Of a stretch of 64,000 nucleotides of DNA, positions 1 to 64,000 are shown piece after piece. Below the pieces are notes generated by a model, which was not told the DNA's origin, did not search any database, and saw only the letters and a list, made by a program, of their open reading frames with translations. How positions within the stretch are numbered: position 1 is the stretch's first letter; the number at the start of each line of letters is the position of its first letter. Made by a program: the position numbers and the translations under genes. This DNA comes from an uncultured Alphaproteobacteria bacterium (GTDB lineage Bacteria; Pseudomonadota; Alphaproteobacteria; Rhizobiales; Xanthobacteraceae), in NCBI GenBank assembly GCA_963821965.1, contig CAWGFY010000007.1, forward strand, positions 210,887-274,886. The letters run 5' to 3'.

Positions 1-1749
1 CCGCGATGCCGGACGCGTTCAAGGAGCTGACGCGGATCTACACGATGCTCGAGAAGCATTACCGCGACATGCAGGACATGGAGTTCACGGTCGAGCGCGG
101 CAAATTGTGGATGCTGCAGACCCGCGGCGGCAAGCGCACCGCCAAGGCGGCGCTGCAGATCGCGGTCGAGCTCGCCAATGAAGGCCTGATCACGCAAGAA
201 GGAAGCGGTGTCGCGCATCGATCCCGCCTCGCTCGACCAGCTGCTGCATCCGACCATCGATCCCGACGCCAAGCGCGACGTGATCGCGACCGGCCTGCCG
301 GCTTCGCCCGGTGCCGCCTCGGGCGAGATCGTGTTCTCGTCCGACGAAGCCGCCAAGCTGCAGGCCGACGGACGCAAGGTCATTCTGGTCCGCATCGAGA
401 CCTCGCCGGAAGACATCCACGGCATGCACGCCGCCGAAGGCATTTTGACCACGCGCGGCGGCATGACCTCGCACGCCGCCGTGGTCGCGCGCGGCATGGG
501 CAAGCCCTGCGTCTCCGGCTGCGGCACCATCCGCGTCGATTACGGCCGCGGCACCATGAGCATCGGCTCGCGCACCTTCAAGACCGGCGACGTCATCACC
601 ATCGACGGCTCGCTCGGCCAGGTGCTGGCCGGCCGCATGCCGATGATCGAGCCGGAAATGTCGGGCGAGTTCGGCACGCTGATGGGCTGGGCCGACCAGG
701 TCCGCAAGATCGGCGTGCGCGTCAACGCCGATACGCCCGAGGATGCGCGCACCGCGATCAAGTTCGGCGCCGAGGGCATCGGCCTTTGCCGCACCGAGCA
801 CATGTTCTTCGAGGAGACCCGCATCCGCACCGTGCGCGAGATGATCCTCTCCGAGGACGAGCAGTCCCGCCGCGCCGCGCTGTCGAAACTGCTGCCGATG
901 CAGCGCGCGGACTTCGTCGAGCTGTTCGAGATCATGAAGGGCCTGCCGGTGACGATCCGGCTGCTCGATCCGCCGCTGCACGAGTTCCTGCCGCACACCC
1001 ATGCCGAGATCGAGGAAGTCGCGCGCGCGATGAACACCGATCCGCGGCGGCTCGCCGATCGCGCCCGCGAGCTCGCCGAGTTCAACCCGATGCTCGGCTT
1101 CCGCGGCTGCCGCATCGCGATCGCCTATCCGGAGATCGCCGAGATGCAGGCGCGCGCGATCTTCGAGGCCGCGGTCGAAGCGCAGAAGCGCACCGGCAAG
1201 GCCGTCGGCCTCGAGGTGATGGTGCCGCTGATCGCGACCAAGGCCGAGCTCGATCTGGTCAAGGCGCGGATCGACGCCATCGCGCAGGCGGTGATGAAGG
1301 AGACCGGCACCAAGCTCGCCTATCAGGTCGGCACCATGATCGAGCTGCCGCGCGCCTGCCTGCTGGCCGGCGAGGTGGCCAAGAGCGCCGAGTTCTTCTC
1401 CTTCGGCACCAACGACCTGACGCAGACCACCTACGGCATCAGCCGCGACGATGCCGCGAGCTTCCTCGGCGCCTACGTCACCAAGGGCATTCTCGAGATC
1501 GATCCGTTCGTCTCGCTCGACCAGGAAGGCGTCGGCGAGCTCGTCAAGATCGGCGTGCAGCGCGGCCGCAAGACGCGGCCGAATCTCAAGGTCGGCATCT
1601 GCGGCGAGCATGGCGGCGATCCCGCCTCCGTCGCGTTCTGCCACGAGATCGGCCTCGACTACGTCTCGTGCTCGCCCTATCGCGTGCCGATCGCGCGTCT
1701 CGCCGCGGCGCAGGCCGCGATCGGCAAGGCGGTCGCGAGCCAGGCGTAA
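1..1749 (+). CDS. ppdK: Pyruvate, phosphate dikinase (5'-truncated by window edge; apparent 1-nt frameshift near 195)
   Basis: DMQDMEFTVERGKLWMLQTR in the first frame, then GGMTSHAAVVARG (phospho-His), GIGLCRTEHMF, FSFGTNDLTQ and GICGEHGGDP in ORF 208..1749. Confidence 0.95.
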
Positions 1750-1757
1750 TACTGCCT

Positions 1758-1900
1758 CGTCATTCCGGGGCGCGCGAAGCGCGAACCCGGAATCCATTTC
1801 CCCCAGCATTCCGGCCGCCCAATCGATTCCGGGCCTGCGCCGGAGCCTGTCATCGGGCCGCGCTTCGCGCGGACCCGTTGCGGCGCATCCCGGAATGACG
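1758..1900. repeat. CGTC-tagged REP-like palindromic element with a nested internal palindrome
   Basis: Terminal inverted repeat CGTCATTCCGGG...CCCGGAATGACG directly after the ppdK stop; internal GCGCGAAGCGCG and CGCGCTTCGCGCG hairpins. Confidence 0.8.
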
Positions 1901-2120
1901 ACGGATGTTGACCGGATATTTACCACTTCCATCGACGCGCCATTTACCAAGGCTTTCGAAGCCGTTAACGCCAAAACACCCGCGATCGCTTGCCTGTGTC
2001 GCGCGCGCCACGCCGATTAACGCCCCGGCAACCTAAATTGGATAACACCAGAAAAGATCGAATTGCACGGATGTACTGCGTTCGACCTTTTTGACGTGTG
2101 TAGCGTTGCGTGAGCGTATC

Positions 2121-3573
2121 ATGTCAGACGTGCGTAAGAAGCCGAGGGGCGTGCGTTTCGCGTCCTTCGGTTTCGTGCTCTGCATCTTCGCCTTGATGCC
2201 GAACGAGACCGGCTATCAGGACATCGCCTCGCTGCTTGCGCGCCAGCCCGGCGTCGCCGAACGCTGGCAGAAGCGCGTGTTCACGCCGCCGCCACCATCC
2301 AGCTCGCGACCTACAGTTTCGGCCGTCCGATCGGCACGTCCGCGCCGGAGAGCGCGAGCTATCGGCTCGCCAGTCTCGATGCGCACGATCTCGACGACAT
2401 CACCGGCTCGCTGCCGCGCAATTCGGTGCTGCAGGCGCCGCCGCGTTACCAGGCCTCCGATTTCCCCAAGGTCGATCGCACGCTGAAGGGCGACCGTCTT
2501 GTCGTCGCGCCGCCGCCCGCGATCGAGCCCGAGACCGGTCGTCCCGACGAACGCGCCGGCGACGCTGGAAGATCCCGCGGCCTCCAATGCTCCGTGATGG
2601 GCGCGAAGACCGCGCCGCCCGCTTCCGAGCGGCCGCCGCTCGATCCGGAATTGCAGGCTGCGCTGCAGCGCAGCCACCGCTGCCGCAATACGATATTTCG
2701 CTGTCGCTGGAATCGCGGCCGCTGGACGATCTCAAGACGCAGCCCGAGACGCGTTCGGCACGATCGCGCCGGCGCCGCCGCGCGACGGCTTCAACGTCAA
2801 GACCTCGAGCCTGTTCTTCGGCAACTCCTCGCTCGGCGGCTCGCTCGAGAGCATCGAACGCTGGCAGCCCGGCGAGGAGCCGATCGTCATGTCGCCCGAT
2901 CCCGACATGAAGGTGATGGCGTCGCTGCCGCCGGCTGGCGATAGCGCGAGGGAGACCGAAAGCGGCGAGAGCATCGCGCCGAAGGGCGAGGTCAACGCCG
3001 ACAATCAGCGCACGAAGACGCCGGCCGAGCGGCTCGGCCGTTCAACGCGAACGAGCGCGGCAAGCAGGAGAAGTGCCTCGCCGAGGTCGTGTATTTCGAG
3101 GCGCGCGGCGAAGCCGTGCGCGGCCAGATCGCGGTGGCGCAGGTGGTGATGAACCGCGCCTTCTCCGGCAACTATCCGAACACGGTGTGCGGCGTGGTCT
3201 ACCAGAACAAGCACCGCCACTTCGCCTGCCAGTTCACCTTCGCCTGCGACAGCAGCCCGACGTGATCCGCGAGCCCGACATGTGGGAGCGCGCGCAGAAG
3301 ATCGCGAAGGCGATGCTCGACGGCCAGATCTGGCTGCCCGAAGTCGGCAAGTCGACGCACTACCACGCCTATTATGTGCATCCGTCCTGGGTCACCGAGA
3401 TGAAGAAGCTCTACAAGTTCGGCGTGCACACGTTCTACCGGCCGAAGACGTGGGGCGACGGCAGCGATGCGCCGAGCTGGGGCACGCCGGCGCAGACCGC
3501 GGCGTTGTCGGAGCAGCTCGCGGCGGAAGCCAAGAGCGAAGCCGAGATGTATCCGAATTCGGTGCGGCGGTAG
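2121..3573 (+). CDS. Cell wall hydrolase (SleB/Hydrolase_2 family), broken by several apparent indels
   Basis: N-terminal TM and [14 protein letters not shown]; reconstructed C-terminal [46 protein letters not shown] and GVHTFY spread over different frames. Confidence 0.85.
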
Positions 3574-3574
3574 C

Positions 3575-4450
3575 TTAGACTTCGATATCCAGCGCGACGT
3601 CGAAATTCGGCGCGGAATGCGTCAGCGCGCCGGACGAGGCATAGTCGACGCCGGTCGCGGCGATCCTGGCGATCGAGCTCTGCGTGACACCGCCGGACGC
3701 CTCCAGCACGACGCGGCCCTGCGCGAGCTTCACCGCCTCGGTCAGCGTCGGGATATCCATGTTGTCGAGCAGCACGACATCGGCCAAGCCCGTGTCGAGC
3801 ACCTCGCGCAGCTGCTCGAGCGTATCGACCTCGATCTCGATCTTGACGAGATGACCGGCCGAGCTGCGGGCGCGCTCCAGCACGGGGCGGACGCCGCCGG
3901 CGACCGCGATGTGGTTGTCCTTGATCAGGATGGCATCGTCGAGCCCGAAGCGGTGGTTGAAGCCGCCGCCGCACCGGATCGCGTATTTCTCCAGCGCACG
4001 CAGCCCCGGCGTGGTCTTGCGCGTGCAGCAGATGCGCAGCTTCGTGCCGGCGGTGTGGCGGACATAGTCGGCAGTGAGCGTCGCGATGCCGGAGAGGCGG
4101 CCGACGAAATTGAGCGCGGTGCGCTCGCCCGCGAGCACGGCGCGCGCGGGCCCGTTGATGGTCAGCACATGCAGCCCTTTTGCGACGACGGCGCCATCGC
4201 GCACATGCGCCTCGATCCGGATGTCGGGCGAGAGTTTCTGGAATGTCGCGACCGCGAGCGGCAGGCCCGCGATCACGCCGGCCTGGCGCGCGACCATGAT
4301 CGCGCGCGCAGGCGTGTCTTCAGGGATCGTCGCAATCGAGGTGATGTCGCCGGCGCGGCCGAGATCCTCGTCGAGCGCGCGGTGGACGGCCTCGTCGATC
4401 GCAAGCGGCGACAGGAACGCTTCGGGATGCAACAGCGAGGCGGGGGTCAT
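3575..4450 (-). CDS. nadC: Nicotinate-nucleotide pyrophosphorylase (carboxylating)
   Basis: [36 protein letters not shown] motifs. Confidence 0.96.
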
Positions 4451-4451
4451 G

Positions 4452-6056
4452 TCAGGCGATCATTGCCTGCGCGGTGCGCGGCTCATGCGCACCAAGCCTT
4501 TCCGCGATCTCGCGCGCCTCGGCCAGCGTCGTCATGGTGCGATGAGCGGAAGCAGCAGCCTCGTTCGGATAGTCGGAGCGGTAATGCGCGCCGCGGCTTT
4601 CGCGTCGCGACCAGGCGGAGGCGGCAACCAGCAGCGCCGTCGTCGCCATGTTGCGCAGCGCGATGTTGCCGGTGTCGCGTTCGATCGCGGCAAAGGCGCG
4701 CACGGCGTCCTCCAGGCTTTCGCCGTCCCTGATCACGCCGACATGGGACGTCATCATCGCGCGCAGGTTCTTTTCGGCGAGCACGGGGAGGGCACAGTTG
4801 CGCGGCACCACCAGCACGGGCGGCAGGCTCACCGGCGCCTCGATCTGCTGCCCCGCGATGTCCTCGGCGATGCGCGCGGCGTAGACCACGGCCTCCAGCA
4901 GCGAGTTCGAGGCGAGGCGGTTGGCGCCATGCGCGCCGGTCGAGGACACTTCGCCGCCGGCCCACAGGCCTTTGAGCGACGTGCGGCCGCGCGCGTCCAC
5001 GGCGATGCCGCCCATGTGGTAATGCGCGGCGGGCGCGACGGGAATCGGCTGTGTCGCCGGATCGATGCCGGCGGCAAGGCAGCTCGCATAGACCGTCGGG
5101 AATTTTTCGGCAAAGCGCGCGCCGAGCGCCTCGCGCGCGTCGAGGAACGCGCCGCGGCCGGCGGCGATTTCCGCGAACACGCCGCGGGCGACGATGTCGC
5201 GCGGGGCGAGCTCGGCCAGCGGATGCCGCGCCTGCATGAAGCGTTCGCCGCTGTCGTTGATCAATGTCGCGCCTTCGCCGCGCAGCGCTTCGGTGGCAAG
5301 CGGCGCCGGATCGCGACCGACCATGATCGCGGTCGGATGGAATTGCACGAATTCGGGATCGGCGATCACGGCGCCGGCGCGCGCGGCGATCGCGAGCCCA
5401 AGGCCGCTGGCTTCGTGCGGATTGGTGGTCACCGCATAGAGATGGCCGATGCCGCCGGTGGCGAGCACCACCGCGCGCGAGGCGATCGTCAACGGCCGCG
5501 CCGTGACGTCGTCCGCCTTGCGCAACTGTAGCCCTGTGACGGCGCCGTCGGCGGTCAGCAGCACCTCGGCGACAAAACCCTCGATGACGCGGATCGACGG
5601 CGTGTTGCGGACAGCTTCGGTCAGCGCCGAGATGATCGCCTTGCCCGCCATGTCGCCGCGGACATGCACGATGCGGCGTGCCGAATGCGCGGCCTCGCGG
5701 CCGACCGCAAGCTTGCCCTCGAGATCGCGGTCGAAGGGGACGCCATAATGCAGGAGGTCGTGGATGCGCGCAGGCGCTTCCTGTGCCAGCGCCAGCGCGA
5801 CGCCCTCGTCGACGATACCGCCGCCGACTGCGATCGTGTCGGCCGCATGCGCCTCCGCGCTGTCGCCTTCAGCGACCGCAGCCGCGATGCCGCCCTGCGC
5901 CCAGGCGCTGGAAGCGCCTTCGCCGAGCGGTGCCGCGGAGATCAGGGTGACCGGACGCGGCGCCAGTTTCAGCGCGCAGAACAACCCGGCAAGCCCGCCG
6001 CCGACGATGACGACATCGTCGGTCCTGCGGGTGAGATCATGGACATTGTTTGACAT
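4452..6056 (-). CDS. nadB: L-aspartate oxidase
   Basis: [56 protein letters not shown]; start set at MSNNVHDL. Confidence 0.95.
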
Positions 6057-6127
6057 GGCATTTCTCCCACTCGCCGTTCCCGCTGCGAGGCGGGTTCGGC
6101 ATTGATGGTTGTCGCCGGAGCGACGGC

Positions 6128-7238
6128 TCAGTTCTTCAGGTTGATCATCCGCTCGACCGAACGCCGCGCCTTGTCCGCGATCATCGGGTCGACCGTGACT
6201 TCCTCGCGCAGATAGACCAGGCTGTCCAAAATCTTCGGCAGCGTGATCCGCTTCATGTGCGGACAGAGATTGCACGGGCGCACCATCTCGACGTCGGGCA
6301 GCTCGGCCTGCACGTTGTCGGCCATCGAGCATTCGGTGATCATCACGACGCGCTTGCTCTGGTTCTTGCGCACCCAGTTGATCATGTGCGCGGTCGAGCC
6401 GGTGAAATCGGCTTCCGCCAGCACGTCGGGCGGGCATTCCGGATGCGCGATGATCTGCACCGACGGATCGGCTTCGCGATACGCGCGCAGTTCGTCGCCG
6501 GTGAAGCGCTCATGCACCTCGCAGGCGCCCTTCCAGGCGATGATCTTCACATCCGGTCTTCGACGCCACGTATTTCGCCAGATACTGATCGGGCAGGAAG
6601 ATCACGGTCGGCGCATTCAGGCTCTCGACCACAGCGACCGCATTCGACGAGGTGCAGCAGATGTCGACCTCCGCCTTCACGTCCGCGGATGTGTTGACAT
6701 AGGCGACCACGGGCACGCCCGGAAAACGTTCGCGCAACAGCCGCACGTCGTCGCCGGTGATGCTGGAAGCCAGCGAGCAGCCGGCGCGCGAATCCGGGAT
6801 CAGCACGGTCTTGTGCGGATTGAGGATCTTCGATGTCTCCGCCATGAAGTGCACGCCGCATTGAACGATCGTGCTTTGCTTCACCTTGGTCGCCTCGATG
6901 GCGAGCTGCAGCGAGTCGCCGACGATGTCGGCGACGCAATGGAAGATTTCCGGCGTCTGGTAATTGTGCGCGAGGATCACGGCGTCGCGCGTGGCCTTCA
7001 GTTCGTTGATGGCCTTGATGTAGGGCGCCATGAACGGCCATTCGACCGGCGTGATGACGTTCTTGACGCGCTCGTAGAGATGCGCGGTGTCGCGCTCGAC
7101 CTCGGGCGTCCATTCCAGCGAGGGCATCGGAACCGCGCGGCCGCGCTCGGCCGGGCTGATGGGGCGACGCATAGCCGCCGGATAGGCGCGGCCGGACCTT
7201 GCGAAATCATCGGGACCGTAGATTCCAGCGATCGGCAT
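6128..7238 (-). CDS. nadA: Quinolinate synthase (apparent 1-nt frameshift near 6553)
   Basis: [27 protein letters not shown] in 6510..7238; GACEVHE, AHPEC, CPHMK in 6128..6550. Confidence 0.93.
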
Positions 7239-7271
7239 GGATGCCTCCCTTCGCAGTTCTTTCTCATCTCT

Positions 7272-7292
7272 ATATACTCAATTTGAGTATAT
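7272..7292. promoter_or_regulatory. NadQ operator upstream of nadABC
   Basis: Perfect 21-bp palindrome ATATACTCA-ATT-TGAGTATAT ~33 bp upstream of the nadA start; fits the known NadQ box TTATRCTC-N5-GAGYATAA. Confidence 0.85.
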
Positions 7293-7401
7293 CTAGGGTC
7301 TGAGAAATCCGGCCGCAATGGGCCGGCAGATTCCGTTAGGCTGCGCTATGCCGAACCAACCTGCAGCGTGCGAGGGGTCCAGCATGTCCTGAGGAACGTA
7401 C

Positions 7402-7422
7402 TTATCCTCAAAACGAGCAAAT
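7402..7422. promoter_or_regulatory. Second, degenerate NadQ-like box
   Basis: TTATCCTCA-AAA-CGAGCAAAT has the same spacing as the first box with several mismatches. Confidence 0.5.
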
Positions 7423-7615
7423 CAAATATAACACGGCTTCTGAGCCTCCGCCAGAGGGCGCGAAAATTAAATCGACAAGCCTACATTCCCTGATTTGCAA
7501 CGCTGCATTGCGAAAGCTGCCTCCGGAGTCCGTTGGGATTTCCATGCGGATGCATTAACTCTCCGTAACAAACAACGCGGCTGGCATCGCGGGGCTCGCG
7601 AACAGAAAATGGGGA

Positions 7616-8881
7616 ATGCAAATGTCGGCCACTGCAGGCGACCTTCGTCCGGCCTCCTCGCTCACGGGCTGGCGCACGCCGCTCGTGATCATCGTCTGTG
7701 GTTGCGCAATCGGTCTGCTCAGCTTTGGCCCGCGCTCCAGCCTCGGCTTCTTCATTCAGCCGATGAGCCGCGAGTTCTCCTGGGGCCGCGACGTGTTCGG
7801 ACTCGCGCTCGCCGTGCAGAACCTGCTGTGGGGCCTCGGCCAGCCTTTTGCCGGCGCGATCGCCGATCGCTTCGGCATCGTGCGCGTGATGTTCGTCGGC
7901 GCGCTGCTTTATGCCGCGGGGTTGCTGATGATGCGTTACGCCACGACGCCGCTGTCGCTCGATCTCGGCGCGGGCGTCCTGATCGGCTTCGGCCTGTCCG
8001 GCTGCTCGTTCAATCTCGTGCTGTCGGCTTTCTCAAAGCTGTTGCCGCCGGAACGTCGCGGACTGGCGCTCGGCGCCGGCACCGCCGCCGGATCGTTCGG
8101 CCAATTCCTGTTCGCACCGACCGGCGTCGCATTGCTCGGCACCATCGGCTGGCAGAGCACGCTGATGGTGTTCGCTGGCCTCATGCTGCTGATCATGCCG
8201 CTGTCGCTCGCGCTCTCGACGCCACCCGCGGCCTCGATCAATGTGCCGGCCGCGGACCAGCAATCGTTCAAGACCGCTCTGGCGGAGGCCTTCGGCCATC
8301 GCTCCTATGTGCTGCTGGTGCTCGGCTTCTTCACCTGCGGCTTCCAGCTCGCCTTCATCACCGTGCATCTGCCGGCCTATCTGGTCGATCGCGGCATCAC
8401 CGCGCAGACCGGCGGCTGGGTCATCGCGGCCATCGGTCTCTTCAACATCATCGGTTCGCTCAGCGTCGGCTGGCTGCAGAACCGCATGCCCAAGCGCTAC
8501 ATCCTCTCCACCATCTATTTGATCCGCGCGGTCTCGATCATCGCCTTCATCTCCCTTCCGGTCACGCCGGCCTCTGCGATCCTATTCGGCGCCGTCAGCG
8601 GACTGACCTGGCTCTCGACGGTGCCACCGACGTCGGGGCTGATCGCGCTGATGTTCGGCACGCGCTGGTTTGCGACCCTCTATGGCTTCGCTTTTGTCAG
8701 CCACCAGGTCGGCGGCTTCCTCGGGGTCTGGCTCGGCGGCATCGTGTTCGAGAACTTCGGGTCCTATACGCCGATCTGGTGGCTGTCGGTGCTGTTCGGC
8801 GTGCTCTCGGCGCTGGTCAATCTGCCGATCGTCGAAAAGCCCGTCGCGCGCGCAGTGCCGGTGGTTGCGCAGCCTGCTTGA
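7616..8881 (+). CDS. MFS transporter
   Basis: About 12 hydrophobic segments; GAIADRFG motif A. Confidence 0.9.
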   Translation: MQMSATAGDLRPASSLTGWRTPLVIIVCGCAIGLLSFGPRSSLGFFIQPMSREFSWGRDVFGLALAVQNLLWGLGQPFAGAIADRFGIVRVMFVGALLYAAGLLMMRYATTPLSLDLGAGVLIGFGLSGCSFNLVLSAFSKLLPPERRGLALGAGTAAGSFGQFLFAPTGVALLGTIGWQSTLMVFAGLMLLIMPLSLALSTPPAASINVPAADQQSFKTALAEAFGHRSYVLLVLGFFTCGFQLAFITVHLPAYLVDRGITAQTGGWVIAAIGLFNIIGSLSVGWLQNRMPKRYILSTIYLIRAVSIIAFISLPVTPASAILFGAVSGLTWLSTVPPTSGLIALMFGTRWFATLYGFAFVSHQVGGFLGVWLGGIVFENFGSYTPIWWLSVLFGVLSALVNLPIVEKPVARAVPVVAQPA

Positions 8882-8923
8882 TCGGTTAAACATCCTTGAA
8901 ACCAAATCTTCAGGGAGCGCGCC

Positions 8924-9910
8924 GTGGCAACCTTCAAGGCGATCAGGATCGACAAGGCGGAGAAGGGCACCACTGCGGCGCTCACGCAATTCGACGAAGC
9001 GGAATTGATGGATGGCGACGTCACCGTCCGCGTCGAGTGGTCGACCGTCAATTACAAGGATGGCCTCGCCGTCACCGGCAAGGCGCCGGTAGTGCGGCGT
9101 TTCCCGATGATCGCCGGCATCGATTTCGCAGGCACGGTCGAGCAATCCTCGCATCCCCAATGGAAGGCCGGGGACAAGGTGATCTCTACCGGCTGGGGTC
9201 TGGGCGAGACGCATCTCGGCGCCTATGCCGAGAAGGCGCGCGTGAAAGGCGACTGGCTGGTCCGCCTGCCCGACGGCCTGTCGGCGCGCGAGGCGATGGC
9301 GATCGGCACCGCCGGCTTCACCGCCATGCTCGCGATCCTCGCGCTGGAGAAGCACGGCGTGACGCCTGCGAGCGGTCCCGTGGTGGTCACGGGCGCCGCG
9401 GGCGGCGTCGGCTCGGTCGCGACCGCCGTGCTCGGCAAGCTCGGCTATCACGTCATCGCCTCCACCGGGCGAATGTCGGAAGCGCCTTACCTGAAAAGCC
9501 TCGGTGCGGCCGAGGTGATCGATCGCAACGAACTCTCGGCTCCTCCCAAGGCGCTCGCCAAGGAGCGCTGGGCCGGCGGCGTCGACAGCGTCGGCTCGAC
9601 GACGCTCGCCAATCTTCTGTCCATGACGAAATATGGCGGGGCGATCGCGGCGTGTGGACTGGCCGCCGGCATGGACCTGCCGTCCTCGGTGGCGCCGTTT
9701 ATTTTGCGGGGAGTGTGCCTTCTCGGCATCGACTCCGTGATGTGCCCGCTTCCGCCGCGCAAGTCGGCTTGGGAGCGTCTGGCCCGTGATTTAGACAGGA
9801 CGAAACTATCTGAAATTACTCACGAAATTTCGCTCGACCAGGTCATCGCCACCGGCCCCAAAATCCTCGGTGGCCAAGTGCGCGGTCGAATCGTGGTAAA
9901 AATTCCCTAA
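8924..9910 (+). CDS. acuI: Acryloyl-CoA reductase / YhdH-type MDR oxidoreductase
   Basis: [45 protein letters not shown]. Confidence 0.85.
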
Positions 9911-10021
9911 TGATGTTCAGACTTTGCCAACGTTCCTGCTCCAATGTTGCCACGGTTGGTATGGTAAGCAGCGGGTAAAGACAGGCGTCACCCGCGGCTT
10001 GGGTAAAGTCGGAGTTTGGAA

Positions 10022-10618
10022 ATGCTTGCGCGTTTGGTTTTGGGGACCGTGACGGCCGGGGCGATCATTACACCGGCACTGGCGGGGATGATGTCGGCAG
10101 AAGAAGCGCGCAGGTTCGTCGCCGGCAAGGTGTTCGCCTTCACCTGCTTCGACGGCACCCGCGGCGCGGGCCGTATTCTCGACGACATGGGCGCGGCCGG
10201 CGCGGTGCAGTTCTCCGGCTCCGGCCCGATCAAACGCATCCGCCTTCCCGGCAATACGCTTCATATCCGCGGTCAGGCGGTCTGCGCCTCGCTGCGCGGC
10301 TTGCCGTTCGAGCCCTGCTTCAATCTCGACAAGAAGGACGATCGCAGTTTCCGCGGCTCCGTGTCGGGCATGGGCTTTGCCTATTGCGATTTCCATCATC
10401 AAGGCGGCGGCCAACAGATGCTGATGGCGCGCGCTGTGGCGCGGCCACGGGCGCTGCACCGCTCCGAAGTGACCGGCTCGACCGATACTCCGCACAACGA
10501 GGTCACCGCGCGGGTCGAGACACCCGCGGTCGAAAGCAACAAGATCGAGCCGGTGAAATCCGAACCGGCGCCGGCAAGGACCGAGAGCGCGCCGGAGCTT
10601 CGCCACTCGACCGAGTGA
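10022..10618 (+). CDS. Hypothetical secreted protein (Cys-containing N-domain, Pro/Glu-rich tail)
   Basis: Signal-peptide-like N-terminus, GGAG RBS, host-like codon usage. Confidence 0.75.
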   Translation: MLARLVLGTVTAGAIITPALAGMMSAEEARRFVAGKVFAFTCFDGTRGAGRILDDMGAAGAVQFSGSGPIKRIRLPGNTLHIRGQAVCASLRGLPFEPCFNLDKKDDRSFRGSVSGMGFAYCDFHHQGGGQQMLMARAVARPRALHRSEVTGSTDTPHNEVTARVETPAVESNKIEPVKSEPAPARTESAPELRHSTE

Positions 10619-10670
10619 CGGAATCACGCGTGATCTCCCCAACGCATCTTTGGGGACGCGCAAAGGTTGC

Positions 10671-10713
10671 TTGTGAAGGGCACCTTCAGTAGCTAAAATT
10701 GCGGTTGAAGGTG
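10671..10713 (+). promoter_or_regulatory. Putative sigma70 promoter with operator-like repeats for the exosortase cassette
   Basis: TTGTGA-N17-TAAAAT (10671-10699); palindrome TGAAGG-GCA-CCTTCA (10674-10688) and a third half-site TGAAGGTG (10706-10713). Confidence 0.5.
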
Positions 10714-10724
10714 GGTCTATCGTC

Positions 10725-10922
10725 ATGACGTTGGTTGGTTCGAGGATTGTAGTCGCAGGCTTAGGCTTGGCATCGGTGCTTCTGCTCGGCATCGAGCCGA
10801 GCTGGGCGGGATTTCCCGTTCCGGCGCCCCTCGTTGGCGTGACCGGGCCGGTTGGGATTGTAGCCGCAGGACTCGCTTATGGCGGCTATTTGCTGTTCAA
10901 GCGCTATCGCAATCGCGGCTAG
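10725..10922 (+). CDS. 65-aa signal peptide + PEP-CTERM-like sorting-signal micro-protein
   Basis: Hydrophobic signal ending PSWA, then GFP-VPAP, TM helix LVGVTGPVGIVAAGLAYGGYLLF and basic tail KRYRNRG; GAAGGTGG RBS-like sequence upstream. Confidence 0.8.
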   Translation: MTLVGSRIVVAGLGLASVLLLGIEPSWAGFPVPAPLVGVTGPVGIVAAGLAYGGYLLFKRYRNRG

Positions 10923-10970
10923 CAGCGGTGCCGGCCCGTGAGCCGGCCAAACTTTTGATCGGGGGGATCA

Positions 10971-11840
10971 CTGCTGAGCGAGATCTCCGCCAGAATTGCA
11001 TCGCCGTCAACGGACGTCGCCACGCCGATTGGCCGCCGCGAATTGCTGCTCTGGATCGTGGTGTGTCTGTTTGCCAATCAGGCGTTGCTGCTGCTGGACG
11101 TCCAGTCGTTCGACGCCTTTGCCGCAAGCCTGTTGACCCAGAACGACATTTACTGGCTGGCCTGTGCAGTCGCAATCTATCGGCTGTATGTCAGCGACCA
11201 GGCGGTTCGCGCCAGTCGTCTCGATTGTGCGCTGGCGCTGGCGCTCGGTACTTGCATCCTGCTGAGCAGCCTTCTGCCGTACCGCTTCGGGATCGGCCTG
11301 CTCGCAACCGTGGTCGCCCTTTATCTCCTGCTGCTCGATCATGGCGATCGAAACCTGAAAGCGGCAGGCGGTGTGCTGCTTGCGGTCTCGACGCAACTGG
11401 TCTGGGGACCGATCCTGTTTCAGCTCTTCACGCCGGAATTGCTGAAAGCCGATGCGACGCTGGTCGGAACGACGCTGCTACAATTCCGGCCGGACATCGT
11501 CTGGAGCGGCACCAACTTTTTTGCGCCCGACGGTCATGCCGTTTCGCTCATTGCCGGATGCTCGTCGTTCAACAATGTCTCCAGCGCCGTGCTTGCTTGC
11601 GTGGCGGTCGCCATGTGGCGGCGCAACGAGTGGGTCCGCCAGGACATCGCAACCATCCTCATCGCGAGCTTCGCGATGATCCTGGTCAACACCGCGCGCA
11701 TCTGCCTGTTTGCCTGGAGCGACGACTATCGCCTCTATTGGCATGACGGCGCCGGCGCGCAGATCCTGGCTATCGCGCAGACAGTCGTCGTTCTCGCGAT
11801 CGCGTGGTGGGGTGCTGCGCCGTCGAAGCGAGTGCCATGA
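10971..11840 (+). CDS. Exosortase/archaeosortase-family membrane transpeptidase
   Basis: Multi-TM protein with the Cys-Arg-His triad in family context (LIAGCSS, LVNTARI, YWHDG); frame is open from 10959, CTG at 10971 follows GGGGGA (alternative start TTG 11043). Confidence 0.8.
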   Translation: MLSEISARIASPSTDVATPIGRRELLLWIVVCLFANQALLLLDVQSFDAFAASLLTQNDIYWLACAVAIYRLYVSDQAVRASRLDCALALALGTCILLSSLLPYRFGIGLLATVVALYLLLLDHGDRNLKAAGGVLLAVSTQLVWGPILFQLFTPELLKADATLVGTTLLQFRPDIVWSGTNFFAPDGHAVSLIAGCSSFNNVSSAVLACVAVAMWRRNEWVRQDIATILIASFAMILVNTARICLFAWSDDYRLYWHDGAGAQILAIAQTVVVLAIAWWGAAPSKRVP

Positions 11841-12388
11841 GCAAAGCCGCCGTTCGAGGCATCGCGGCCCTCGTATTGCTGCTCACGGTGGCGGTCCGAT
11901 TTCAAGCCGACCTGGCACGCCGGACGATGATGACGGAGTTCGATGCCAGCGCTGCGGTTGCGCAGGTCCTGCGCAACCACGGCCTCGAGTTGCGTGAGAA
12001 TCCGGTCAAGCCGCCGAGGGTGCTTTCCGTCGTCGTCTATTTCCAGCGCCCCGAATGCGACCGCGTCTCGCTGGTGCTGCCCTACTTCATCAATGCCGAG
12101 GCCGAGCCGCTGCTTGCACGCGTCACCGAGCCAGGCTTCGATCGCCATTTCTATTACATGGACTCGTCCTGGCAGGAGCAGCATCGCGTGTCGATGTTCC
12201 TCGCATGGGCAAAGTATGCGGTGCTCGATCTCCTGGGCGCCTCGCCCTATGTGCCCGTGAAGAAGGCGATCGTTGTTGCTGATCCGCCGGACTGCAATCC
12301 GTCGGTTGCCATCGACTGGCGACCGTTGTGGGAGAAGAAGCAAATTCCCGGCCCGGTGAATGCGGGTAGCAGCGCCGCCCGTAGTTGA
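11837..12388 (+). CDS. Exosortase-associated membrane-anchored protein (EpsI-like position)
   Basis: ATGA overlap with the exosortase stop; N-terminal TM followed by a soluble domain with 2 Cys. Confidence 0.7.
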   Translation: MSKAAVRGIAALVLLLTVAVRFQADLARRTMMTEFDASAAVAQVLRNHGLELRENPVKPPRVLSVVVYFQRPECDRVSLVLPYFINAEAEPLLARVTEPGFDRHFYYMDSSWQEQHRVSMFLAWAKYAVLDLLGASPYVPVKKAIVVADPPDCNPSVAIDWRPLWEKKQIPGPVNAGSSAARS

Positions 12389-12391
12389 TCG

Positions 12392-15079
12392 TCAGGAAGT
12401 TGGCGTGGCCACCGGCGTCGCCTGTCGCCGGAACAGGATGCGCTGGTATAGCCAGCCGATTGCGACCAGCACCAACCCCAGACAGATGAACGATAGCGCG
12501 CGGTAGACGCCCGTCAGGGTCGACATATCGACCAGGAAGGCTTTGGCGATCGTCAGTGCGATCACCGCAGCCGAGGCGAACCGCGCGCGCTGCGAATTGA
12601 CGACGATTCCGACACCAAGCAGCGCTACGCCGAAGGCGAGCCAGGCAATTGAATATGAGTATTGCTCTGCACCGGTGGTTGGACCGTAGATGATGTTCGG
12701 TCCGTGATAGAGTCTGCGGATTTCCAGCCAGATGTAGCTGAGCGCGAAGATCAACGCGCCGGCGGCAATTGTGTTGGCGTAGCGCACGCTGCGCTGCGCG
12801 GCCACGGCATAGGAGAGCAGCAGCATCAGCACGGAAGGCAGCAGATAGGCGAGCAGCAGCAGGTTGATGAAGCTGCCCTCGAGTCTGACACTGGACAACA
12901 TCGGGTTCTCGAGCACCAGCAATCCGAAAATGCCGATGAGTCCGGCAAGCACCGTGATCAGCAGCGCGCCGACATTATGCACGATGCTGCCGGTGCGCAG
13001 ACGCAAGCGCTCCAGCCCGATCGCCATCGCAAGCATGACGCAGGCTTCCAGCGCGAACTCCGCAAGCGAGGGAACGACGTGCGTGATGTCGCCGCCGTAG
13101 ACGGCGTGACGGATTTCCATGAAGGCGAGCAGCACCGTGAACAGGATCGCGGCCAATTCCACGGTGCGCAGCGGAGCGTCGTCGGCGCGCTGGCGCAGGA
13201 AATAGCTGCCGGTCCAGAACGACAGCGCGGGAATGCCGTAACCCCACAACAGCCAGTTGAAGATCGGCGTGGCGCCGATCGCGTCACCCGCGATGCGCGG
13301 CTCATAGCCGATCCGCAACACCACGATGCCGGCAAGCACCGCCGCAAGCGTGCGCAGGAACGGGATCGGCCGCTGCAGTGAAATCCAGGCCGTGCCGGCT
13401 GACATCAGCGCGAGCGCGATGGTGAGCCAGCCTTTCTCCAGCGCAAATGTCAGCGCCAGCGCCAGCGCGCCGAGCGCGCCGGTCGCGAACAGGGCGGTCG
13501 CAATCGCGACGCCGGGCCGGCTGTCGCGCCGGGCAAGGCTTTCGGTGGCTGCGCCGAAGGCGGCAGCGAGAATGACGGCGAGAATCGCAAAGGGGATCGA
13601 GCGATCAAGATGCGCGATGCGCGCGTAGAGCGCAATCAACAATGCGAGCGGCACGAACACCGCTGTCGCCGCCCAGGTCACGGTGATCCTGGCGGCACCG
13701 AAGCGGCCCTGCGCGAGGAAGCCGGCGACGCCGAATGCGACCGCGAAGATCGCCGCGGTGGTCATGTGCAACGATACCGATCCGTCCGTTGCCGATGGTC
13801 CGATCCCCGGCAAGGCTCCACCCGGCACCACAAGCATGTCGGGATTGCCGCGCACCGCCCATTCGGCGAACACGATGAAAATAAACGCCGCGGCCGCGCC
13901 GAGCGCACCGCTTGCTGCCGGCGCCCGCCACGCCACGAACATTGTGCCGGCGACCAGCACGGCGAAGGTAATCAGCGCCGAATCCGCATGGCCGCTCATC
14001 AGCACGATCAGCATCGCGCCGAACAGATAGGCGGCAAGCGAGGTGGACGAGATCGGCTCGACCTGATCGGGCCCGATCTCGGGACCGAACGCGAAGCCGC
14101 ACACCACCAGCAGGCTTGCGAGGATGAGGCCCGTGACGACGTGGAAGGCGTGTGGAGCGACCATCGAGGGGCCGCAGTCCAGGCAGGGCAGGGTCCAGAG
14201 CAACGCAAACACGATCGTCGTGATCGCCAGCCAGCGCCACAGGCGGATGCGCGCGAGCGCCAGCGCTGCAGCGGTGACGATTGCGAGATAGACATAGAGC
14301 GCCCAGTAATCGGGTTGCTCCGAAGACACCAATAGCGGCGTGACAAAGCCGGCGGCGACGCCGAGCCCGGCCAGTGCCGGTCCATGTAGTAGCGCAGCGG
14401 CGAGCGTGCCCAGCGCGACCATGCCGAGCAGGATGAAGGCGGTGGCGGGCGCGATGAAGCCATAGAGCGCGTAGGCGGCGTAGACGGTGGCAAAGGCCAC
14501 CGCGGTGCCGGCCGCGGTCAGGATTGCCGGGATATTGGCGATCGGGAGCGCGACGATGTCGGAGATGCTTTCCTTGCGCCGTGTCCATTCACCGGCGGCA
14601 AGCAGCGCAAGTGCAAACAGGCCGCCGAGCGCGACTCGCACGCGCGGACCGAGTAGACCCGCCTCGATCGAGTAGCGCACCATGAAGAAACCGCCGAGCG
14701 CGAGCGTGAGCCCGCCGATCCAGACCACCCAGCGGGTGCCGATCCGTTCCTCGAAGCCGGGCTCGGCTGGCGACAAGGGCGGCGGCGCAGCGCCGGCCGC
14801 AGGCTCGGCCTCCGCGGCCTCAGGCGTGGCGACCGTTGGAGGCGGTTCGACCGCGGCCGGTGCAGATGGCGGAGCTTGTTCGAATTGCAGTAGCGGCGGC
14901 GGGGCCGACTGCGTCGACGCCGTGACTCTTGTTGCCTCCAGTCTATCGAGACGCGCGCGCAGATCCTCGACACGTTGATAAGCCTTGCGTGCGAAGATGA
15001 TCGCGGCGATCGCGAGCACCAGCGAAATGAAGATGATCGCCAGCACCTGCGTAATCGGGTCGAACGGCAAATCGAACAT
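12392..15079 (-). CDS. DUF2339-family large membrane protein
   Basis: FEERIGTRWVVWIGG, many TM helices, C-terminal K-FL-D...R-LSFI-LG-L-IGW-Y. Confidence 0.88.
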   Translation of the reverse strand: MFDLPFDPITQVLAIIFISLVLAIAAIIFARKAYQRVEDLRARLDRLEATRVTASTQSAPPPLLQFEQAPPSAPAAVEPPPTVATPEAAEAEPAAGAAPPPLSPAEPGFEERIGTRWVVWIGGLTLALGGFFMVRYSIEAGLLGPRVRVALGGLFALALLAAGEWTRRKESISDIVALPIANIPAILTAAGTAVAFATVYAAYALYGFIAPATAFILLGMVALGTLAAALLHGPALAGLGVAAGFVTPLLVSSEQPDYWALYVYLAIVTAAALALARIRLWRWLAITTIVFALLWTLPCLDCGPSMVAPHAFHVVTGLILASLLVVCGFAFGPEIGPDQVEPISSTSLAAYLFGAMLIVLMSGHADSALITFAVLVAGTMFVAWRAPAASGALGAAAAFIFIVFAEWAVRGNPDMLVVPGGALPGIGPSATDGSVSLHMTTAAIFAVAFGVAGFLAQGRFGAARITVTWAATAVFVPLALLIALYARIAHLDRSIPFAILAVILAAAFGAATESLARRDSRPGVAIATALFATGALGALALALTFALEKGWLTIALALMSAGTAWISLQRPIPFLRTLAAVLAGIVVLRIGYEPRIAGDAIGATPIFNWLLWGYGIPALSFWTGSYFLRQRADDAPLRTVELAAILFTVLLAFMEIRHAVYGGDITHVVPSLAEFALEACVMLAMAIGLERLRLRTGSIVHNVGALLITVLAGLIGIFGLLVLENPMLSSVRLEGSFINLLLLAYLLPSVLMLLLSYAVAAQRSVRYANTIAAGALIFALSYIWLEIRRLYHGPNIIYGPTTGAEQYSYSIAWLAFGVALLGVGIVVNSQRARFASAAVIALTIAKAFLVDMSTLTGVYRALSFICLGLVLVAIGWLYQRILFRRQATPVATPTS

Positions 15080-15111
15080 GCTGACCGGCTTTCCGGGAAA
15101 CGATTAAATCT

Positions 15112-16092
15112 TCAGCGCCGGCCGCGAACGCGCAGGCCCGGTGCCGGACGCTCCTGCAACACCTCGCGGCGGAAACGAAACAGCGCGGCGGGACGTCCGC
15201 CGGTCTGTGTCGACATCACGCCGGTCGGTTCAACCAGGGTGCCGGCTTCGACCAGCCTGCGGAAATTCTGTTTGTGCAGGTGACGCCCCGAGATCGCCTC
15301 GACGGTCCGCTGCAATTCAGTGAGTGTGAACTCCGGGGGCAAAAGTTCAAATACGACGGGGCGATATTTCAGTTTTGCGCGCAATCGGGCAATCGCGGTC
15401 GCGAGGATGCGCCGGTGATCGAAGCGCATTGAGACGCCAAGCGAAGGAAGCGACCTGCGCGCCAATGCCGCAGGCCGTCCATCGCGGCGAGCTTCCTCGA
15501 CCAGTCCCGCTTCGTACAGCAGCTCGTAGCGGTCGAGCACGCGCTCCTCGTCCCAATGGGCGCCCTCGGTGCCGAAATTGAGCCGCACGCGATCTTTGCG
15601 CGGCAGCGCCCGCGCCGTTTCCGGCGCCTCGCCCTGTTCGGCCCATTTGGTCAGTTCGGGAAGGATGTCGTGCTCGATGATCTCGGGCCGCGCTTCGCGC
15701 CAGTCCTCCCATGGGAAGAAGCGGTACCAGGGCTCGAAGGTCGCGCCGGGCGCGCGCGATGCATTGTTGTCGGCGGCGCGCGTCAGCGCGAGATAGCCGA
15801 TGGAGGCGACGTGCATCTCGGTGTCGCCGGCTTGCGTGTGCCGGCCACGGTCGCCGAATGTATACAGCTGCTCGACATAGCCGAGCCGCAGTCCGGTCTG
15901 CTCCTCCACCCAGGCGCGCAGGCCGATCTCGAAGGTGCGGTGCGAGACCGCATCGAACGGGCCGAACGGAAGGCCGTCGAGCTTGTCGCCACCGGTGCCC
16001 GACGCGGTGAGGATCAAGGGCTCGTTGCCCTCGATCGCGACGATGGCCGCCGTGAGGCCGATCTCGATCGGCGTCAGAAGGTTGTCGCTCAT
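15112..16092 (-). CDS. nadQ: NrtR-family NAD regulator NadQ (degenerate Nudix + wHTH)
   Basis: YVEQLYTFGDRGR, FDHRRILATA, FTLTELQRTVEAI, HKQNFRR, GGRPAALFRF; cognate box is present upstream of nadABC. Confidence 0.88.
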   Translation of the reverse strand: MSDNLLTPIEIGLTAAIVAIEGNEPLILTASGTGGDKLDGLPFGPFDAVSHRTFEIGLRAWVEEQTGLRLGYVEQLYTFGDRGRHTQAGDTEMHVASIGYLALTRAADNNASRAPGATFEPWYRFFPWEDWREARPEIIEHDILPELTKWAEQGEAPETARALPRKDRVRLNFGTEGAHWDEERVLDRYELLYEAGLVEEARRDGRPAALARRSLPSLGVSMRFDHRRILATAIARLRAKLKYRPVVFELLPPEFTLTELQRTVEAISGRHLHKQNFRRLVEAGTLVEPTGVMSTQTGGRPAALFRFRREVLQERPAPGLRVRGRR

Positions 16093-16117
16093 GTGGCGCC
16101 GGTCGGATGCATGAGGA

Positions 16118-16624
16118 TCAGTCGAGCTCGAGCAGGAAAGGCTTGCCTTCGACCATCATGCTGGCAGGGCCGATCTCCTCGAGCGCGCGCACCATGCGCC
16201 CCTCGCGCCCAAGTGCCTTGTCGGCGAGCGCGACGATCAGCCGGTTGGGAGATGCGATCGGGGAGGCTGCGCGAAGCTTCCTTGCGATCTCGAACTCGTC
16301 GCGGTGTGGGTTCAGCGCGCAGGCCGCGGCAAAGGCGCTCGCCGTGGAGCGGCTGACGCCGGCCCAGCAATGGATCACCAGCGGCGCGCCGCGGTCCCAG
16401 CCGCGCACAAAGCCGAGCACCCGCGCAACATGGTTTTCCGACGGCATGACATAGCCGTCCATCGGCTCGGTGATATCGTCAACCGCCACCTTCAAATGGT
16501 TGGCGGGAAGCACCGAGACTGGACGCGCCACCTGATCGACGTTGCCCATGACCGTCAGCACATGGCTGGCGCCGGTCAGGCGTACGGTTTCGGGCAGGGC
16601 GGCAAGCGAGCAGACGTGAATCAT
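16118..16624 (-). CDS. Protein-tyrosine-phosphatase-like protein
   Basis: CX5R motif IHCWAGVSRS. Confidence 0.85.
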   Translation of the reverse strand: MIHVCSLAALPETVRLTGASHVLTVMGNVDQVARPVSVLPANHLKVAVDDITEPMDGYVMPSENHVARVLGFVRGWDRGAPLVIHCWAGVSRSTASAFAAACALNPHRDEFEIARKLRAASPIASPNRLIVALADKALGREGRMVRALEEIGPASMMVEGKPFLLELD

Positions 16625-16694
16625 GGCAGTCCTTGTTGAGGCGGTGAATATAGGCCCCCTGACGACGCCGTGAAAGCAGGTTCGAGCGGTGTCT

Positions 16695-17303
16695 TCAATC
16701 CTGCAAAGTATTGAATCTTGCGAGGAGCCGCTTCTCGGCCTTGGCCGCGCTCCACGGCGTCAGATAGTCGTCGCGCACGCTGGCGGTGAGGCCGGGATCG
16801 CGGCCGAACAGGCGCCTGGCCTCCGCCTCGCGAAAGCCTGCGAGCACGGTCGCCTCGAGATAGGCGGCGCCGCGGTCGGCATGCTTGATCTGTTGCGTGA
16901 TTTCGTCAGCCAGCACTGCCGGCAGGCCGAAGCGGATGTGGATGGCCGCGAGCAGCCGCTTCTCAACCAACTTGTAGTCGCCGCCGAGCACGGCCTTGAA
17001 CGGCGAGATCATGTCGCCGATGACATATTCCGGCGCATCATGCAGCAGCGCCGCGAGCCGCAGGCGTGCATCGATCCGCGGGTTCTGCAGGCGCATCACG
17101 GCTTCGACCAGCAGCGTGTGCTGCGCCACGGAGAAGATATGCGCGCCGCTGGTCTGGCCGTTCCAGCGTGCCACCCGCGCCAGCCCGTGCGCGATGTCGA
17201 CAATCTCGATGTCGAGCGGCGAGGGATCGAGGAGATCGAGCCGCCGTCCCGACAGCATCCGCTGCCAGACGCGGGTGTCGGCGGCGGACGGCTTCTTCGT
17301 CAT
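16695..17303 (-). CDS. HD-family hydrolase (YfbR-like 5'-deoxynucleotidase)
   Basis: RWNGQT, FSVAQH, LLHDAPEY; start overlaps the tag stop. Confidence 0.88.
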   Translation of the reverse strand: MTKKPSAADTRVWQRMLSGRRLDLLDPSPLDIEIVDIAHGLARVARWNGQTSGAHIFSVAQHTLLVEAVMRLQNPRIDARLRLAALLHDAPEYVIGDMISPFKAVLGGDYKLVEKRLLAAIHIRFGLPAVLADEITQQIKHADRGAAYLEATVLAGFREAEARRLFGRDPGLTASVRDDYLTPWSAAKAEKRLLARFNTLQD

Positions 17304-17926
17304 TTGGCATTCAGGCGCGGAGTGCGGCGCCTGGCGCCGCACGCCTCGTGGCAGAAGCAGGTGACGAGATGGTCGTTGACCATGCCGGTCGCCTGCATGA
17401 AGGCATAGACGATGGTCGGGCCGACGAATTTGAAGCCGCGCGACGACAGCTCCTTCGAGATCCTGATCGACAGCGGTGTCGAGGCCGGCACGCTCGCCGT
17501 GGTCTTGAACTGGTTCACCTTCGGCTTGCCGTCGACGAAGCCCCACAGCAATTTCGAGAAGCCCGCGCCGTCCTCCATGATCTTCAGATAAGACTTCGCG
17601 CTCTCGATCGTGCCCTCGATCTTGGCGCGATTGCGCACGATGCCGACGTCATTCATCAGCGCGTGGATCTTCTTCGCGTTGTAGCGCGCGATTTTCTCCG
17701 GCCGGAAATCGTCGAAGGCGCGGCGGAAATTGTCGCGCTTGCGCAGGATCGTGATCCAGGAGAGTCCGGCCTGAAAACCGTCGAGAATCAGCTTCTCATA
17801 GAGCGCGCGGTCGTCATATTCCGGCACGCCCCATTCGGTGTCGTGATAGGCGACGTAGATCGGGTCTTCGCCGGGCCAGGGGCAGCGCGTCTTGCCGTCG
17901 GGATGCAGTCGCGCGGTGCGGCTCAT
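17300..17926 (-). CDS. tag: DNA-3-methyladenine glycosylase I
   Basis: RCPW, YHDTEWG, FQAGLSW, FKFVGPT, NDHLVTC. Confidence 0.95.
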   Translation of the reverse strand: MSRTARLHPDGKTRCPWPGEDPIYVAYHDTEWGVPEYDDRALYEKLILDGFQAGLSWITILRKRDNFRRAFDDFRPEKIARYNAKKIHALMNDVGIVRNRAKIEGTIESAKSYLKIMEDGAGFSKLLWGFVDGKPKVNQFKTTASVPASTPLSIRISKELSSRGFKFVGPTIVYAFMQATGMVNDHLVTCFCHEACGARRRTPRLNAK

Positions 17927-18804
17927 GCGATGGTCTGTTTTGGCTCGGTGCGAACGGAATTGGGATCGGCAAGCCGCAGCCCGAGCCCACCGGAGGTGAG
18001 CGTGACGCCGGCCTCGAGCGCATCGGCGACGCGATCGATACGGACAAGCGCCAGGCCGTTCTGCCCGGCAGCCGAACCCATGGTGCCGACCTGCTTCTCG
18101 CCGGCGAGAATCGGCCTGCCTGCCTCCGATGCGAAATCGTCGAACACCACCTTCACCATGCGCGTGCGCGCAGTGCCGCGATGCTGTATCCGCGACACCA
18201 CCTCCTGACCGACATAGCAGCCCTTGTCGAAATCGACGCCATGCAGGCGGTCCATGTTGGTCTCGTGCGGGAAGGCATCGCCATACATGAAGTCGAGCCC
18301 GCCGCGCGGCGCGCCGCAGGCGATCCGGTGCGCCTCATAAGCCGAGTCATCGACAAGCTCGGCGCCGATGAGGGCTGCTACCTTCGGCGCCAGTTCTTGC
18401 GGGGCCAAAGTGCGCCAACCCAGCGCCGCATCGCGGGGGTCGGGGAAAGCAAGATCGGGCTTCATCGCGGGCTCGCCGTCCCATGCCGCAATCACACCCA
18501 TATTGTCGGAGAGGTTCTCGACCGCGACCTTCGCGCGCAGCTTATAGAAGCCGAGCTTGTTGGTGAGGTCCTGCGCCAGCGGCCGCGGGCAATCGATCAG
18601 AAAGCCGCCGCCGTGTCCGGCAGGCGCTTCCGTGATCAGGAAATCGATGATGATCTTGCCCTGTGGCGTGAGCAGCGCGCCGAACCGCCCCTGTCCTGGC
18701 GCAAGCTGCGTCATATCTGTCGTGACAAGGCCGTTGAGAAAGTTACGCGCATCCTCGCCGGATACCTTGACCACGCCCCGATCGGGAAGAAACGCTGCCT
18801 TCAT
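17923..18804 (-). CDS. ygfZ: Folate-binding Fe-S assembly/tRNA-modification protein YgfZ
   Basis: KGCYVGQE signature; LLTPQGK. Confidence 0.92.
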   Translation of the reverse strand: MKAAFLPDRGVVKVSGEDARNFLNGLVTTDMTQLAPGQGRFGALLTPQGKIIIDFLITEAPAGHGGGFLIDCPRPLAQDLTNKLGFYKLRAKVAVENLSDNMGVIAAWDGEPAMKPDLAFPDPRDAALGWRTLAPQELAPKVAALIGAELVDDSAYEAHRIACGAPRGGLDFMYGDAFPHETNMDRLHGVDFDKGCYVGQEVVSRIQHRGTARTRMVKVVFDDFASEAGRPILAGEKQVGTMGSAAGQNGLALVRIDRVADALEAGVTLTSGGLGLRLADPNSVRTEPKQTIA

Positions 18805-18922
18805 GTCGCGAAGTTTCTCTTCAAGTTCTTGTTGAAAGCCAGTTAGCTGATGTTGCAGTGGAACGTAAGCCGCTAAGGTCCGCCTCACAAGGCCCGTGCG
18901 GCCGCTAGTTCTGATGAAAGCC

Positions 18923-20260
18923 ATGAATCAACGTTTTGATACCATTCTAAAATCCGGCACCGTGGTCAATCAGGACGGTGAGGGCGTCCGCGACATCGGC
19001 ATCAAGGACGGCCGCATCGCCGAGATCGGCGGATTGGGACAGGCCGCCGCCGAAGTGATCGACTGCAAGGGCCTGCACATCCTGCCCGGCGTAATGGACA
19101 CGCAGGTGCATTTCCGCGAGCCGGGGCTGACCCACAAGGAGGATCTCGAGACGGGCTCGCTTAGCGCCGTCATGGGCGGGGTCACGGCGGTGTTCGAGAT
19201 GCCGAACACCGACCCCTTGACTGTCACGGAAGCTGCCTTCACCGACAAGATCACGCGCGGCCGGCATCGCATGCATTGCGATTTCGCCTTCTTCATCGGC
19301 GGCACCCGCGAGAATGTTCAGGATCTGCCTGAACTGGAGCGCGCGCCGGGTTGTGCCGGGGTAAAGGTCTTCATCGGCTCCTCGACAGGCGCTCTCCTGG
19401 TCGAGGATGATGCGAGCCTGCGCCGCATCTTCCAGGTGATTCGCCGCCGGGCCGCTTTTCATGCCGAGGACGAATATCGGCTCAATGAGCGCAAGCCGCT
19501 GCGTGTCGGGGGCGATCCGCGCTCGCACCCGGTATGGCGCGACGAGACCGCGGCACTGATGGCGACCGAGCGCCTGGTCAACCTCGCGCGCGAGACAGGC
19601 AAGCGCATCCATGTGTTGCATATCTCGACCAAGCAGGAGATTGAATATCTGCGCGACCACAAGGACGTCGCTTCCTGCGAGGCGACGCCGCATCATCTGA
19701 GCATGGCCGCGCCCGAATGCTACGAGCGGCTCGGCACCCGCGCGCAGATGAACCCGCCGGTGCGCTCGGCCGATCATCGCGAGGGCATCTGGCGCGGCAT
19801 CGCGCAGGGCATCGTCGACGTGCTCGGCTCCGACCATGCGCCGCATACGCTGGAAGAGAAGGCGAAGACCTATCCGGCGTCACCCTCGGGCATGACGGGT
19901 GTGCAGACGCTGGTGCCTGTCATGCTGGACCACGTCAATGCGGGGCGGTTGTCGCTGGCGCGCTTTGTCGATCTCACCAGCGCCGGCCCCGCGCGCCTGT
20001 TCAACATCGCGTGCAAGGGCCGGATCGCGGCCGGCTATGACGCCGATTTCACGGTGGTCGATCTCAAGCGCAGCGAGACGATCACGAACAAGTGGGTCGC
20101 CTCGAAGGCCGGCTGGACGCCTTACGACGGGATGCGGGTCACCGGCTGGCCGGTAGGTACCTTCGTGCGCGGCAAGCGCGTGATGTGGCAGGGCGAACTG
20201 GTGACACGGTCTTCGGGTGAGCCGGTGCGGTTCCTGGAGACGCTGAGGCCGAGCGCATGA
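18923..20260 (+). CDS. pyrC: Dihydroorotase (long type)
   Basis: DTQVHFREPG, EMPNT, MNPPVR, GSDHAPH. Confidence 0.88.
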   Translation: MNQRFDTILKSGTVVNQDGEGVRDIGIKDGRIAEIGGLGQAAAEVIDCKGLHILPGVMDTQVHFREPGLTHKEDLETGSLSAVMGGVTAVFEMPNTDPLTVTEAAFTDKITRGRHRMHCDFAFFIGGTRENVQDLPELERAPGCAGVKVFIGSSTGALLVEDDASLRRIFQVIRRRAAFHAEDEYRLNERKPLRVGGDPRSHPVWRDETAALMATERLVNLARETGKRIHVLHISTKQEIEYLRDHKDVASCEATPHHLSMAAPECYERLGTRAQMNPPVRSADHREGIWRGIAQGIVDVLGSDHAPHTLEEKAKTYPASPSGMTGVQTLVPVMLDHVNAGRLSLARFVDLTSAGPARLFNIACKGRIAAGYDADFTVVDLKRSETITNKWVASKAGWTPYDGMRVTGWPVGTFVRGKRVMWQGELVTRSSGEPVRFLETLRPSA

Positions 20261-20300
20261 TCCGGAAAAGTGGACACCGGTTTTCCGAAAACATCATGCG
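20254..20300. repeat. Short rhizobial palindromic repeat overlapping the pyrC stop
   Basis: CGCATGAT-CCGGAAAAGTGGACACCGGTTTTCCG-AAAAC-ATCATGCG nested inverted repeats. Confidence 0.75.
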
Positions 20301-20314
20301 TAGATGAGAGAGGC

Positions 20315-20581
20315 TTACTGCTTCGCCAGCGCGACGGAGAATTCGCCGTTGCGCACGCGCGCCGGCAATCCCTCGACGAATTTCGCGACTGCGTCCTCGC
20401 CATAGGTTCCGACCAGTTCGGCCAGCGCCGCAAACAGGCTCGCCTGCGCAAGACAATCGCCGTCGACGCCATCATGGCGTGCATCGGCCCAGGCCTCGTT
20501 GAGATAGGAGAGCGCGGCCCGCTTCTGCTCGTTGTCGGGTAGGGGGTCGCGGACGGGGCTGAAGGGGTGGGAATGGGGCAT
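20315..20581 (-). CDS. Small hypothetical protein
   Basis: 88-aa helical protein (ALSYLNEAWADAR...ELVGTYGEDAVAKF), host-like codon usage. Confidence 0.75.
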   Translation of the reverse strand: MPHSHPFSPVRDPLPDNEQKRAALSYLNEAWADARHDGVDGDCLAQASLFAALAELVGTYGEDAVAKFVEGLPARVRNGEFSVALAKQ

Positions 20582-20675
20582 GAACTCAACAGGCAAACTT
20601 GCGCGTTTGCCGGGAGCGGAAACGCGTCGCAGGAGCGAGGTGTAGCATGCGCCGCGCACACGCCTAGGCCAGTTC

Positions 20676-20691
20676 TTTAGGAAAGGTTAAC
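20676..20691. promoter_or_regulatory. Candidate CtrA box
   Basis: TTTA-N7-TTAAC, one mismatch to TTAA-N7-TTAAC, ~95 bp upstream of the 20315..20581 gene. Confidence 0.45.
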
Positions 20692-20717
20692 GCGGTTTTC
20701 GATATTTGAATGGTCTC

Positions 20718-21383
20718 TCAAGGCGCGGAATTTCGCGCCTCGCCGGACCCGTCGATATGGCCGAGGATGGCGCGCGGCGTGGCGCAGATATGGCTGGCGC
20801 CGGCCTCGATCAGTTCCTCGGGGCTGCCGTAGCCATAGGCGACGCCGATCGCGTCCATGCCGTTGTGCTTCGCGCCCAGGATGTCGTGGCTGCGGTCGCC
20901 GATCATGATCGACCGCGCCGGATCGGTGCCGGCGATCTCGATGGCATAGGCGAGCAGCTCGTTCTTGTGGACGCGGGTGCCGTCGAGTTCGGAGCCAAAC
21001 ACCGTCTCGAAATGCCGCGCCAGATTGAAATGTTCGACGATGCGCTTGGCATAGATCGCGGGCTTGCTGGTCGCGACAAACAGCCGGCGGCCCGGCCGGG
21101 CCAGTTCGGTCAGTACGTGCTCGATATCGGGATAGACCGCATTCTCGTAGAGACCAATGTCCGCGAACCGCTCGCGATAGAGTGCGAGGCCGCGATCGGC
21201 GAGTCTGTCGTCACCGAGCAGCGTCGCGAAGCTTGCCCGCAGCGGCGGGCCGATGCACCAGGTCAGGTCGTCCTCGGACGGCGGCTCACGGTCGAGCTTG
21301 CGCAGCGCGTATTGGATCGAGCGGGTGATGCCGGGTTTCGGATCGGTCAGCGTGCCGTCGAGATCGAAATAGATGTTGTTCAT
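20718..21383 (-). CDS. HAD-family hydrolase (phosphoglycolate phosphatase-like)
   Basis: FDLDGTLTD, ATSK, MIGDRSHD. Confidence 0.92.
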   Translation of the reverse strand: MNNIYFDLDGTLTDPKPGITRSIQYALRKLDREPPSEDDLTWCIGPPLRASFATLLGDDRLADRGLALYRERFADIGLYENAVYPDIEHVLTELARPGRRLFVATSKPAIYAKRIVEHFNLARHFETVFGSELDGTRVHKNELLAYAIEIAGTDPARSIMIGDRSHDILGAKHNGMDAIGVAYGYGSPEELIEAGASHICATPRAILGHIDGSGEARNSAP

Positions 21384-21385
21384 CT

Positions 21386-21760
21386 TTAATTCGCGTAACG
21401 CGCCGTGAGGTCGCGCGAGATTTTCGAGCCTTCGTCAATGTAGCGGCGGATCGCGACCAGCGCCGCCGGCGTGCAGGTCCGGTAGGTCTGCTGAAACCCG
21501 TTATAGCCGCGGTTGAAGCCCGCGATCATGCGCGAGCGGCGGTCGCCGCTCGGCGTCTCGGCGTCGATCAGCGCCTGCATCTGGTTGCGCCACTTGGCGC
21601 CTTCGTTGCTGCCGCAGATGCCGCGCAGATAATGCAAGGTGCCGAGGATTTCGGCGAGCCGCTGCAGGTCGCCGTCGAACGGCGCGGCAGCGTCCTCCGC
21701 GCGCGCGGGGAAGGCGAGGCAGGCGGCCAGGCAAAGGACGGCGAGAAGGCGTGTCGGCAT
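21386..21760 (-). CDS. Alphaproteobacterial conserved secreted protein (TIGR02301-like)
   Basis: Signal peptide; LAEILG-LHYLR-IC, WR-QM-AL, FNRGY, Y-TCT. Confidence 0.85.
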   Translation of the reverse strand: MPTRLLAVLCLAACLAFPARAEDAAAPFDGDLQRLAEILGTLHYLRGICGSNEGAKWRNQMQALIDAETPSGDRRSRMIAGFNRGYNGFQQTYRTCTPAALVAIRRYIDEGSKISRDLTARYAN

Positions 21761-21813
21761 GGCCTGCGTGATAGCCCCTTAAATGCGCTGGAAGCAAGGC
21801 CGCGAAAGCCGGG

Positions 21814-21982
21814 CTAGTGGAGCGGATTTGACGTTCGCTACCCTGTACACCGCGGGGCTCGAAAAGCGAACGTCAAATCCAAAGCTCCACTAGATTCAAT
21901 ATTTTGTTAGTGGTCCTTTGATTCCAACATTCGCAAAAGTGCTCGCTGAGACAGGATGCGAATGTTGGAATCGGACCACTAG
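21814..21982. repeat. Double-hairpin element with IHF-like spacer, copy 1
   Basis: CTAG-bounded hairpin (AAA bulge) + ATTCAATATTTTG + mirrored hairpin (TTT bulge). Confidence 0.9.
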
Positions 21983-21986
21983 TGCC

Positions 21987-22406
21987 CTAAATCAGGCGGC
22001 GCGCGGCCTCGACCACCTCGTGCAGGCCGCCGGTCAGTTTCAGGTCGCCGAACCGGCCCGGCTCGACCCATTTGAAATCGTCGTGTTCCTCGTTCAGCCG
22101 CGGCTCGTTGGCCACCCAGCGCGCCGCGAACGACATGATGAGATAGTGACCACCCCCGGCCGCGCCCGGCAGCACCTCGCGCCAGCCGGCCAGCGCGACG
22201 ATGTCGATCTTCAAGCCTGCTTCCTCGTCGACCTCGCGCGCGAGCGCGACGTGCAAGGATTCGCCGAATTCGACACGGCCGCCCGGCAGCGACCAGAATC
22301 CGTGCCCCGGCGATTTTGCGCGCTTGAGCAGCAACACCTTGCCGTCGCGAAAGATCACGGCACTGACGGCGAGCTGCGGACGCCGGGGAGGAGATGCATC
22401 TCCCAT
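21987..22406 (-). CDS. Nudix hydrolase
   Basis: Nudix box GGRVEFGESLHVALAREVDEEAGL. Confidence 0.92.
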   Translation of the reverse strand: MGDASPPRRPQLAVSAVIFRDGKVLLLKRAKSPGHGFWSLPGGRVEFGESLHVALAREVDEEAGLKIDIVALAGWREVLPGAAGGGHYLIMSFAARWVANEPRLNEEHDDFKWVEPGRFGDLKLTGGLHEVVEAARRLI

Positions 22407-22412
22407 CGGTCC

Positions 22413-22919
22413 TCACTGGTTCATGATGGAATCGACGTCGGCCTCCAGGCCGCCATTGATCACGCCGCCGGCGGCCGACACCAGCGGCTTGAGCCAGCCG
22501 ATCGCCTGCTCGGCGAGCCTGGCGCGCGTCTTGTCCTGGTTCGCCTCGCGCATCCCGGTGCCGACGGCGGTGAGGATCGACGTCATGGTGTCGGTAATCT
22601 GCTCGAACTCGGCGCGGATGTCGGGGTCGGCGAACTCGTAGGTCGAGATCGCGAGATCGCGCGCCTTGAAATTCGACGCCATGAAATGCTCGCAATAGGA
22701 CAGCGGGCACCAGGCCAGAAAATCCTCGCTGCATTCCGGTATGTCCGGGATCATTTCAAGCAGCATGATGGCTTCGTTGAAATGATTGAGATAGTCGGTG
22801 GCAAGCCCCGTACGCGGATTGATATTGGCGGCCTTGAGCACCGCTGCGCGGGCCTCGTCCGGATCGGGGCACGCGGAAAGCGGTGTCGGGGAAACGGAGA
22901 GGGAAGCGTGAGCGGTCAT
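22413..22919 (-). CDS. Hypothetical protein
   Basis: NINPRTGLATDYLNHFNE motif; host-like codon usage. Confidence 0.8.
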   Translation of the reverse strand: MTAHASLSVSPTPLSACPDPDEARAAVLKAANINPRTGLATDYLNHFNEAIMLLEMIPDIPECSEDFLAWCPLSYCEHFMASNFKARDLAISTYEFADPDIRAEFEQITDTMTSILTAVGTGMREANQDKTRARLAEQAIGWLKPLVSAAGGVINGGLEADVDSIMNQ

Positions 22920-22983
22920 TCTGTCGCAGTCTTAACAATCGGGGTTAAAAGGTACTGAACAACCACCTACTTTGGATGCAAGA

Positions 22984-23746
22984 ATGTGCGGACGTTTCGT
23001 CATCACCTCGCCTCCGGCGGCGATCCGGCAGGTTTTCGGCTACGCCGAGCAGCCGAATTTCCCGCCGAGGCATAATATCGCGCCGACGCAACCTGTACCT
23101 GTCGTGATCCTCGAACCAAGGCGTGCGGCATTTCCGGCTGATGCGCTGGGGGCTGATCCCGTCCTGGGTCAAGGACCCTCGCAAAATCACGCTCATGATC
23201 AACGCCCGCTCGGAGACGGTCGAGCACAAGCCGGCGTTCAAGAACGCGGTGCGCCGGCGCCGCTGCCTGATTCCCGCCGACGGCTATTACGAATGGCAGG
23301 CGGTGGCGGGGCGCAAGCGGCCGCTGTTCATCTATCGCCGCGACGGGGGTTTGTTCGGCCTGGCGGGACTTGCCGAAACCTGGATCGGACCGAACGGCGA
23401 GGAACTCGATACCGTCGCGGTCGTGACCGCGCCCGCAAGCCGCGATCTCGCGGTGCTGCATCCGCGCGTGCCCGTGACCATCCGCCCGGAGGATTTCGCG
23501 CGCTGGCTCGATTGCTCCAGCGATGATGCGACGGACGCAATGGGGTTGCTGGTGCCTCCGGTGGAAGGCGAGTTCGCCTGGCACGAAGTGTCGACGCGGG
23601 TGAACCATGCCGACAATGACGATGCGCAATTGATCCTGCCGATCACCGACGAGCAGCGCGAAGCCGAGGCCGCGCCGAAGCCTGCGAAGCGCGTCGCGCC
23701 GCGCAAGGTCGCCGCGGCCGACGACGGGCAGGGGAGCTTGTTCTAG
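22984..23746 (+). CDS. SOS response-associated peptidase (SRAP/YedK), apparent frameshift near 23115
   Basis: N-terminal MCGRF, NIAPTQ; then MRWGLIP, INARSET, RRCLIPADGYYEW, H-RVPV. Confidence 0.9.
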
Positions 23747-23756
23747 CGACGGCTTT

Positions 23757-23843
23757 GTAGGGTGGGCAAAGGCGCGCATGCGCCGTGCCCACCGAACCCG
23801 TTGACGGCCGAAGTGGTGGGTACGCTTCGCTTTGCCCACCTAC
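23757..23843. repeat. GTAG-tagged REP pair between convergent genes
   Basis: GTAGGGTGGGCAAAG...GTGCCCACC and inverted GGTGGGTACGCTTCGCTTTGCCCACCTAC. Confidence 0.85.
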
Positions 23844-23866
23844 GCTCTGCTGTCGAGATTGCCTAT

Positions 23867-24448
23867 TCACCCGAAAATATTCATCGCCGCATATTGCAGC
23901 AGCATGATCGTCTTCGCATCCATGATGCGGCCGTCGGCGATCATCGCCAGCGCCTCGTCGTTCGACAGCTCCAGCACTTCGATGTCCTCGCCCTCGTCGG
24001 GATTGCCGCCGCCGCTACCGATCTTCATGTCGGGTTGGTATTCCCCTACGAAGAAGTGCAGCTTCTCGGTCACCGAGCCCGGACTCATATAGGCCTCGAA
24101 GATCTTCCTGATATCGCGCAGGCGATAGCCGATCTCCTCTTCCGCCTCGGCGCGGATCCGCGTCTCCGGCGACGCGCTGTCGAGCATGCCGGCGGCGGCC
24201 TCGATCAGGAGATCGTCGCAGCCATTGACATAGGCCGGATAACGGAACTGCTTGACCAGCATCACCGTGCGCCGCGCCAGATTGTAGGGCAGCAGCGCGG
24301 CGCCATTGCCGCGATCGACGATCTCGCGGCGCTGCGTCTGCCATTTGCCGTCACTCCGCCGCCAATCGAAGGTGACGGCTTTCACCTTGAAATGGCCGCT
24401 GGAGAGCACGCGTTCGTTCTTGACGCGAATGCGATCGGAGATGGTCAT
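23867..24448 (-). CDS. nudK: GDP-mannose pyrophosphatase NudK-like Nudix hydrolase
   Basis: DRGNGAALLPY, QFRYP, EAEEEIG, MSPGSVTE, DAKTIMLLQY. Confidence 0.8.
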   Translation of the reverse strand: MTISDRIRVKNERVLSSGHFKVKAVTFDWRRSDGKWQTQRREIVDRGNGAALLPYNLARRTVMLVKQFRYPAYVNGCDDLLIEAAAGMLDSASPETRIRAEAEEEIGYRLRDIRKIFEAYMSPGSVTEKLHFFVGEYQPDMKIGSGGGNPDEGEDIEVLELSNDEALAMIADGRIMDAKTIMLLQYAAMNIFG

Positions 24449-24467
24449 GCTTTGCTTTCCGTGGAAA

Positions 24468-24926
24468 TCAAGGCGTTGGATCGCGGCCGTCGAGCCATTT
24501 GGCGAAGGTGACGCGCTGCTGGTCGTAATAGCCGAGAGCCTCGTAGAAGGCGTGGACCTTTGCGTTGTCGCCACGCACCATCAATTGCAGCTTCATGATG
24601 CCGCGCGCGCGAAGCCAATCTTCCGCTGCGGTCATGATCTGCCGGCCGTAATCCTTGAGGCGATGGTCGGGGTCGACGCTGACGTAATACACCCAACCGC
24701 GGTGGCCGTCATGGCCGACCAGCACCGAGGCGACCAGCGCGCCGTCGCGGTCGCGGCCGAGCAGGACCGTCGCGTTGCTGTCTTTCCGCGCCAGCGCGAT
24801 ATCGCCGGTCGGATCGTTCCATTCGCGGACCAGACCGGCGCGCCGCCAGAGACTGATGACCTCTGGAACATCGCGGTCTTCGATGGATGTGATGGCGAGC
24901 GCGAGGCCCTTCGATTGCTTGCTCAC
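24468..24926 (-). CDS. GNAT acetyltransferase (YpeA-like)
   Basis: WNDP-DI, GHDGHRGWVYY, KLQLMVR-DN, FYEALGY. Confidence 0.88.
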   Translation of the reverse strand: MSKQSKGLALAITSIEDRDVPEVISLWRRAGLVREWNDPTGDIALARKDSNATVLLGRDRDGALVASVLVGHDGHRGWVYYVSVDPDHRLKDYGRQIMTAAEDWLRARGIMKLQLMVRGDNAKVHAFYEALGYYDQQRVTFAKWLDGRDPTP

Positions 24927-26350
24927 AGCACCTTGCCGGGATTCATGATGCCGTTGGGATCGAGCATCGCCTTGAACGCGCGCATCAGCTCGATCGCGGT
25001 CTTGTCTTTCACATCGGGTAATTCGTCGCGCTTGAGCACGCCGATGCCGTGCTCGGCCGAGATCGAGCCGCCCATCTGCAGAACGATGTCGAATACCACC
25101 TTGTTGACCTCATGCCAGCGCGCGAGGAAGTCGGCGGCATCAGTGCCGACCGGCTGGCTGACATTATAATGGATGTTGCCGTCGCCGAGATGGCCGAACG
25201 GCACCGGTCGCGAACCGGGGATCAGCTTCACCACGGCGGCGTCGGCCTGCTCGAGGAAGTCGGGCACCGCCACGACGGGGACGGAGATGTCGTGCTTGAT
25301 CGAGCCGCCCTCCGGCTTCTGCGCCGCCGACATCTCGTCGCGCAGCTTCCAGAATCCCTGGCGCTGGCTCAGATTCGCCGCGATCACCGCGTCGTCGACG
25401 ATGCCGTCCTCCATCGCTTTCGCAAGGATCGCCTCCAGCGTGGTGCGGGCATCGTCGCGCGGCGACGACAGCTCCATCAGCACATACCAGCGGTGCTTGC
25501 TCGTCAGCGGGTCGCGCACGTCGATGCCGTGACGGATCGAGAAATCGACTGCGACATCGGAGAGCAGCTCGAAGCTCGTCAGCGTGCCCGCGGCCTCGGC
25601 TTGCGAGATCGACAATAGCTTCAGCGCGGCCGCCGGCGATTTCAGCCCGACATAGGCGGTCTCGATCGCGCGCGGCTTCGGAAACAGTTTGAGCGTCGCC
25701 GCCGTGATGATACCGAGCGTGCCTTCGGCGCCGATGAAGAGGTTGCGCAGATCGTAGCCGGTGTTGTCCTTTTTCAATTTCGACAACAGGTTCATCACGC
25801 GCCCGTCGGCGAGCACGACCTCGATGCCGAGCGCCATCTCGCGCGCGACGCCGTAGGCGAGCGCAGTGGTGCCGCCGGCATTGGTCGAGAGATTGCCGCC
25901 GATGGTGCAGCTGCCTTCCGCACCCAGCGACAGCGGGAACAGCCGGTCGACCTCGGCGGCACGCTGCTGCGCGACCTGCAGGATGACGCCGGCCTCGCAG
26001 GTCATGGTGTTCGACGCCGTGTCGACGTCGCGGATTTTGTCCATGCGGCGCATCGAGATCACCACCTCGCCATTGTGCGGCGTCTGGCCGCCGACGAGAC
26101 CGGTGTTGCCGCCCTGCGGCACCAGTGCGATCCTGTGCTCGTTGGCAAGCTTGCAGATCGCGGCGACCTCGGCAGTCGAGCCGGGACGCAGCACCAGCGG
26201 CGAGCGGCCGTGGAACAGATCGCGTTCTTCGGTCGTGTAGGGCGCGATGTCGGCGGGATCGGTCACCGCATATTTGTCGCCGACGATCGCGCGGAATTGC
26301 GCGATCAGCTCTGGCGACAGCGGCGATGGGTTGGATTGCGCGATGTTCAT
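24923..26350 (-). CDS. FAD-binding oxidoreductase (D-2-hydroxyacid dehydrogenase/GlcD family)
   Basis: PQGGNTGLVGG, GGNLSTNAGG, KDNTGYDL, GHLGDGNIH, SAEHGIG, MNPGK. Confidence 0.9.
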   Translation of the reverse strand: MNIAQSNPSPLSPELIAQFRAIVGDKYAVTDPADIAPYTTEERDLFHGRSPLVLRPGSTAEVAAICKLANEHRIALVPQGGNTGLVGGQTPHNGEVVISMRRMDKIRDVDTASNTMTCEAGVILQVAQQRAAEVDRLFPLSLGAEGSCTIGGNLSTNAGGTTALAYGVAREMALGIEVVLADGRVMNLLSKLKKDNTGYDLRNLFIGAEGTLGIITAATLKLFPKPRAIETAYVGLKSPAAALKLLSISQAEAAGTLTSFELLSDVAVDFSIRHGIDVRDPLTSKHRWYVLMELSSPRDDARTTLEAILAKAMEDGIVDDAVIAANLSQRQGFWKLRDEMSAAQKPEGGSIKHDISVPVVAVPDFLEQADAAVVKLIPGSRPVPFGHLGDGNIHYNVSQPVGTDAADFLARWHEVNKVVFDIVLQMGGSISAEHGIGVLKRDELPDVKDKTAIELMRAFKAMLDPNGIMNPGKVL

Positions 26351-26365
26351 TTCAAATCTCGGTAG

Positions 26366-27352
26366 TCAGCGTCCAACGGCCGCGCGGCGCAGCCGGTCGT
26401 TGATGGCTTCGCCCAGCCCTTCCTCCGGAATGGGCGTCACGGCAATGCAGGTCGCGTGCGTCGCGTCGAGCGCGCGAAGATAGCCGAAAAGATTGGCAGC
26501 GGCTTCATTGAGATCACCGCGCGGCGACAAATTCATGACGGCGGCGGCGCTGTCCGCGCCCGGCGCGGGCGCGCCGAAGGCGAGCAGTGCTTCGCCGGCC
26601 TCGACGCCGGTCGCGCTCAGCCGCACGCGCGTGCGCGGCGCGTAATGCGAGGCGAGCATGCCCGGCGCCAGCGGTTGCGCGCTGTCGCTCATCGTGTCAG
26701 TGGGCGGTTGCGCCAGCGCGCGTCCGAGTATGCGCTCGATATTTTCGCGCGGCAGCCCGCCGGGCCTCAGCAGTATCGGTTCGTCGAAGCAGCCGACGAT
26801 GGTAGATTCGACACCGACTGCAACCGGCCCTCCGTCGACGATCAGGTCGATGCGGCCCTGAAGGTCGCTTTGCACATGCGCCGCCGTGGTTGGCGAGACA
26901 TGGCCGGAGAGATTGGCCGATGGCGCCACCACCGGGCGACCGAACGCGCGCAGGATCGCGCGCGCGACCGGATGCGACGGGACGCGGATCGCAATGGTCT
27001 CCAGCCCCGCGGTCGCGAGTTCTGCCACCGCGCAACCGGCTGCCCTTGGCAGCACCAAAGTCAGCGGTCCCGGCCAGAAGGCCTCGGCGAGCCTGACGGC
27101 GGTTTCGTCGAATCGGCCGATCGCGCGCGCCGCGGCAAGATCGCTGAGGTGCGAGATCAGCGGGTTGAAAGCGGGCCGTCCCTTGGCCTGATAGAGGCGG
27201 GCGATCGCGGCCGCATTGGTGGCGTCGGCACCCAGCCCATAGACCGTTTCGGTCGGGAACGCGACCAGACCGCCGTCGGCCAGCATTCGCGCCGCGGCGG
27301 CTATTGCAGCCTCGCCGGCGGGCAAAATCGCTGTGGTCAGGCTGGTTTGCAC
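26366..27352 (-). CDS. sua5: L-threonylcarbamoyladenylate synthase (Sua5)
   Basis: FPTETVYGLG, KGRP-FNPLI-H, WPGPLT, APSAN, PGML-SHY. Confidence 0.93.
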   Translation of the reverse strand: MQTSLTTAILPAGEAAIAAAARMLADGGLVAFPTETVYGLGADATNAAAIARLYQAKGRPAFNPLISHLSDLAAARAIGRFDETAVRLAEAFWPGPLTLVLPRAAGCAVAELATAGLETIAIRVPSHPVARAILRAFGRPVVAPSANLSGHVSPTTAAHVQSDLQGRIDLIVDGGPVAVGVESTIVGCFDEPILLRPGGLPRENIERILGRALAQPPTDTMSDSAQPLAPGMLASHYAPRTRVRLSATGVEAGEALLAFGAPAPGADSAAAVMNLSPRGDLNEAAANLFGYLRALDATHATCIAVTPIPEEGLGEAINDRLRRAAVGR

Positions 27353-27422
27353 GGGGGTCCAAATCCTTCGGTTCGCTTCTTGCGGTGCAGGACACCCGAC
27401 GCTATAAGCCGCGGACCTAAGT

Positions 27423-27499
27423 CGGAGTGTGGCTCAGCCCGGTAGAGCACTGCTTTCGGGAAGCAGGGGTCGCAGGTTCGAATCCTGCCACTCCGACCA
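27423..27499 (+). tRNA. tRNA-Pro(CGG)
   Basis: CGGAGTG...CACTCCG-ACCA acceptor stem, anticodon arm CTGCT-TTCGGGA-AGCAG, T-loop GGTTCGAATCC. Confidence 0.97.
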
Positions 27500-27529
27500 G
27501 TAATCATTAGGGTTTTTCTTCTGATTGCT

Positions 27530-27810
27530 GCAAAGGCCTGAGTCAACCACCAATTCAACCACAGAAACGAACCGGCCTTTTTGGGCAATTGCGGTGGCTG
27601 CAGACTGGAGATAGTCGGGATGGTGGTGACCGTAGACCTCCTGCAGGACCTCGGGCGACATTCCAAGGAACCGGGTTGCCTCGATCTCGAACTGCTCACC
27701 TGGCTCGCCCACGTCTGTCAAATAAATCGACAGAACGTCTGCGCAGTTGATCTCCTCTAGAGTACGACGCCGACGATCTGGACGGTATTTTTGAGCTATG
27801 GAATGCTGCT
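27530..27810 (-). pseudogene. Tyrosine-recombinase/integrase relic
   Basis: Reads IAQKYRP-RR-R...ADVLSIYL joined to FLGMSPEVLQEVYGHHHPDYL, resembling a catalytic-Tyr tail; the core between them is absent; adjacent to the tRNA 3' end; boundaries approximate. Confidence 0.65.
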
Positions 27811-27856
27811 TTCGGGTGTGATGAGAGCGGGATAAAAGGCGACAGCTCCAGTTCAT

Positions 27857-29461
27857 TCATACGACGATGCGGAAGCGGTGGTCGTCGTCTTTGGCCATAT
27901 CGTTGACCAGATTGATCTCCCAGGTCAGGTATTCGCGCATCGCGTCCTCGCGGTTCTGGCCGCGCTCGCGCGGCGAGAGGAACACATCGTCGGCCTGGTC
28001 CGCCATTCGGGTTGCCTCCGTCTCGAGAGGCAATCCCGCCCGAACCCAAGCCTGCGTGCCACCGAAAAGTGTCATCACCGGTACGGACGCGACGGCCTGC
28101 AACTCCACCGCCGCCAGTGCCGCAAGCACGCCATCTGGCGACGTCAGCACAATGGCCTGATGGGCGGGGAGCTTTGCCAGCGCAGCGGCAAGGCGCGACC
28201 GGACCGCAAACCAGGCGCCCGGAATATGGCCCAGCGCGTATCGCTTGCTCAGCTCGAGATCAATCACCGTGACCTTGCCCGCGGCCAATCGATCGTGCAA
28301 CTCCATTGTATTGATCTGCGGCACTGACGCCGCTTCGAGGCCGAGAACGGCCGGCAAATGGGGTCCGGTTTCCCAGTCGCCATCGGCCGCGCCCGCGGCG
28401 AGAAATGCGATATCCGTCCAGCCCATTTGTTTCAGCCACGACGCCGTCATGGCGGCGCGGACGCCGTTGTCGTCGACCAGCACGACGCGAGCGCCCCAGG
28501 TCGCCATATGCGCGTCGGTTTCCTGCACGAGGTGGCCGCCGGGCGCCGAACGGGCGCCGCGCAAATGGCCGGCTTCGTATTCCTCGGGCGAGCGCACGTC
28601 CAGGACATAGAGGCTGCGCTCGCCTGCCTCGGCGCGCCATGTCTCGAGCGTAGGCTTGTCGATTTGCGCGATGCCGCAGCGCGCCGCCACCCGTGCAGCG
28701 GCCTCGGCCGCAGACTCAAGTCCATGCGTGCTGACCTCGGGCGGCTTTCGCATCGCCCCATGCACCACGTCGAGGCCAGCGAGGTGCCAGGCCATAGTGC
28801 CGTCCTTCAGCGACACGACTTTGTTGCGCACGCCGGCATTGATCAGCGATTGCGCCCCGATGATGCTGCGTGTGCGGCCGCCGCAATTGACGATCACCGT
28901 CGTATCGGGCGACGGCATGAGATCGGCAAAGCGATAGACCAACTCGGCACCAGGGACGCTGATGGCCGTCGGAATGCTGTTGTTGTGATACTCCTCGTAG
29001 GAGCGGCTGTCGTAGATCGCGATGTTGGCCTTGCGATCGATCAACGCCTGAAGATCCTCGACGGATATCCAGGGTGTGCCGGCCTCGTGCTCGACGACTT
29101 CGGCAAATGCTTTGCTCGGCACGTGCACACCGCTATAGATGCGGAATCCCGTCGCCTCCCACGCAGCGATTCCGCCGTCGAGCCAAGCGACGTCCTGATA
29201 GCCGAGTGCGGACATCCGTTCCGCGGAGCGTGCCGCCATCCCCTCGCCATCGTCGCACCAGACGACGCGCGCGCTGCGCCGCGGCACCAGATCGTCGACC
29301 AGCAGTTCCAGTCGGCCGAGAGGAACGCAAGATGCCATCAGAATATGGCGTTTGCCGAACGGCAGTTCCTCGCGCGCATCGAGCAGGGCCAACTCGCCGC
29401 CATCGTGAAGTTGGGCTTTCAGTGTCCGTGCATCGATGCGCTTGACCTTGCTGCCCGACAT
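27857..29461 (-). CDS. Four-domain rhodanese-related sulfurtransferase
   Basis: Repeated D-R--E---GH/IPGA units; VNCGGRTRS active-site-like loop; GVHVPSKAFAE. Confidence 0.88.
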   Translation of the reverse strand: MSGSKVKRIDARTLKAQLHDGGELALLDAREELPFGKRHILMASCVPLGRLELLVDDLVPRRSARVVWCDDGEGMAARSAERMSALGYQDVAWLDGGIAAWEATGFRIYSGVHVPSKAFAEVVEHEAGTPWISVEDLQALIDRKANIAIYDSRSYEEYHNNSIPTAISVPGAELVYRFADLMPSPDTTVIVNCGGRTRSIIGAQSLINAGVRNKVVSLKDGTMAWHLAGLDVVHGAMRKPPEVSTHGLESAAEAAARVAARCGIAQIDKPTLETWRAEAGERSLYVLDVRSPEEYEAGHLRGARSAPGGHLVQETDAHMATWGARVVLVDDNGVRAAMTASWLKQMGWTDIAFLAAGAADGDWETGPHLPAVLGLEAASVPQINTMELHDRLAAGKVTVIDLELSKRYALGHIPGAWFAVRSRLAAALAKLPAHQAIVLTSPDGVLAALAAVELQAVASVPVMTLFGGTQAWVRAGLPLETEATRMADQADDVFLSPRERGQNREDAMREYLTWEINLVNDMAKDDDHRFRIVV

Positions 29462-29480
29462 GCCCTCACTCCGCCCAGCT

Positions 29481-29984
29481 TCAGGCCGTCTTGATATTCG
29501 AACGTTGCACGTGGTCCAGGTTCCTGCCCTCGACACGGACGAGCTTGGTGAGTCCGTCGCGCTTCGGCGAGTGGATGACGCCGATGTCATAGAAGTGGCT
29601 ATCGCCCGGCTTCAAGACATAAGTTTTGGCCGGCTCGACCAGAGTGGGCTCGTCACCCTCGCCCTTCTTGACGACGCGCCAGTCGGTCATTTCGGTGTCG
29701 CCAACCGCAAGGCCGTAGATCGCCCAGCTGGAGCCGTGATCGTGCGGCGAGCCGTGAGCGGGGTTCTCGTAGACATGTCCGCAAACGCAGAAGCCCAGTT
29801 CAGGATCCTCGTACAACACCTTGCGTGGGCGGCACTGCTCAGCGGTCAGGTGCTTGGCAATGAATTCCTGATCGAGCAGCGCCTTCGACACGAGTTTGCA
29901 CACCTGCCGCTTGCCGGTCACCGCGGAATCCGCCTTAAGGGTCTCGCGGATGTCGGCGCTCAATTGCTCAAGGGTGTAGGCCAT
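29481..29984 (-). CDS. Cupin metalloenzyme, cysteine/thiol dioxygenase-like
   Basis: PHDHGSSWAIYG ... IHSP 3-His cupin motif; immediately upstream of the rhodanese. Confidence 0.7.
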   Translation of the reverse strand: MAYTLEQLSADIRETLKADSAVTGKRQVCKLVSKALLDQEFIAKHLTAEQCRPRKVLYEDPELGFCVCGHVYENPAHGSPHDHGSSWAIYGLAVGDTEMTDWRVVKKGEGDEPTLVEPAKTYVLKPGDSHFYDIGVIHSPKRDGLTKLVRVEGRNLDHVQRSNIKTA

Positions 29985-30184
29985 TGCTCCCTCCGCCATG
30001 TTTGCAGCGTTTCGCTTGCGGCTTGCCGGCATTATGAAATGATCGGCTGGTGGGAGGCAATCCTTTGATCCGGATTGAGCGACCCGATCATGGGTCATTT
30101 CCTTCATTTCTGGTCCAGGAATCCCTGGCAGCGAACGAAGGCGACAAAATCCTGCTGTTCGAGGATGGAAACCGATTTTCGGTA

Positions 30185-31402
30185 TTATTTTTCCAGGCCG
30201 AAGGGATCGTCGACGGAGTGTGCCGGCTGGGTAAACCAGCGGGCGCCGGTTTCGGTGATGACCATGTGGTCTTCGAGGCGTATGCCGAACTCGCCGTAAA
30301 TGCAGATGGTAGGTTCGTTCGAGAAGGTCATGCCCGGTCGTAGCACGGTCTTGTCGCCCTTCACGAGATAGGGCCATTCGTGCACGTCCAGGCCAATGCC
30401 GTGACCGGTGCGGTGCGGCAGCCCGGGCGTCGCATAGCCGGGGCCGAAGCCGGCGCCGTTGATGACCCCGCGGGCGGCGATGTCGATATCCTCGCAGCGG
30501 TTACCGGGTTTGGCGGCTGCGAAACCTGCGGCCTGCGCCGCCTTCTCCAGGTTCCAGACATCGCGCTGTCGCCTGGTTGGTTCGCCGAACACATAGGAGC
30601 GCGTGATATCGGAGAGATAACCATCAACCGGCGCGCCGGTGTCGATGAGAATCATGTCGCCGTCCCTGAGCGTCTGCGGGTAGGGGACTCCATGCGGATA
30701 TGCCGTCGCTTCACCGAACAGCACCGCGTTGAACGGTGGGTCGCCTTCCGAGCCGAGCTTGCGGTGCGCCGCTGTGAGGAACGCCTGCACTTCAGTCGTG
30801 GTGATGCCTTCGCGCATGATGCGAGCCGCGGCCTTGTGAGCCTCGAGCGTGATATTCTTGGCAGTCTGCATCAGTGCGAGCTCCTGCTCGGACTTGATCA
30901 TGCGGCAGCCTGCGGTCACGTCGATCGAGTTGATGAATGTGTAGGCGTTGCCAGCCCGGCGCAATCCGTCGAACGTGAAGAACGGCGTCGCTTCGTCGAC
31001 AGCGATCGTCCCGCTCGGATAGCCGAGCGCGCGCACCGTCTCGGTTACGGTGGCGGTCGGATCCTCGTCCTCCTCCCAGACAGCGATCTTGTCGCCGAAC
31101 GAGATCATGGTCTTGAGTTTTTCGACCTCGAACGCCGGCGAGATGTAGACGATCTCGCCCCTGGCAGGCAGAACCGCGCTGTGCATGCGTTCGGTACGGC
31201 GGAATTTCAATCCGGTGAAGTAGGTCATGCTTGAGGAGACATCGAGATAGAGAGCATCGATGCCCTTCTCGCGCATGATCGCCTGGGCGCGAGCAATACG
31301 CTGCAGCCGCTCATCAACGCCGATCGGGAGTACGTCGCCGCGCATGTTCTTGATGGCGGCGAGTTCCGCCTCCGCAGTTGAGCCGCCAACGCCGACCGTC
31401 AT
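30185..31402 (-). CDS. M24 Xaa-Pro peptidase
   Basis: IDTG, SDITRS, HRTGHGIGLDVHE, SNEP, GIRLED. Confidence 0.92.
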   Translation of the reverse strand: MTVGVGGSTAEAELAAIKNMRGDVLPIGVDERLQRIARAQAIMREKGIDALYLDVSSSMTYFTGLKFRRTERMHSAVLPARGEIVYISPAFEVEKLKTMISFGDKIAVWEEDEDPTATVTETVRALGYPSGTIAVDEATPFFTFDGLRRAGNAYTFINSIDVTAGCRMIKSEQELALMQTAKNITLEAHKAAARIMREGITTTEVQAFLTAAHRKLGSEGDPPFNAVLFGEATAYPHGVPYPQTLRDGDMILIDTGAPVDGYLSDITRSYVFGEPTRRQRDVWNLEKAAQAAGFAAAKPGNRCEDIDIAARGVINGAGFGPGYATPGLPHRTGHGIGLDVHEWPYLVKGDKTVLRPGMTFSNEPTICIYGEFGIRLEDHMVITETGARWFTQPAHSVDDPFGLEK

Positions 31403-31427
31403 GAAAGACCCCTGTTTAAGTACGCTG

Positions 31428-32312
31428 TCATCGCCGGAACCGGCGCTGGACCAGAACATTTGCGGTCGCCGTCAATGCCAGGGTCGCAGTCATCAGGATG
31501 AAGGCCACGGAAGCACCGAACGGCCAGTTGTTGAGCTGAAACTGTCCATAGATCAGGGGACCCATCATCCTGAACTTTGGACCGCCAAGAAGGAGGGGTG
31601 TCGCATAAGCGTTCATGCCGAGGATGAAAGTCAGGATGGTTCCTGCAAGCAGACCGGGCAACGACAGGGGCAGCAGTACGCGACGAAACATTGTCATTGG
31701 CCCGGCGCCGAGACCGAAGGCTGCCTCCTCGACGCTGCGATTGACGCCTTCGATTACGCTCTGCAGCGTGAGCACCATGTAAGGCAAGTTGACCGCAATG
31801 ATTCCGGCAACGACGGCACCTTCGGTATACATGATCTGCAGCGGCTCACTGATCACGCCCACCTGCATCAATGAGACGTTGAGAAAGCCCTTCGAGCCGA
31901 ACACCGTCATCCATCCGGCCGCACGCACTGCGTTGCCGACGAACAGCGGCAGAACCACCAGCATGATCATCACATTTTTGAACCGGGACTGGGTGCGCGC
32001 AAGCACGTAGGCGAGCGGTAAACCCATGACGAGGCAGATAACGGTACAAAGCGCAGCGACGCGCAACGTCGTCCACAGTACGCCGGTATAGTAGGGGTCA
32101 GAGAAGAACTTGACGTAATTGTCCAGCGAGAAGGTTTCGACCATGATGCGCCGCGGGTCGAGACGATTGAAGCTGTAACGGAGCAGGATCGCCAACGGCA
32201 CGACGAGGCTGGAGGTCACGAACACCGTGGCCGGCCCGACCAGCGTCGTTGCCGACAGCAATGACGTTGATGCCTCGTCTGCCTGCAATTGTGTCGCGCC
32301 GGTCGCGGTCAT
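31428..32312 (-). CDS. ABC transporter permease (PotB-like)
   Basis: EEAAFGLGA EAA loop, multiple TM. Confidence 0.9.
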   Translation of the reverse strand: MTATGATQLQADEASTSLLSATTLVGPATVFVTSSLVVPLAILLRYSFNRLDPRRIMVETFSLDNYVKFFSDPYYTGVLWTTLRVAALCTVICLVMGLPLAYVLARTQSRFKNVMIMLVVLPLFVGNAVRAAGWMTVFGSKGFLNVSLMQVGVISEPLQIMYTEGAVVAGIIAVNLPYMVLTLQSVIEGVNRSVEEAAFGLGAGPMTMFRRVLLPLSLPGLLAGTILTFILGMNAYATPLLLGGPKFRMMGPLIYGQFQLNNWPFGASVAFILMTATLALTATANVLVQRRFRR

Positions 32313-32329
32313 CGGCTCTTGACGCCCGC

Positions 32330-33373
32330 TCAGCTCTTGAGCTCCTTGTCCCACCATTCCTTCAAGGCGACGTCGTTTTTGTTCATGTAGTCGTAATCGA
32401 GATCGACGAGCTTCTTGATCTCTTCCGGAGTGAAGCCGATGCGTTGATTGAGTTCGGGCGCGACCGTGGCGTTGGTGACCGTGGGATTGTAACCCATGTC
32501 GACGGCGAAGGCCTCTTGAGCGCTTTTTTCCAACATGGCGTCGAGGTAGGCGTAGCCGCCGTCCTTGTTGGGCGCATTCTTCGGGATGACAAAGCCTGAG
32601 ATGTAGGCGAGCGCGCCTTCCGCGGGTGCGATAGCGGCAACCGGAATACCCGCATTCTGCCATTGCACGACGCGCGCTTTCCACATCACGCCGATACCGA
32701 ATTCCTCCGCCTTCAGGCCCTGAGCGAATGCCTCGTTGGTCGGATAGATGCGCATGCCGGCTTTCTTGCATTCCAGCAGCAATTTCTTGCCGGGCTCGAG
32801 ATCGTTGACCTTGCCCCCGGCAGCGAGCGCCGCACAGACCATCGTATATTGATACTGGATGTCGATGATGCCGAGCTTGTTGCCGTGCCTGGGATCAAAC
32901 ACGTCCTTGTAGCTGGCGGGCGCCGGTGTGAACATTTTCGGATTGTAGACGCCGACCTTACCCGAATAGATATGGCCGACGCCATAGGGATATTTCATCG
33001 CCGGCAGAAGATTGCCGGCGTTCTTGAGCCGGCTGTAATCGATCGGCAATACGGTGCCCGCGTCGTGCATCTGGAACATGTTGAGCGCGGAAAGACCCTG
33101 AACATCCGACGTGCCGCGGGGCAGCCGTTGTTCGGCGATCATTTTCGAGCGGCGTTCGGGATCGCCCGCCTGATCCTGCACCACGTCCCAGCCCTCCTTG
33201 ATCAGGATCGGGACCTCGATGTTCTTGTTGAGCAGACGGGCGTAGTCGCCGCCCCAGGTGCCGACGACGATGCGGCCTTTCGCCTGCGCCAAAGCCTTGC
33301 GCGGCAAGCTGGCTGCGCTGGCCAGAGCTGCTGCGCCAAGCAAAACGTCACGGCGGGATTTCGGGTCGGTCAT
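32330..33373 (-). CDS. ABC transporter substrate-binding protein (PotD-like, Tat signal)
   Basis: SRRDVLLG twin-Arg signal; VGTWGG. Confidence 0.88.
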   Translation of the reverse strand: MTDPKSRRDVLLGAAALASAASLPRKALAQAKGRIVVGTWGGDYARLLNKNIEVPILIKEGWDVVQDQAGDPERRSKMIAEQRLPRGTSDVQGLSALNMFQMHDAGTVLPIDYSRLKNAGNLLPAMKYPYGVGHIYSGKVGVYNPKMFTPAPASYKDVFDPRHGNKLGIIDIQYQYTMVCAALAAGGKVNDLEPGKKLLLECKKAGMRIYPTNEAFAQGLKAEEFGIGVMWKARVVQWQNAGIPVAAIAPAEGALAYISGFVIPKNAPNKDGGYAYLDAMLEKSAQEAFAVDMGYNPTVTNATVAPELNQRIGFTPEEIKKLVDLDYDYMNKNDVALKEWWDKELKS

Positions 33374-33404
33374 GGCGAAGCCTCCGGTGGAATTGGTCAA
33401 GATA

Positions 33405-34457
33405 TTACGATTGAAATACGTGGCCTGTCGATTTGCTCCAGCTGATCTGGACCTGTTTTCCGATCACCGGCAGCGACTGGTCCGGCCGGTTCTGGACTTG
33501 CACGATGACCCGTTCCAAAGGCGACAGGCGCACGTGAAGATCCACTTGCGATCCGAGGTAGGATATGAATTCGACCGCCCCGGGAAAGCTGTTGTCCAGG
33601 GGCGACGCAGTTGCCGCCGCCAGCACAAGACGCTCAGGCCGCAGCGCAAGGCAGGCGGTACCGGTGCCATCAGCGTCGCAGGCGATAATGAGGCCGCCGG
33701 CGGAGACGAAACGTCCGGGGCCGTCCATGCGCCCCTCGATGAAAGTCGAGCGGCCAACGAAATCGGCGACGAACTTTTCCGAGGGGCGTTCGTAAAGGTC
33801 CTGCTGCGACCCGATTTGACGGATACGACCTTCGCTCATCACGACGAGGCGGTCAGCCATGGTCAATGCCTCCTCCTGGTCGTGGGTGACCATGACGGTC
33901 GTCAATCCCAGTTTGCGCTGCAGTTCGCGGATTTCGACACGTACCTCCTGGCGTAATTTGGCGTCGAGATTAGAGAGCGGCTCATCAAGCAGCAGCACGT
34001 CGGGCCGGAAGGCAAGCGCACGCGCGAGCGCCACGCGCTGCTGCTGACCGCCGGATAGTTGTCGCGGCAGTCGGTCGCCGAAATGGTCGAGCCGCACGAG
34101 ACGCAGGGCCTCGGCGATCTTCAGCGCCATCTCCGCTTTCGGCATTTTTCGCATCTCGAGGCCGAACGCGACGTTCTCGGCGACTGTCAAATGCGGGAAC
34201 AGCGCGTAGCTCTGAAAAACCAGACCGACGTTGCGTTTCCAGGGCGGCAGCAAGGTAATGTCGCGTTCGCCGATGCGTACGGCACCGGATGTCGGCTCGA
34301 CAAAACCGGCAACGATGCGCAACGTCGTCGTCTTGCCACAGCCGGAGGGACCGAGCAGGACAACAAACTCGCCGTCCGCAATGTCGAGCGAAATATCGTC
34401 AGTCGCCTTGAACTCGCCGTAGCATTTGGTGATGCCGGTCAACTGCAGGCGTGCCAT
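33405..34457 (-). CDS. ABC transporter ATP-binding protein (PotA-like)
   Basis: GPSGCGKTT, FQSYALFPH, LSGGQQQR, LLLDEP. Confidence 0.93.
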   Translation of the reverse strand: MARLQLTGITKCYGEFKATDDISLDIADGEFVVLLGPSGCGKTTTLRIVAGFVEPTSGAVRIGERDITLLPPWKRNVGLVFQSYALFPHLTVAENVAFGLEMRKMPKAEMALKIAEALRLVRLDHFGDRLPRQLSGGQQQRVALARALAFRPDVLLLDEPLSNLDAKLRQEVRVEIRELQRKLGLTTVMVTHDQEEALTMADRLVVMSEGRIRQIGSQQDLYERPSEKFVADFVGRSTFIEGRMDGPGRFVSAGGLIIACDADGTGTACLALRPERLVLAAATASPLDNSFPGAVEFISYLGSQVDLHVRLSPLERVIVQVQNRPDQSLPVIGKQVQISWSKSTGHVFQS

Positions 34458-34459
34458 CG

Positions 34460-35290
34460 TCAGACCACTCGGCCGATTTTGACAAAGCGATCGGTCAGCA
34501 GCATGGCCCCGCCGATAAACAAGATCTGCAGAACAGACACTGCGGCGATCGTCGGATCGATCTTCCACTCGAGATATTGGAGGATCGCGATCGGCAAGGT
34601 CGTGCGGCCCGGGCCAACGAGAAACAGGCTCATCTCCAGGTTTCCAAACGAAGCGATGAAGCCAAACAGGGCGGCGGCGACGATGCCCGGCAAGATGCCG
34701 GGTAGCGTGATACGCCGGAACGTGGTCAAGCGACCGGCGCCGAGGTTTTGCGCCGCTTCCTCGACGGCGCGATCCATGCCCAGGAGGCTCGCCGTGATGA
34801 GGCGAACCGTCCAGGGTATCGTGATCAAGACATGCCCGGCGATCAGGCCGCCGAGTGAACCGAGGATCGGCCAACCGGTCGCAATTTCGGTCTCGACATG
34901 GAAGACATATAGCGCAAGGCCGAGAACGATGCCCGGCACGATCAGCGGCAGCAATAGCAGGTTGTTCAGCGCCTCGCGTCCGGCGAAGCGGCCGCGCACC
35001 AGGCCGACGGCTGCGGGAACGCCGATGGCGAGGCCGATCGAGGTTGCGACAATGGCGACCTGCAGGCTGAGGAGAAATCCGGTGACGAACCTGTCGTTGC
35101 CCGGGACGGCGCGAAACCACTTCAGCGAATAGCCTTCCGGGGGAAATGAGGGAATCTCCTGCGCGAAGAACGCCAGCCAGATCACGAACACCATCGGCAG
35201 CAGGATATAGGCCAGCGAGACGCCGGCCGCGACGCCAAGTGCCACGCGGCCGACCCTGCGCGATGATGTCCACCCCTGTGCGACGGTCAA
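34460..35290 (-). CDS. ABC transporter permease (PotC-like)
   Basis: EEAAQNLGA, RITLP, TLPI. Confidence 0.9.
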   Translation of the reverse strand: MTVAQGWTSSRRVGRVALGVAAGVSLAYILLPMVFVIWLAFFAQEIPSFPPEGYSLKWFRAVPGNDRFVTGFLLSLQVAIVATSIGLAIGVPAAVGLVRGRFAGREALNNLLLLPLIVPGIVLGLALYVFHVETEIATGWPILGSLGGLIAGHVLITIPWTVRLITASLLGMDRAVEEAAQNLGAGRLTTFRRITLPGILPGIVAAALFGFIASFGNLEMSLFLVGPGRTTLPIAILQYLEWKIDPTIAAVSVLQILFIGGAMLLTDRFVKIGRVV

Positions 35291-35318
35291 GATTGTCTCT
35301 TCTCACCAACGCCCGCGA

Positions 35319-36554
35319 TCAATTCAGCCGGTTCTTATGCAGCGAGCCGGCCTTCATGATGAGGGAGAGATGTTTGCCTTGATCGCCCAGCAGTGCAAGG
35401 TCTTTCAACGGATTGCCGTCGACCACCAGCAGATCGGCGAAGGCGCCCGGTCTCAGGCAGCCGATTTTGCCCTCCATGCGCACGATTTTAGCGCCGATCG
35501 TGGTGGCCGAACGAATGATTTCGGCAGGCGACAGTACGCGCGCGCGAAGCGTAAATTCTTCCGACTGTGCAACCTGCAACTGACCGAGAAGATCGGTGCC
35601 ATATGCGACAGGAATCCCGTGACGCTTGCAGATTTCGAGCGATTTCAACGCACCTTCGATGACGAGATCGTTTTTAGCGAGCATCTCCGAACTCATGCCG
35701 TACTCGGTGGCATGCTTCTTCATCTCAAAATAGGTGACGAGGTTGGCGACCAGGAACATGCCTTTCTCGGCCATCAATTTGGCAGACGCGTCATCAATGA
35801 GATTGCCGTGCTCGATGGTACGTACACCGGCGGCAGCGGCGCGCGTAATTGCTTCCGGGGTGTAGGCGTGGGCGCAGACATAACGGCCGAAAGCCGTGGC
35901 TTCTTCCACCGCCGCGCTGACTTCGTCCATCGAGAACTGCAGGCTATCGAGCGGATCGTAGGGTGACGCGACACCGCCGGACATCATGATCTTCACGTGG
36001 TCGCAGCCTTGGCGCATTTCCTCGCGCACGGCGCGGCGGACCTGGGAAACGCCGTCGGCGATGCCCATTGAGAACGAGAGCGCGTTGCAGCACTGGCAAC
36101 GTATGCCGAAATCGGTTCGGCGGCGGCCGTCGCTGTGGCCCCCGGTGGGGCCGATCGCCCGTCCGGCGATGAACAGCCGCGGTCCACGCAACAATCCCTT
36201 GTCCGTCGCTTCCTTCAAGCCCCAGTCGGCGCCACCGGTGTCACGCACGCTGGTAAAGCCGCGGTCAAGCATGCGGCGCATCAGATCGGCGGCGCGCGCT
36301 GTCATCAACGTCAACGGCACACTCTCCAAATTCCGCTGTACGACGTCGGATAGGACGACGTGGACATGGCTATCGATCAGACCCGGCATGACGGTCCGCC
36401 CGCCGCAATCGACGACGTCAGCATCGGCTAATTTGATAGGTCTGGCCGAGACCTCCTTGATCGTGCCGTCCTCGACAATCAGTTCATGGCCGCTGCGCAA
36501 TTCACCGGCGTCAGGATCGAGCATCTCGAAATTCTTGAAATGGTAAGCACTCAT
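35319..36554 (-). CDS. Amidohydrolase-family metallohydrolase (prolidase/carboxypeptidase-like)
   Basis: PGLIDSHVH, GFTSVRD-GG, KIMMSGG, AHA, IEHG, GTD, ADLLVVDGNP. Confidence 0.9.
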   Translation of the reverse strand: MSAYHFKNFEMLDPDAGELRSGHELIVEDGTIKEVSARPIKLADADVVDCGGRTVMPGLIDSHVHVVLSDVVQRNLESVPLTLMTARAADLMRRMLDRGFTSVRDTGGADWGLKEATDKGLLRGPRLFIAGRAIGPTGGHSDGRRRTDFGIRCQCCNALSFSMGIADGVSQVRRAVREEMRQGCDHVKIMMSGGVASPYDPLDSLQFSMDEVSAAVEEATAFGRYVCAHAYTPEAITRAAAAGVRTIEHGNLIDDASAKLMAEKGMFLVANLVTYFEMKKHATEYGMSSEMLAKNDLVIEGALKSLEICKRHGIPVAYGTDLLGQLQVAQSEEFTLRARVLSPAEIIRSATTIGAKIVRMEGKIGCLRPGAFADLLVVDGNPLKDLALLGDQGKHLSLIMKAGSLHKNRLN

Positions 36555-36628
36555 GGCTGCGTTCACAAATCCGCTAATTGCATGGTCGAAATGTCCTATG
36601 CTGATTTGTCTGCGTCAATGGTGTTCGC

Positions 36629-37642
36629 TCACTCTGCGTGCACGCCGCTCTCCTCGATCACCCTGGCCCACTTCGCGGTTTCGCTGTCTATGTAGGTCTT
36701 GAAGTCCGCGGGCGACTTGCTGCTGACCGCGATCGCGCCACCCTTGCGCATGCGCGCCCGAATCTCGGGATCGGCAAGCACCTTGGCGATCGCGGCGTGC
36801 AGCATGTCGACGATCGGCCGCGGCGTACCAGTTGGCACCAGCACGCCCTGCCAGGATGACGTCACGAGGTTCTTCCATCCGAGTTCGTACATGGTCGGTA
36901 TGTCCGGCAGATCAGTGATTCGCTCTCGCGTGGTGACGGCAAGTGCCTTGACCTTGTTCTCCCTCACGAACTCGATCGCCGACGAAAGAGTAGTGAACAT
37001 GAGGTCGACGTGTCCGCCGAGGACGTCCATCACCGCCGGTCCAGCGCCGCCCTTGTAGGGCACATGCACCATGTCGAGCCCCGCGTCCTTCTTCAGAACC
37101 TCCATTTCCAGCCGATTGAGGGTGCTGCTGCCGGGTGTGGCAAAGGTGACCTTACCCTGGTTCGCCTTCACATAGGTGATCAGTTCGTTGACGGTGTTGA
37201 CCGGCAAGTCCGGTCGGGTGATCAGGATGCTTGGCGTATCGGCGCAAATCGTAACCGGCGCGAGATCCTTGTCGGGCTTGATGCGCATGTTGGAAGCGTA
37301 GACGCCGGGGTTGATGGAGAGGGTGCCTATATTGCCGAGAAAAGTTGTGTAGCCGTCCGGCGCCGCACGGGCTGCATACTCCGTTCCGATCAAACCCGCC
37401 GCGCCCGGCCGATTGTCGACCACGATCTGCTGGCCGAGGATGTCGCTGACGCCGTGCTGGATGATGCGGGCGACGAAATCGGAAGCGCCGCCGGGCGCGA
37501 ACGGCACGATCATCATGACCGGTCTGTTGTGATAGTTGCCGGCGTCCTGGGCGGTGGCGGCCGCGCCAAGCAGGAAAAACAGTGTGCTGCCGACCGCGAA
37601 ACCAATTCCGGTTGCTAATCGCTCTCGCAATACCAAGGCCAT
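36629..37642 (-). CDS. Tripartite tricarboxylate transporter substrate-binding protein (Bug/TctC)
   Basis: VPFAPGGASD, NRPGAAG, PDGYT, HVPYKGG. Confidence 0.92.
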   Translation of the reverse strand: MALVLRERLATGIGFAVGSTLFFLLGAAATAQDAGNYHNRPVMMIVPFAPGGASDFVARIIQHGVSDILGQQIVVDNRPGAAGLIGTEYAARAAPDGYTTFLGNIGTLSINPGVYASNMRIKPDKDLAPVTICADTPSILITRPDLPVNTVNELITYVKANQGKVTFATPGSSTLNRLEMEVLKKDAGLDMVHVPYKGGAGPAVMDVLGGHVDLMFTTLSSAIEFVRENKVKALAVTTRERITDLPDIPTMYELGWKNLVTSSWQGVLVPTGTPRPIVDMLHAAIAKVLADPEIRARMRKGGAIAVSSKSPADFKTYIDSETAKWARVIEESGVHAE

Positions 37643-37794
37643 TGTCTACCTCAATAGACCCGAAGCGGACATCATACCGATCAAGCCCAGTACTCGCTAC
37701 ATGGCGAGTCTCAAGAGCAGGCCCTCAAAGGCGTTTCCATTCATTCCGATGTCCGTTACTGTTGCTGTCAAAAAGCGATCGGTGGGGAGAAGCA

Positions 37795-38844
37795 ATGGAA
37801 TTTGGTCTATTCCACGAGTTTCAAAAATCCCGGGATACGAGCGAAGCAGAAGCTTTCTCGCAGTCCTTCGCGCTCGTCGACGCCGCCGAGCAGTGGGGTC
37901 TCGATGTCATGTGGCTTGCGGAGCTACATTTCGTGCCCGATCGCTCCGTCTTGGCATCACCATTGATCCTTGCTGCCGCCATTGCCCAGCGCACGCGCCG
38001 GATGAGGATTGGCACCGCAGTTCAGGTATTGCCGCTTTGCCATCCCCTGCGGCTCGCCGAGGAAGCTGCCACCGTCGACCAGATCAGTGACGGACGCCTC
38101 ATCTTTGGCGTCGGACGCAGCGGGTTTCCCCGCACCTATGAGGCCTACGGCGTTCCCTATGAAGAAAGTCGCGAGCGCTTCGCTGAGACGCTGGAGATTA
38201 TCAAGCGGGCCTGGACCGAGGAACGCTTCTCGTATCGCGGAAAATATTTTGCCTACGACAAGGTGGCATTGGTACCGAAGCCTCGCCAGAAGCCGTATCC
38301 GCCGATCCGCATCGCCGCGACCAGCGTCGATACCTATGCCGCGATCGGAGCGCAGGGTCACGCCATCTTCGTCGCCGCCCGTATCGGCACGATCTCGGAG
38401 CTGGCGCCGCTGGTGCGCGGCTATCGCGAAGCCTATCGCGCCGCCGGCCATCCCGGCACGGGAGAGGTCTATCTGCGTGTGCCTGTCTATATCGCCGAGA
38501 CCGAGGAGCGCGCGCGGCGCGAGCCCGAGGAAAGCGTCATGCACCTGTTCCGCACCATCGGCGGCCAGCTCGAGGCTTCCGCGAACCTGTCGGGCGCGCG
38601 CGCCATCGAGCAGCGCGCCGAGCGCGGCCAGCGGCTGCAGAGCGTCGATTACGAAGAAGCGCTACGCGACAAGATGATCGTTGGTACGCCCGATCAGGTG
38701 ACGGAAAAACTGCAACGCCTGCGTCAGGAGATCGGGCTCGACGGTATTCTGGCCGAACTCAACCCCGGCAGCCTCATTCCGCATGCGCTTGTGATGAATG
38801 CCTTGCGCCTGCTCTGCCAGGAAGTCGTGCCGCACTTCCACTAG
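37795..38844 (+). CDS. Luciferase-like (LLM) flavin-dependent oxidoreductase
   Basis: WLAELHF, IGTAV, HPLRLAEE-ATVD-ISDGR, GTPDQV, QEVVPHF. Confidence 0.9.
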   Translation: MEFGLFHEFQKSRDTSEAEAFSQSFALVDAAEQWGLDVMWLAELHFVPDRSVLASPLILAAAIAQRTRRMRIGTAVQVLPLCHPLRLAEEAATVDQISDGRLIFGVGRSGFPRTYEAYGVPYEESRERFAETLEIIKRAWTEERFSYRGKYFAYDKVALVPKPRQKPYPPIRIAATSVDTYAAIGAQGHAIFVAARIGTISELAPLVRGYREAYRAAGHPGTGEVYLRVPVYIAETEERARREPEESVMHLFRTIGGQLEASANLSGARAIEQRAERGQRLQSVDYEEALRDKMIVGTPDQVTEKLQRLRQEIGLDGILAELNPGSLIPHALVMNALRLLCQEVVPHFH

Positions 38845-39019
38845 CAACATTTTATCAGTTACCCGCGTCAGCGATCGTGCGCAGTGTCGCTGTCGATGCA
38901 TCCAAAAGCGAGCGCGTGACTTACCTCAGCGCTGGGCGACACGCCGCGCCGCGATCTCGAACTTCAAGCAGACCGACCGGTTGCGCAGCTATGGCCTGCC
39001 CGCCGGGTGCAATCGAAAA

Positions 39020-39235
39020 TCACGCCTGACCCTTCGGGATGTATTTGCCCAGCACGCATTTGTAGCTTTGCAAGGTCCAGCTTCGGTACGGGCCGTTCCG
39101 AAGCCACTCGGCAATGCCTGCCTGAGCATGAACCGCGCAATCCATCATCGAGATGCTCGACTGATCGCTGTTGGTGACGACCTTTTCCAGACAGATTTGA
39201 CTGTTGCAGAGCACTGCGACGAGCGTAACGAGCAT
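39020..39235 (-). CDS. Small 4-Cys hypothetical protein (71 aa)
   Basis: GGAG RBS; same Cys/IAxW pattern as 47501..47710. Confidence 0.75.
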   Translation of the reverse strand: MLVTLVAVLCNSQICLEKVVTNSDQSSISMMDCAVHAQAGIAEWLRNGPYRSWTLQSYKCVLGKYIPKGQA

Positions 39236-39390
39236 GGAATCTCCATGAGCGGGGACGATTCGGCTCATTTTAACATGCAGTGATCGTGCCAGCGGGTGGG
39301 CACCCGCCCGTATAATTACGGGCAAACCCGAAAACCAAAATCTGTCAGGGCCTTACCTTCGCCGCACGGCGGCAAGAAGCTGTGGACCGC

Positions 39391-39467
39391 GAGAAGCGGC
39401 CTCGCCGCGGGACGCGCGCGAGGCCGCAGTTTTGCTCAGGGAGGAAGGCTGGATTTGAAACCAGTCG
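39391..39467 (-). ncRNA. Putative suhB/MmgR-like small RNA
   Basis: Minus strand: short hairpin CUGG...CCAG, unpaired anti-SD CCUUCCUCCCU, then 10-bp stem GCGGCCUCGC/GCGAGGCCGC with UUCUC tail; AATAAT -10-like hexamer just upstream. Confidence 0.55.
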
Positions 39468-39575
39468 TTATTATTGCCGGTGCGGGGGAAGAGGCGGCCG
39501 GCCCGTCGCACAAACCGGCGACCCCGCGCAGCAGTCGAGTTGCTGCGCGTTTGCCTCGCCCCGAACCGCCGTGGC

Positions 39576-40139
39576 TCAGGCGGCCTTCGCCTTGGAGACG
39601 TGGGTTGCGATCGCGTCCATCAGCGGCGGCGACAGGCAGTCGTAGGGCTCAAGACCGAGCTCCTTCAGCCGGTGCCTGATGCCGTCCATCTGCTCCGGCT
39701 TGACGCCGGCCTCGATGACCGAGGACACGAAGGCCGCAAATCCCGGCGCCGCGGAGCCGGATTCCTGGAACAACTCGGGGTGAATGAAGTCGAGGCCGTA
39801 GAACGGATGGCCCTTGTTCTCGATGCGGCCATACATATGCGTGCCGCACGCCTTGCAGGCGTAGCGCTGGATCGTCTTCGAGGCGTCGACGATATGCAGC
39901 TTGTCGCCGTTCTCGAGCACGGTGACGTTCTGGCGCGGCACCACGGCAACCACCGAGAACGTTGCGCCGTCCGGCTTCCAGCATTGGGTGCAGCCGCAGG
40001 CGTGATTATGCGCGACGTCACCCTTGATGCCGACCTTGACCGGCTTGTCCTTGCATTTGCAGACCAGCGTTCCGCCGGCGAAATTGCCCGAGCCTTTCTT
40101 CACGCCGCTGTCGACCGAGGGATGGATATGAACGTTCAT
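39576..40139 (-). CDS. gfa: Glutathione-dependent formaldehyde-activating enzyme
   Basis: [35 protein letters not shown]. Confidence 0.96.
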
Positions 40140-40169
40140 GGGCCTATCCTCCTTGTGTTTGATTTCTTG

Positions 40170-41279
40170 CTAGTACACGACGACCGAACGGATCGATTTG
40201 CCCTCGTGCATCAGATCGAAGCCCTTGTTGATGTCCTCGAGCTTGAGGGTGTGGGTGATCATCGGATCGATCTGAATTCTTCCGTCCATGTACCAGTCGA
40301 CGATCTTCGGCACGTCGGTGCGGCCACGCGCGCCGCCGAACGCCGTGCCCTTCCAGACACGCCCGGTTACGAGCTGGAACGGACGGGTGGCGATTTCCTT
40401 GCCGGCCTCGGCCACGCCGATCACGACCGAGACGCCCCAGCCGCGGTGGCAAGCCTCCAGTGCCTGGCGCATCACGGTGGTGTTGCCGGTGCAGTCGAAG
40501 GTGAAATCGGCCCCGCCGTCCGTAAGCGTGACCAGATGCGCGACGATGTCGCCCGAGACCTTCTTCGGGTTGACGAAATCGGTCATCCCGAACTTGCGGC
40601 CCCATTGATCCTTCGAGTCGTTGATATCGACGCCGATGATCTTGTTGGCGCCGACCATCTTGGCGCCCTGGATGACATTGAGCCCGATCCCGCCAAGGCC
40701 GAACACCACGACATTGGCGCCCGGGGTCACCTTGGCGGTGTTGACCACGGCGCCGACGCCGGTGGTGACGCCGCAGCCGATATAGCAGCTCTTGTCAAAG
40801 GGAGCGTCCTGCCGGATCTTCGCCACCGCGATTTCCGGCAACACCGTGAAGTTCGAAAACGTCGAGCAACCCATGTAGTGATAGATGGTCTTGCCCTTGT
40901 GGCTGAAGCGCGAGCTGCCGTCCGGCATCAGGCCCTTGCCCTGGGTGGCGCGGATCGCCGTGCAGAGATTGGTCTTCTGGCTGAGACAGCTTTTGCACTG
41001 GCGGCATTCGGGCGTGTAGAGCGGAATGACGTGGTCGCCCGGTTTGACCGAAGTAACGCCTGCGCCGATTTCACGGACGATGCCCGCGCCTTCATGCCCG
41101 AGGATCGACGGAAAGATGCCCTCGCTGTCGAAGCCGTCGAGGGTGTAGGCGTCGGTATGGCAAATGCCGGTGGCCTTGATCTCGACCAGGACTTCACCCG
41201 CCTTCGGCCCCTCCAGATCGAGCTCGACAATCTCCAGCGGCTTCTTTGCTTCGAAAGCGACGGCGGCCCGTGTCTTCAT
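40170..41279 (-). CDS. frmA: S-(hydroxymethyl)glutathione dehydrogenase / class III ADH
   Basis: [45 protein letters not shown]. Confidence 0.96.
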
Positions 41280-41313
41280 GATCGAAATCCTGTCTCGCTT
41301 CCCTCTCGGCTCC

Positions 41314-41835
41314 CTAGTGTTTGGTGCCCATGCAGGAGTTTTCAGCCTGGGTATAGGCGGGAGTCTTGTCCTCGTGTTTCGCCGGCCGCACCCGCCCCAG
41401 CGCATCATTGGCGCGCGCCCGCAGGTAGACGTAGATGTCGTCCATGTAGCAGGCCACGTTCGGATTATCGCCGAACGCAGGCATCACGTTGTCCTGGGCC
41501 GTGTTGACGTTCTTGCGGCCGCTCGCAACGACGCCAAGGAAGTCGCCGTAGCTGAGGGTCTTCAAGGAATCCTTCAGCGCCGGCGCATAGCTCGATCCCA
41601 TGCCGTCGGGTCCGTGGCAGACATGACACTCCGAATGATAACGGCGGTATCCGGAGTAGGTGTACCAGTCGACGGTGCCGTCGGCCTGAATCTTGTAGGT
41701 TGGGTTTCCCTGGCTATCGAGATATTTGCCGTCTTCGGATTTCACCGCGGCCGGATCACCGGAGCCGTCGGCGAAGGCGGCTCCGCCTGCAGCGATCAGC
41801 ATAACCGCTGCGGTCACAAGAAAAATAATACGCAA
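41314..41835 (-). CDS. xoxG: Cytochrome c partner of XoxF
   Basis: Signal peptide, [22 protein letters not shown]; TTG start with GAGGA RBS. Confidence 0.88.
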
Positions 41836-41868
41836 GTGCTTGTCCTCGGCTGTCGATGTCGCGTCATC

Positions 41869-41894
41869 CGGCGCGTGAGCGAACTCACGCGCCG
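41869..41894 (-). terminator. Intercistronic stem-loop after xoxF
   Basis: 11-bp perfect stem CGGCGCGUGAG/CUCACGCGCCG with a UUCG loop on the minus strand; no U-tract, so probably an mRNA stabiliser. Confidence 0.6.
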
Positions 41895-41910
41895 AACGAG
41901 GTTCGTCAGC

Positions 41911-43716
41911 TCATTGCGGCAGAGCAAACACCGTGAGGCTGCCCCCGAGCGAGGTGTAGTTGCTGAGCGCAGCGTAACCACCGACGGCGCCGAGACCTGC
42001 GGTCGGGTCGGTCAGACCGGCCGCGAGACCGATGCCTGCCCAGCCGCCGACGCCTGACAGCACGGCGATGTACTGTCTGCCGTTGTGCTCGTAGGTCGTG
42101 ACGTTGCCGATGATGCCGGACGGAGTCTTGAACTTGTAAAGCTCCTTGCCCGTCTTGGCATCGACCGCCTTCAGGTAACCTTCCAGCGTGCCGTAGAACA
42201 CGACGCCGCCTGCGGTCGCCAGAGCGCCCGACCAGACCGAGAACTGTTCCTTGTTCGACCAGACGATCTTGCCCGTCTTGCCGTCCCAGGCGATGAAGTT
42301 GCCCATATGGGTCTCGCCGGGAGGCGGATACATCGACAGCGTCGCACCCACATAGGGCTGACCCGCGGTGTAGCTCACCTTGAACGGTTCATAGTCCATG
42401 CAGACGTGGTTGGTGGGAACGTAGAACAACTGCGTGTCCGGCGAATAGGCTGCGGGCTGCTCGTCCTTGGAGCCGAGCGCGGCCGGGCAGATACCCTTGT
42501 TGTTGTGGTCCTCACCCATCTTGTCGGTCGAATATTCGTCGACCACTTTCGGCCGGCCGTAGGTCGGCGAGCTCTTGTTCATGTCGACGCCGGTAGTCCA
42601 GTTGACCTTCGGGTCGTACTTCTGGGCGACGAGCAACTCGCCGTTGACGCGGTCGAGCGTATAGCCGAGGCCGTTACGATCGAAATGGGTCAACAGCTTG
42701 CGGGGCTTTCCGTCGATCGACTGATCGGTGAGGATCATCTCGTTGACGCCGTCATAGTCCCACTCGTCATGCGGGGTCATCTGATAGACCCACTTCGCCA
42801 TGCCGGTATCGGGATTGCGGGCGAAGATGGTCATCGACCATTTGTTGTCGCCAGGACGCTGCTTCGGATTCCAGGTCGAGGGATTGCCCGAACCGTAATA
42901 GACGAGATCGAGCGCGGGATCGTAGGCGAGCCAGCCCCAGGTGCAGCCTCCGCCGATCTTCCACTGATCGCCTTCCCAGGTCTTCACACTGGAGTCCTTG
43001 CCGACAGGCTTGCCGAGCGCCGTGGTTTTCTCGGGGTCGACCATGATCTGATCGTCCGGTCCTTCCGAATAGGCCTTCCAGACCTGCTTGCCGTCCTTGA
43101 TGCTGTAGGCTGTCATGCTGCACTGGACGCCGAATTCGCCGCCGGAGGTTCCGACCAGAACCTTGTCCTTGACGACCATCGGCGCCGAGGTTCCCGTCTG
43201 TCCCTTGCTGGGATCGCCGTTGACAGCGGTCCACTCGACGTTGCCGTTCTTCGAATTGAGCGCGACGAGCTTGTCGTCGGCCTGGTGCAGGAAGATCTTT
43301 CCGTCGGCATAGGCGAGGCCGCGGTTGACGGTGTCGCAGCACATCACCGGAATGACGTTGGGATCCTGCTTCGGCTCGTAGCTCCAGACGATCTTGTTGT
43401 CCTGGGACAGGTCAAGAGCATAGACCTTGTTCGGGAAGGGTGTGTGGACATACATCAGGTTTCCGATGATGAGCGGTCCACCTTCGTGACCGCGCAGCAC
43501 GCCGGTCGAGAAGGTCCAGGCGACCTGGAGCTTGCCGGCATTGGAGGCGTTGATCTGCTTGAGCTTGGAGTAACGCGTGTTGGCGTAGTCGCCCGTCGGC
43601 ATCGCCCACTCGGCCGGATTCTGCGACATCCGGTTCAGTTCGTCATTGGCTGCAGCGCTTCCTGCGGCGAACGCCGCCAAGGCGCCGAGACCAGTCGCGA
43701 GTAGCAGCTTTCGCAT
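41911..43716 (-). CDS. xoxF: Lanthanide-dependent PQQ methanol dehydrogenase
   Basis: [10 protein letters not shown] vicinal disulfide; WDYDGVNE carries the extra lanthanide-ligating Asp; no mxaI nearby. Confidence 0.96.
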
Positions 43717-44115
43717 CGTGGTTCCTCCCAGTTTGAACTTCGGGTTCCGCGCATGCGGCCCCGATTTTCGAATTCTCGTTAAGCTCCATCCCTATCCCCT
43801 TCGAAAGGTTGGGACTTGCCCGAGAGCGAAACACGTTTGCTTGAAAGGGAAGCACGATGAATTTTTTCGCCGCGGCTGAAAGGCGCCGTGACGTTCCGGG
43901 ACTTTTGCTGCGCGGCGTCAGAGGTTCTCGGGGGACGCTGCCCATCGATGTTTTCCTTGACGCCGCCTCGACTTGGACAGAGGATCAACCTCGGCGGGAG
44001 CAAAGGGACGCTCCGTAAATCCAGTCCGGCCGGCCTCAACTTGGCCTCAAGTCGAATGTTGCCTGCCGTGATCAGCTGCGAGCTCTCACGGTTGATCTCA
44101 AATCGGTGGCAGGAC

Positions 44116-45078
44116 ATGCCCGACACAATTCACTCGCTCAGCACTGCCGGACTGGGGCCGAAGAGGCAGCTTCAGTGTTGGTCAGATGCACTGACGGATT
44201 TGTGCGGCCAATTCGCCGTCGATCCCCTCGAGGCTTCGACGCTGGAAGGGCGTATCAACTACACCACGGTGTCGAAACTGAAGCTGTGTCAGATCGAGGC
44301 CAGCCAGCATCGGATCGCCCACGTCTCCAGGCCGACCCACAACAGCGAGCACCCCTACGTCAAGATCCTGTTCCAGACCCATGGCATTTCCTACTTCGAG
44401 CAGAACGGTTGCCAGATCGAGGTGAGGCCAGGCGACTGCCTTGCCTATGACGTGTCCGCGCCGCACACGATCATCAGTCCTGCCCTGACACGACACGAGG
44501 TCGTCATCGTGCCAAAGGAGTTGCTGCGGGAGCGCGGTTTTCACTTCGGCAAGATGTCGGCCTGCAAGCTGTCGGCGCTGACCGGAACCGGGCGAATCGC
44601 GCATGAGTTCGTGCACGCGGCTTTCGACGAGGCGGCCAAGCTGTCGGCAAACAGCGCGGTCGGCGTCGCCGATTCGCTGATCGATCTGTTGCTGCTTCCG
44701 CTGCGCGAGGCCGACACGGCTTTCGATCGTGTCGGGCCGGAGGCGATGTATGTGCGGGCGCAGGCCTTCATCCGCGAGCATTTGCGCGACCCCGACCTGT
44801 GCATCGACCAGATTTCGGCGGCGCTTGGCTGCACAAAACGCTACCTGCACATGCTGTTCAGCGAACGGGGCATGACCGTCAGCGACTATATCTGGCGGGC
44901 GCGGCTGCAGCATTGCCGGCAGGAGCTGGAAGCGCATGGCGGCAAGACCATCACCGACGTTGCCTTCTCCTGGGGATTTTCGAGCTCCTCGCATTTCAGT
45001 CGCGTGTTCCGGAAATGCTTCGGCGTCTCGCCTTCCGCCATTCACAAGGGACATGGCGATCCAGCGGGCCTGAGCTGA
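44116..45078 (+). CDS. AraC-family transcriptional regulator (FeaR-like), divergent from xoxF
   Basis: C-terminal ITDVAFSWGFSSSSHFSRVFRKCFGVSP. Confidence 0.92.
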   Translation: MPDTIHSLSTAGLGPKRQLQCWSDALTDLCGQFAVDPLEASTLEGRINYTTVSKLKLCQIEASQHRIAHVSRPTHNSEHPYVKILFQTHGISYFEQNGCQIEVRPGDCLAYDVSAPHTIISPALTRHEVVIVPKELLRERGFHFGKMSACKLSALTGTGRIAHEFVHAAFDEAAKLSANSAVGVADSLIDLLLLPLREADTAFDRVGPEAMYVRAQAFIREHLRDPDLCIDQISAALGCTKRYLHMLFSERGMTVSDYIWRARLQHCRQELEAHGGKTITDVAFSWGFSSSSHFSRVFRKCFGVSPSAIHKGHGDPAGLS

Positions 45079-45088
45079 GCGATTCCGC

Positions 45089-45343
45089 TCAGCTCGAGGG
45101 ATTGTTCGCGCAGGCGCTGGGCCGCGGCCTGATGCCGCGCTTGTCGACGGGAACATTGCAATTGTCGATGCGCTGCTCGTCCGTCCATTTGGGACCAAGC
45201 CGCTCCTTGCCCGTGAGCACTCGCGCGCGCGTTTGCGCCGGAACGGCCACTCCGCCGCGATCGCGCTGGCCATCCTCGGCCCAAGCGCAGGACGCAAACG
45301 CGATGCCCAGCAATGCGCCGGCGATCCCTCGACATAACTGCAT
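45089..45343 (-). CDS. Small secreted hypothetical protein
   Basis: GAGG RBS, signal peptide, LTGKERLGPKWTDEQRIDNCNVP. Confidence 0.72.
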   Translation of the reverse strand: MQLCRGIAGALLGIAFASCAWAEDGQRDRGGVAVPAQTRARVLTGKERLGPKWTDEQRIDNCNVPVDKRGIRPRPSACANNPSS

Positions 45344-45445
45344 TCGGACCTCCTCGAATGGTTGCGTTCTTGCAGGCATAGCAACGGCGCAATTCCCGCC
45401 GCCACCCGGAACCTGACGACACACGATCGATTTCAATTCACAGCA

Positions 45446-45612
45446 CTAGTGCGGCGACTTTGAAGTTCCGATCAGTTGTCCCGCACACTCGCCATCGGAA
45501 CTTCAAAGTCAAAGCCGCACTAGAATCAAGGATTTGCTAGTGCTCCTTTGATTCCGAAGTTCGCAAACGAGGACGCCGCGATATGGTGCGAACTTCGGAA
45601 TCGGAGCACTAG
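45446..45612. repeat. Double-hairpin element with IHF-like spacer, copy 2
   Basis: Four CTAG termini; spacer AATCAAGGATTTG is a perfect WATCAANNNNTTR. Confidence 0.9.
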
Positions 45613-45628
45613 AAACAGGAGACCAACG

Positions 45629-46024
45629 ATGCCAACGCGCCGGTCTATCCTTTTGATATCAGCGGCATTCCTGGCAACAGGTTCGGACGCGGGCGCCGCT
45701 GCGCGCGATCCGATCAAGATGTTCGACACCGACGCCGATGGGACGCTCGACCTGGCCGAAGTGAAGAAAGCTGCAACGGCGCTGTTCGCAAAGCTCGACC
45801 CTGACCGTGACGGCACGCTCGACAGGCGCGAACTGGCAGGCAGGCTGACCGCGCGCGAGTTTGCGGCTGCCGATCCCGATCATGACGGCACGTTGACGCT
45901 GGATGAATATCTGGCCGTAGTCGAAAAACGCTTCCATGCAGCCAACCCGGACGGCGACGGAACGCTCGATGCAAGGGAGCTGCGCGCGCCGGCAGGTCGC
46001 GCGCTGTTGCGTTTGTTGAGATAG
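45629..46024 (+). CDS. lanM: Lanmodulin (lanthanide-binding EF-hand protein)
   Basis: Four closely spaced EF loops DTDADGTLDLAE, DPDRDGTLDRRE, DPDHDGTLTLDE, NPDGDGTLDARE with Pro at position 2 in three; export signal; AGGAG RBS. Confidence 0.88.
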   Translation: MPTRRSILLISAAFLATGSDAGAAARDPIKMFDTDADGTLDLAEVKKAATALFAKLDPDRDGTLDRRELAGRLTAREFAAADPDHDGTLTLDEYLAVVEKRFHAANPDGDGTLDARELRAPAGRALLRLLR

Positions 46025-46119
46025 AATCCGATTTTCTCGCGAGGCCTTGCATCGCGCACGCGGCGGTTTTACGTTCCGCCCCGGTGCGACTGTCGCACCA
46101 GACTGCTTGGGAGACCCAC

Positions 46120-46200
46120 ATGTCTTGGAAAACTCCGAAGATCGTCGAAGTGCCGGTGGGCATGGAAATCAACATGTACGCCTGCGCTGCGCGCAAGTAA
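46120..46200 (+). CDS. pqqA: PQQ precursor peptide (26 aa, not in the ORF track)
   Basis: MSWKTPKIVEVPVGMEINMYACAARK with W--P and E-x3-Y; GGGAG RBS. Confidence 0.95.
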   Translation: MSWKTPKIVEVPVGMEINMYACAARK

Positions 46201-46206
46201 CTGCGC

Positions 46207-46246
46207 TCTGCCCGGCTTCGGCATTCGCTGCCGGACGCCGGGCAGA
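46207..46246 (+). terminator. Stem-loop after pqqA
   Basis: TCTGCCCGGC...GCCGGGCAGA inverted repeat starting 6 nt after the stop; no U-tract. Confidence 0.5.
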
Positions 46247-46383
46247 CGTGGCATGACCTCCGCGGATTTGCTGTCGCCGGTCGCCCCGGCTTTTCCCTTG
46301 ATCCAGCCAAACTCGGCACTATCAGCGCCTCGGCCTGTGCTAAGCTGGGGTCAGCGGACCTGTCGATTTGCGCCGAAACGGGA

Positions 46384-47247
46384 ATGAGCATTCTTGCGAA
46401 ATCATTCTGTGCTGCGATGCTGTGCGTCGTGCTGCAGCCCGGCCTTGGCCGCGCCGAAGGCATCGACACCGAGCACATCTACGCCTTCATGATCGGTACC
46501 GATGTCGGCGAGCTCGGCGAGCGCGAATTCCAGAGCGAGACCACGGGCCGATTTTCCAGGCAGGCCGGAACCTATCAGGCGGTCGGCCAACAGCTTGAGC
46601 TCGAGTTCGTGCCGATCAAGAATTTCCGCATTGAGGTCGGGACCACTCTCGCAGCTCACAACATCGAATCCGTGCCGAGCTTCGTCGATCGCACGCAGGT
46701 CAACTGGCAGGGCGCCTCGCTCGATCTGCGCTACCGGTTTCTCAATCGCGACACCGCTCCTTTCGGTCTCACGCTGGCGCTGGAGAGCCACGGCAACCGT
46801 ATCGACGAGACCACGGCGTTGCCGGCGCATAACTACGGGACCGAGCTAACTCTGGCGCTGGAGCGCGATTTGATCCCCGGGCGCGCAGTGGCCACTCTCA
46901 ACCTCGGCTATCAGCCGGAATGGACCCGCTTCGCGGGTGCTCCCGCCGAGGAGCAGGAGTCCACGCTCGCGATTGCGTTCGGCGTCATGGCGAAACTCCG
47001 TCCGAATTTTCTGTTCGGCGGCGAGGTGCGCTATTTCCGCCGGTATGACGGGATCGGGCTCGACGAGCTGGCAGGGCAGGCGCTGTTCATCGGGCCGACC
47101 GCCTATTTCCAGCTCTCGGATCGCGCGCGTCTCACGGCGAACTGGAGCATTCAGGCCTGGGGCCGGCCAGCGGGATCGAACGCTACGCTCGACCTCGTCA
47201 ACTTCGAGCGCCATCAGGCGAAACTGGTATTTGGCGTCAACTTCTAG
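46384..47247 (+). CDS. Putative outer-membrane beta-barrel protein
   Basis: Signal peptide, alternating amphipathic strands, C-terminal FGVNF. Confidence 0.7.
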   Translation: MSILAKSFCAAMLCVVLQPGLGRAEGIDTEHIYAFMIGTDVGELGEREFQSETTGRFSRQAGTYQAVGQQLELEFVPIKNFRIEVGTTLAAHNIESVPSFVDRTQVNWQGASLDLRYRFLNRDTAPFGLTLALESHGNRIDETTALPAHNYGTELTLALERDLIPGRAVATLNLGYQPEWTRFAGAPAEEQESTLAIAFGVMAKLRPNFLFGGEVRYFRRYDGIGLDELAGQALFIGPTAYFQLSDRARLTANWSIQAWGRPAGSNATLDLVNFERHQAKLVFGVNF

Positions 47248-47259
47248 GGCCTTCACATG

Positions 47260-47426
47260 CCAGTGTGGCGGTTCAGAAGTCCGCATCATTTTTGCCGCAA
47301 GGTCTCAATGCGGACTTCTGAACCAAAGCCACACCAGATTCAATAATTTGCTAGTGTCCTTTCGATTCCGAAGTTCGCAAACAGAGGTGCCGCGAGATGA
47401 TGCGAACTTCGGAATCGGGACACTAG
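47260..47426. repeat. Double-hairpin element with IHF-like spacer, copy 3
   Basis: Same architecture; spacer ATTCAATAATTTG; first hairpin ends degenerated to CCAG. Confidence 0.88.
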
Positions 47427-47500
47427 TGAAACTTCGCTCCGGCTGCTCTCGTAGCTGGCCATGCTATCGATAGGCTGGAACTGCGCCGGAGGATATCGGC

Positions 47501-47710
47501 ATGGATGCGATAAACCTGGTCATCACGGTTTGCGCCGTGCTCGCGCCGGCCAATTGCGAGGAAAAGAACCTGGTGTTTTCCTCGACCTTCTCGCTGCAGC
47601 AATGCCTCATGGCTGCTCCGCCCTATATCGCGCAATGGATCGGCCAACACCCGCAATATCAGGCGGTGAAGTGGCGCTGCGAATATCCGCACAGCCGCGA
47701 GAAGATCTGA
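47501..47710 (+). CDS. Small 4-Cys hypothetical protein (69 aa)
   Basis: GGAGG RBS; pattern shared with 39020..39235. Confidence 0.8.
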   Translation: MDAINLVITVCAVLAPANCEEKNLVFSSTFSLQQCLMAAPPYIAQWIGQHPQYQAVKWRCEYPHSREKI

Positions 47711-47744
47711 TCGCGGCGCCCCTGCGGTCAAAGGCGCGCGCGAG

Positions 47745-48092
47745 CTATTTGTTACAATCCTTCAAATCCTTGTCGGCGATCGAGAACACCGCGTCGGCCT
47801 TGATCTCGATGTCGCGTACGAAGCATTGCCGGGAGTCGCGATAGCTGACCTTGGCGTCGTAGCGTCCCGGCTCCACACCGGTGATGCGCAGCCGCTCGTC
47901 GTGATCGACTTCCTTGTCGCGGTCGTTCAGGGTCTGGTTCGGTCCCCACTCGTTTTTGCCGGCAGGCGACAGCTGGAAGCCGGAGATGGTCGAGGTCGTC
48001 AGGTTCCACAGCCGGATGCCTTTGCCCTGCGCGGTCACTGCGCCGGGCAGCATCATCGCAACCAGGCAGATGGCAATCGGTATTCGCGGCAT
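47745..48092 (-). CDS. Secreted hypothetical protein
   Basis: GAGGGAG RBS, signal peptide, 2 Cys in the mature part. Confidence 0.75.
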   Translation of the reverse strand: MPRIPIAICLVAMMLPGAVTAQGKGIRLWNLTTSTISGFQLSPAGKNEWGPNQTLNDRDKEVDHDERLRITGVEPGRYDAKVSYRDSRQCFVRDIEIKADAVFSIADKDLKDCNK

Positions 48093-48201
48093 GATGGTCT
48101 CCCTCGGCATGCGGCTTCATGACATCGTGAGCCGTCTTCCGGATTGCCGGCTTTCCAGCGCGAGATCGATAGCATAGGTTTTACTTCCGGGAGAAACGCC
48201 G

Positions 48202-48561
48202 ATGATATGTGCCGGGCGAGTACGAGCGATTGTCGCTGTGCTGGGCGGTCTCGTGACGAGCGCCGCGATCGCGCACGCCGCCGACGTCAACGATTATCCG
48301 ACCTCGGCGCGCGCCGAATACGTGTTCGGCTGCATGAAGGCCAACGGCGAGACGCGGCAATCGATCGAGCAGTGTTCCTGTTCGATCGACATCATCGCGT
48401 CGCTGCTGCCCTATGACCGCTATGTCAGCGCCGAGACGGTGCTGAGCATGTCACAGGTCCGCGGCAATCTCGGCACGCAGTTTCGCTCGTCCGAGCAGGC
48501 CAAAGGCGCGCTCGACGATTTGCGCCGCGCCCAGGCGGAAGCCGAGGTGAGATGCTTCTAA
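48202..48561 (+). CDS. Secreted Cys-rich protein typical of quinoprotein clusters
   Basis: NDYPT-AR-EYVFGCM, CSCSID, C-terminal RCF. Confidence 0.8.
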   Translation: MICAGRVRAIVAVLGGLVTSAAIAHAADVNDYPTSARAEYVFGCMKANGETRQSIEQCSCSIDIIASLLPYDRYVSAETVLSMSQVRGNLGTQFRSSEQAKGALDDLRRAQAEAEVRCF

Positions 48562-48586
48562 TGCCGCGTTTGATTCCGCGTCGGGA

Positions 48587-49417
48587 TCAGGTCCCGGAAC
48601 CGTCGACCTTCCATTCCTTCTGGAACACGTGACCCGACGTGTCCTTGGCCTCGGCGCGGAATGTCTTCGCCCCGTTCGCGACATAGGTGAAGCGGATATT
48701 GGGATCTTCCGAGATCGAAATCCCGCCCTCCATCGACAGCACGGGGCTGTTGTCCTGCCACAGGTGCAATTCGTCGACAAAGAACGCCGGGACGTAGAGA
48801 TGCGTGATCTGGTCCATCTGCAGCCCGGAATTATTGGGATGCCCGATCATGATCTGCGCTTCGCGCTTGCCGCTGCTGGGACCTTGATCGGCTTCGGTGA
48901 ACTGCCGGTACTTCATCTGACCGAGCCGGTTCTTCGCCTCTTCGGCATTCTTGGCCGCGGGCGCCGAACATCCGCCTGATGCCTTCACGAAAGTCTTGAC
49001 CATGTAGAGCTTCCCGTCGCTGAGCTCGGCCACCGCATGAACATTGGTGTAGCTGTTGACGCGGACGCGGGTCGAGATTTCCGATACCCGCGCGTCTGCC
49101 CCGAGTTCGAACTTCGCCGCCATCGGCGCCGGGTTCTGGTCGATCACCAGCGTGATCGTCCGCAATGTCCTGCTGTCGTCGCCCAGAAGCTTCGAGCGCA
49201 AGGTCACCGGGACGATCGCGGCGTCCTCGGCGCGATAAGGCATTTCGATGGCGATGACGTCGCTCCCGTCGTTCATGGGACGATTCTTGAAGATGTCCTG
49301 AACGAGGCCCGGCCAGGGGTCGTAGGGTTCGGCTGCGATGGATGGAGCGACGCACGGCATCGATGCGGCGGCAAACAGCGCCAGAGTGCAGAGCAGACGA
49401 AGTTGATGTTTGGGCAT
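48587..49417 (-). CDS. Quinoprotein dehydrogenase-associated fused SoxYZ-like carrier
   Basis: RAEDAAIVPV, VKASGGCS (SoxY swinging-arm Cys), HPNNSGLQMD, ISEDP. Confidence 0.9.
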   Translation of the reverse strand: MPKHQLRLLCTLALFAAASMPCVAPSIAAEPYDPWPGLVQDIFKNRPMNDGSDVIAIEMPYRAEDAAIVPVTLRSKLLGDDSRTLRTITLVIDQNPAPMAAKFELGADARVSEISTRVRVNSYTNVHAVAELSDGKLYMVKTFVKASGGCSAPAAKNAEEAKNRLGQMKYRQFTEADQGPSSGKREAQIMIGHPNNSGLQMDQITHLYVPAFFVDELHLWQDNSPVLSMEGGISISEDPNIRFTYVANGAKTFRAEAKDTSGHVFQKEWKVDGSGT

Positions 49418-49477
49418 GGTCGCGCTCCCTTATGGGATCGAAGCAGCAACGTTTTCCAATATAAACTACCGCGCGCG

Positions 49478-50413
49478 CTATTCCCACTCAATCTCGGAAA
49501 ATGCTGCGGTTGCGTTGCGGGCGTTGTAATCGTCGAACAATTGCCATTGCGGCCGCTCGGAAGCAGCGGCCGTATCGGCAGCGACCTTGATCGACGCGCC
49601 GCGCTTGACGAGCGTGCGGACGTCGGCCGCAAGCGTTTGCAGATAACGGCGCTCACCGGCAAGCGCTGCGGGCCATTCACTCACGGGACCGTGACCCGGG
49701 ACCACGCGTTGCGCGGCCTGCCCACTCAGCTTGCCCATGATTTGCAGCCAGCCGCGGATGCTGCCGTCCATCACCGGGATATGACTGAGAAAGACCAGGT
49801 CGCCGGCAAATAACGTTTTGGTCGTCTCATCGATCACGGTGAGATCGCTGTCGCTGTGCGCCACCGGCCAGGCGTCCAGCACAAGCGCGCGGGCGCCGAG
49901 TTCCAGCCGCAGCGTGCCATCGACCAGCACGGTCGGCGGGATGATGCGGACCTCGTCGATCAAACCATCGCCCATGATCTGGCGAAAATTGTCGAGATAA
50001 AAATGCCCGCGCGTGCTCAGCGCTTGCGGCAAATTCCTGTGGCCGACGAAGATCGTTCCATTTCCGGAAAAAGCAGCGTTGCCAAAGACGTGATCCGGGT
50101 GGCCGTGGGTGTTGATGACATAGCGGATCGGCTTGTCGGTGCGCGCACGGATCGCTGCAAGAAGCTGCCGTCCTTCCCGCACGCTGCCGCCGGTATCGAT
50201 CACGGCGACTGCATCCTGGCCGACGACGAAGCTGACGTTGGCGATGGCGCCTTCGTTCTCGCGCGTCATCAGCGCGATCTCGCCGATGTGGACGAAGACG
50301 CCGGGGGCAATTTCGGTGACGGACAGTGCCGGCTGCTGCGCGCAGACAAGCGGCGAGGCAGCGAGCGCGGCAAGCAGCGCAAGACAACGCAAAATTCTTT
50401 TGCCAGATCTCAT
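49478..50413 (-). CDS. Quinoprotein relay system zinc metallohydrolase (SoxH-like MBL fold)
   Basis: THGHPDHVFGN, AHS, AGDL, PGHG. Confidence 0.88.
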   Translation of the reverse strand: MRSGKRILRCLALLAALAASPLVCAQQPALSVTEIAPGVFVHIGEIALMTRENEGAIANVSFVVGQDAVAVIDTGGSVREGRQLLAAIRARTDKPIRYVINTHGHPDHVFGNAAFSGNGTIFVGHRNLPQALSTRGHFYLDNFRQIMGDGLIDEVRIIPPTVLVDGTLRLELGARALVLDAWPVAHSDSDLTVIDETTKTLFAGDLVFLSHIPVMDGSIRGWLQIMGKLSGQAAQRVVPGHGPVSEWPAALAGERRYLQTLAADVRTLVKRGASIKVAADTAAASERPQWQLFDDYNARNATAAFSEIEWE

Positions 50414-50529
50414 CGGATCGTCACGTCAGAGGTTCCGATTTGCGTCGCAGCACGCTTCGCGAATTCGTGCCGGGGAATATCCTGTTGCACGCCCGGATTG
50501 AGAAGCATAGCATTTTAACGGGCGAGGTG

Positions 50530-51441
50530 ATGCAAACCGAACACGGCAAACTAATGACTCATGATCTAGCAAGCCGCCGCCTGACGATCGCGCTTCTCGC
50601 GATCGTCGCAGTGTTTATCGGTCAGGGTCGTGCACACGCGCAATCCGACCATGAAGGTCTCGATCTCTCGATCGAGCTCGTCGATCCCAAGGTGCTGAGG
50701 GTCTGCGCCGATCCGCGCAACCTGCCTTTCTCGAACGAGAAAGGTGAGGGCTTCGAGAACAAGCTCGCCGAGCTGTTTGCTGCCAAGCTGCAGAAGCGGC
50801 TCGACTACATGTACTTCCCGCAGGCGACCGGCTTCGTCCGCGTCACGCTCGGCGCGCATCGCTGCGACGTGATCATGGGCTTTCCGCAAGGCGACGATCT
50901 CGTCCAGGGAACCAATCCGTATTACCGCACGGCCTACGCACTGGTCTCGAAGCAGGGCTCCGGTCTCGAAGAGGTCACGGCGCTCAACGACGCGCGCCTG
51001 AAGGGCAGGCACATCGGTATCGTTGCCGGCACGCCGCCCGGCACCAACATGGCGGCCAACGGATTGATGGCGAACGCAAAGCCCTATCCGTTGATGATCG
51101 ACACCCGCGTCGATTCGTCGGCACAAGCCATGATTAACGATCTCACCAAGGGCGAGATAGATGCCGGTGTCCTCTGGGGACCGATGGCGGGCTTTTACGC
51201 CAAGAAATCCGATCCGCCGTTGCACGTCACGCCGCTGGTAAAGGAGACCACGGGGCCCCAGTTGATCTATCGCATCGGCATGGGCGTCCGCCGGGCCGAC
51301 CAGAATTGGAAGCGGCTGCTCAATCGGTTGATCCAGGAGAACCAGCCGGAGATCAACAAAATCCTGGCCGGCTACGGCGTTCCCTTGCTCGACGAGAACA
51401 ACCAGTCGATCTCCGCGGAGACCGCGACCAAGTCGCCATGA
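50530..51441 (+). CDS. xoxJ: XoxJ/MxaJ-like periplasmic binding protein
   Basis: LRVCADPRNLPFS, GFENK-AE, PYYRTAY, LWGP-AG. Confidence 0.8.
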   Translation: MQTEHGKLMTHDLASRRLTIALLAIVAVFIGQGRAHAQSDHEGLDLSIELVDPKVLRVCADPRNLPFSNEKGEGFENKLAELFAAKLQKRLDYMYFPQATGFVRVTLGAHRCDVIMGFPQGDDLVQGTNPYYRTAYALVSKQGSGLEEVTALNDARLKGRHIGIVAGTPPGTNMAANGLMANAKPYPLMIDTRVDSSAQAMINDLTKGEIDAGVLWGPMAGFYAKKSDPPLHVTPLVKETTGPQLIYRIGMGVRRADQNWKRLLNRLIQENQPEINKILAGYGVPLLDENNQSISAETATKSP

Positions 51442-52007
51442 TACGCACCATCGCCAGCCTGGCGCTTGCAATCGCCGCGTTCGCGGCGGCGGTGCGCGCG
51501 CAGGAGGTCGTGCGCGAGCCCGAGGGCTATCGCACCGAAGACTATCGCGCGCCGGTCCCGGCAACGCTGGCCGGAGGACGCGTGCTCACCACCACGGAAG
51601 CCGAAGCGATCTGGCGCGCCAAGAGCGGCGTCTTTATCGACGTGCTGCCGCGCCCGCCGAAGCCATCGAACCTGCCGGCAGGCACTCTGTGGCGCGACAA
51701 GCCGCGCTTCAATATTCCAGGCAGCGTCTGGTTGCCGGACACCGGTTACGGCGAGCTCGCGGACGCGACGGAGAACTATCTGCGGCAAGGCGTGATCCGG
51801 GCATCCGGCGACAATCGCGCTGCGCTGATCGTGGTGTACTGCCAGGCCAATTGCTGGATGTCGTGGAATGCCGCCAAGCGGATTCTGTCCTGGGGCTATT
51901 CCAACGTGGCCTGGTATCCCGAAGGCACCGACGGCTGGCAGCGCGCCAATCTGCCGACGGTGGAATCGCAGCCGGAGCCGCGCCCGGGCGAGAAAAGCGA
52001 GAAGTAG
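51438..52007 (+). CDS. PQQ-catabolism-associated CXXCW rhodanese-like protein
   Basis: YCQANCWMSWNAAKR, IPGSVWLP, WYPEGTDGW; ATGA overlap with the upstream gene. Confidence 0.9.
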   Translation: MIRTIASLALAIAAFAAAVRAQEVVREPEGYRTEDYRAPVPATLAGGRVLTTTEAEAIWRAKSGVFIDVLPRPPKPSNLPAGTLWRDKPRFNIPGSVWLPDTGYGELADATENYLRQGVIRASGDNRAALIVVYCQANCWMSWNAAKRILSWGYSNVAWYPEGTDGWQRANLPTVESQPEPRPGEKSEK

Positions 52008-52010
52008 CGG

Positions 52011-52625
52011 CTATTCGATGTCCTGCTGGATGGCGCGGCCCAGCGCAAACAGGCGCTGATCGAGCGCGGTCGGCACGTCGCAAACGAATTTCACGACGCG
52101 GCGCCGGTCTTCGAAGATCCGCGTCTCCCAGACCAACTGATTGCCGAGCTCGTCGATCTTCGGCTGGTCGGGAGGCGTCGCGTCCTGCAGCGCTTGCAGG
52201 GCCAGCGTGTCGGCGCGGATCTTGTCCGCCGCCTGGCGCTGCTTGCGCGTCACCCGCTCGAGTCCGCCCATGACCGACGAACGTTCGGCGTTCAGCCGCT
52301 CGAACAGGCCGGCAAACAGCAGCTTGCCCGCCGCCACCTTGTCGGTTCCGGGCGAGGCGAGATAGTCCGTGATCGCCTTCTGGGCGTCGTCGAGCGGCGT
52401 CCGTCTTGCGGCCGCTTTCTCCACCAGTGCGCTAACCTTCTCGTCGTCTTTCCATTTCGTCTCGGCGTCGCCGAGCGGCGGTCCGGCCCAGACCGCGGCT
52501 AGCGAAATGTCCGGCACCTTGGCCTGCGCACAGGGCCAGTCCGGATAGCGCGGGTCGGCGGCGGCGCAGAGCGTCGTCGAAGCAGCGAATGCCAGTACCG
52601 TCAGAACCGCAATTCGCGCAATCAT
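52011..52625 (-). CDS. Periplasmic hypothetical protein of PQQ/lanthanide ABC operons
   Basis: Signal peptide, DWPC-Q-KVP, VCDVP; coupled to the permease. Confidence 0.8.
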   Translation of the reverse strand: MIARIAVLTVLAFAASTTLCAAADPRYPDWPCAQAKVPDISLAAVWAGPPLGDAETKWKDDEKVSALVEKAAARRTPLDDAQKAITDYLASPGTDKVAAGKLLFAGLFERLNAERSSVMGGLERVTRKQRQAADKIRADTLALQALQDATPPDQPKIDELGNQLVWETRIFEDRRRVVKFVCDVPTALDQRLFALGRAIQQDIE

Positions 52626-53467
52626 GTCTCGCCTCCGACGGGGCCACGGCGCGCCAGCCCGCGCGACGGATCATAGGCGAAAATCGCGCCGATCATGAAG
52701 GCTGCCGTGCAGCCGCCGACGGCGGCGAGCGATATCCAGTCCATCTTTCCATAGAGCGCAAACCGGATCAGCTCGACGGCGTGAGTGAACGGATTGAACT
52801 GGCAGACGTAGTAGAGCATCGGGCTGCCCTCCTGCACCCGCCAGAGCGGATAAAGAGCTGACGAGGCAAAGAACATCGGAAAGATCACGAAGTTCATGAC
52901 GCCGGCGAAATTTTCCAGCTGCTTGATGCCGGAGGAGATCAGCATGCCGAGCGCGCCGAGCATCAGGCCGGACAGGATCAGCGCGGGCAACACGGTGAGG
53001 TAACCCATAGGCGGCGGCGTGATGTCCCAGAACCAGGCGATCAGAAGGAAAGCGTAGACCTGCAGCAGCGAGACCGCGGTTCCCGCAAGCAGCTTGCAGA
53101 ACAGGAGATACCAGCGTGGCAGCGGGCTGACCAGCAGGGTGCGCATGTTGCCCATCTCGCGGTCGTAGACCATCGAGAGCGAGGATTGCATCCCGTTGAA
53201 CAGCTGGATCATCGCCATCAATCCCGGCGCGATATAGACCTCGTAGAGGATGTAGGTCTCGTAGGGCGGGATGATCGAGATGCCCAGCACCTGGCGGAAT
53301 CCCGCCGCGAAGATGAAGAGCCAGACCAGCGGCCGCACCAGCGCCGAGACGAAGCGTTCGCGCTGATGCAGGAAGCGCAACGCCTCGCGCCAGACGATGC
53401 CGTTGAGGCAGGTGGCATATTGGGCGAGCGAGAAGCCGCGCGGCGTCCCGGTGAAGGTCATGCTCAT
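52622..53467 (-). CDS. ABC-2 permease, PQQ alcohol dehydrogenase system (PedC/LutF-like)
   Basis: SALVRPLVW, SMVYDREMG, QLENFAGVMNFVIFP. Confidence 0.9.
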   Translation of the reverse strand: MSMTFTGTPRGFSLAQYATCLNGIVWREALRFLHQRERFVSALVRPLVWLFIFAAGFRQVLGISIIPPYETYILYEVYIAPGLMAMIQLFNGMQSSLSMVYDREMGNMRTLLVSPLPRWYLLFCKLLAGTAVSLLQVYAFLLIAWFWDITPPPMGYLTVLPALILSGLMLGALGMLISSGIKQLENFAGVMNFVIFPMFFASSALYPLWRVQEGSPMLYYVCQFNPFTHAVELIRFALYGKMDWISLAAVGGCTAAFMIGAIFAYDPSRGLARRGPVGGET

Positions 53468-54270
53468 GAGGCCGGGCTCCGCGCGCCGGTCAGGCGCATG
53501 AAGGCCGAGTTGACGTCGTGCGCGCCGGCGTCAGTCAGCACGCGCGCCACCTCGCCCTGCGCAAGGACCCGGCCCTGATGCAAGATGACGAGGTTGTCGC
53601 TCGGCACGATCTCGTCGAACAGATGCGTCGCCCAGAGCACGCCGATGCCCTGTTCAGTGACGAGCTGCCGCACATGACTGAGGATATCTGCGCGCGCCTT
53701 GACGTCGAGCCCGACGGTGGCCTCATCGAGCAGAAGCAGCCGCGGCCGATGCAGCAGCGCGCGCGCGATCTCGAGCCGGCGCATCTGCCCGCCAGAGATG
53801 TCGCGCACCTTGCTGCCGGAGCGGTCGGCAAGCCCGATCCGCGCCAACTCTTCCTCGGCTCTCGCTCGCGCGTCGCGCCGGCCGATGCCGTGCAGCGCGG
53901 CGTGGTAGAGCAGGTTTTGCATCACCGAGAGATCGAGGTCGAGCGTGCGCGGCTGGAACACCACGCCGAGCAGCCGCAGCGCTTCGCCGGGCGTGCGGCC
54001 GATGTCGTGACCAAAGATAGCGATCTGTCCGGCCTGGATTCCGAACAGCCGGGTCACCAGCGAGAACAGCGTGCTCTTGCCGGCGCCGTTGAGACCGAGC
54101 AGGGCGGTGAAGCTCGCGGGCGCCACGCTGAAGCCGACGTCAATCAAGGCGCGACGGGCGCCATAGGAATGACTGACACCTGCAATCGACAGAGCCGGTG
54201 TCCTCGCAGCCTCGCTCGGTGCGGAAACGTCCGGGACCGCGGCTACGCTATGGGCGTCAGTTGTCGTCAT
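53464..54270 (-). CDS. ABC ATP-binding protein, PQQ alcohol dehydrogenase system (PedB/LutE-like)
   Basis: GLNGAGKST, ISGGQMRR, LLLDEATVGLD, WATH. Confidence 0.9.
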   Translation of the reverse strand: MTTTDAHSVAAVPDVSAPSEAARTPALSIAGVSHSYGARRALIDVGFSVAPASFTALLGLNGAGKSTLFSLVTRLFGIQAGQIAIFGHDIGRTPGEALRLLGVVFQPRTLDLDLSVMQNLLYHAALHGIGRRDARARAEEELARIGLADRSGSKVRDISGGQMRRLEIARALLHRPRLLLLDEATVGLDVKARADILSHVRQLVTEQGIGVLWATHLFDEIVPSDNLVILHQGRVLAQGEVARVLTDAGAHDVNSAFMRLTGARSPAS

Positions 54271-55256
54271 GGCGATATCGTCACGCCCCAGGGCAGTTCG
54301 CCGACCTGGATCGTCTTGACGACTTTCTGCGCGGCGACGTCGATCACTGAGATGTCGTTGGAGACGCCGTTGGTCACCAGCAGATATTTCTCGTCCGGCG
54401 TGAACGCCATGTGCCAGACCCGCTGACCGACCAGAAGATATTTGGTCACGGCGTGGCTCGCGGCATCGACGACCGCAACGCGGTTGGCCGGGCCGAGCGC
54501 GACGAAGGCGGTCTTGTCGTCTTTGGTGATGCCGATGCCTACCGGCTGGATGGCTTCGCTGCGCAATCCTGGAATGGCGAACGTGACCTTGCCGGTGACC
54601 GCGTGCCTGGCCGGATCGATGATCGAAACGGTGCCGCCGATCTCGGAGGACACCCATAATTCGGAGCCGTCGTGCTTGAACTCGGCAAAGCGCGGGCGCG
54701 AGTCCACCAGCACGTTGGCGACCACCTGGCGCGTCGCGGTGTCGATGAAGTGCGCCATATTGGTCGTCTCCGAGGTATTGATCAGGATCTTGCCGTCCGG
54801 GCTCACCGTCATGCCTTCGGGCTCGACGCCGACCTGGATATCGCCGAGCCGCGTCCGCTTCTGGATGTCGATGACGGTGACGGTGTTGTCGTTCTCGTTG
54901 GCGACGTAGAGGATCTTGCCGGCGGCATCCTGGGTGAAGAGCTCGGGATCGGGGCCTGAGGGCAGGGTGTCCACCACCTGCCGGGTTTTGGTGTCGATCA
55001 CCTGGATGGTGTCGTCGTCGCCGACGGCGACCATCACGAACTTGCCGTCGCGCGTGAATTCGATGCCGCGCGGTCGCTGGCCGACCTTGATGGTGGCCGT
55101 GACGGTCCATGTATCGGTGTCGATGACCGAGACCGTGTTGCCTTTTTCGTTGGAGACATAGGCGACGAAGGCCGAAGCGGGACTTGCGGCGGCCAGCCAC
55201 AGCGCCGAGAGGGGAAGCAGGCACGACCTGCGCATACCCGACCGCTCCGTCATCAT
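54267..55256 (-). CDS. YVTN beta-propeller protein, PQQ-catabolism associated (PedA2/LutB-like)
   Basis: YVSNE, VG-RPRGI, GPDPE, VGVEPEG repeats. Confidence 0.9.
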   Translation of the reverse strand: MMTERSGMRRSCLLPLSALWLAAASPASAFVAYVSNEKGNTVSVIDTDTWTVTATIKVGQRPRGIEFTRDGKFVMVAVGDDDTIQVIDTKTRQVVDTLPSGPDPELFTQDAAGKILYVANENDNTVTVIDIQKRTRLGDIQVGVEPEGMTVSPDGKILINTSETTNMAHFIDTATRQVVANVLVDSRPRFAEFKHDGSELWVSSEIGGTVSIIDPARHAVTGKVTFAIPGLRSEAIQPVGIGITKDDKTAFVALGPANRVAVVDAASHAVTKYLLVGQRVWHMAFTPDEKYLLVTNGVSNDISVIDVAAQKVVKTIQVGELPWGVTISP

Positions 55257-56434
55257 TGCAGCCTGCATTTGGTCTCGGGCCGGTCGACGCCGAGCGTGTC
55301 GAGCTCCGAGACCTGGTGCAGGAATCCTTCCTGCGGCGACACCGACACCACCATGCGCCCGTCGGCGAGCAGGATCGGCTGGCGAAGCTGCAGGTTCCAG
55401 TCCCGCAATGTCAACCGCTGCCCCTTGAAGGCGGCAACGGAAAAATCCTTTCCCTTGATGAAGTCGAATACAGTCTTCGGGTCGCCCGCATTGGTGCGCG
55501 AGACCGTTTCGCCAACCATGCGCGCGGCTGTCCAGGCCTGCATGTCCAGCGCAGTCATGTGCCGCGAATTGAGCTTCAGGAACCGGTTCTGGATCTGGAT
55601 CGCGCCCCACTGGTCATGGGCGGCGTCCCAACTCGTCGGCATCAGGCCGGCCGATCCCGCCACCGGTCGCGGATCCCAGGTGCGATAGGGCAGGTAGGAC
55701 GCAAAGACCTCGCTTTCGTCGGCGGCGACCAGCACGTCATAGGCCGGCGCCTGCTGGGTGAACACCGGCATCTGGCGCTGGATCAGGGTGACGCCGCTGT
55801 CGGTGCGGCGCGCACCGCCGGTGTCCTCGAAGGTTTTTTCCTGCACGATCTTGGCGCCGAACCGCGCCGCGGAGCGACGAAGCGCGTCGGCATAGAGCTT
55901 GTCATTGTCGTGCGAGCCGGCCACCAGCAGCCAGCGCTTCCATTGCTTCCAGACCAGATATTGCGCCAGTGCATCGGCGAGCATCGAGCGCGTCGGCGCG
56001 ACATGAACGATATTGGCGCGGCAGTCCTGCTCGCGCAGCCGATCGTCGATCGCGCCGGCATTGAACAGCACGGTGCCGCGATCGCGCAGGGCATCGGCGG
56101 CATGCAGCAGCTCGTCTGCGGCCAGATCGGCTATGATGAAACCGTCGTGGTCGGCGAGCGAGCTCGCCGCCTTGGCGACGTCGTCGCCGTCCTTGAGCCG
56201 GACCTCGGTCAGCGTAAAATACTGGTTGAGAAACTTGCCGGTGGTGTTGTTGTCCTCGATCGCGAGCAGTGCGCCGGCCACGCCATCATTGTCCGCGGGC
56301 TGTTGGAGCAGCGACAACGTCGACCTGACACCGGCGTGCCTGATATAGCCGATGCCGACTTCGAGCGGATCGGCCGCGAGCGCATGGGTCGCCACCAGGC
56401 TCAGGCCAATCGCGCCGATCAACATCCGGATCAT
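55253..56434 (-). CDS. ABC substrate-binding protein, PQQ alcohol dehydrogenase system (PedA1/LutA-like)
   Basis: DNNTTGKF, MLADALAQYL, WG-IQ-Q-RF, QLRQPI, LDTLGVD-PE--C. Confidence 0.88.
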   Translation of the reverse strand: MIRMLIGAIGLSLVATHALAADPLEVGIGYIRHAGVRSTLSLLQQPADNDGVAGALLAIEDNNTTGKFLNQYFTLTEVRLKDGDDVAKAASSLADHDGFIIADLAADELLHAADALRDRGTVLFNAGAIDDRLREQDCRANIVHVAPTRSMLADALAQYLVWKQWKRWLLVAGSHDNDKLYADALRRSAARFGAKIVQEKTFEDTGGARRTDSGVTLIQRQMPVFTQQAPAYDVLVAADESEVFASYLPYRTWDPRPVAGSAGLMPTSWDAAHDQWGAIQIQNRFLKLNSRHMTALDMQAWTAARMVGETVSRTNAGDPKTVFDFIKGKDFSVAAFKGQRLTLRDWNLQLRQPILLADGRMVVSVSPQEGFLHQVSELDTLGVDRPETKCRLQ

Positions 56435-56608
56435 GGCGTCTCCTTAGTCCTCCTTGCGCGGAGATCCCTTCTTGAATCCTTGGCTTGAAACAAGACCGGA
56501 TCGCCTTGACTTGCAACCCTGCATTTTGTCGTTACTTCGGCGTGAAGTTTGCAGGTCACGATCATGCGAGCGCGTGTTGTGTGCCGCAGCCGCGATAATG
56601 GGTGAGGA

Positions 56609-57454
56609 TCAGGCCTGCAGCCGCTGCGCATGCCAGCGCAGATGATCGCCCATGAAAGTCGAGATGAAATAGTAGCTGTGGTCGTAACCGGGCTGACGAC
56701 GCAGTGTGAGGGGAATGTTTGCCTTCTCGCAGGCGGCTTGCAGTAATTCGGGCTTGAGCTGCTCTGTCAGGAGCTGATCGGCATCGCCATAGTCGACAAG
56801 GAAGCCCGAAAATCGCGCGCCATCCTCGATCAGCGCGACGCTGTCGTGCTTGCGCCAGGCGTCCTTGTTGTTGCCGAGGTAGCCGCCGAGCGCCTTGATG
56901 CCCCACGGCACGCGGGAGGGTGCGACGATCGGCGCAAATGCGCTGGCCGCGCGGTAACGACCGGGATAGTGAAGCGCGGCCGTCAGCGCGCCATGCCCGC
57001 CCATGGAATGTCCCATGATCGATTGCCTGGCGGTATCGACGGGAAAATGTTCCGCGACGAGCCTGGGCAGTTCTTCGGTCACATAGCTCCACATGCGATA
57101 ATTGCGGGAGAACGGTGCTTCGGTCGCATCGACATAAAATCCGGCGCCGAGGCCGAAATCATAGGCGTTTGCGGGATCGCCGGGCACGCCTTCGCCGCGC
57201 GGGCTGGTGTCGGGCGCGACGAAGATCAGCCCGTGCTCGGCGCATGCGCTGCGGAATTCGCCTTTCTCCGTGACATTGGCATGGGTGCAGGTCAGCCCCG
57301 ACAGATACCAGACCGCAGCGAGCTTCGTGCCCTCGCGATGCGCGGGAACGAACACCGAAAACGTCATGTCGGTCTGCGTCATCAGGCTCTTGTGCCGATA
57401 GACGCCCTGGCTGCCGCCATGCGACCGGTTGAGCGACAAGGTTTGCAAGGTCAT
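56609..57454 (-). CDS. fghA: S-formylglutathione hydrolase
   Basis: LSGLTCT, PDTSPRG, GHSMGGHG, GYDHSYYF. Confidence 0.95.
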   Translation of the reverse strand: MTLQTLSLNRSHGGSQGVYRHKSLMTQTDMTFSVFVPAHREGTKLAAVWYLSGLTCTHANVTEKGEFRSACAEHGLIFVAPDTSPRGEGVPGDPANAYDFGLGAGFYVDATEAPFSRNYRMWSYVTEELPRLVAEHFPVDTARQSIMGHSMGGHGALTAALHYPGRYRAASAFAPIVAPSRVPWGIKALGGYLGNNKDAWRKHDSVALIEDGARFSGFLVDYGDADQLLTEQLKPELLQAACEKANIPLTLRRQPGYDHSYYFISTFMGDHLRWHAQRLQA

Positions 57455-57470
57455 AAGCGAATATCCGGCG

Positions 57471-58091
57471 TCAGGAGACGCCGCTCTCGATGGCAAGCCG
57501 CACCAGCTCGGCGGACGTGCGCACCCCGAGCTTCTGACGGATGATCGAGGATGTGTTCGCCACGGTCTTGTAGGGCGAGTGCACCAGCCAAGCGATCTCC
57601 GAGAGGCTCTTGCCTGCGCTGAGCAGACGCAGGATCTCCATTTCGCGCGCGCTGAGCCTGGCGAGCGGGCTTTTGGCGACAGAGGGCCCGGCAAAGGCGA
57701 TGCTTTGCGCAAGTGCCGGCGGCAGATAGACGCTGCCCTTTCCGACCTCGCGGATGGCGTCGACCAGGTCCTGCGGATCGCCGGTCTTGGACACGTATCC
57801 CTTGGCGCCGGTCTCGATCGCGCGCGCGACGAACACGGGATCGTCATTCATGCTGAACATGATGATGCGCGCGGATGCATCGTGCACCAGCAGGCGGCGT
57901 GCCAATTCGAAGCCAGACACCGTTGGCAGATTGATATCGATCACGCAGATGTCGGGATGATCGGCAATGAAGGCTTGCTCCGCGCTCTCTGCGTCTGCGG
58001 CCTCCAGCAGAACAATCCCCGGTTCGTCGGCCAGCACGGTGCGGCAGCCGGACGCCACGATCGGATGATCATCAACGATCAGAACTCGCAT
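57471..58091 (-). CDS. NarL/LuxR-family response regulator (MxcE/MxaB-like)
   Basis: LIVDDH, DINLP, GAKGYVSK, LSAREMEIL HTH. Confidence 0.92.
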   Translation of the reverse strand: MRVLIVDDHPIVASGCRTVLADEPGIVLLEAADAESAEQAFIADHPDICVIDINLPTVSGFELARRLLVHDASARIIMFSMNDDPVFVARAIETGAKGYVSKTGDPQDLVDAIREVGKGSVYLPPALAQSIAFAGPSVAKSPLARLSAREMEILRLLSAGKSLSEIAWLVHSPYKTVANTSSIIRQKLGVRTSAELVRLAIESGVS

Positions 58092-58242
58092 GACCCTGGC
58101 CCGAGCATTCGGTCTGGCTGCTGCACCGCATTGCGTCACGATCAATCCGCCATGCAACTTGGGCGATATTGCGGTACGCTTCATCCGTCTGTCAACGCTG
58201 CTCCCGATCGGGAGCGGAACTCGACGCGGGGGGAAACACGTC

Positions 58243-59602
58243 ATGTGGCAGAGATTGTCATTGCGTGGGCGCATCAATCTGCTTCTCGCGCTGGTGCTGA
58301 CATTGGGCCTTGCCGTCAACGTGGCGCGGCTCGTGCTCGAGGCGGCACCACGCGTGCAGGCCGAGGATCAAAGCGTCACGCGGCTGGCGCGCGAATTTGT
58401 CGAGACCATCGTCGCGGGCTTGCACGAGTTCGCCCGATCCGGAGGCGCGGCTCGACCAGATCGTTCGCGATCTCAAGCGGTTGCGCCATGTCAGCATCGC
58501 CCTGCGCGACGACGGTAAGCAGCCGCAAAACGCTGTCGAAGAGAGCGACGATGCGCAGCCAGTACCGGCCTGGTTCGCCGCGCTCGTGCATCCCGAGAAA
58601 ACCTCGGTCAGCGTGCCGATTTCGATTCACGGCAAGACCACCGCGCTCGTCATCACCTCGATCCCCAACGACGAAATCGCGGAGATCTGGGAGGGGATCG
58701 TGACGCAGCTCGCGGTCGGGTCCGCCGTTGCGGTTGCGCTGTTCCTGGTCACCATGGTCGTCGTCGGCCGCGCGCTGGCGCCGCTGCAAGCGCTGTCGCA
58801 GGCCATGACGAAGATCGAATCCGGCGCCTACGACGTGCGGGTCGAGCCGGGTGGAGCGCCCGAGCTTGCGGCGATCTGCGCGAGACTCAATCATCTTGCC
58901 GCCACCCTGGACGCGGCGGTCGAGGAGAAGAGGCGGCTCGCCGAGCGCACCGTGTCGCTGCAGGACATGGAGCGCAAGGAGATCGCGCGCGAGCTGCATG
59001 ACGAGTTCGGGCCGTATCTGTTCGCGCTGCGGGCGCATGTCGGAGCGCTGATGCGACAGGCGGACGCGCCCGAGCCGGACAGGAGCGCGCTGCGCAGGCA
59101 TGGCGGGGCCATCCTCGATCAGGTCAACGACCTGCAACAGCTCACCCGGCGGATCCTGGAGAAGCTTCGTCCCGTCGGTCTCGCGGAGCTCGGGCTTCGC
59201 GAGGCGTTGGGCGCCTTGCTACGTTTGTGGAACGAATCCCACCCGGACGTCGCCATCGCCACGACGATCTCGGATGCGCTGGGCGAAACTGGCGAGACGG
59301 CCGATCTGACGATCTATCGCGTGGTGCAGGAAGCGCTGACCAATGTGTTTCGTCACGCTGAAGCCACTGCGGTCGATGTGAGTATTGCACCTGCCGTGCG
59401 GCCGGCGGGCTCACGGGACGCACGCGGCTATGCGCTGGTGCGTGTCCGCGACAATGGCTGCGGCCTGAAGTCGGATCACAGGTTCGGCCACGGCCTGACC
59501 GGAATGCGGGAGCGGCTCCTGGCATTGGGCGGAACCCTGACCGTGACCTCGGGCGAGGTCGGAGTCACCATCGAGGCGATGGTGCCCACTTACGCGGGGT
59601 AA
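58243..59602 (+). CDS. HisKA_3 sensor histidine kinase (MxcQ-like), apparent frameshift near 58430
   Basis: Two TM + HAMP, ERKEIARELHDEFG, QEALTNVFRHA, DNGCG, GLTGMRER. Confidence 0.9.
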
Positions 59603-59611
59603 CGGCACGCA

Positions 59612-59627
59612 TCGGGAATTTTCCCGA
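59612..59627. promoter_or_regulatory. 7-2-7 palindrome upstream of the TonB receptor
   Basis: TCGGGAA-TT-TTCCCGA perfect inverted repeat; related half-site CCGGGAC 21 bp downstream. Confidence 0.55.
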
Positions 59628-59731
59628 ATCGTCCGGGACCTTTTAAGGATGCGCGCCGTCGTGCGCCGACTACTATCGACGTTTCCGAAACCGGCGGGAC
59701 AGAACAAGCCGGACGGAATGGGGCGTGGCAG

Positions 59732-62158
59732 ATGGGCGTTCGGGTCCTGCTTATTGCGTCGGTGTCGGCAGCTTGTGTCATCGAAGGCGGGCGGGCGTGC
59801 GCACAGGACAACAGCAGTTACACCACCGAGCTGCCGGCCGTCGAAGTGTCTCCGCCCCAGACCGCGGCGAGGCCCGGCCGCACGCGAGCGCCAATCCGTG
59901 TCGTCCCCCGCCGCGTGGCGACGCTGCGTGCCTATCCAACCTCGCCGGTCGCAACCCCGGGCACGGCGCTCGCTGTCGACAAGGTGCCCTCGAGCATCAA
60001 CTTCGTGGATTCCGGGAAAATCCAGCGCACCAATTCGCTCAACATCACCGACGCCCTGCAGCAGAACGTGGCAGCGCTCAACATCAATGAAGTCACCGGC
60101 AATCCATTCCAGCCCGATGTCGAGTTTCGCGGCTTTGTCGGATCGCCGGTATCGGGCACGCCGCAGGGGCTCGCGGTCTATCAGAACGGCGTGCGCGTCA
60201 ATGAGGCCTTCGGCGACACCGTCAATTGGGATTTGATTCCGACGACCGCGATCAAATCGGTCGCGGTGGTCACGAACAATCCTGCCTTCGGTCTCAACGC
60301 GCTGGGCGGCGCTGTTACCGTGCAAATGAAAGACGGCTTCGGCTATCACGGCGCGGAGATCGACACCATGGCCGGCTCGTTCGGCCGTCTTCAGAGCGCG
60401 GCGCAATGGGGCAAGCAGATCGACAAATTCGCGGTCTATGGCGCGCTCGAAGGATTGCACGACGACGGCTTCCGCAATTTTTCGCAGTCGGACGTTCGCC
60501 GCTTCTATGGCGATGTCGGCTATCGGAACGATGGCAACGAATTCCACTTCAATCTGGGGCTCGCCAACAACAAGTTCGGCGCCACCGCCACCGTGCCGGT
60601 CGAACTGCTGCAGCAATATTGGGGCGCGACCTACACCACGCCGCAAACAACGGCTAACCAGGTCGCCTATGTGAATCTGACGGGTAAAGTCGAGGCGACG
60701 CCGACCTGGACGGTCGAAGGCGTCGCGCATGTCCGCGCCTTCAGTCAGCAGGTCGTCGACGCCAATCCCACGGCCACGCAACCCTGCGACGCCGACGCCA
60801 CGCTGCTGTGTTTTGGCGACGGCAGCACGCCGGCGAACGGGTTGAATGGGATGCAGCTGTCCAATCCGTTTGCGCCGGACGCGATCCTCGGAGAGATCGA
60901 TCGCACCACGACGCGCTCGACCACCGGCGGGCTTTCCTTGCAGGCGACCAATACCGACAAGCTCTTCGGGCACGACAACCGCTTCGTCGTCGGTACCAGC
61001 CTCGATTCCAGCGTCACGCATTTCGGCGCCAGCGCCGAGCTCGGCACCGTCGGCTCGAACTATGTCGTCAGCGGCAGCGGCATTTTCCTCGGACAATCCG
61101 GCAATCCCGTCTCGATCGGGCCGGTGTCGCTGCGAACCACCAATCAATATACCGGCCTCTATGTGCTCGATACTTTCGACGTCACCAAGGCTTTTTCGAT
61201 CACCGCGGGCGGACGATACAATGACGCGCGCATCGCGCTGCAGGACCAGATCGGCACTCAGCTCAACGGCAACGAGACGTTTGACCGCTTCAATCCGATC
61301 ATCGGCGGCACCTACAAGATCAACTCCGGCCTGACGGCCTACGCCGGTTACTCCGAGGCCAATCGCGCGCCGACGCCGCTGGAGCTCGGCTGCGCCGATC
61401 CGGCGCGGCCCTGCATCATCGCGGCGTTCCTGGTGTCCGATCCGCCGTTGAAGCAGGTGGTATCGCGCACGGTGGAGGCTGGCTTGCGGGGCAGCAGGGA
61501 TATGAATATCGGAACGCTGGAATGGAAGCTCGGCGGATTCCGCGCCACCAACACCGACGATATTCTCGCCATTCCCGATCCGGTGTTGCAGGGATTCGGC
61601 TATTTCCAGAACGTGGGATCGACGCGCCGGCAAGGCATCGAGGCCGAGGCCAGCCTCAAGTCTGCGACGTGGCAGCTCCGCGCCAGCTATGCCTTCATCG
61701 ATGCGCGTTTCCTCGACGCGTTGCAGGTTGGCTCGAACAGTCCGTTTGCCGATGCCAACCGCAATATCCAGATCGTTCCCGGCAATCAAATCCCGGCCAT
61801 CCCTCGCCATCGCATCAAGGCGGGTTTCGACTACATGGTTACCGACGCAATCAAGGTCGGCGGCGACGCGCTGTTCGTCAGCAGCCAGTATCTGGTGGGC
61901 GACGAATCCAACCAGGCGCAGAAGTTGCCATCCTACGCGGTCTTCAATGTTTACGCGTCGTATCAGATCAACAAGACGTTCCAGGTCTATGGCCGCGTCG
62001 ACAACGTCTTCGACAATCGCTATGCGACCTTCGGCACCTTTTTCGACACCGGCGCGTTGCCGAATTTCGCCAATGGCGGCGCGCCGTTCACCGACGCACG
62101 CTCGCTGAGCCCGGCGCGCCCGCGCGCGTTCTATGCCGGCCTGAAAGCGACTTTCTGA
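59732..62158 (+). CDS. TonB-dependent receptor (LutH-like, candidate lanthanide uptake)
   Basis: TonB-box-like ELPAVEV, plug RGF...NGVR, FGLNALGG, NVFDNRY, C-terminal Phe; context. Confidence 0.88.
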   Translation: MGVRVLLIASVSAACVIEGGRACAQDNSSYTTELPAVEVSPPQTAARPGRTRAPIRVVPRRVATLRAYPTSPVATPGTALAVDKVPSSINFVDSGKIQRTNSLNITDALQQNVAALNINEVTGNPFQPDVEFRGFVGSPVSGTPQGLAVYQNGVRVNEAFGDTVNWDLIPTTAIKSVAVVTNNPAFGLNALGGAVTVQMKDGFGYHGAEIDTMAGSFGRLQSAAQWGKQIDKFAVYGALEGLHDDGFRNFSQSDVRRFYGDVGYRNDGNEFHFNLGLANNKFGATATVPVELLQQYWGATYTTPQTTANQVAYVNLTGKVEATPTWTVEGVAHVRAFSQQVVDANPTATQPCDADATLLCFGDGSTPANGLNGMQLSNPFAPDAILGEIDRTTTRSTTGGLSLQATNTDKLFGHDNRFVVGTSLDSSVTHFGASAELGTVGSNYVVSGSGIFLGQSGNPVSIGPVSLRTTNQYTGLYVLDTFDVTKAFSITAGGRYNDARIALQDQIGTQLNGNETFDRFNPIIGGTYKINSGLTAYAGYSEANRAPTPLELGCADPARPCIIAAFLVSDPPLKQVVSRTVEAGLRGSRDMNIGTLEWKLGGFRATNTDDILAIPDPVLQGFGYFQNVGSTRRQGIEAEASLKSATWQLRASYAFIDARFLDALQVGSNSPFADANRNIQIVPGNQIPAIPRHRIKAGFDYMVTDAIKVGGDALFVSSQYLVGDESNQAQKLPSYAVFNVYASYQINKTFQVYGRVDNVFDNRYATFGTFFDTGALPNFANGGAPFTDARSLSPARPRAFYAGLKATF

Positions 62159-62205
62159 GACGTCTGCATCTTGCCGCAACGCTTCCGGCGCTGCATACAT
62201 CAGGC

Positions 62206-64000
62206 ATGACCGCACCACTCCTCGGCCGCAGCCTCGATCGCCTCGAAGACGAACGCTTCCTGCGTGGGCGAGGACGCTATGTCGCCGATCTGGCGCCACC
62301 AGGAGCGCTTCATGGTGCGGTGGCGCGCTCGCCGCACGCGCATGCGCGGGTCGTCTCTGTTGATTTCGGCAAAGCGCTGATGATGCCGGGCGTTGTTGGT
62401 GTTGGTGTGTTCACCGCCGCCGATCTGGCTGCGGATCGTATCGGGCCGTTGCCCTGCGCGGTGACCAACATCCCGATGGCGACGCCGCTCGTCGTGCCGC
62501 CCTGTCATGCGCTGGCGCGGGATATCGTCCGCTATGTCGGCGAACCCGTTGTCTTTGTGGTGGCAGAGAGCGAGCAGGCCGCGCGCGCCGCGGTCGAGGC
62601 CGTCGTTGTCGATTATGCGCCGCTCACGCCCGTGATTTCGCTGGCGGACGCCGTTCAAGCCGCAAGCCCGCAGGTCTGGCCGGACGCGCCGGACAATATC
62701 GCGTTTGAGTTTCGGCGGGGTGAGCCGGCGCCTGTCGAAGGGGCGATCCGAGATGCCGCCCATGTCGTGGAATGCGAGCTCATCAACAACCGCGTGGTGG
62801 CGGCCTCGCTGGAGACGCGCGGTGCGCTCGGCGAATTCGATGCAGCAAGCGGCCGGCTGTATTTGACGGCGTCGGCGGCCGGCGCGCATGCGATCCGCGA
62901 TCTGCTGGCCAACGGCGTCTTTCGAACGTCGCGTGAGAATCTGCGGGTCAGCATTCCCGATGTCGGCGGCGGTTTCGGCATGAAGAACGTGCTGTATCCC
63001 GAGTGGGTGCTGGTGCTGTTTGCGGCGCGGCGCCTGTGTCGTCCTGTGATGTGGATCGAGGATCGCAGCGAGAGTTTTCTGGCCTCCGTGCATGGCCGCG
63101 ACAGCCGCGTCCGGGCGCGCCTCGCGCTCGACCGCGACGGCAAATTCCTGGCGCTTTGGGCGGACGTTCTTGCCGACATGGGCGCCTACATCTCGACGGT
63201 CGCGCCTGTGGTGCCGACCATGGCGATGGGCAGCGCGATGGGCGGCGTCTACGACATTCCCCTGATCGCGTTTCGCACGCGCGGCGTCTTTACCAACACC
63301 ACGCCGGTCGATGCCTATCGCGGCGCCGGCAAGCCCGAGGCGAATTACCTGATCGAGCGTTTGATCGACATCGCCGCCGATCAGCTCGGGATGGATGCGT
63401 TGAGATTGCGGCGCAAGAACATTGTTCGCCGCTTTCCGCATCGCTCCGCAATGGGGCTTTCGATCGAGCAGGGCAGCTTCGGGAACGCGATCGATCTCGC
63501 GGCCCATGCAGCCGATGGCTTCAAGGCACGCCAGCGCGCTTCGCGCAAACGGGGCAAGTTGCGCGGCCTCGGGCTCGCCTGCTTTCTGGAAACCGCGCGG
63601 GGCCAGCCCAACGAGGTGGCGGAATTGCAGGTTGGCGCGGACGGCCGGATCGATCTCAAGGTCGGCACGCACTCCAACGGCCAGGGCCATGAGACCACCT
63701 ATGCGCAAATCGCTGCGGACGCGCTCGGCCTGCCGCTGGAGCGTTTCCTGTTCAGGCAGGGCGACACCGACGCGCTCGACAGCGGCGGCGGCCATGGCGG
63801 CGCGCGCTCGATGCACCAGGGCGGCACCGCGGTGCTGATGGCGGCGGAAGGCCTGATCGGCAATGCCAAGCGGCTCGCCGCGCGTCTGCTGCAGACCAAT
63901 GCTGATGCCGTGCAATATGACGCGGGCGGGCTCCGTGTGGCCGCGACTGGCCAGGAGATCACGCTCGACGAGGTCGCCCGCGCCTCCTGGCAGACGCCGG
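62206..64000 (+). CDS. Xanthine dehydrogenase/CoxL-family molybdopterin large subunit (runs off the window; absent from the ORF track)
   Basis: Own translation: MTAPLLGRSLDRLEDERFLRGRGRYVADL, VRYVGEPV, VGGGFGMK, AYRGAGKPE, GQGHETTYAQI. Confidence 0.92.
   Translation, partial: MTAPLLGRSLDRLEDERFLRGRGRYVADLAPPGALHGAVARSPHAHARVVSVDFGKALMMPGVVGVGVFTAADLAADRIGPLPCAVTNIPMATPLVVPPCHALARDIVRYVGEPVVFVVAESEQAARAAVEAVVVDYAPLTPVISLADAVQAASPQVWPDAPDNIAFEFRRGEPAPVEGAIRDAAHVVECELINNRVVAASLETRGALGEFDAASGRLYLTASAAGAHAIRDLLANGVFRTSRENLRVSIPDVGGGFGMKNVLYPEWVLVLFAARRLCRPVMWIEDRSESFLASVHGRDSRVRARLALDRDGKFLALWADVLADMGAYISTVAPVVPTMAMGSAMGGVYDIPLIAFRTRGVFTNTTPVDAYRGAGKPEANYLIERLIDIAADQLGMDALRLRRKNIVRRFPHRSAMGLSIEQGSFGNAIDLAAHAADGFKARQRASRKRGKLRGLGLACFLETARGQPNEVAELQVGADGRIDLKVGTHSNGQGHETTYAQIAADALGLPLERFLFRQGDTDALDSGGGHGGARSMHQGGTAVLMAAEGLIGNAKRLAARLLQTNADAVQYDAGGLRVAATGQEITLDEVARASWQTP

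Follow-up and report, generated by a model that had tools for sequence, protein, structure and literature searches.

A 64,000-nucleotide window of an uncultured alphaproteobacterial genome contains three adjoining genes, for a micro-peptide, an exosortase-family membrane enzyme and a partner protein (Table 1). Our preferred reading, which draws on analogy and to which we give slightly less than an even chance, is that the exosortase and its partner free a short Gly/Pro-rich peptide and couple it to an amine-bearing lipid, which a fatty-acid hydroxylase tailors. A first-pass annotation of this DNA had described a promoter-like site, a 65-aa gene, a multi-TM enzyme and a translationally coupled partner, and all four are found at those positions; it had also called the cassette self-contained, which does not fit, because a co-inherited fatty-acid hydroxylase belongs to the unit and is encoded at a second locus in this genome. 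None of the titles and abstract openings surveyed describes this cassette.

Table 1. Features of the module, its flanks and the second locus (window positions unless a contig is given)
Feature	Position	Strand	Basis or remark
Upstream flanking gene, ~198 aa, no family	10022..10618	+	outside module
Predicted sigma-70-type promoter (CTTG ... TAAAAT)	10670..10699	+	motif match
Micro-peptide precursor gene, 65 aa	10725..10922	+	31/33 clade loci; pS 0.57 vs pN 0.14
Predicted Sec signal peptide, residues 1-28, ending S-W-A (...EPSWA)	10725..10808	+	hydropathy; Ala28
Minimal cargo G-F-P-V	10809..10820	+	alignment of 38 peptides
Tripartite sorting signal: PAPL-x-GVTGP, Gly-rich membrane helix ending YGGY, basic tail KRYRNRG	10821..10919	+	alignment
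Divergent exosortase, unnamed subfamily	10974..11840 (start CTG 10974 or 10971)	+	PF09721, triad
Cys197; Arg243; His258	11559-11561; 11697-11699; 11742-11744	+	residues numbered from 10971
Partner: N-terminal membrane helix and alpha/beta domain, two invariant Cys, 183 aa	11837..12388	+	41/43 loci
Junction without hydroxylase gene	12389..12391 (3-bp gap)	.	relatives carry hydroxylase here
Downstream flanking DUF2339 membrane protein gene	12392..15079	-	outside module
Second locus, outside window: peptide gene; hydroxylase	C5:867986-868207; G000:C5:868302-869090		genome search

The exosortase, its partner and the micro-peptide

The open frame at 10959-11840 holds the AGCSS, NTARI and WHDG motifs and encodes an enzyme of about 288 aa, which we classify from its sequence as an exosortase-family member of an unnamed subfamily, predicted to carry out Cys-dependent cleavage/attachment. 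The family membership proposed in the first-pass annotation is confirmed by a PF09721 match above the gathering cut-off (44.6 versus 25.7 bits, residues 57-280) and by alignment of Cys/Arg/His with the triad of XrtA/XrtD (C163, N205/R208, H229/G233; profile probability 86.4, E 4.7e-6). Across 118 homologues, Cys197, Asn240 and Arg243 are invariant, and His258 and Gly262 are at least 90% conserved. On the superfamily signature TIGR04178 the window protein scores 22.7 bits (cut-off 23), and 93 of the 118 homologues match it at E<=0.01. No named exosortase subfamily model reaches its cut-off: the window protein scores 25.3 versus 150 bits against CrtA, the best named-subfamily match among the homologues (E 1.4e-12), and XrtD and XrtH each match one of the 118 weakly. 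The predicted model (pLDDT 94.8) consists of eight long, mostly hydrophobic helices; a fold search with it returned generic helical bundles (best Z 9.6, rmsd 2.5, 85 aligned), with no exosortase structure among the matches listed. The start codon is non-ATG, the CTG at 10974 being more likely than that at 10971 because two relatives have TTG there and its spacing to a G-rich ribosome site is better. Alternative frames at 10928-11746 (+) and 11735-12343 (-) have negative coding scores and were rejected. Each of five clade genomes carries a single PF09721 gene. No exosortase-hydroxylase fusion occurs among 11 longer clade homologues, which is weak evidence; the homologue P0389 appears to be chimeric with a sugar transferase.

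The stop codon of the exosortase gene overlaps the start of the partner gene (ATGA, 11837-11840), and in one homologue (P0304) the two proteins are fused. Their predicted complex scores 0.52, against 0.01 for the best control, with runs agreeing in at least 81% of contacts and a partner pLDDT of at least 75. Of 157 solved pairs 116 attain the mark applied to such complexes, as do 2 of 215 mismatched ones; we take the prediction as weak support, because few of those solved pairs (18) attain it at scores of 0.60 or below, where both of the mismatched ones lie. The partner is likely a subunit of the exosortase. It has no Pfam or NCBIfam family and no Foldseek match, and a search of the Atlas with its homologue P0229 gave no usable match; its best VIA match, KA1-like (Z 4.5, rmsd 2.8, 74 aligned), is at background level and gives no indication of whether the fold is new or known. 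The possibility that the partner is EpsI was rejected, since the EpsI model TIGR02914 matches none of 63 partners and hhalign comparison with 17 presumed EpsI domains, taken from the C-termini of XrtA/XrtD fusions, gave probabilities of 0.2-0.9 (control 97.6).

The micro-peptide gene is, by comparison of its relatives, under purifying selection and conserved beyond chance: in a 27-codon C-terminal block of 38 distinct peptide genes the uncorrected synonymous and non-synonymous values are 0.57 and 0.14, a comparison that is partly circular in the motif itself, as the genes were chosen by it, and tblastn recovered the same set. The ribosome site ahead of the gene is conserved; codon bias lends it no support, its codon-usage score being near zero (1.6, versus 74 for the exosortase). 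Ala28 is invariant across 30 aligned peptides. In a cargo table with four automatic cleavage miscalls corrected by hand, 35 of the 38 peptides begin their cargo with Gly, the remaining residues being variable; several cargos read G-x-G-x-P, which we take to resemble the elastin repeat, and tandem peptide copies with differing cargo occur at 3 of 50 loci. The tripartite signal reported earlier, consisting of VPAP, a helix and KRYRNRG, is indeed present, although VPAP understates the motif, which extends to PAPL-x-GVTGP and is preceded by 3-5 variable residues ahead of PAP. No named sorting-signal model in NCBIfam or Pfam scores above cut-off on 24 clade peptides, PID-CTERM reaching at best 17.9 bits (cut-off 26). 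Tail-bearing ORFs number one or two per genome, all tiny, in the genome of the window and five other clade genomes; no large tail-bearing protein was found in the former (60% complete; tblastn, generic tail scan and tail HMM) or in the latter (99-100% complete), so that the idea of a dedicated, nearly cargo-less substrate is supported in the genomes checked. From the sequence, a processed peptide of 3-7 residues is plausible, and one of 4-13 possible.

For the promoter-like site ahead of the peptide gene (10671-10699), the count was two against 0.7 +/- 0.8 in shuffles, which is weak taken alone. A similar promoter shape, picked after viewing the alignment of loci that are kin, precedes 9 of 37 homologous peptide genes against 0.00045 of random genome windows, and a similar element also precedes the peptide gene of the second locus.

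Locus organization and the linked hydroxylase

At informative loci the peptide gene lies 5' of the exosortase in 31 of 33 cases (at least 400 bp upstream) and the partner 3' in 41 of 43, the order for which the first-pass annotation had proposed that homologs be checked. These counts drop same-genome duplicate loci, L057 (a duplicate of L017) and loci with too little flank, and treat the apparent chimeric fragments L080-L082 as misses. One locus (L068) has no peptide gene in the 516 bp upstream of its exosortase, and at another (L074) the hydroxylase is absent 3' of the partner. The suggestion of an inserted module is supported by the occurrence of the four-gene order at other chromosomal sites (L059, L071), by the second peptide and hydroxylase locus, and by the closeness of the flanks in cassette-less genomes, the DUF2339 gene being 41-550 bp from the upstream flanking gene in 7 of 29; the latter gene is widespread in the genus (present in 29 of 30 genus genomes without the exosortase). 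Recent horizontal acquisition was rejected, as the GC of the cassette (0.61-0.63) falls within the range of the first 30 kb (0.60-0.71) and cassette matches were found neither in plasmids nor in viral contigs. No receptor, kinase, regulator, exporter or immunity gene is a conserved neighbor at the module loci, and the variable cargo residues are small and mostly hydrophobic, so that the signaling system that had been suggested gains no support.

A fatty-acid-hydroxylase-family gene lies directly 3' of the partner in 27 of 32 loci. The second-locus gene matches PF04116 at 106 bits (cut-off 31), and the His boxes HxxxH, HxxHH and HxxHH are found in all 21 clade hydroxylases of the tree. Of 401 genus genomes, 8 have this type of hydroxylase, and precisely these 8 carry the exosortase; no clade hydroxylase was found in the other 393, where the next matches have 33-39% identity. 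The eight are kin and share one insertion site, so that the co-occurrence counts as roughly one event and a few rearrangements. Three genomes (G000, the genome of the window, G109 and G163) no longer have the cassette copy, and each of them has a peptide and hydroxylase pair elsewhere; no second clade hydroxylase was found in six genomes that keep it (G029, G033, G105, G220, G318 and G1092). Each of these nine cassette genomes has exactly one clade hydroxylase, in the cassette or beside the second peptide. Loss from the cassette involved up to three different junctions (G000/G109 versus G163 versus L060), and the second-locus copy was kept in the three searchable split genomes; in the flank-gene tree the split needs two changes, the split genomes form one group in 2% of bootstrap trees, and no strongly supported branch forces this. 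A genome of another genus (G1139; 96% complete, 310 contigs) carries the peptide and hydroxylase, both at contig ends; neither exosortase nor partner was found in it, possibly owing to an assembly gap.

Comparison with known systems

Haft et al. 2006 (PMC1569441) describe exosortase A/EpsH with its PEP-CTERM proteins and EpsI (TIGR03109, TIGR02602), and the exosortase Cys, N-x-x-R and H-x-x-x-G motifs. The module resembles that system in its multi-helix homologous enzyme, these three motifs, the Pro-motif/helix/basic signal and a downstream partner that is sometimes fused. It differs in having C-S-S rather than C-x-G, in a substrate set of one or two tiny proteins where that system has many large ones, in lacking a polysaccharide locus, in having a dedicated hydroxylase, and in a partner with no similarity to presumed EpsI domains. 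TIGR02602 and TIGR03109 do not match the window protein, whereas the same library gave true XrtA proteins 231-334 bits, and in a quick tree with SH-aLRT support only the enzyme falls on a branch separate from XrtA/EpsH (SH-aLRT 100).

The one-to-one pairing of enzyme and target on adjoining genes is a known design, as outlined in Haft 2023 (bioRxiv 10.1101/2023.06.07.544157). It is shared with XrtJ (TIGR04199), XrtE/VPEID-CTERM (TIGR04162), XrtH/IPTL-CTERM (TIGR04177) and XrtX/PID-CTERM (NF046080), from which our system differs in motif and partner. The targets of these four enzymes are small. The XrtJ and XrtE models, at 522 and 516 positions, are longer than the window enzyme, and XrtE is marked by a fused second protease domain; TIGR04199 matches neither it (E<=1) nor any of the 118 homologues (E<=0.01), TIGR04162 likewise matches none of them, and the exosortase/peptide/hydroxylase trio was not matched in three genomes drawn with XrtE systems. 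Unnamed alphaproteobacterial cassettes with APGP or APAP tails (L010, L036, L088, L160, L207 and others) share the exosortase group, related tails and the partner family (probability 97.6, E 3.4e-12); their cargos are longer, many of them containing two Cys or runs of Gly/Asn, and they lack the GVTGP motif and a hydroxylase neighbor; their APGPEIG sub-branch has no partner match. The hydroxylase occurs at none of 39 distant loci within flanks of ~7-8 kb, some shortened by contig ends, with one lying ~10 kb away.

Two lipid-related systems supply the analogies used below. In archaeosortase A (ArtA)/PGF-CTERM, the papers on the system (PMC7157517, PMC6098224, PMC9263693) report a second essential Arg, Arg253, dependence of cleavage on PssA/PssD, and lipid genes flanking artA in Methanosarcina (the last two points in PMC7157517). 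That system shares with ours the superfamily and a lipid-metabolism gene linked to the sortase, and is the source of the thioester-to-amine-lipid proposal; here, the host is bacterial, the substrate is almost without cargo, and the linked enzyme is a di-iron hydroxylase and not a headgroup synthase. The NCBIfam model nearest to the hydroxylase is OlsE (NF052566), from the same di-iron fatty-acid hydroxylase superfamily, at 78.4 bits versus a cut-off of 475; according to PMC12971839, OlsE hydroxylates the headgroup of ornithine lipid, an amino-acid lipid headgroup. The OlsB-like family PF13444 is found in only one of five clade genomes, and because of this ornithine lipid is an unlikely acceptor. 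We take PF13444 to be linked to ornithine lipid.

Proposed product and competing explanations

Under the peptide-lipid reading, the precursor would be exported by Sec and cut by signal peptidase I after Ala28, leaving a stub held in the inner membrane by its C-terminal helix with PAP at the periplasmic face. Cys197 would then cut at or just after PAP to form a thioester, which an amine lipid would resolve, as proposed for archaeosortase A, and the hydroxylase would make or modify that lipid, or else act on the amino-acid portion of the conjugate in the way that OlsE acts on ornithine lipid. A soil alphaproteobacterial lineage would then carry in its envelope a peptide-lipid of ~4-13 ribosomally encoded residues. 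This reading rests on the exosortase family and triad, on the pairing of one exosortase per genome with only tiny tail-bearing ORFs, on a hydroxylase that is co-inherited, follows the partner and is kept when the cassette copy is lost, which tilts the odds to a lipid, and on the analogies of ArtA, whose cleavage depends on PssA/PssD, and of OlsE. If it is true, the module would add a gene-encoded route to amino-acid lipids in this soil lineage. That the exosortase is a peptide-lipid ligase whose sole role is to make a small product, a hydroxylase-tailored 4-13 residue ribosomal Gly/Pro peptide on lipid (or cyclised or oligomerised via its N-terminal Gly), we consider doubtful; were it so, an unrecognised class of amino-acid membrane lipids would derive from a gene-encoded peptide. 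The module would offer a minimal test system for the cut site and acceptor of bacterial exosortases, since a few-residue product would lie in the lipidomics mass range and a single spectrum could reveal both. The four genes add up to ~2.5 kb and lend themselves to expression in a laboratory host, and the hydroxylase would act as a built-in mass tag on the acceptor (+16 or -2 Da).

Several points weigh against the peptide-lipid reading. Even for ArtA the cut site and one-step transpeptidation are unsettled, the OlsB-like family is scarce in the clade, and the eight co-occurrence genomes are kin with one insertion site; the distant loci lack the hydroxylase, and single exceptions (L068, L074, and G1139 with its contig ends) lack one component or another. 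The membrane helix is also more conserved than a disposable anchor requires. In a different, rather unlikely explanation, the helix would bind and control the hydroxylase, and the exosortase and periplasmic partner would act together as a sensor-protease: cleavage of the peptide would switch lipid hydroxylation, and the N-terminal piece would be waste. Conservation of the helix to YGGY near its cytoplasmic end while cargo varies fits such a regulatory circuit, as does the pairing of peptide and hydroxylase without exosortase at the second locus and in G1139, where no exosortase was found. Given its similar promoter element, however, the second locus could equally have arisen when promoter and cassette were duplicated and the two middle genes then lost, the G1139 genes stand at contig ends, and distant cassettes without hydroxylase have APAP/APGP tails similar to this one, which argues that it is primarily an exosortase signal.

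If lipid is left out altogether, the N-terminal Gly could attack the thioester to yield a cyclic or head-to-tail oligomeric Gly/Pro peptide, oxidised by the hydroxylase and released as a metabolite or matrix component. Gly at +1 with variable +2 to +4, the tandem copies with different cargo and the G-x-G-x-P cargos are consistent with this; we judge it improbable, given that Gly +1 may just suit signal peptidase, that distant cassettes start with other residues, that named substrates of the hydroxylase superfamily are lipids, sterols and carotenoids, and that an exporter, receptor or immunity gene is not a conserved neighbor. Equally improbable in our estimation is a plain dedicated exosortase that places a minimal substrate on a common acceptor, bulk phospholipid or surface polysaccharide, with the hydroxylase as a co-regulated passenger. 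Most distant relatives do lack the hydroxylase and have exosortase and partner, often accompanied by a small protein with an APGP/APAP tail, some lie within polysaccharide loci, and the clade genomes are kin; yet a mere passenger would sit poorly with the single clade hydroxylase kept in each of the nine cassette genomes, with the retained second-locus copy despite loss from the cassette at as many as three junctions, and with the absence of the gene from the 393 other genus genomes searched. Finally, the small ORF could be an uncleaved two-helix membrane protein or a relic, with the true substrates elsewhere, as its near-zero codon-usage score, the incomplete genome of the window and the peptide-less L068 would allow. 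We regard this as very improbable, since the near-complete clade genomes contain no large tail-bearing protein and the ORF itself has purifying selection, a conserved ribosome site, Ala at -1 and a position beside the enzyme.

A probable dedicated exosortase cassette

Three same-strand genes (see table) are flanked on one side by a conserved gene of 198 aa and on the other by a DUF2339 gene that runs towards them, with the 65-aa ORF laid out as the first-pass annotation described, the AGCSS, NTARI and WHDG contexts in the exosortase frame and the stop of that gene overlapping the ATG of the 183-aa partner gene. The promoter-like site proposed with them is weak taken alone; it does recur 5' of homologous peptide genes (9 of the 37), a count for which the pattern was picked after the fact.

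The enzyme passes the PF09721 cut-off (44.6 versus 25.7 bits), scores 22.7 bits on the TIGR04178 signature (cut-off 23) and stays below the cut-off of every named NCBIfam subfamily (CrtA comes nearest, at 25.3 versus 150 bits); named-subfamily matches among 118 homologues are weak only. The alignment of these homologues shows no exception at Cys197, Asn240 or Arg243 and few at His258 and Gly262, and the proposed Cys/Arg/His line up with the triad in 20 canonical proteins of the XrtA/XrtD type. With the exosortases of Haft 2006 (PMC1569441) the window enzyme shares the N-x-x-R and H-x-x-x-G motifs, but it has C-S-S where those have C-x-G. When 1.84 billion representatives were searched with a profile, 840 relatives came up (E<=0.001); in a quick tree that took in 22 of 150 listed representatives, a close clade of 20 enzymes has an SH-aLRT of 99, and the whole group splits from XrtA/XrtD with 100. 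Structure prediction gave a high-confidence model (pLDDT 94.8), for which a PDB fold search returned no specific match. PF09721 hits are single in 5 of 5 clade genomes, a count in which the Pfam search overlooked a distant group member in one (G033). Overall, the cassette behaves as a dedicated exosortase system would, and its enzyme belongs to the superfamily but to none of the named subfamilies examined. The libraries searched have no curated entry for the enzyme group, the sorting signal or the partner family, and a title-level literature search, with Haft et al. 2012 and supplements outside its scope, found no description of the cassette.

Coordinates of the cassette, its second locus and related features (G, genome; C, contig; L, locus)
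Feature	Location	Strand	Remark
Peptide gene	window 10725-10922	+	65 aa
Exosortase gene	window 10959-11840 (open frame)	+	most likely start CTG at 10974
Partner gene	window 11837-12388	+	183 aa
Presumed quinolinate synthase gene nadA	window 6128-7238	-	split across two overlapping frames
Probable NrtR-type regulator	window 15112-16092	-	near nad genes
Second peptide gene	G000:C5:867986-868207		immediately 5' of PF04116 hydroxylase
Second peptide plus hydroxylase	G000:C5:867986-869090 (= L101:3987-5091)		short palindromic intergenic repeat between the two
Peptide gene, GMTGP variant	G1139:C255:12441-12641		contig end
Clade hydroxylase	G1139:C58:10-738		contig end
Clade member	L068:523-1359		early-branching or divergent
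DUF6894 gene, small	L063:6341-6625		3' of hydroxylase
DUF6894 gene, small	L182:10467-10748		3' of hydroxylase

The micro-peptide and the partner protein

Peptide, partner and hydroxylase were counted over 50 clade loci, duplicates removed. As anticipated from the window, a peptide homologue lies upstream of the exosortase in 31 of the 33 loci whose flank extends for 400 bp or more, the others being L068 and a chimeric-looking fragment, L081; three of the 50 carry tandem copies. The 38 distinct peptides have a freely variable signal peptide ending in Ala, 3-5 mostly small hydrophobic residues, PAPL-x-GVTGP, a Gly-rich helix ending in YGGY and a basic tail. Depending on where the enzyme cuts, the N-terminal product may span 4 to 13 residues. 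Synonymous differences among the peptide genes exceed non-synonymous ones about fourfold; codon bias is uninformative.

The partner follows the exosortase in 41 of 43 loci, in line with the arrangement first proposed, and forms one unnamed family (probability 97.6), with two invariant Cys, with the partners of distant cassettes in the wider exosortase group. It matched no family in the libraries searched and no fold, and showed no similarity to presumed EpsI domains. Complex prediction for exosortase and partner scored 0.52 (best control 0.01), with contact agreement of at least 81% and partner pLDDT of at least 75. For comparison, 116 of 157 solved pairs and 2 of 215 mismatched ones attained this mark, but 18 of those solved pairs and both mismatches did so with a score of 0.60 or less. 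This modeling lends weak support to a complex. A single 462-aa exosortase-partner fusion (P0304, on an 86.7-kb contig) could be an artefact, with a frameshift joining the two overlapping genes.

The hydroxylase, the second locus and module mobility

The cassette was initially described as self-contained, which does not hold: a fourth gene in relatives, the PF04116 fatty-acid hydroxylase, is absent from the cassette of G000 (the assembly holding the window; 4.0 Mb, 60% complete) and present on its contig C5. This hydroxylase type lies directly 3' of the partner in 27 of the 32 loci that have 200 bp or more of flank; exceptions are L001, L002, L004, L060 and L074, the last an early-branching or divergent clade member. 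On C5 the order is a flavin monooxygenase-like gene, the peptide-hydroxylase pair, a 649-aa protein without family and an acyltransferase. G000, G109 and G163 all lack the hydroxylase in the cassette and carry peptide and hydroxylase at this common second site, after the flavin monooxygenase-like gene. The hydroxylases of the second site group together on a separate branch among the cassette copies and are therefore a paralogue or xenologue, not a moved local gene. Because the cassette junctions differ between G000/G109, G163 and L060, the sequences suggest more than one loss of the hydroxylase; the flank-gene tree does not force more than one. The simplest history would involve two cassettes, one without its hydroxylase and the other without exosortase and partner, thus leaving one of each enzyme. 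Most of the closest long hydroxylase relatives (P0390-P0395, 35-40% identity) carry a fused rhodanese domain.

That the module is inserted was supported: the upstream flank gene occurs in 29 genus genomes picked for absence of this exosortase, in 7 of them 41-550 bp from DUF2339, and the four-gene order recurs elsewhere, behind zapA in L059 and behind a LamB/YcsF gene in L071. Base composition is ordinary, and plasmid and viral sequence searches gave no match. The module is old and patchy, with a few relocations or more in its history. Frameshifts like that in the nadA-like gene also break genes in L003, L005 and L006, and are probably assembly indels. The NrtR-type label of the window regulator comes from L180, where the gene beside DUF2339 matches NrtR_WHD. 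In L063, L183 and L075 the cassette has chemoreceptor-like or HAMP genes next to it.

Possible chemistry and the distant cassettes

In the scheme we favor, plausible but somewhat short of probable as a whole, the peptide would be exported and its signal cleaved after Ala28, a thioester would form at Cys197, the short peptide would pass from it onto an amine lipid, and the hydroxylase would tailor the product. Archaeosortase A (ArtA) requires Cys173, Arg214 and Arg253 (PMC9263693), and its cleavage is PssA/PssD-dependent, with an amine lipid proposed as nucleophile (PMC7157517); its cut site is still unresolved (PMC6098224) and one-step transpeptidation still unproven (Haft 2023 preprint). OlsE, of the same superfamily as the hydroxylase, hydroxylates the ornithine headgroup (PMC12971839); PMC12188702 adds only background, on CrtB and XrtF. 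An exosortase acting as ligase for a gene-encoded Gly/Pro peptide-lipid (or cyclised or oligomerised peptide), hydroxylase-tailored, would be a new biosynthetic logic, a possible but rather doubtful reading.

Peptide and hydroxylase also occur in another genus, at two contig ends of G1139, where neither exosortase nor partner was found. That the peptide regulates the hydroxylase and the exosortase throws the switch seems unlikely. The gene neighbourhood offers no support for the peptide signalling originally suggested. A cyclic or oligomeric product made via Gly+1, Gly being the first residue after the signal in 35 of 38 peptides, is distinctly unlikely. We judge it just as improbable that the hydroxylase is a mere passenger. 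Of 401 genus genomes, with at most 6 candidates scored in each, 8 have a close exosortase (E<=1.4e-90), and the same 8, which are kin, have a close hydroxylase (at least 52% identity); 14 further genomes gave hydroxylase hits at 33-39% identity only. Within ~7-8 kb of the 39 distant group members the gene is absent. That the peptide is not the exosortase substrate is highly improbable. No curated sorting-signal model reached cut-off on 24 clade peptides. A scan for the tail in G000 and five other clade genomes (three of them 99-100% complete) gave only one or two such ORFs in each, every one of them tiny, consistent with the near-absence of cargo first noted.

Among distant cassettes, G1234 (92% complete, 680 contigs) has two orphan small APAP-tail proteins (C562 and C462; L256, L260) and no exosortase that we found. 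A separate exosortase branch (L012 in G033, L022 in G081, L023 in G078, L025 in G365) has a mini-protein with an APGPEIG tail and almost no cargo, and no nearby partner or hydroxylase match; G033 carries this type plus that of the window. In L010, L036, L039, L171, L172, L190 and L193 the cargo of the small substrate is rich in Asn/Gly, has two Cys and precedes a GAPGP tail, and in L032, L035, L169 and L173 the small gene comes 3' of the partner. The distant members L176, L208 and L212 lie among polysaccharide biosynthesis genes, as canonical exosortases do.

Follow-up and report, generated by a model that had tools for sequence, protein, structure and literature searches.

A widespread, mobile two-arm DNA repeat with mirror-image hairpins in the Xanthobacteraceae and their order

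An uncultured alphaproteobacterium of the family Xanthobacteraceae carries a long double hairpin for which a sequence-only reading had proposed three natures: a non-autonomous mobile unit with CTAG ends, a chromosome-organising site resembling BIME-1/RIB of Escherichia coli, or a structured RNA. Which of these is the element, and how does it enter new sites? The window analysed is a stretch of 64,000 nucleotides (G000:C7:210887-274886) from an assembly, G000, of 4.03 Mb and 60% completeness. Three copies of 167-169 bp had been reported in it, at 21814-21982, 45446-45612 and 47260-47426; all three were found there, and the window holds no further copy. Each folds into two long hairpins (z = -12.4, -13.1 and -11.5; 200 shuffles per copy). 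In the general layout, arm A reads CTAG-TG, a 6-bp outer stem, an inner stem of about 16 bp, a loop, an AAA bulge and CA-CTAG; a linker of 12-13 nt follows, and arm B repeats the layout of arm A as its reverse complement, making two inverted units with arms of 76-80 nt. The AAA bulge of arm A, the mirrored bulge of arm B and the 13-nt spacers were seen in the window as described. Among 207 full-length copies from the whole genome, the AAA bulge is present in 183, and the loops are centred on GCNGC in 119 and 154, against 23 and 17 after shuffling.

All three window copies lie on the plus strand. Arm A of copy 1 (21814..21893) consists of CTAG, a 6-bp outer stem, a 16-bp inner stem, a loop, a 3'-side AAA bulge and a final CTAG. 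Its 13-bp linker (21894..21906) has one mismatch to the IHF consensus, and a GATTC, of the form GANTC, spans the arm/linker junction. Arm B (21907..21982) is the mirror image of arm A and opens with TTAG, a variant private to G000 in comparison with the relatives G104 and G159. This copy is flanked by two minus-strand genes, for a DUF2385 protein and a NUDIX protein, and its subfamily is the largest, with 65 copies showing the same A/B arm pair. Copy 2 represents a 12-copy subfamily and comprises arm A (45446..45523), a linker (45524..45536) that matches WATCAANNNNTTR exactly and has GAATC at the junction, and arm B (45537..45612), which ends 17 bp upstream of the probable ATG start of a gene for an EF-hand protein. 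That gene (45630-46024), directly 3' of copy 2, encodes a small, secreted-looking EF-hand repeat protein (Pfam EF-hand). It is followed at 46120-46200 by a 26-codon ORF (MSWKTPKIVEVPVGMEINMYACAARK), which we take to resemble the PQQ precursor peptide PqqA. Copy 3 belongs to a separate 12-copy subfamily, with arm A at 47260..47337 and CCAG at each end of it, a linker with one mismatch to the IHF consensus at 47338..47350, and arm B at 47351..47426. The sole Rfam match in the window is a tRNA gene at 27423-27496.

Several features of the initial description need qualification. CTAG is indeed scarce in G000 (1804 observed vs 3929 expected), and it closes all four arm ends in copy 2, but TTAG opens arm B of copy 1 and CCAG stands at both arm A ends of copy 3. 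The spacers do lie within 0-1 mismatch of the IHF consensus (WATCAANNNNTTR, as it appears in part of PMC5896051); the term "exact", however, applies to copy 2 only, copies 1 and 3 having one mismatch each. Conservation "in structure, not sequence" was overstated, as the mean column identity among the three copies is 79%: they stand for three sequence subfamilies of one family.

The count of three copies also proved far too low. An iterated DNA profile HMM (model length 168) found 242 non-overlapping matches in G000, 207 of them of 155-180 bp, and none in a reversed-genome decoy at the same threshold. In total, the element occupies 37,495 bp, or 0.93% of the assembly, and contains 642 of the 1804 genomic CTAGs. 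About five subfamilies can be distinguished, in which arm A and arm B types are passed on jointly, and the fact that they are kept together implies that the unit moves whole. Identical and near-identical copy pairs are present. The proposed scan for further copies in related genomes gave family-wide and order-wide matches: a 25-letter core pattern, allowed up to two mismatches and with no control matches, was detected in 98 of the 251 family genomes (38 of 62 genera), with 0 to 114 matches per genome; at the level of the order, 29 of 301 genomes have it. In the other 153 family genomes the pattern was not found. The two-arm layout is retained in nearly all folded copies from these searches. 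By record name, the carriers include Bradyrhizobium (cultured isolates among them), Hyphomicrobium, Pseudorhodoplanes, Aminobacter, Martelella, Ochrobactrum and Roseibium. Four element queries against 72,556 plasmids gave no match in Sinorhizobium, Rhizobium or Brucella; an exact pattern had no match in viral contigs, nor did one query in phage records.

Comparison of orthologous loci shows that the element is mobile. In four relatives, each compared over 0.39-0.78 Mb, most of the G000 sites for which the compared stretches contain an orthologue are empty: 18 of 26 in G104, 10 of 13 in G159, 17 of 17 in G385 and 16 of 17 in G045. A further 47 of 74 copies from the relatives are without a G000 orthologue and were left out. 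The site of copy 1 is filled in two of 29 relatives and empty in 27, and at three of the empty loci (L009, L014 and L016) the spacer holds other hairpin repeats, related to a type of which one arm lies in the window at 20251-20301. This shorter hairpin repeat, of the GCATGATC...GATCATGC type, has 30-49 matches in G000 from two seeds, and such shorter two-arm repeats are presumably CIR/RIME/Bru-RS-like. G045 and G159 are empty at the site of copy 2, where G104 retains just the linker and arm B; one contig joint in the relatives skips copy 2, with unread letters in between. Copy 3 corresponds to an empty site with one CTAG in G045, G159 and G104, the last of which has, about 14 bp upstream, an independent and oppositely oriented copy from a different subfamily. 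At five G000 loci, and also in L298, a younger copy is nested inside an older one exactly at an inner CTAG; tandem copies have one CTAG in common, and insertions are also found at terminal CTAGs. Empty orthologous sites, nested and tandem insertion at CTAG and a patchy copy number of 0 to 114 together bear out the suggestion of a non-autonomous mobile unit with CTAG ends. Orientation is mixed, and no replichore bias was detected in G000 or, among 100 of its 114 places, in the complete genome G520. Collapsed remnants, in which the start of one arm is fused to the end of another, occur in G000 at C5:1176489, C9:62030, C4:277643 and C2:114103 and suggest deletion by slippage between arm motifs.

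The footprint of insertion is unusual in that the target is overwritten. Of 101 empty comparisons, 33 failed the 10/14 anchor and 68 were well anchored; exactly 4 nt separate the flanks in 41 of these 68, where the filled allele has CTAG...CTAG, and the gap differs from 4 nt in 27, compared with 12 of 127 controls. There are 21 unique sites, including one (C6:116832) inside another multicopy repeat, where the "empty" alleles may be paralogues; between these relatives, which are 87-96% identical and for which the filled/empty polarity depends on outgroup agreement, the empty 4-mer is CTAG at 3 of the sites and differs from it at 3-4 positions at 11. The expectation that empty sites retain one CTAG was therefore true at only 3 of 21. 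Among 62 intergenic CTAG controls outside elements, 33 are unchanged and one differs at three positions (p=2e-7 vs element sites), which rules out fast CTAG decay as the source of the non-CTAG empty sites. At several sites, moreover, an identical non-CTAG 4-mer is present in two or three empty genomes (ATTC, GCGC, CTCG, ATCG, TCCG). Variant left-end tetramers equal the inner tetramer of their own arm in 29 of 68 cases and the far right end in 6 of 68, and the empty-site 4-mers and terminal tetramers together led us to reject a classical target-site duplication. Target bases are partly kept at one end in some cases (ATCG or ATTC giving ATAG, and CCAG giving CCAG). Terminal changes between orthologues comprise 1 compensated and 13 one-sided, so that end correction after insertion looks too slow to mimic overwriting. 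The element carries both CTAGs and overwrites about four host bases at most sites instead of duplicating them, with a target consensus that is loosely Y-Y-N-G and a preference for CTAG-like sites. Changes are also more frequent at positions -1 and +1 (0.62 vs about 0.9), and this, with the gaps other than 4 nt, indicates that the length of the overwritten tract is not fixed at 4 bp.

A more conventional explanation would make the element a classical MITE, whose TA-GTG...CAC-TA ends act as terminal inverted repeats for an IS630/IS5-type DDE transposase, with TA or CTAG duplicated, IHF bending the middle, and empty sites that have drifted or were mis-polarised. TA termini are known from Correia, ERIC, RUP and CIR (Table 1 in the part of PMC2229807 concerned), nested and tandem insertions do make two CTAGs from one, and the empty site of copy 3 is CTAG; yet just 8 of 39 empty sites have a TA no more than 1 nt from the gap, and CTAG drift in the controls is too slow. 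A candidate enzyme seems at hand in the eight IS630-family copies of G000 (C4:212861, C5:451385, C5:534347, C9:28592, C9:165894, C6:133776, C10:9199 and C8:32301), which form two young types of 5 and 3 copies, more than 99% identical within a type, with split frames and TA flanks. They sit at CTAG-like sites, five of the eight at an element CTAG, two of these splitting the double-hairpin element, but this is not above the elements' 36% share of the CTAGs of the genome (p=0.11), and their ends start with GAGC where the element has GTG. DDE_3 genes were not found in five carrier genomes, among them the 99%-complete G104, and occur in 10 of 21 high-copy as against 13 of 21 zero-match genomes; at 30 DDE_3 loci they appear only as insertions beside or inside copies. 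Orphan half-arms bracketing a gene were not found in G000. We regard a classical MITE as unlikely.

The two host-centred options depend on what the stems and the linker do. If the element were a structured RNA (an mRNA stabiliser, an RNase III substrate or a terminator), pairing would be selected in transcripts, and the covariation is indeed strong, in agreement with the compensatory stem changes first noted in the window: at least two Watson-Crick types occur at 30 of 49 stem pairs in G000, and double changes at 37 of 48 pairs in a cross-genome alignment of 37 diverse copies. It is, however, strand-neutral. Inner stem pairs in G000 are Watson-Crick in 8341 of 8465 cases, with 37 G-T, 45 A-C and 42 others; 108 copies from other genomes give 4190 Watson-Crick pairs with 47 G-T vs 49 A-C; and when pairs are oriented by flanking genes, in the mRNA sense, G-U and A-C number 54 and 41 (p=0.22). 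That G-T is not commoner than A-C points to pairing at the DNA level and not in an RNA. Gene positions from our own simple gene caller put 203 of 209 copies in intergenic spacers. Where the two neighbouring genes run the same way, arm A leads in 75 of 123 spacers (p=0.02); of the 143 copies in co-directional or convergent spacers, 33 provide the TAG that ends the upstream gene and are hence transcribed together with it; and related S. meliloti repeats are described as transcribed in the part of PMC3738161 concerned; against this, both orientations are common, 60 of the 203 intergenic copies lie between divergent genes (668 of 2986 spacers overall), and Rfam has no match to the element. With no G-U excess in either orientation, the structured RNA option is highly improbable.

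A domesticated chromosome-organising site like BIME-1/RIB, with IHF at the linker, gyrase or another host protein at the arms and a host role maintaining the element, draws on the linker and the stems. Linker length is 12-13 nt in 190 of 207 copies, at most one mismatch to WATCAANNNNTTR is found in 127 (0 mismatches in 24, 1 in 103, two or more in 80), 25 of the 66 exact matches in G000 fall in elements (not independent events, given shared descent), and G000 has two HU/IHF-family genes. Over the larger set, linker length is better conserved than the IHF letters. The commonest linkers read AATCAT, some lineages and families have AAACA in place of AATCA, and the linker of the 114-match expansion in G520 carries two mismatches. 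IHF binding at the linker is plausible from the letters, although not clearly required. The BIME-1/RIB analogy fits the layout, the IHF consensus is matched loosely, and the setting differs: BIME-1/RIB elements lie at 3' ends of transcription units, and the element is depleted at convergent 3' ends, convergent spacers holding 20 of 203 copies vs 497 of 2986 (p=0.01). Insertion sites are also mostly lineage-specific, and the core was not found in the majority of family genomes, as given above. As for the stems, 18 orthologous filled pairs (two of 20 were dropped as different elements at one site) have changes at 22 of 1476 stem positions (1.5%) and 59 of 741 loop positions (8%; p=3e-13), as well as at 24 of 347 in flanks and 17 of 288 in terminal tetramers; the linker (12 of 230) is not much better conserved than the loops. 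Taken together, a BIME-1/RIB-like role as the nature of the element is very unlikely.

The low stem divergence nevertheless calls for a cause, as mobility alone fails to account for stems 5-fold more conserved than loops. Unbiased arm-to-arm correction was considered and rejected: it predicts many double changes, while the changed stem pairs are 3 compensated and 16 one-sided. An unbiased correction of the palindrome would not lower divergence, which implies that the stems are under selection, are converted from copy to copy or are shielded from damage by being paired. A host role after insertion is possible in view of this conservation. A CcrM methylation site was likewise discarded as the invariant of the element. 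GANTC is found at the arm A/linker junction in 131 of 207 copies and in about 80 arm B stems, but the best-conserved linker base is its N, and lineages with the AAACA linker are without the site.

The account that we favour, and consider probable, is that of a non-coding mobile unit, formed by two mirror bulged hairpins with an AT-rich linker of 12-13 bp between them, which at most sites takes the place of about four host bases. A trans-acting enzyme that reads the folded arms and cuts at CTAG probably moves it. Arm A on the top strand would have the shape of arm B on the bottom strand, so one cutter could serve both. A single strand-specific hairpin cutter, acting once per strand at the leading CTAG, would set the unit free with a CTAG overhang on either side; annealing of these overhangs to a 4-base staggered target cut would explain the preference for CTAG-like sites; and mismatched target bases would be trimmed or displaced, leaving CTAG on both sides with occasional partial retention. 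The central linker may serve as a bend, loosely IHF-like, that joins the two ends. As to the class of the enzyme, a HUH/RAYT-like protein is a guess by closest analogy, HUH enzymes that read hairpins and tetranucleotides being the nearest precedent in the portion of PMC6006769 consulted. The usual HUH signatures were not found, and the missing replichore bias counts against movement of the IS200/IS605 type. A bolder extension, possible but doubtful, would see an order-wide class of mobile DNA with an undescribed chemistry, in which a structure-reading enzyme cuts mirror hairpins, one per strand, four target bases are overwritten with CTAG, target choice is nearly free, a ready TAG stop is supplied and the stems are selected by host or enzyme; the same chemistry could also move CIR, RIME and Bru-RS.

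The mover search covered IS630/DDE_3, Y1_Tnp/RAYT, GIY-YIG and IS110, and among these families no cognate transposase was found. The proposed search for a transposase flanked by the same hairpins gave none at the RAYT, IS200/605, IS630 and IS110 loci examined. Y1_Tnp genes are present in 13 of 21 high-copy vs 7 of 21 zero-match genomes (p=0.12), in none of 30 examined of the 37 matches are element arms their flanking repeats, and G000 (60% complete) and G104 (99%) have none. The sole Y1 gene adjoining a copy is an IS200-type insertion at the terminal CTAG: in G462 (L360:1350-2010), an element with a 143-aa TnpA and GC-rich end hairpins has entered a copy at its terminal CTAG-like site. In G159, a RAYT-like gene (L376:1303-1845) has its own short flanking repeats, unrelated to the element. 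GIY-YIG and IS110 genes in five genomes are not flanked by element arms, no recurrent mobile-element gene or neighbour family accompanies 108 copies in 109 loci, and the genes between neighbouring copies include no candidate.

Among known repeats, the element most resembles several groups without fitting any of them in full. The parts of the literature searched, among them PMC2267715, PMC1273637 and PMC2245857, contain no description of it, but it may overlap with a catalogued repeat of the CIR1-4, RIME1, MOTIF or Sm-1 to Sm-5 series. With CIR of Caulobacter and Brucella, RIME and Bru-RS, it has in common, as far as their accounts go, an alphaproteobacterial and intergenic distribution, two independently folding arms with a linker, TA termini and GANTC. 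Both kinds serve as IS landing sites, for IS711 in Bru-RS (PMC2266754, in part) and for IS630 and IS200 in the element. It is longer, at 168 bp compared with about 110 for CIR in the relevant part of the review PMC2229807 and 103-118 for Bru-RS; GANTC, which descriptions of the CIR type place in or beside the terminal loop of one arm, is found in the element where arm meets linker and in one stem; loops centred on GCNGC and 3-nt mirror bulges further distinguish it. The mechanism of CIR mobility is left open in the same part of that review. With REP/BIME (REPINs), the element has in common two inverted hairpin units, a terminal tetranucleotide, an IHF-like linker, and, according to part of PMC6006769, occupation of about 1% of the chromosome with lineage-specific expansion. 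Its arms, however, are 76-80 nt long in contrast to 21-65 in the REP accounts consulted; its tetramer is a paired CTAG, whereas REP has GTAG, GTGG or CGTC 5' of the hairpin, with GTAG/CGTC as an unpaired guide (PMC3733652, in part); and REP/BIME has a tnpA-REP/RAYT gene flanked by the same repeats, while the element showed no linked Y1 gene in 30 of 37 Y1_Tnp matches. TA-type MITEs (Correia/NEMIS, ERIC, RUP, QMITE1) are likewise small, non-coding and multicopy with TA ends, and an internal IHF-like site is described for Correia and QMITE1 in the sources as far as seen; but their ends pair as one long stem, whereas the arms of the element pair internally, overwrite the target and have no matching IS ends among those found. 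The ends of IS200/IS605 and of their non-autonomous derivatives also have one hairpin each, structure over sequence, a cut-site tetranucleotide and no classical duplication; they differ in a fixed, retained tetranucleotide and a replication-strand bias, the target tetramer of the element being neither fixed nor retained, both its ends being element-type and strand bias being absent. The element is a real, widespread, mobile two-arm DNA repeat of the CIR/BIME kind, though longer and differently marked.

Hundreds of young, polymorphic insertions with a four-base replacement footprint constrain the chemistry of two-arm repeats and make the question testable. As a landing pad for IS630 and IS200 and a source of stop codons and 5' leaders for many genes, the element shapes regulatory DNA in rhizobia-related soil bacteria. 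An enzyme that inserts DNA without duplication at loosely specified sites would, in addition, be of interest as a tool.

A separate intergenic repeat of about 520 bp was also encountered. Its long copies number at least 34 in G000 (C5:943343, C5:478092 and others); one copy lies in G104 at L121:3894-4420, and G159, G385 and G045 have many. It has no Rfam match, and a motif common to it and the double-hairpin element was not supported. IS110-family elements of G104 are located at this repeat (L439 and L444), and the double-hairpin element itself is inserted at one position of it (C6:116832 and C5:727631).
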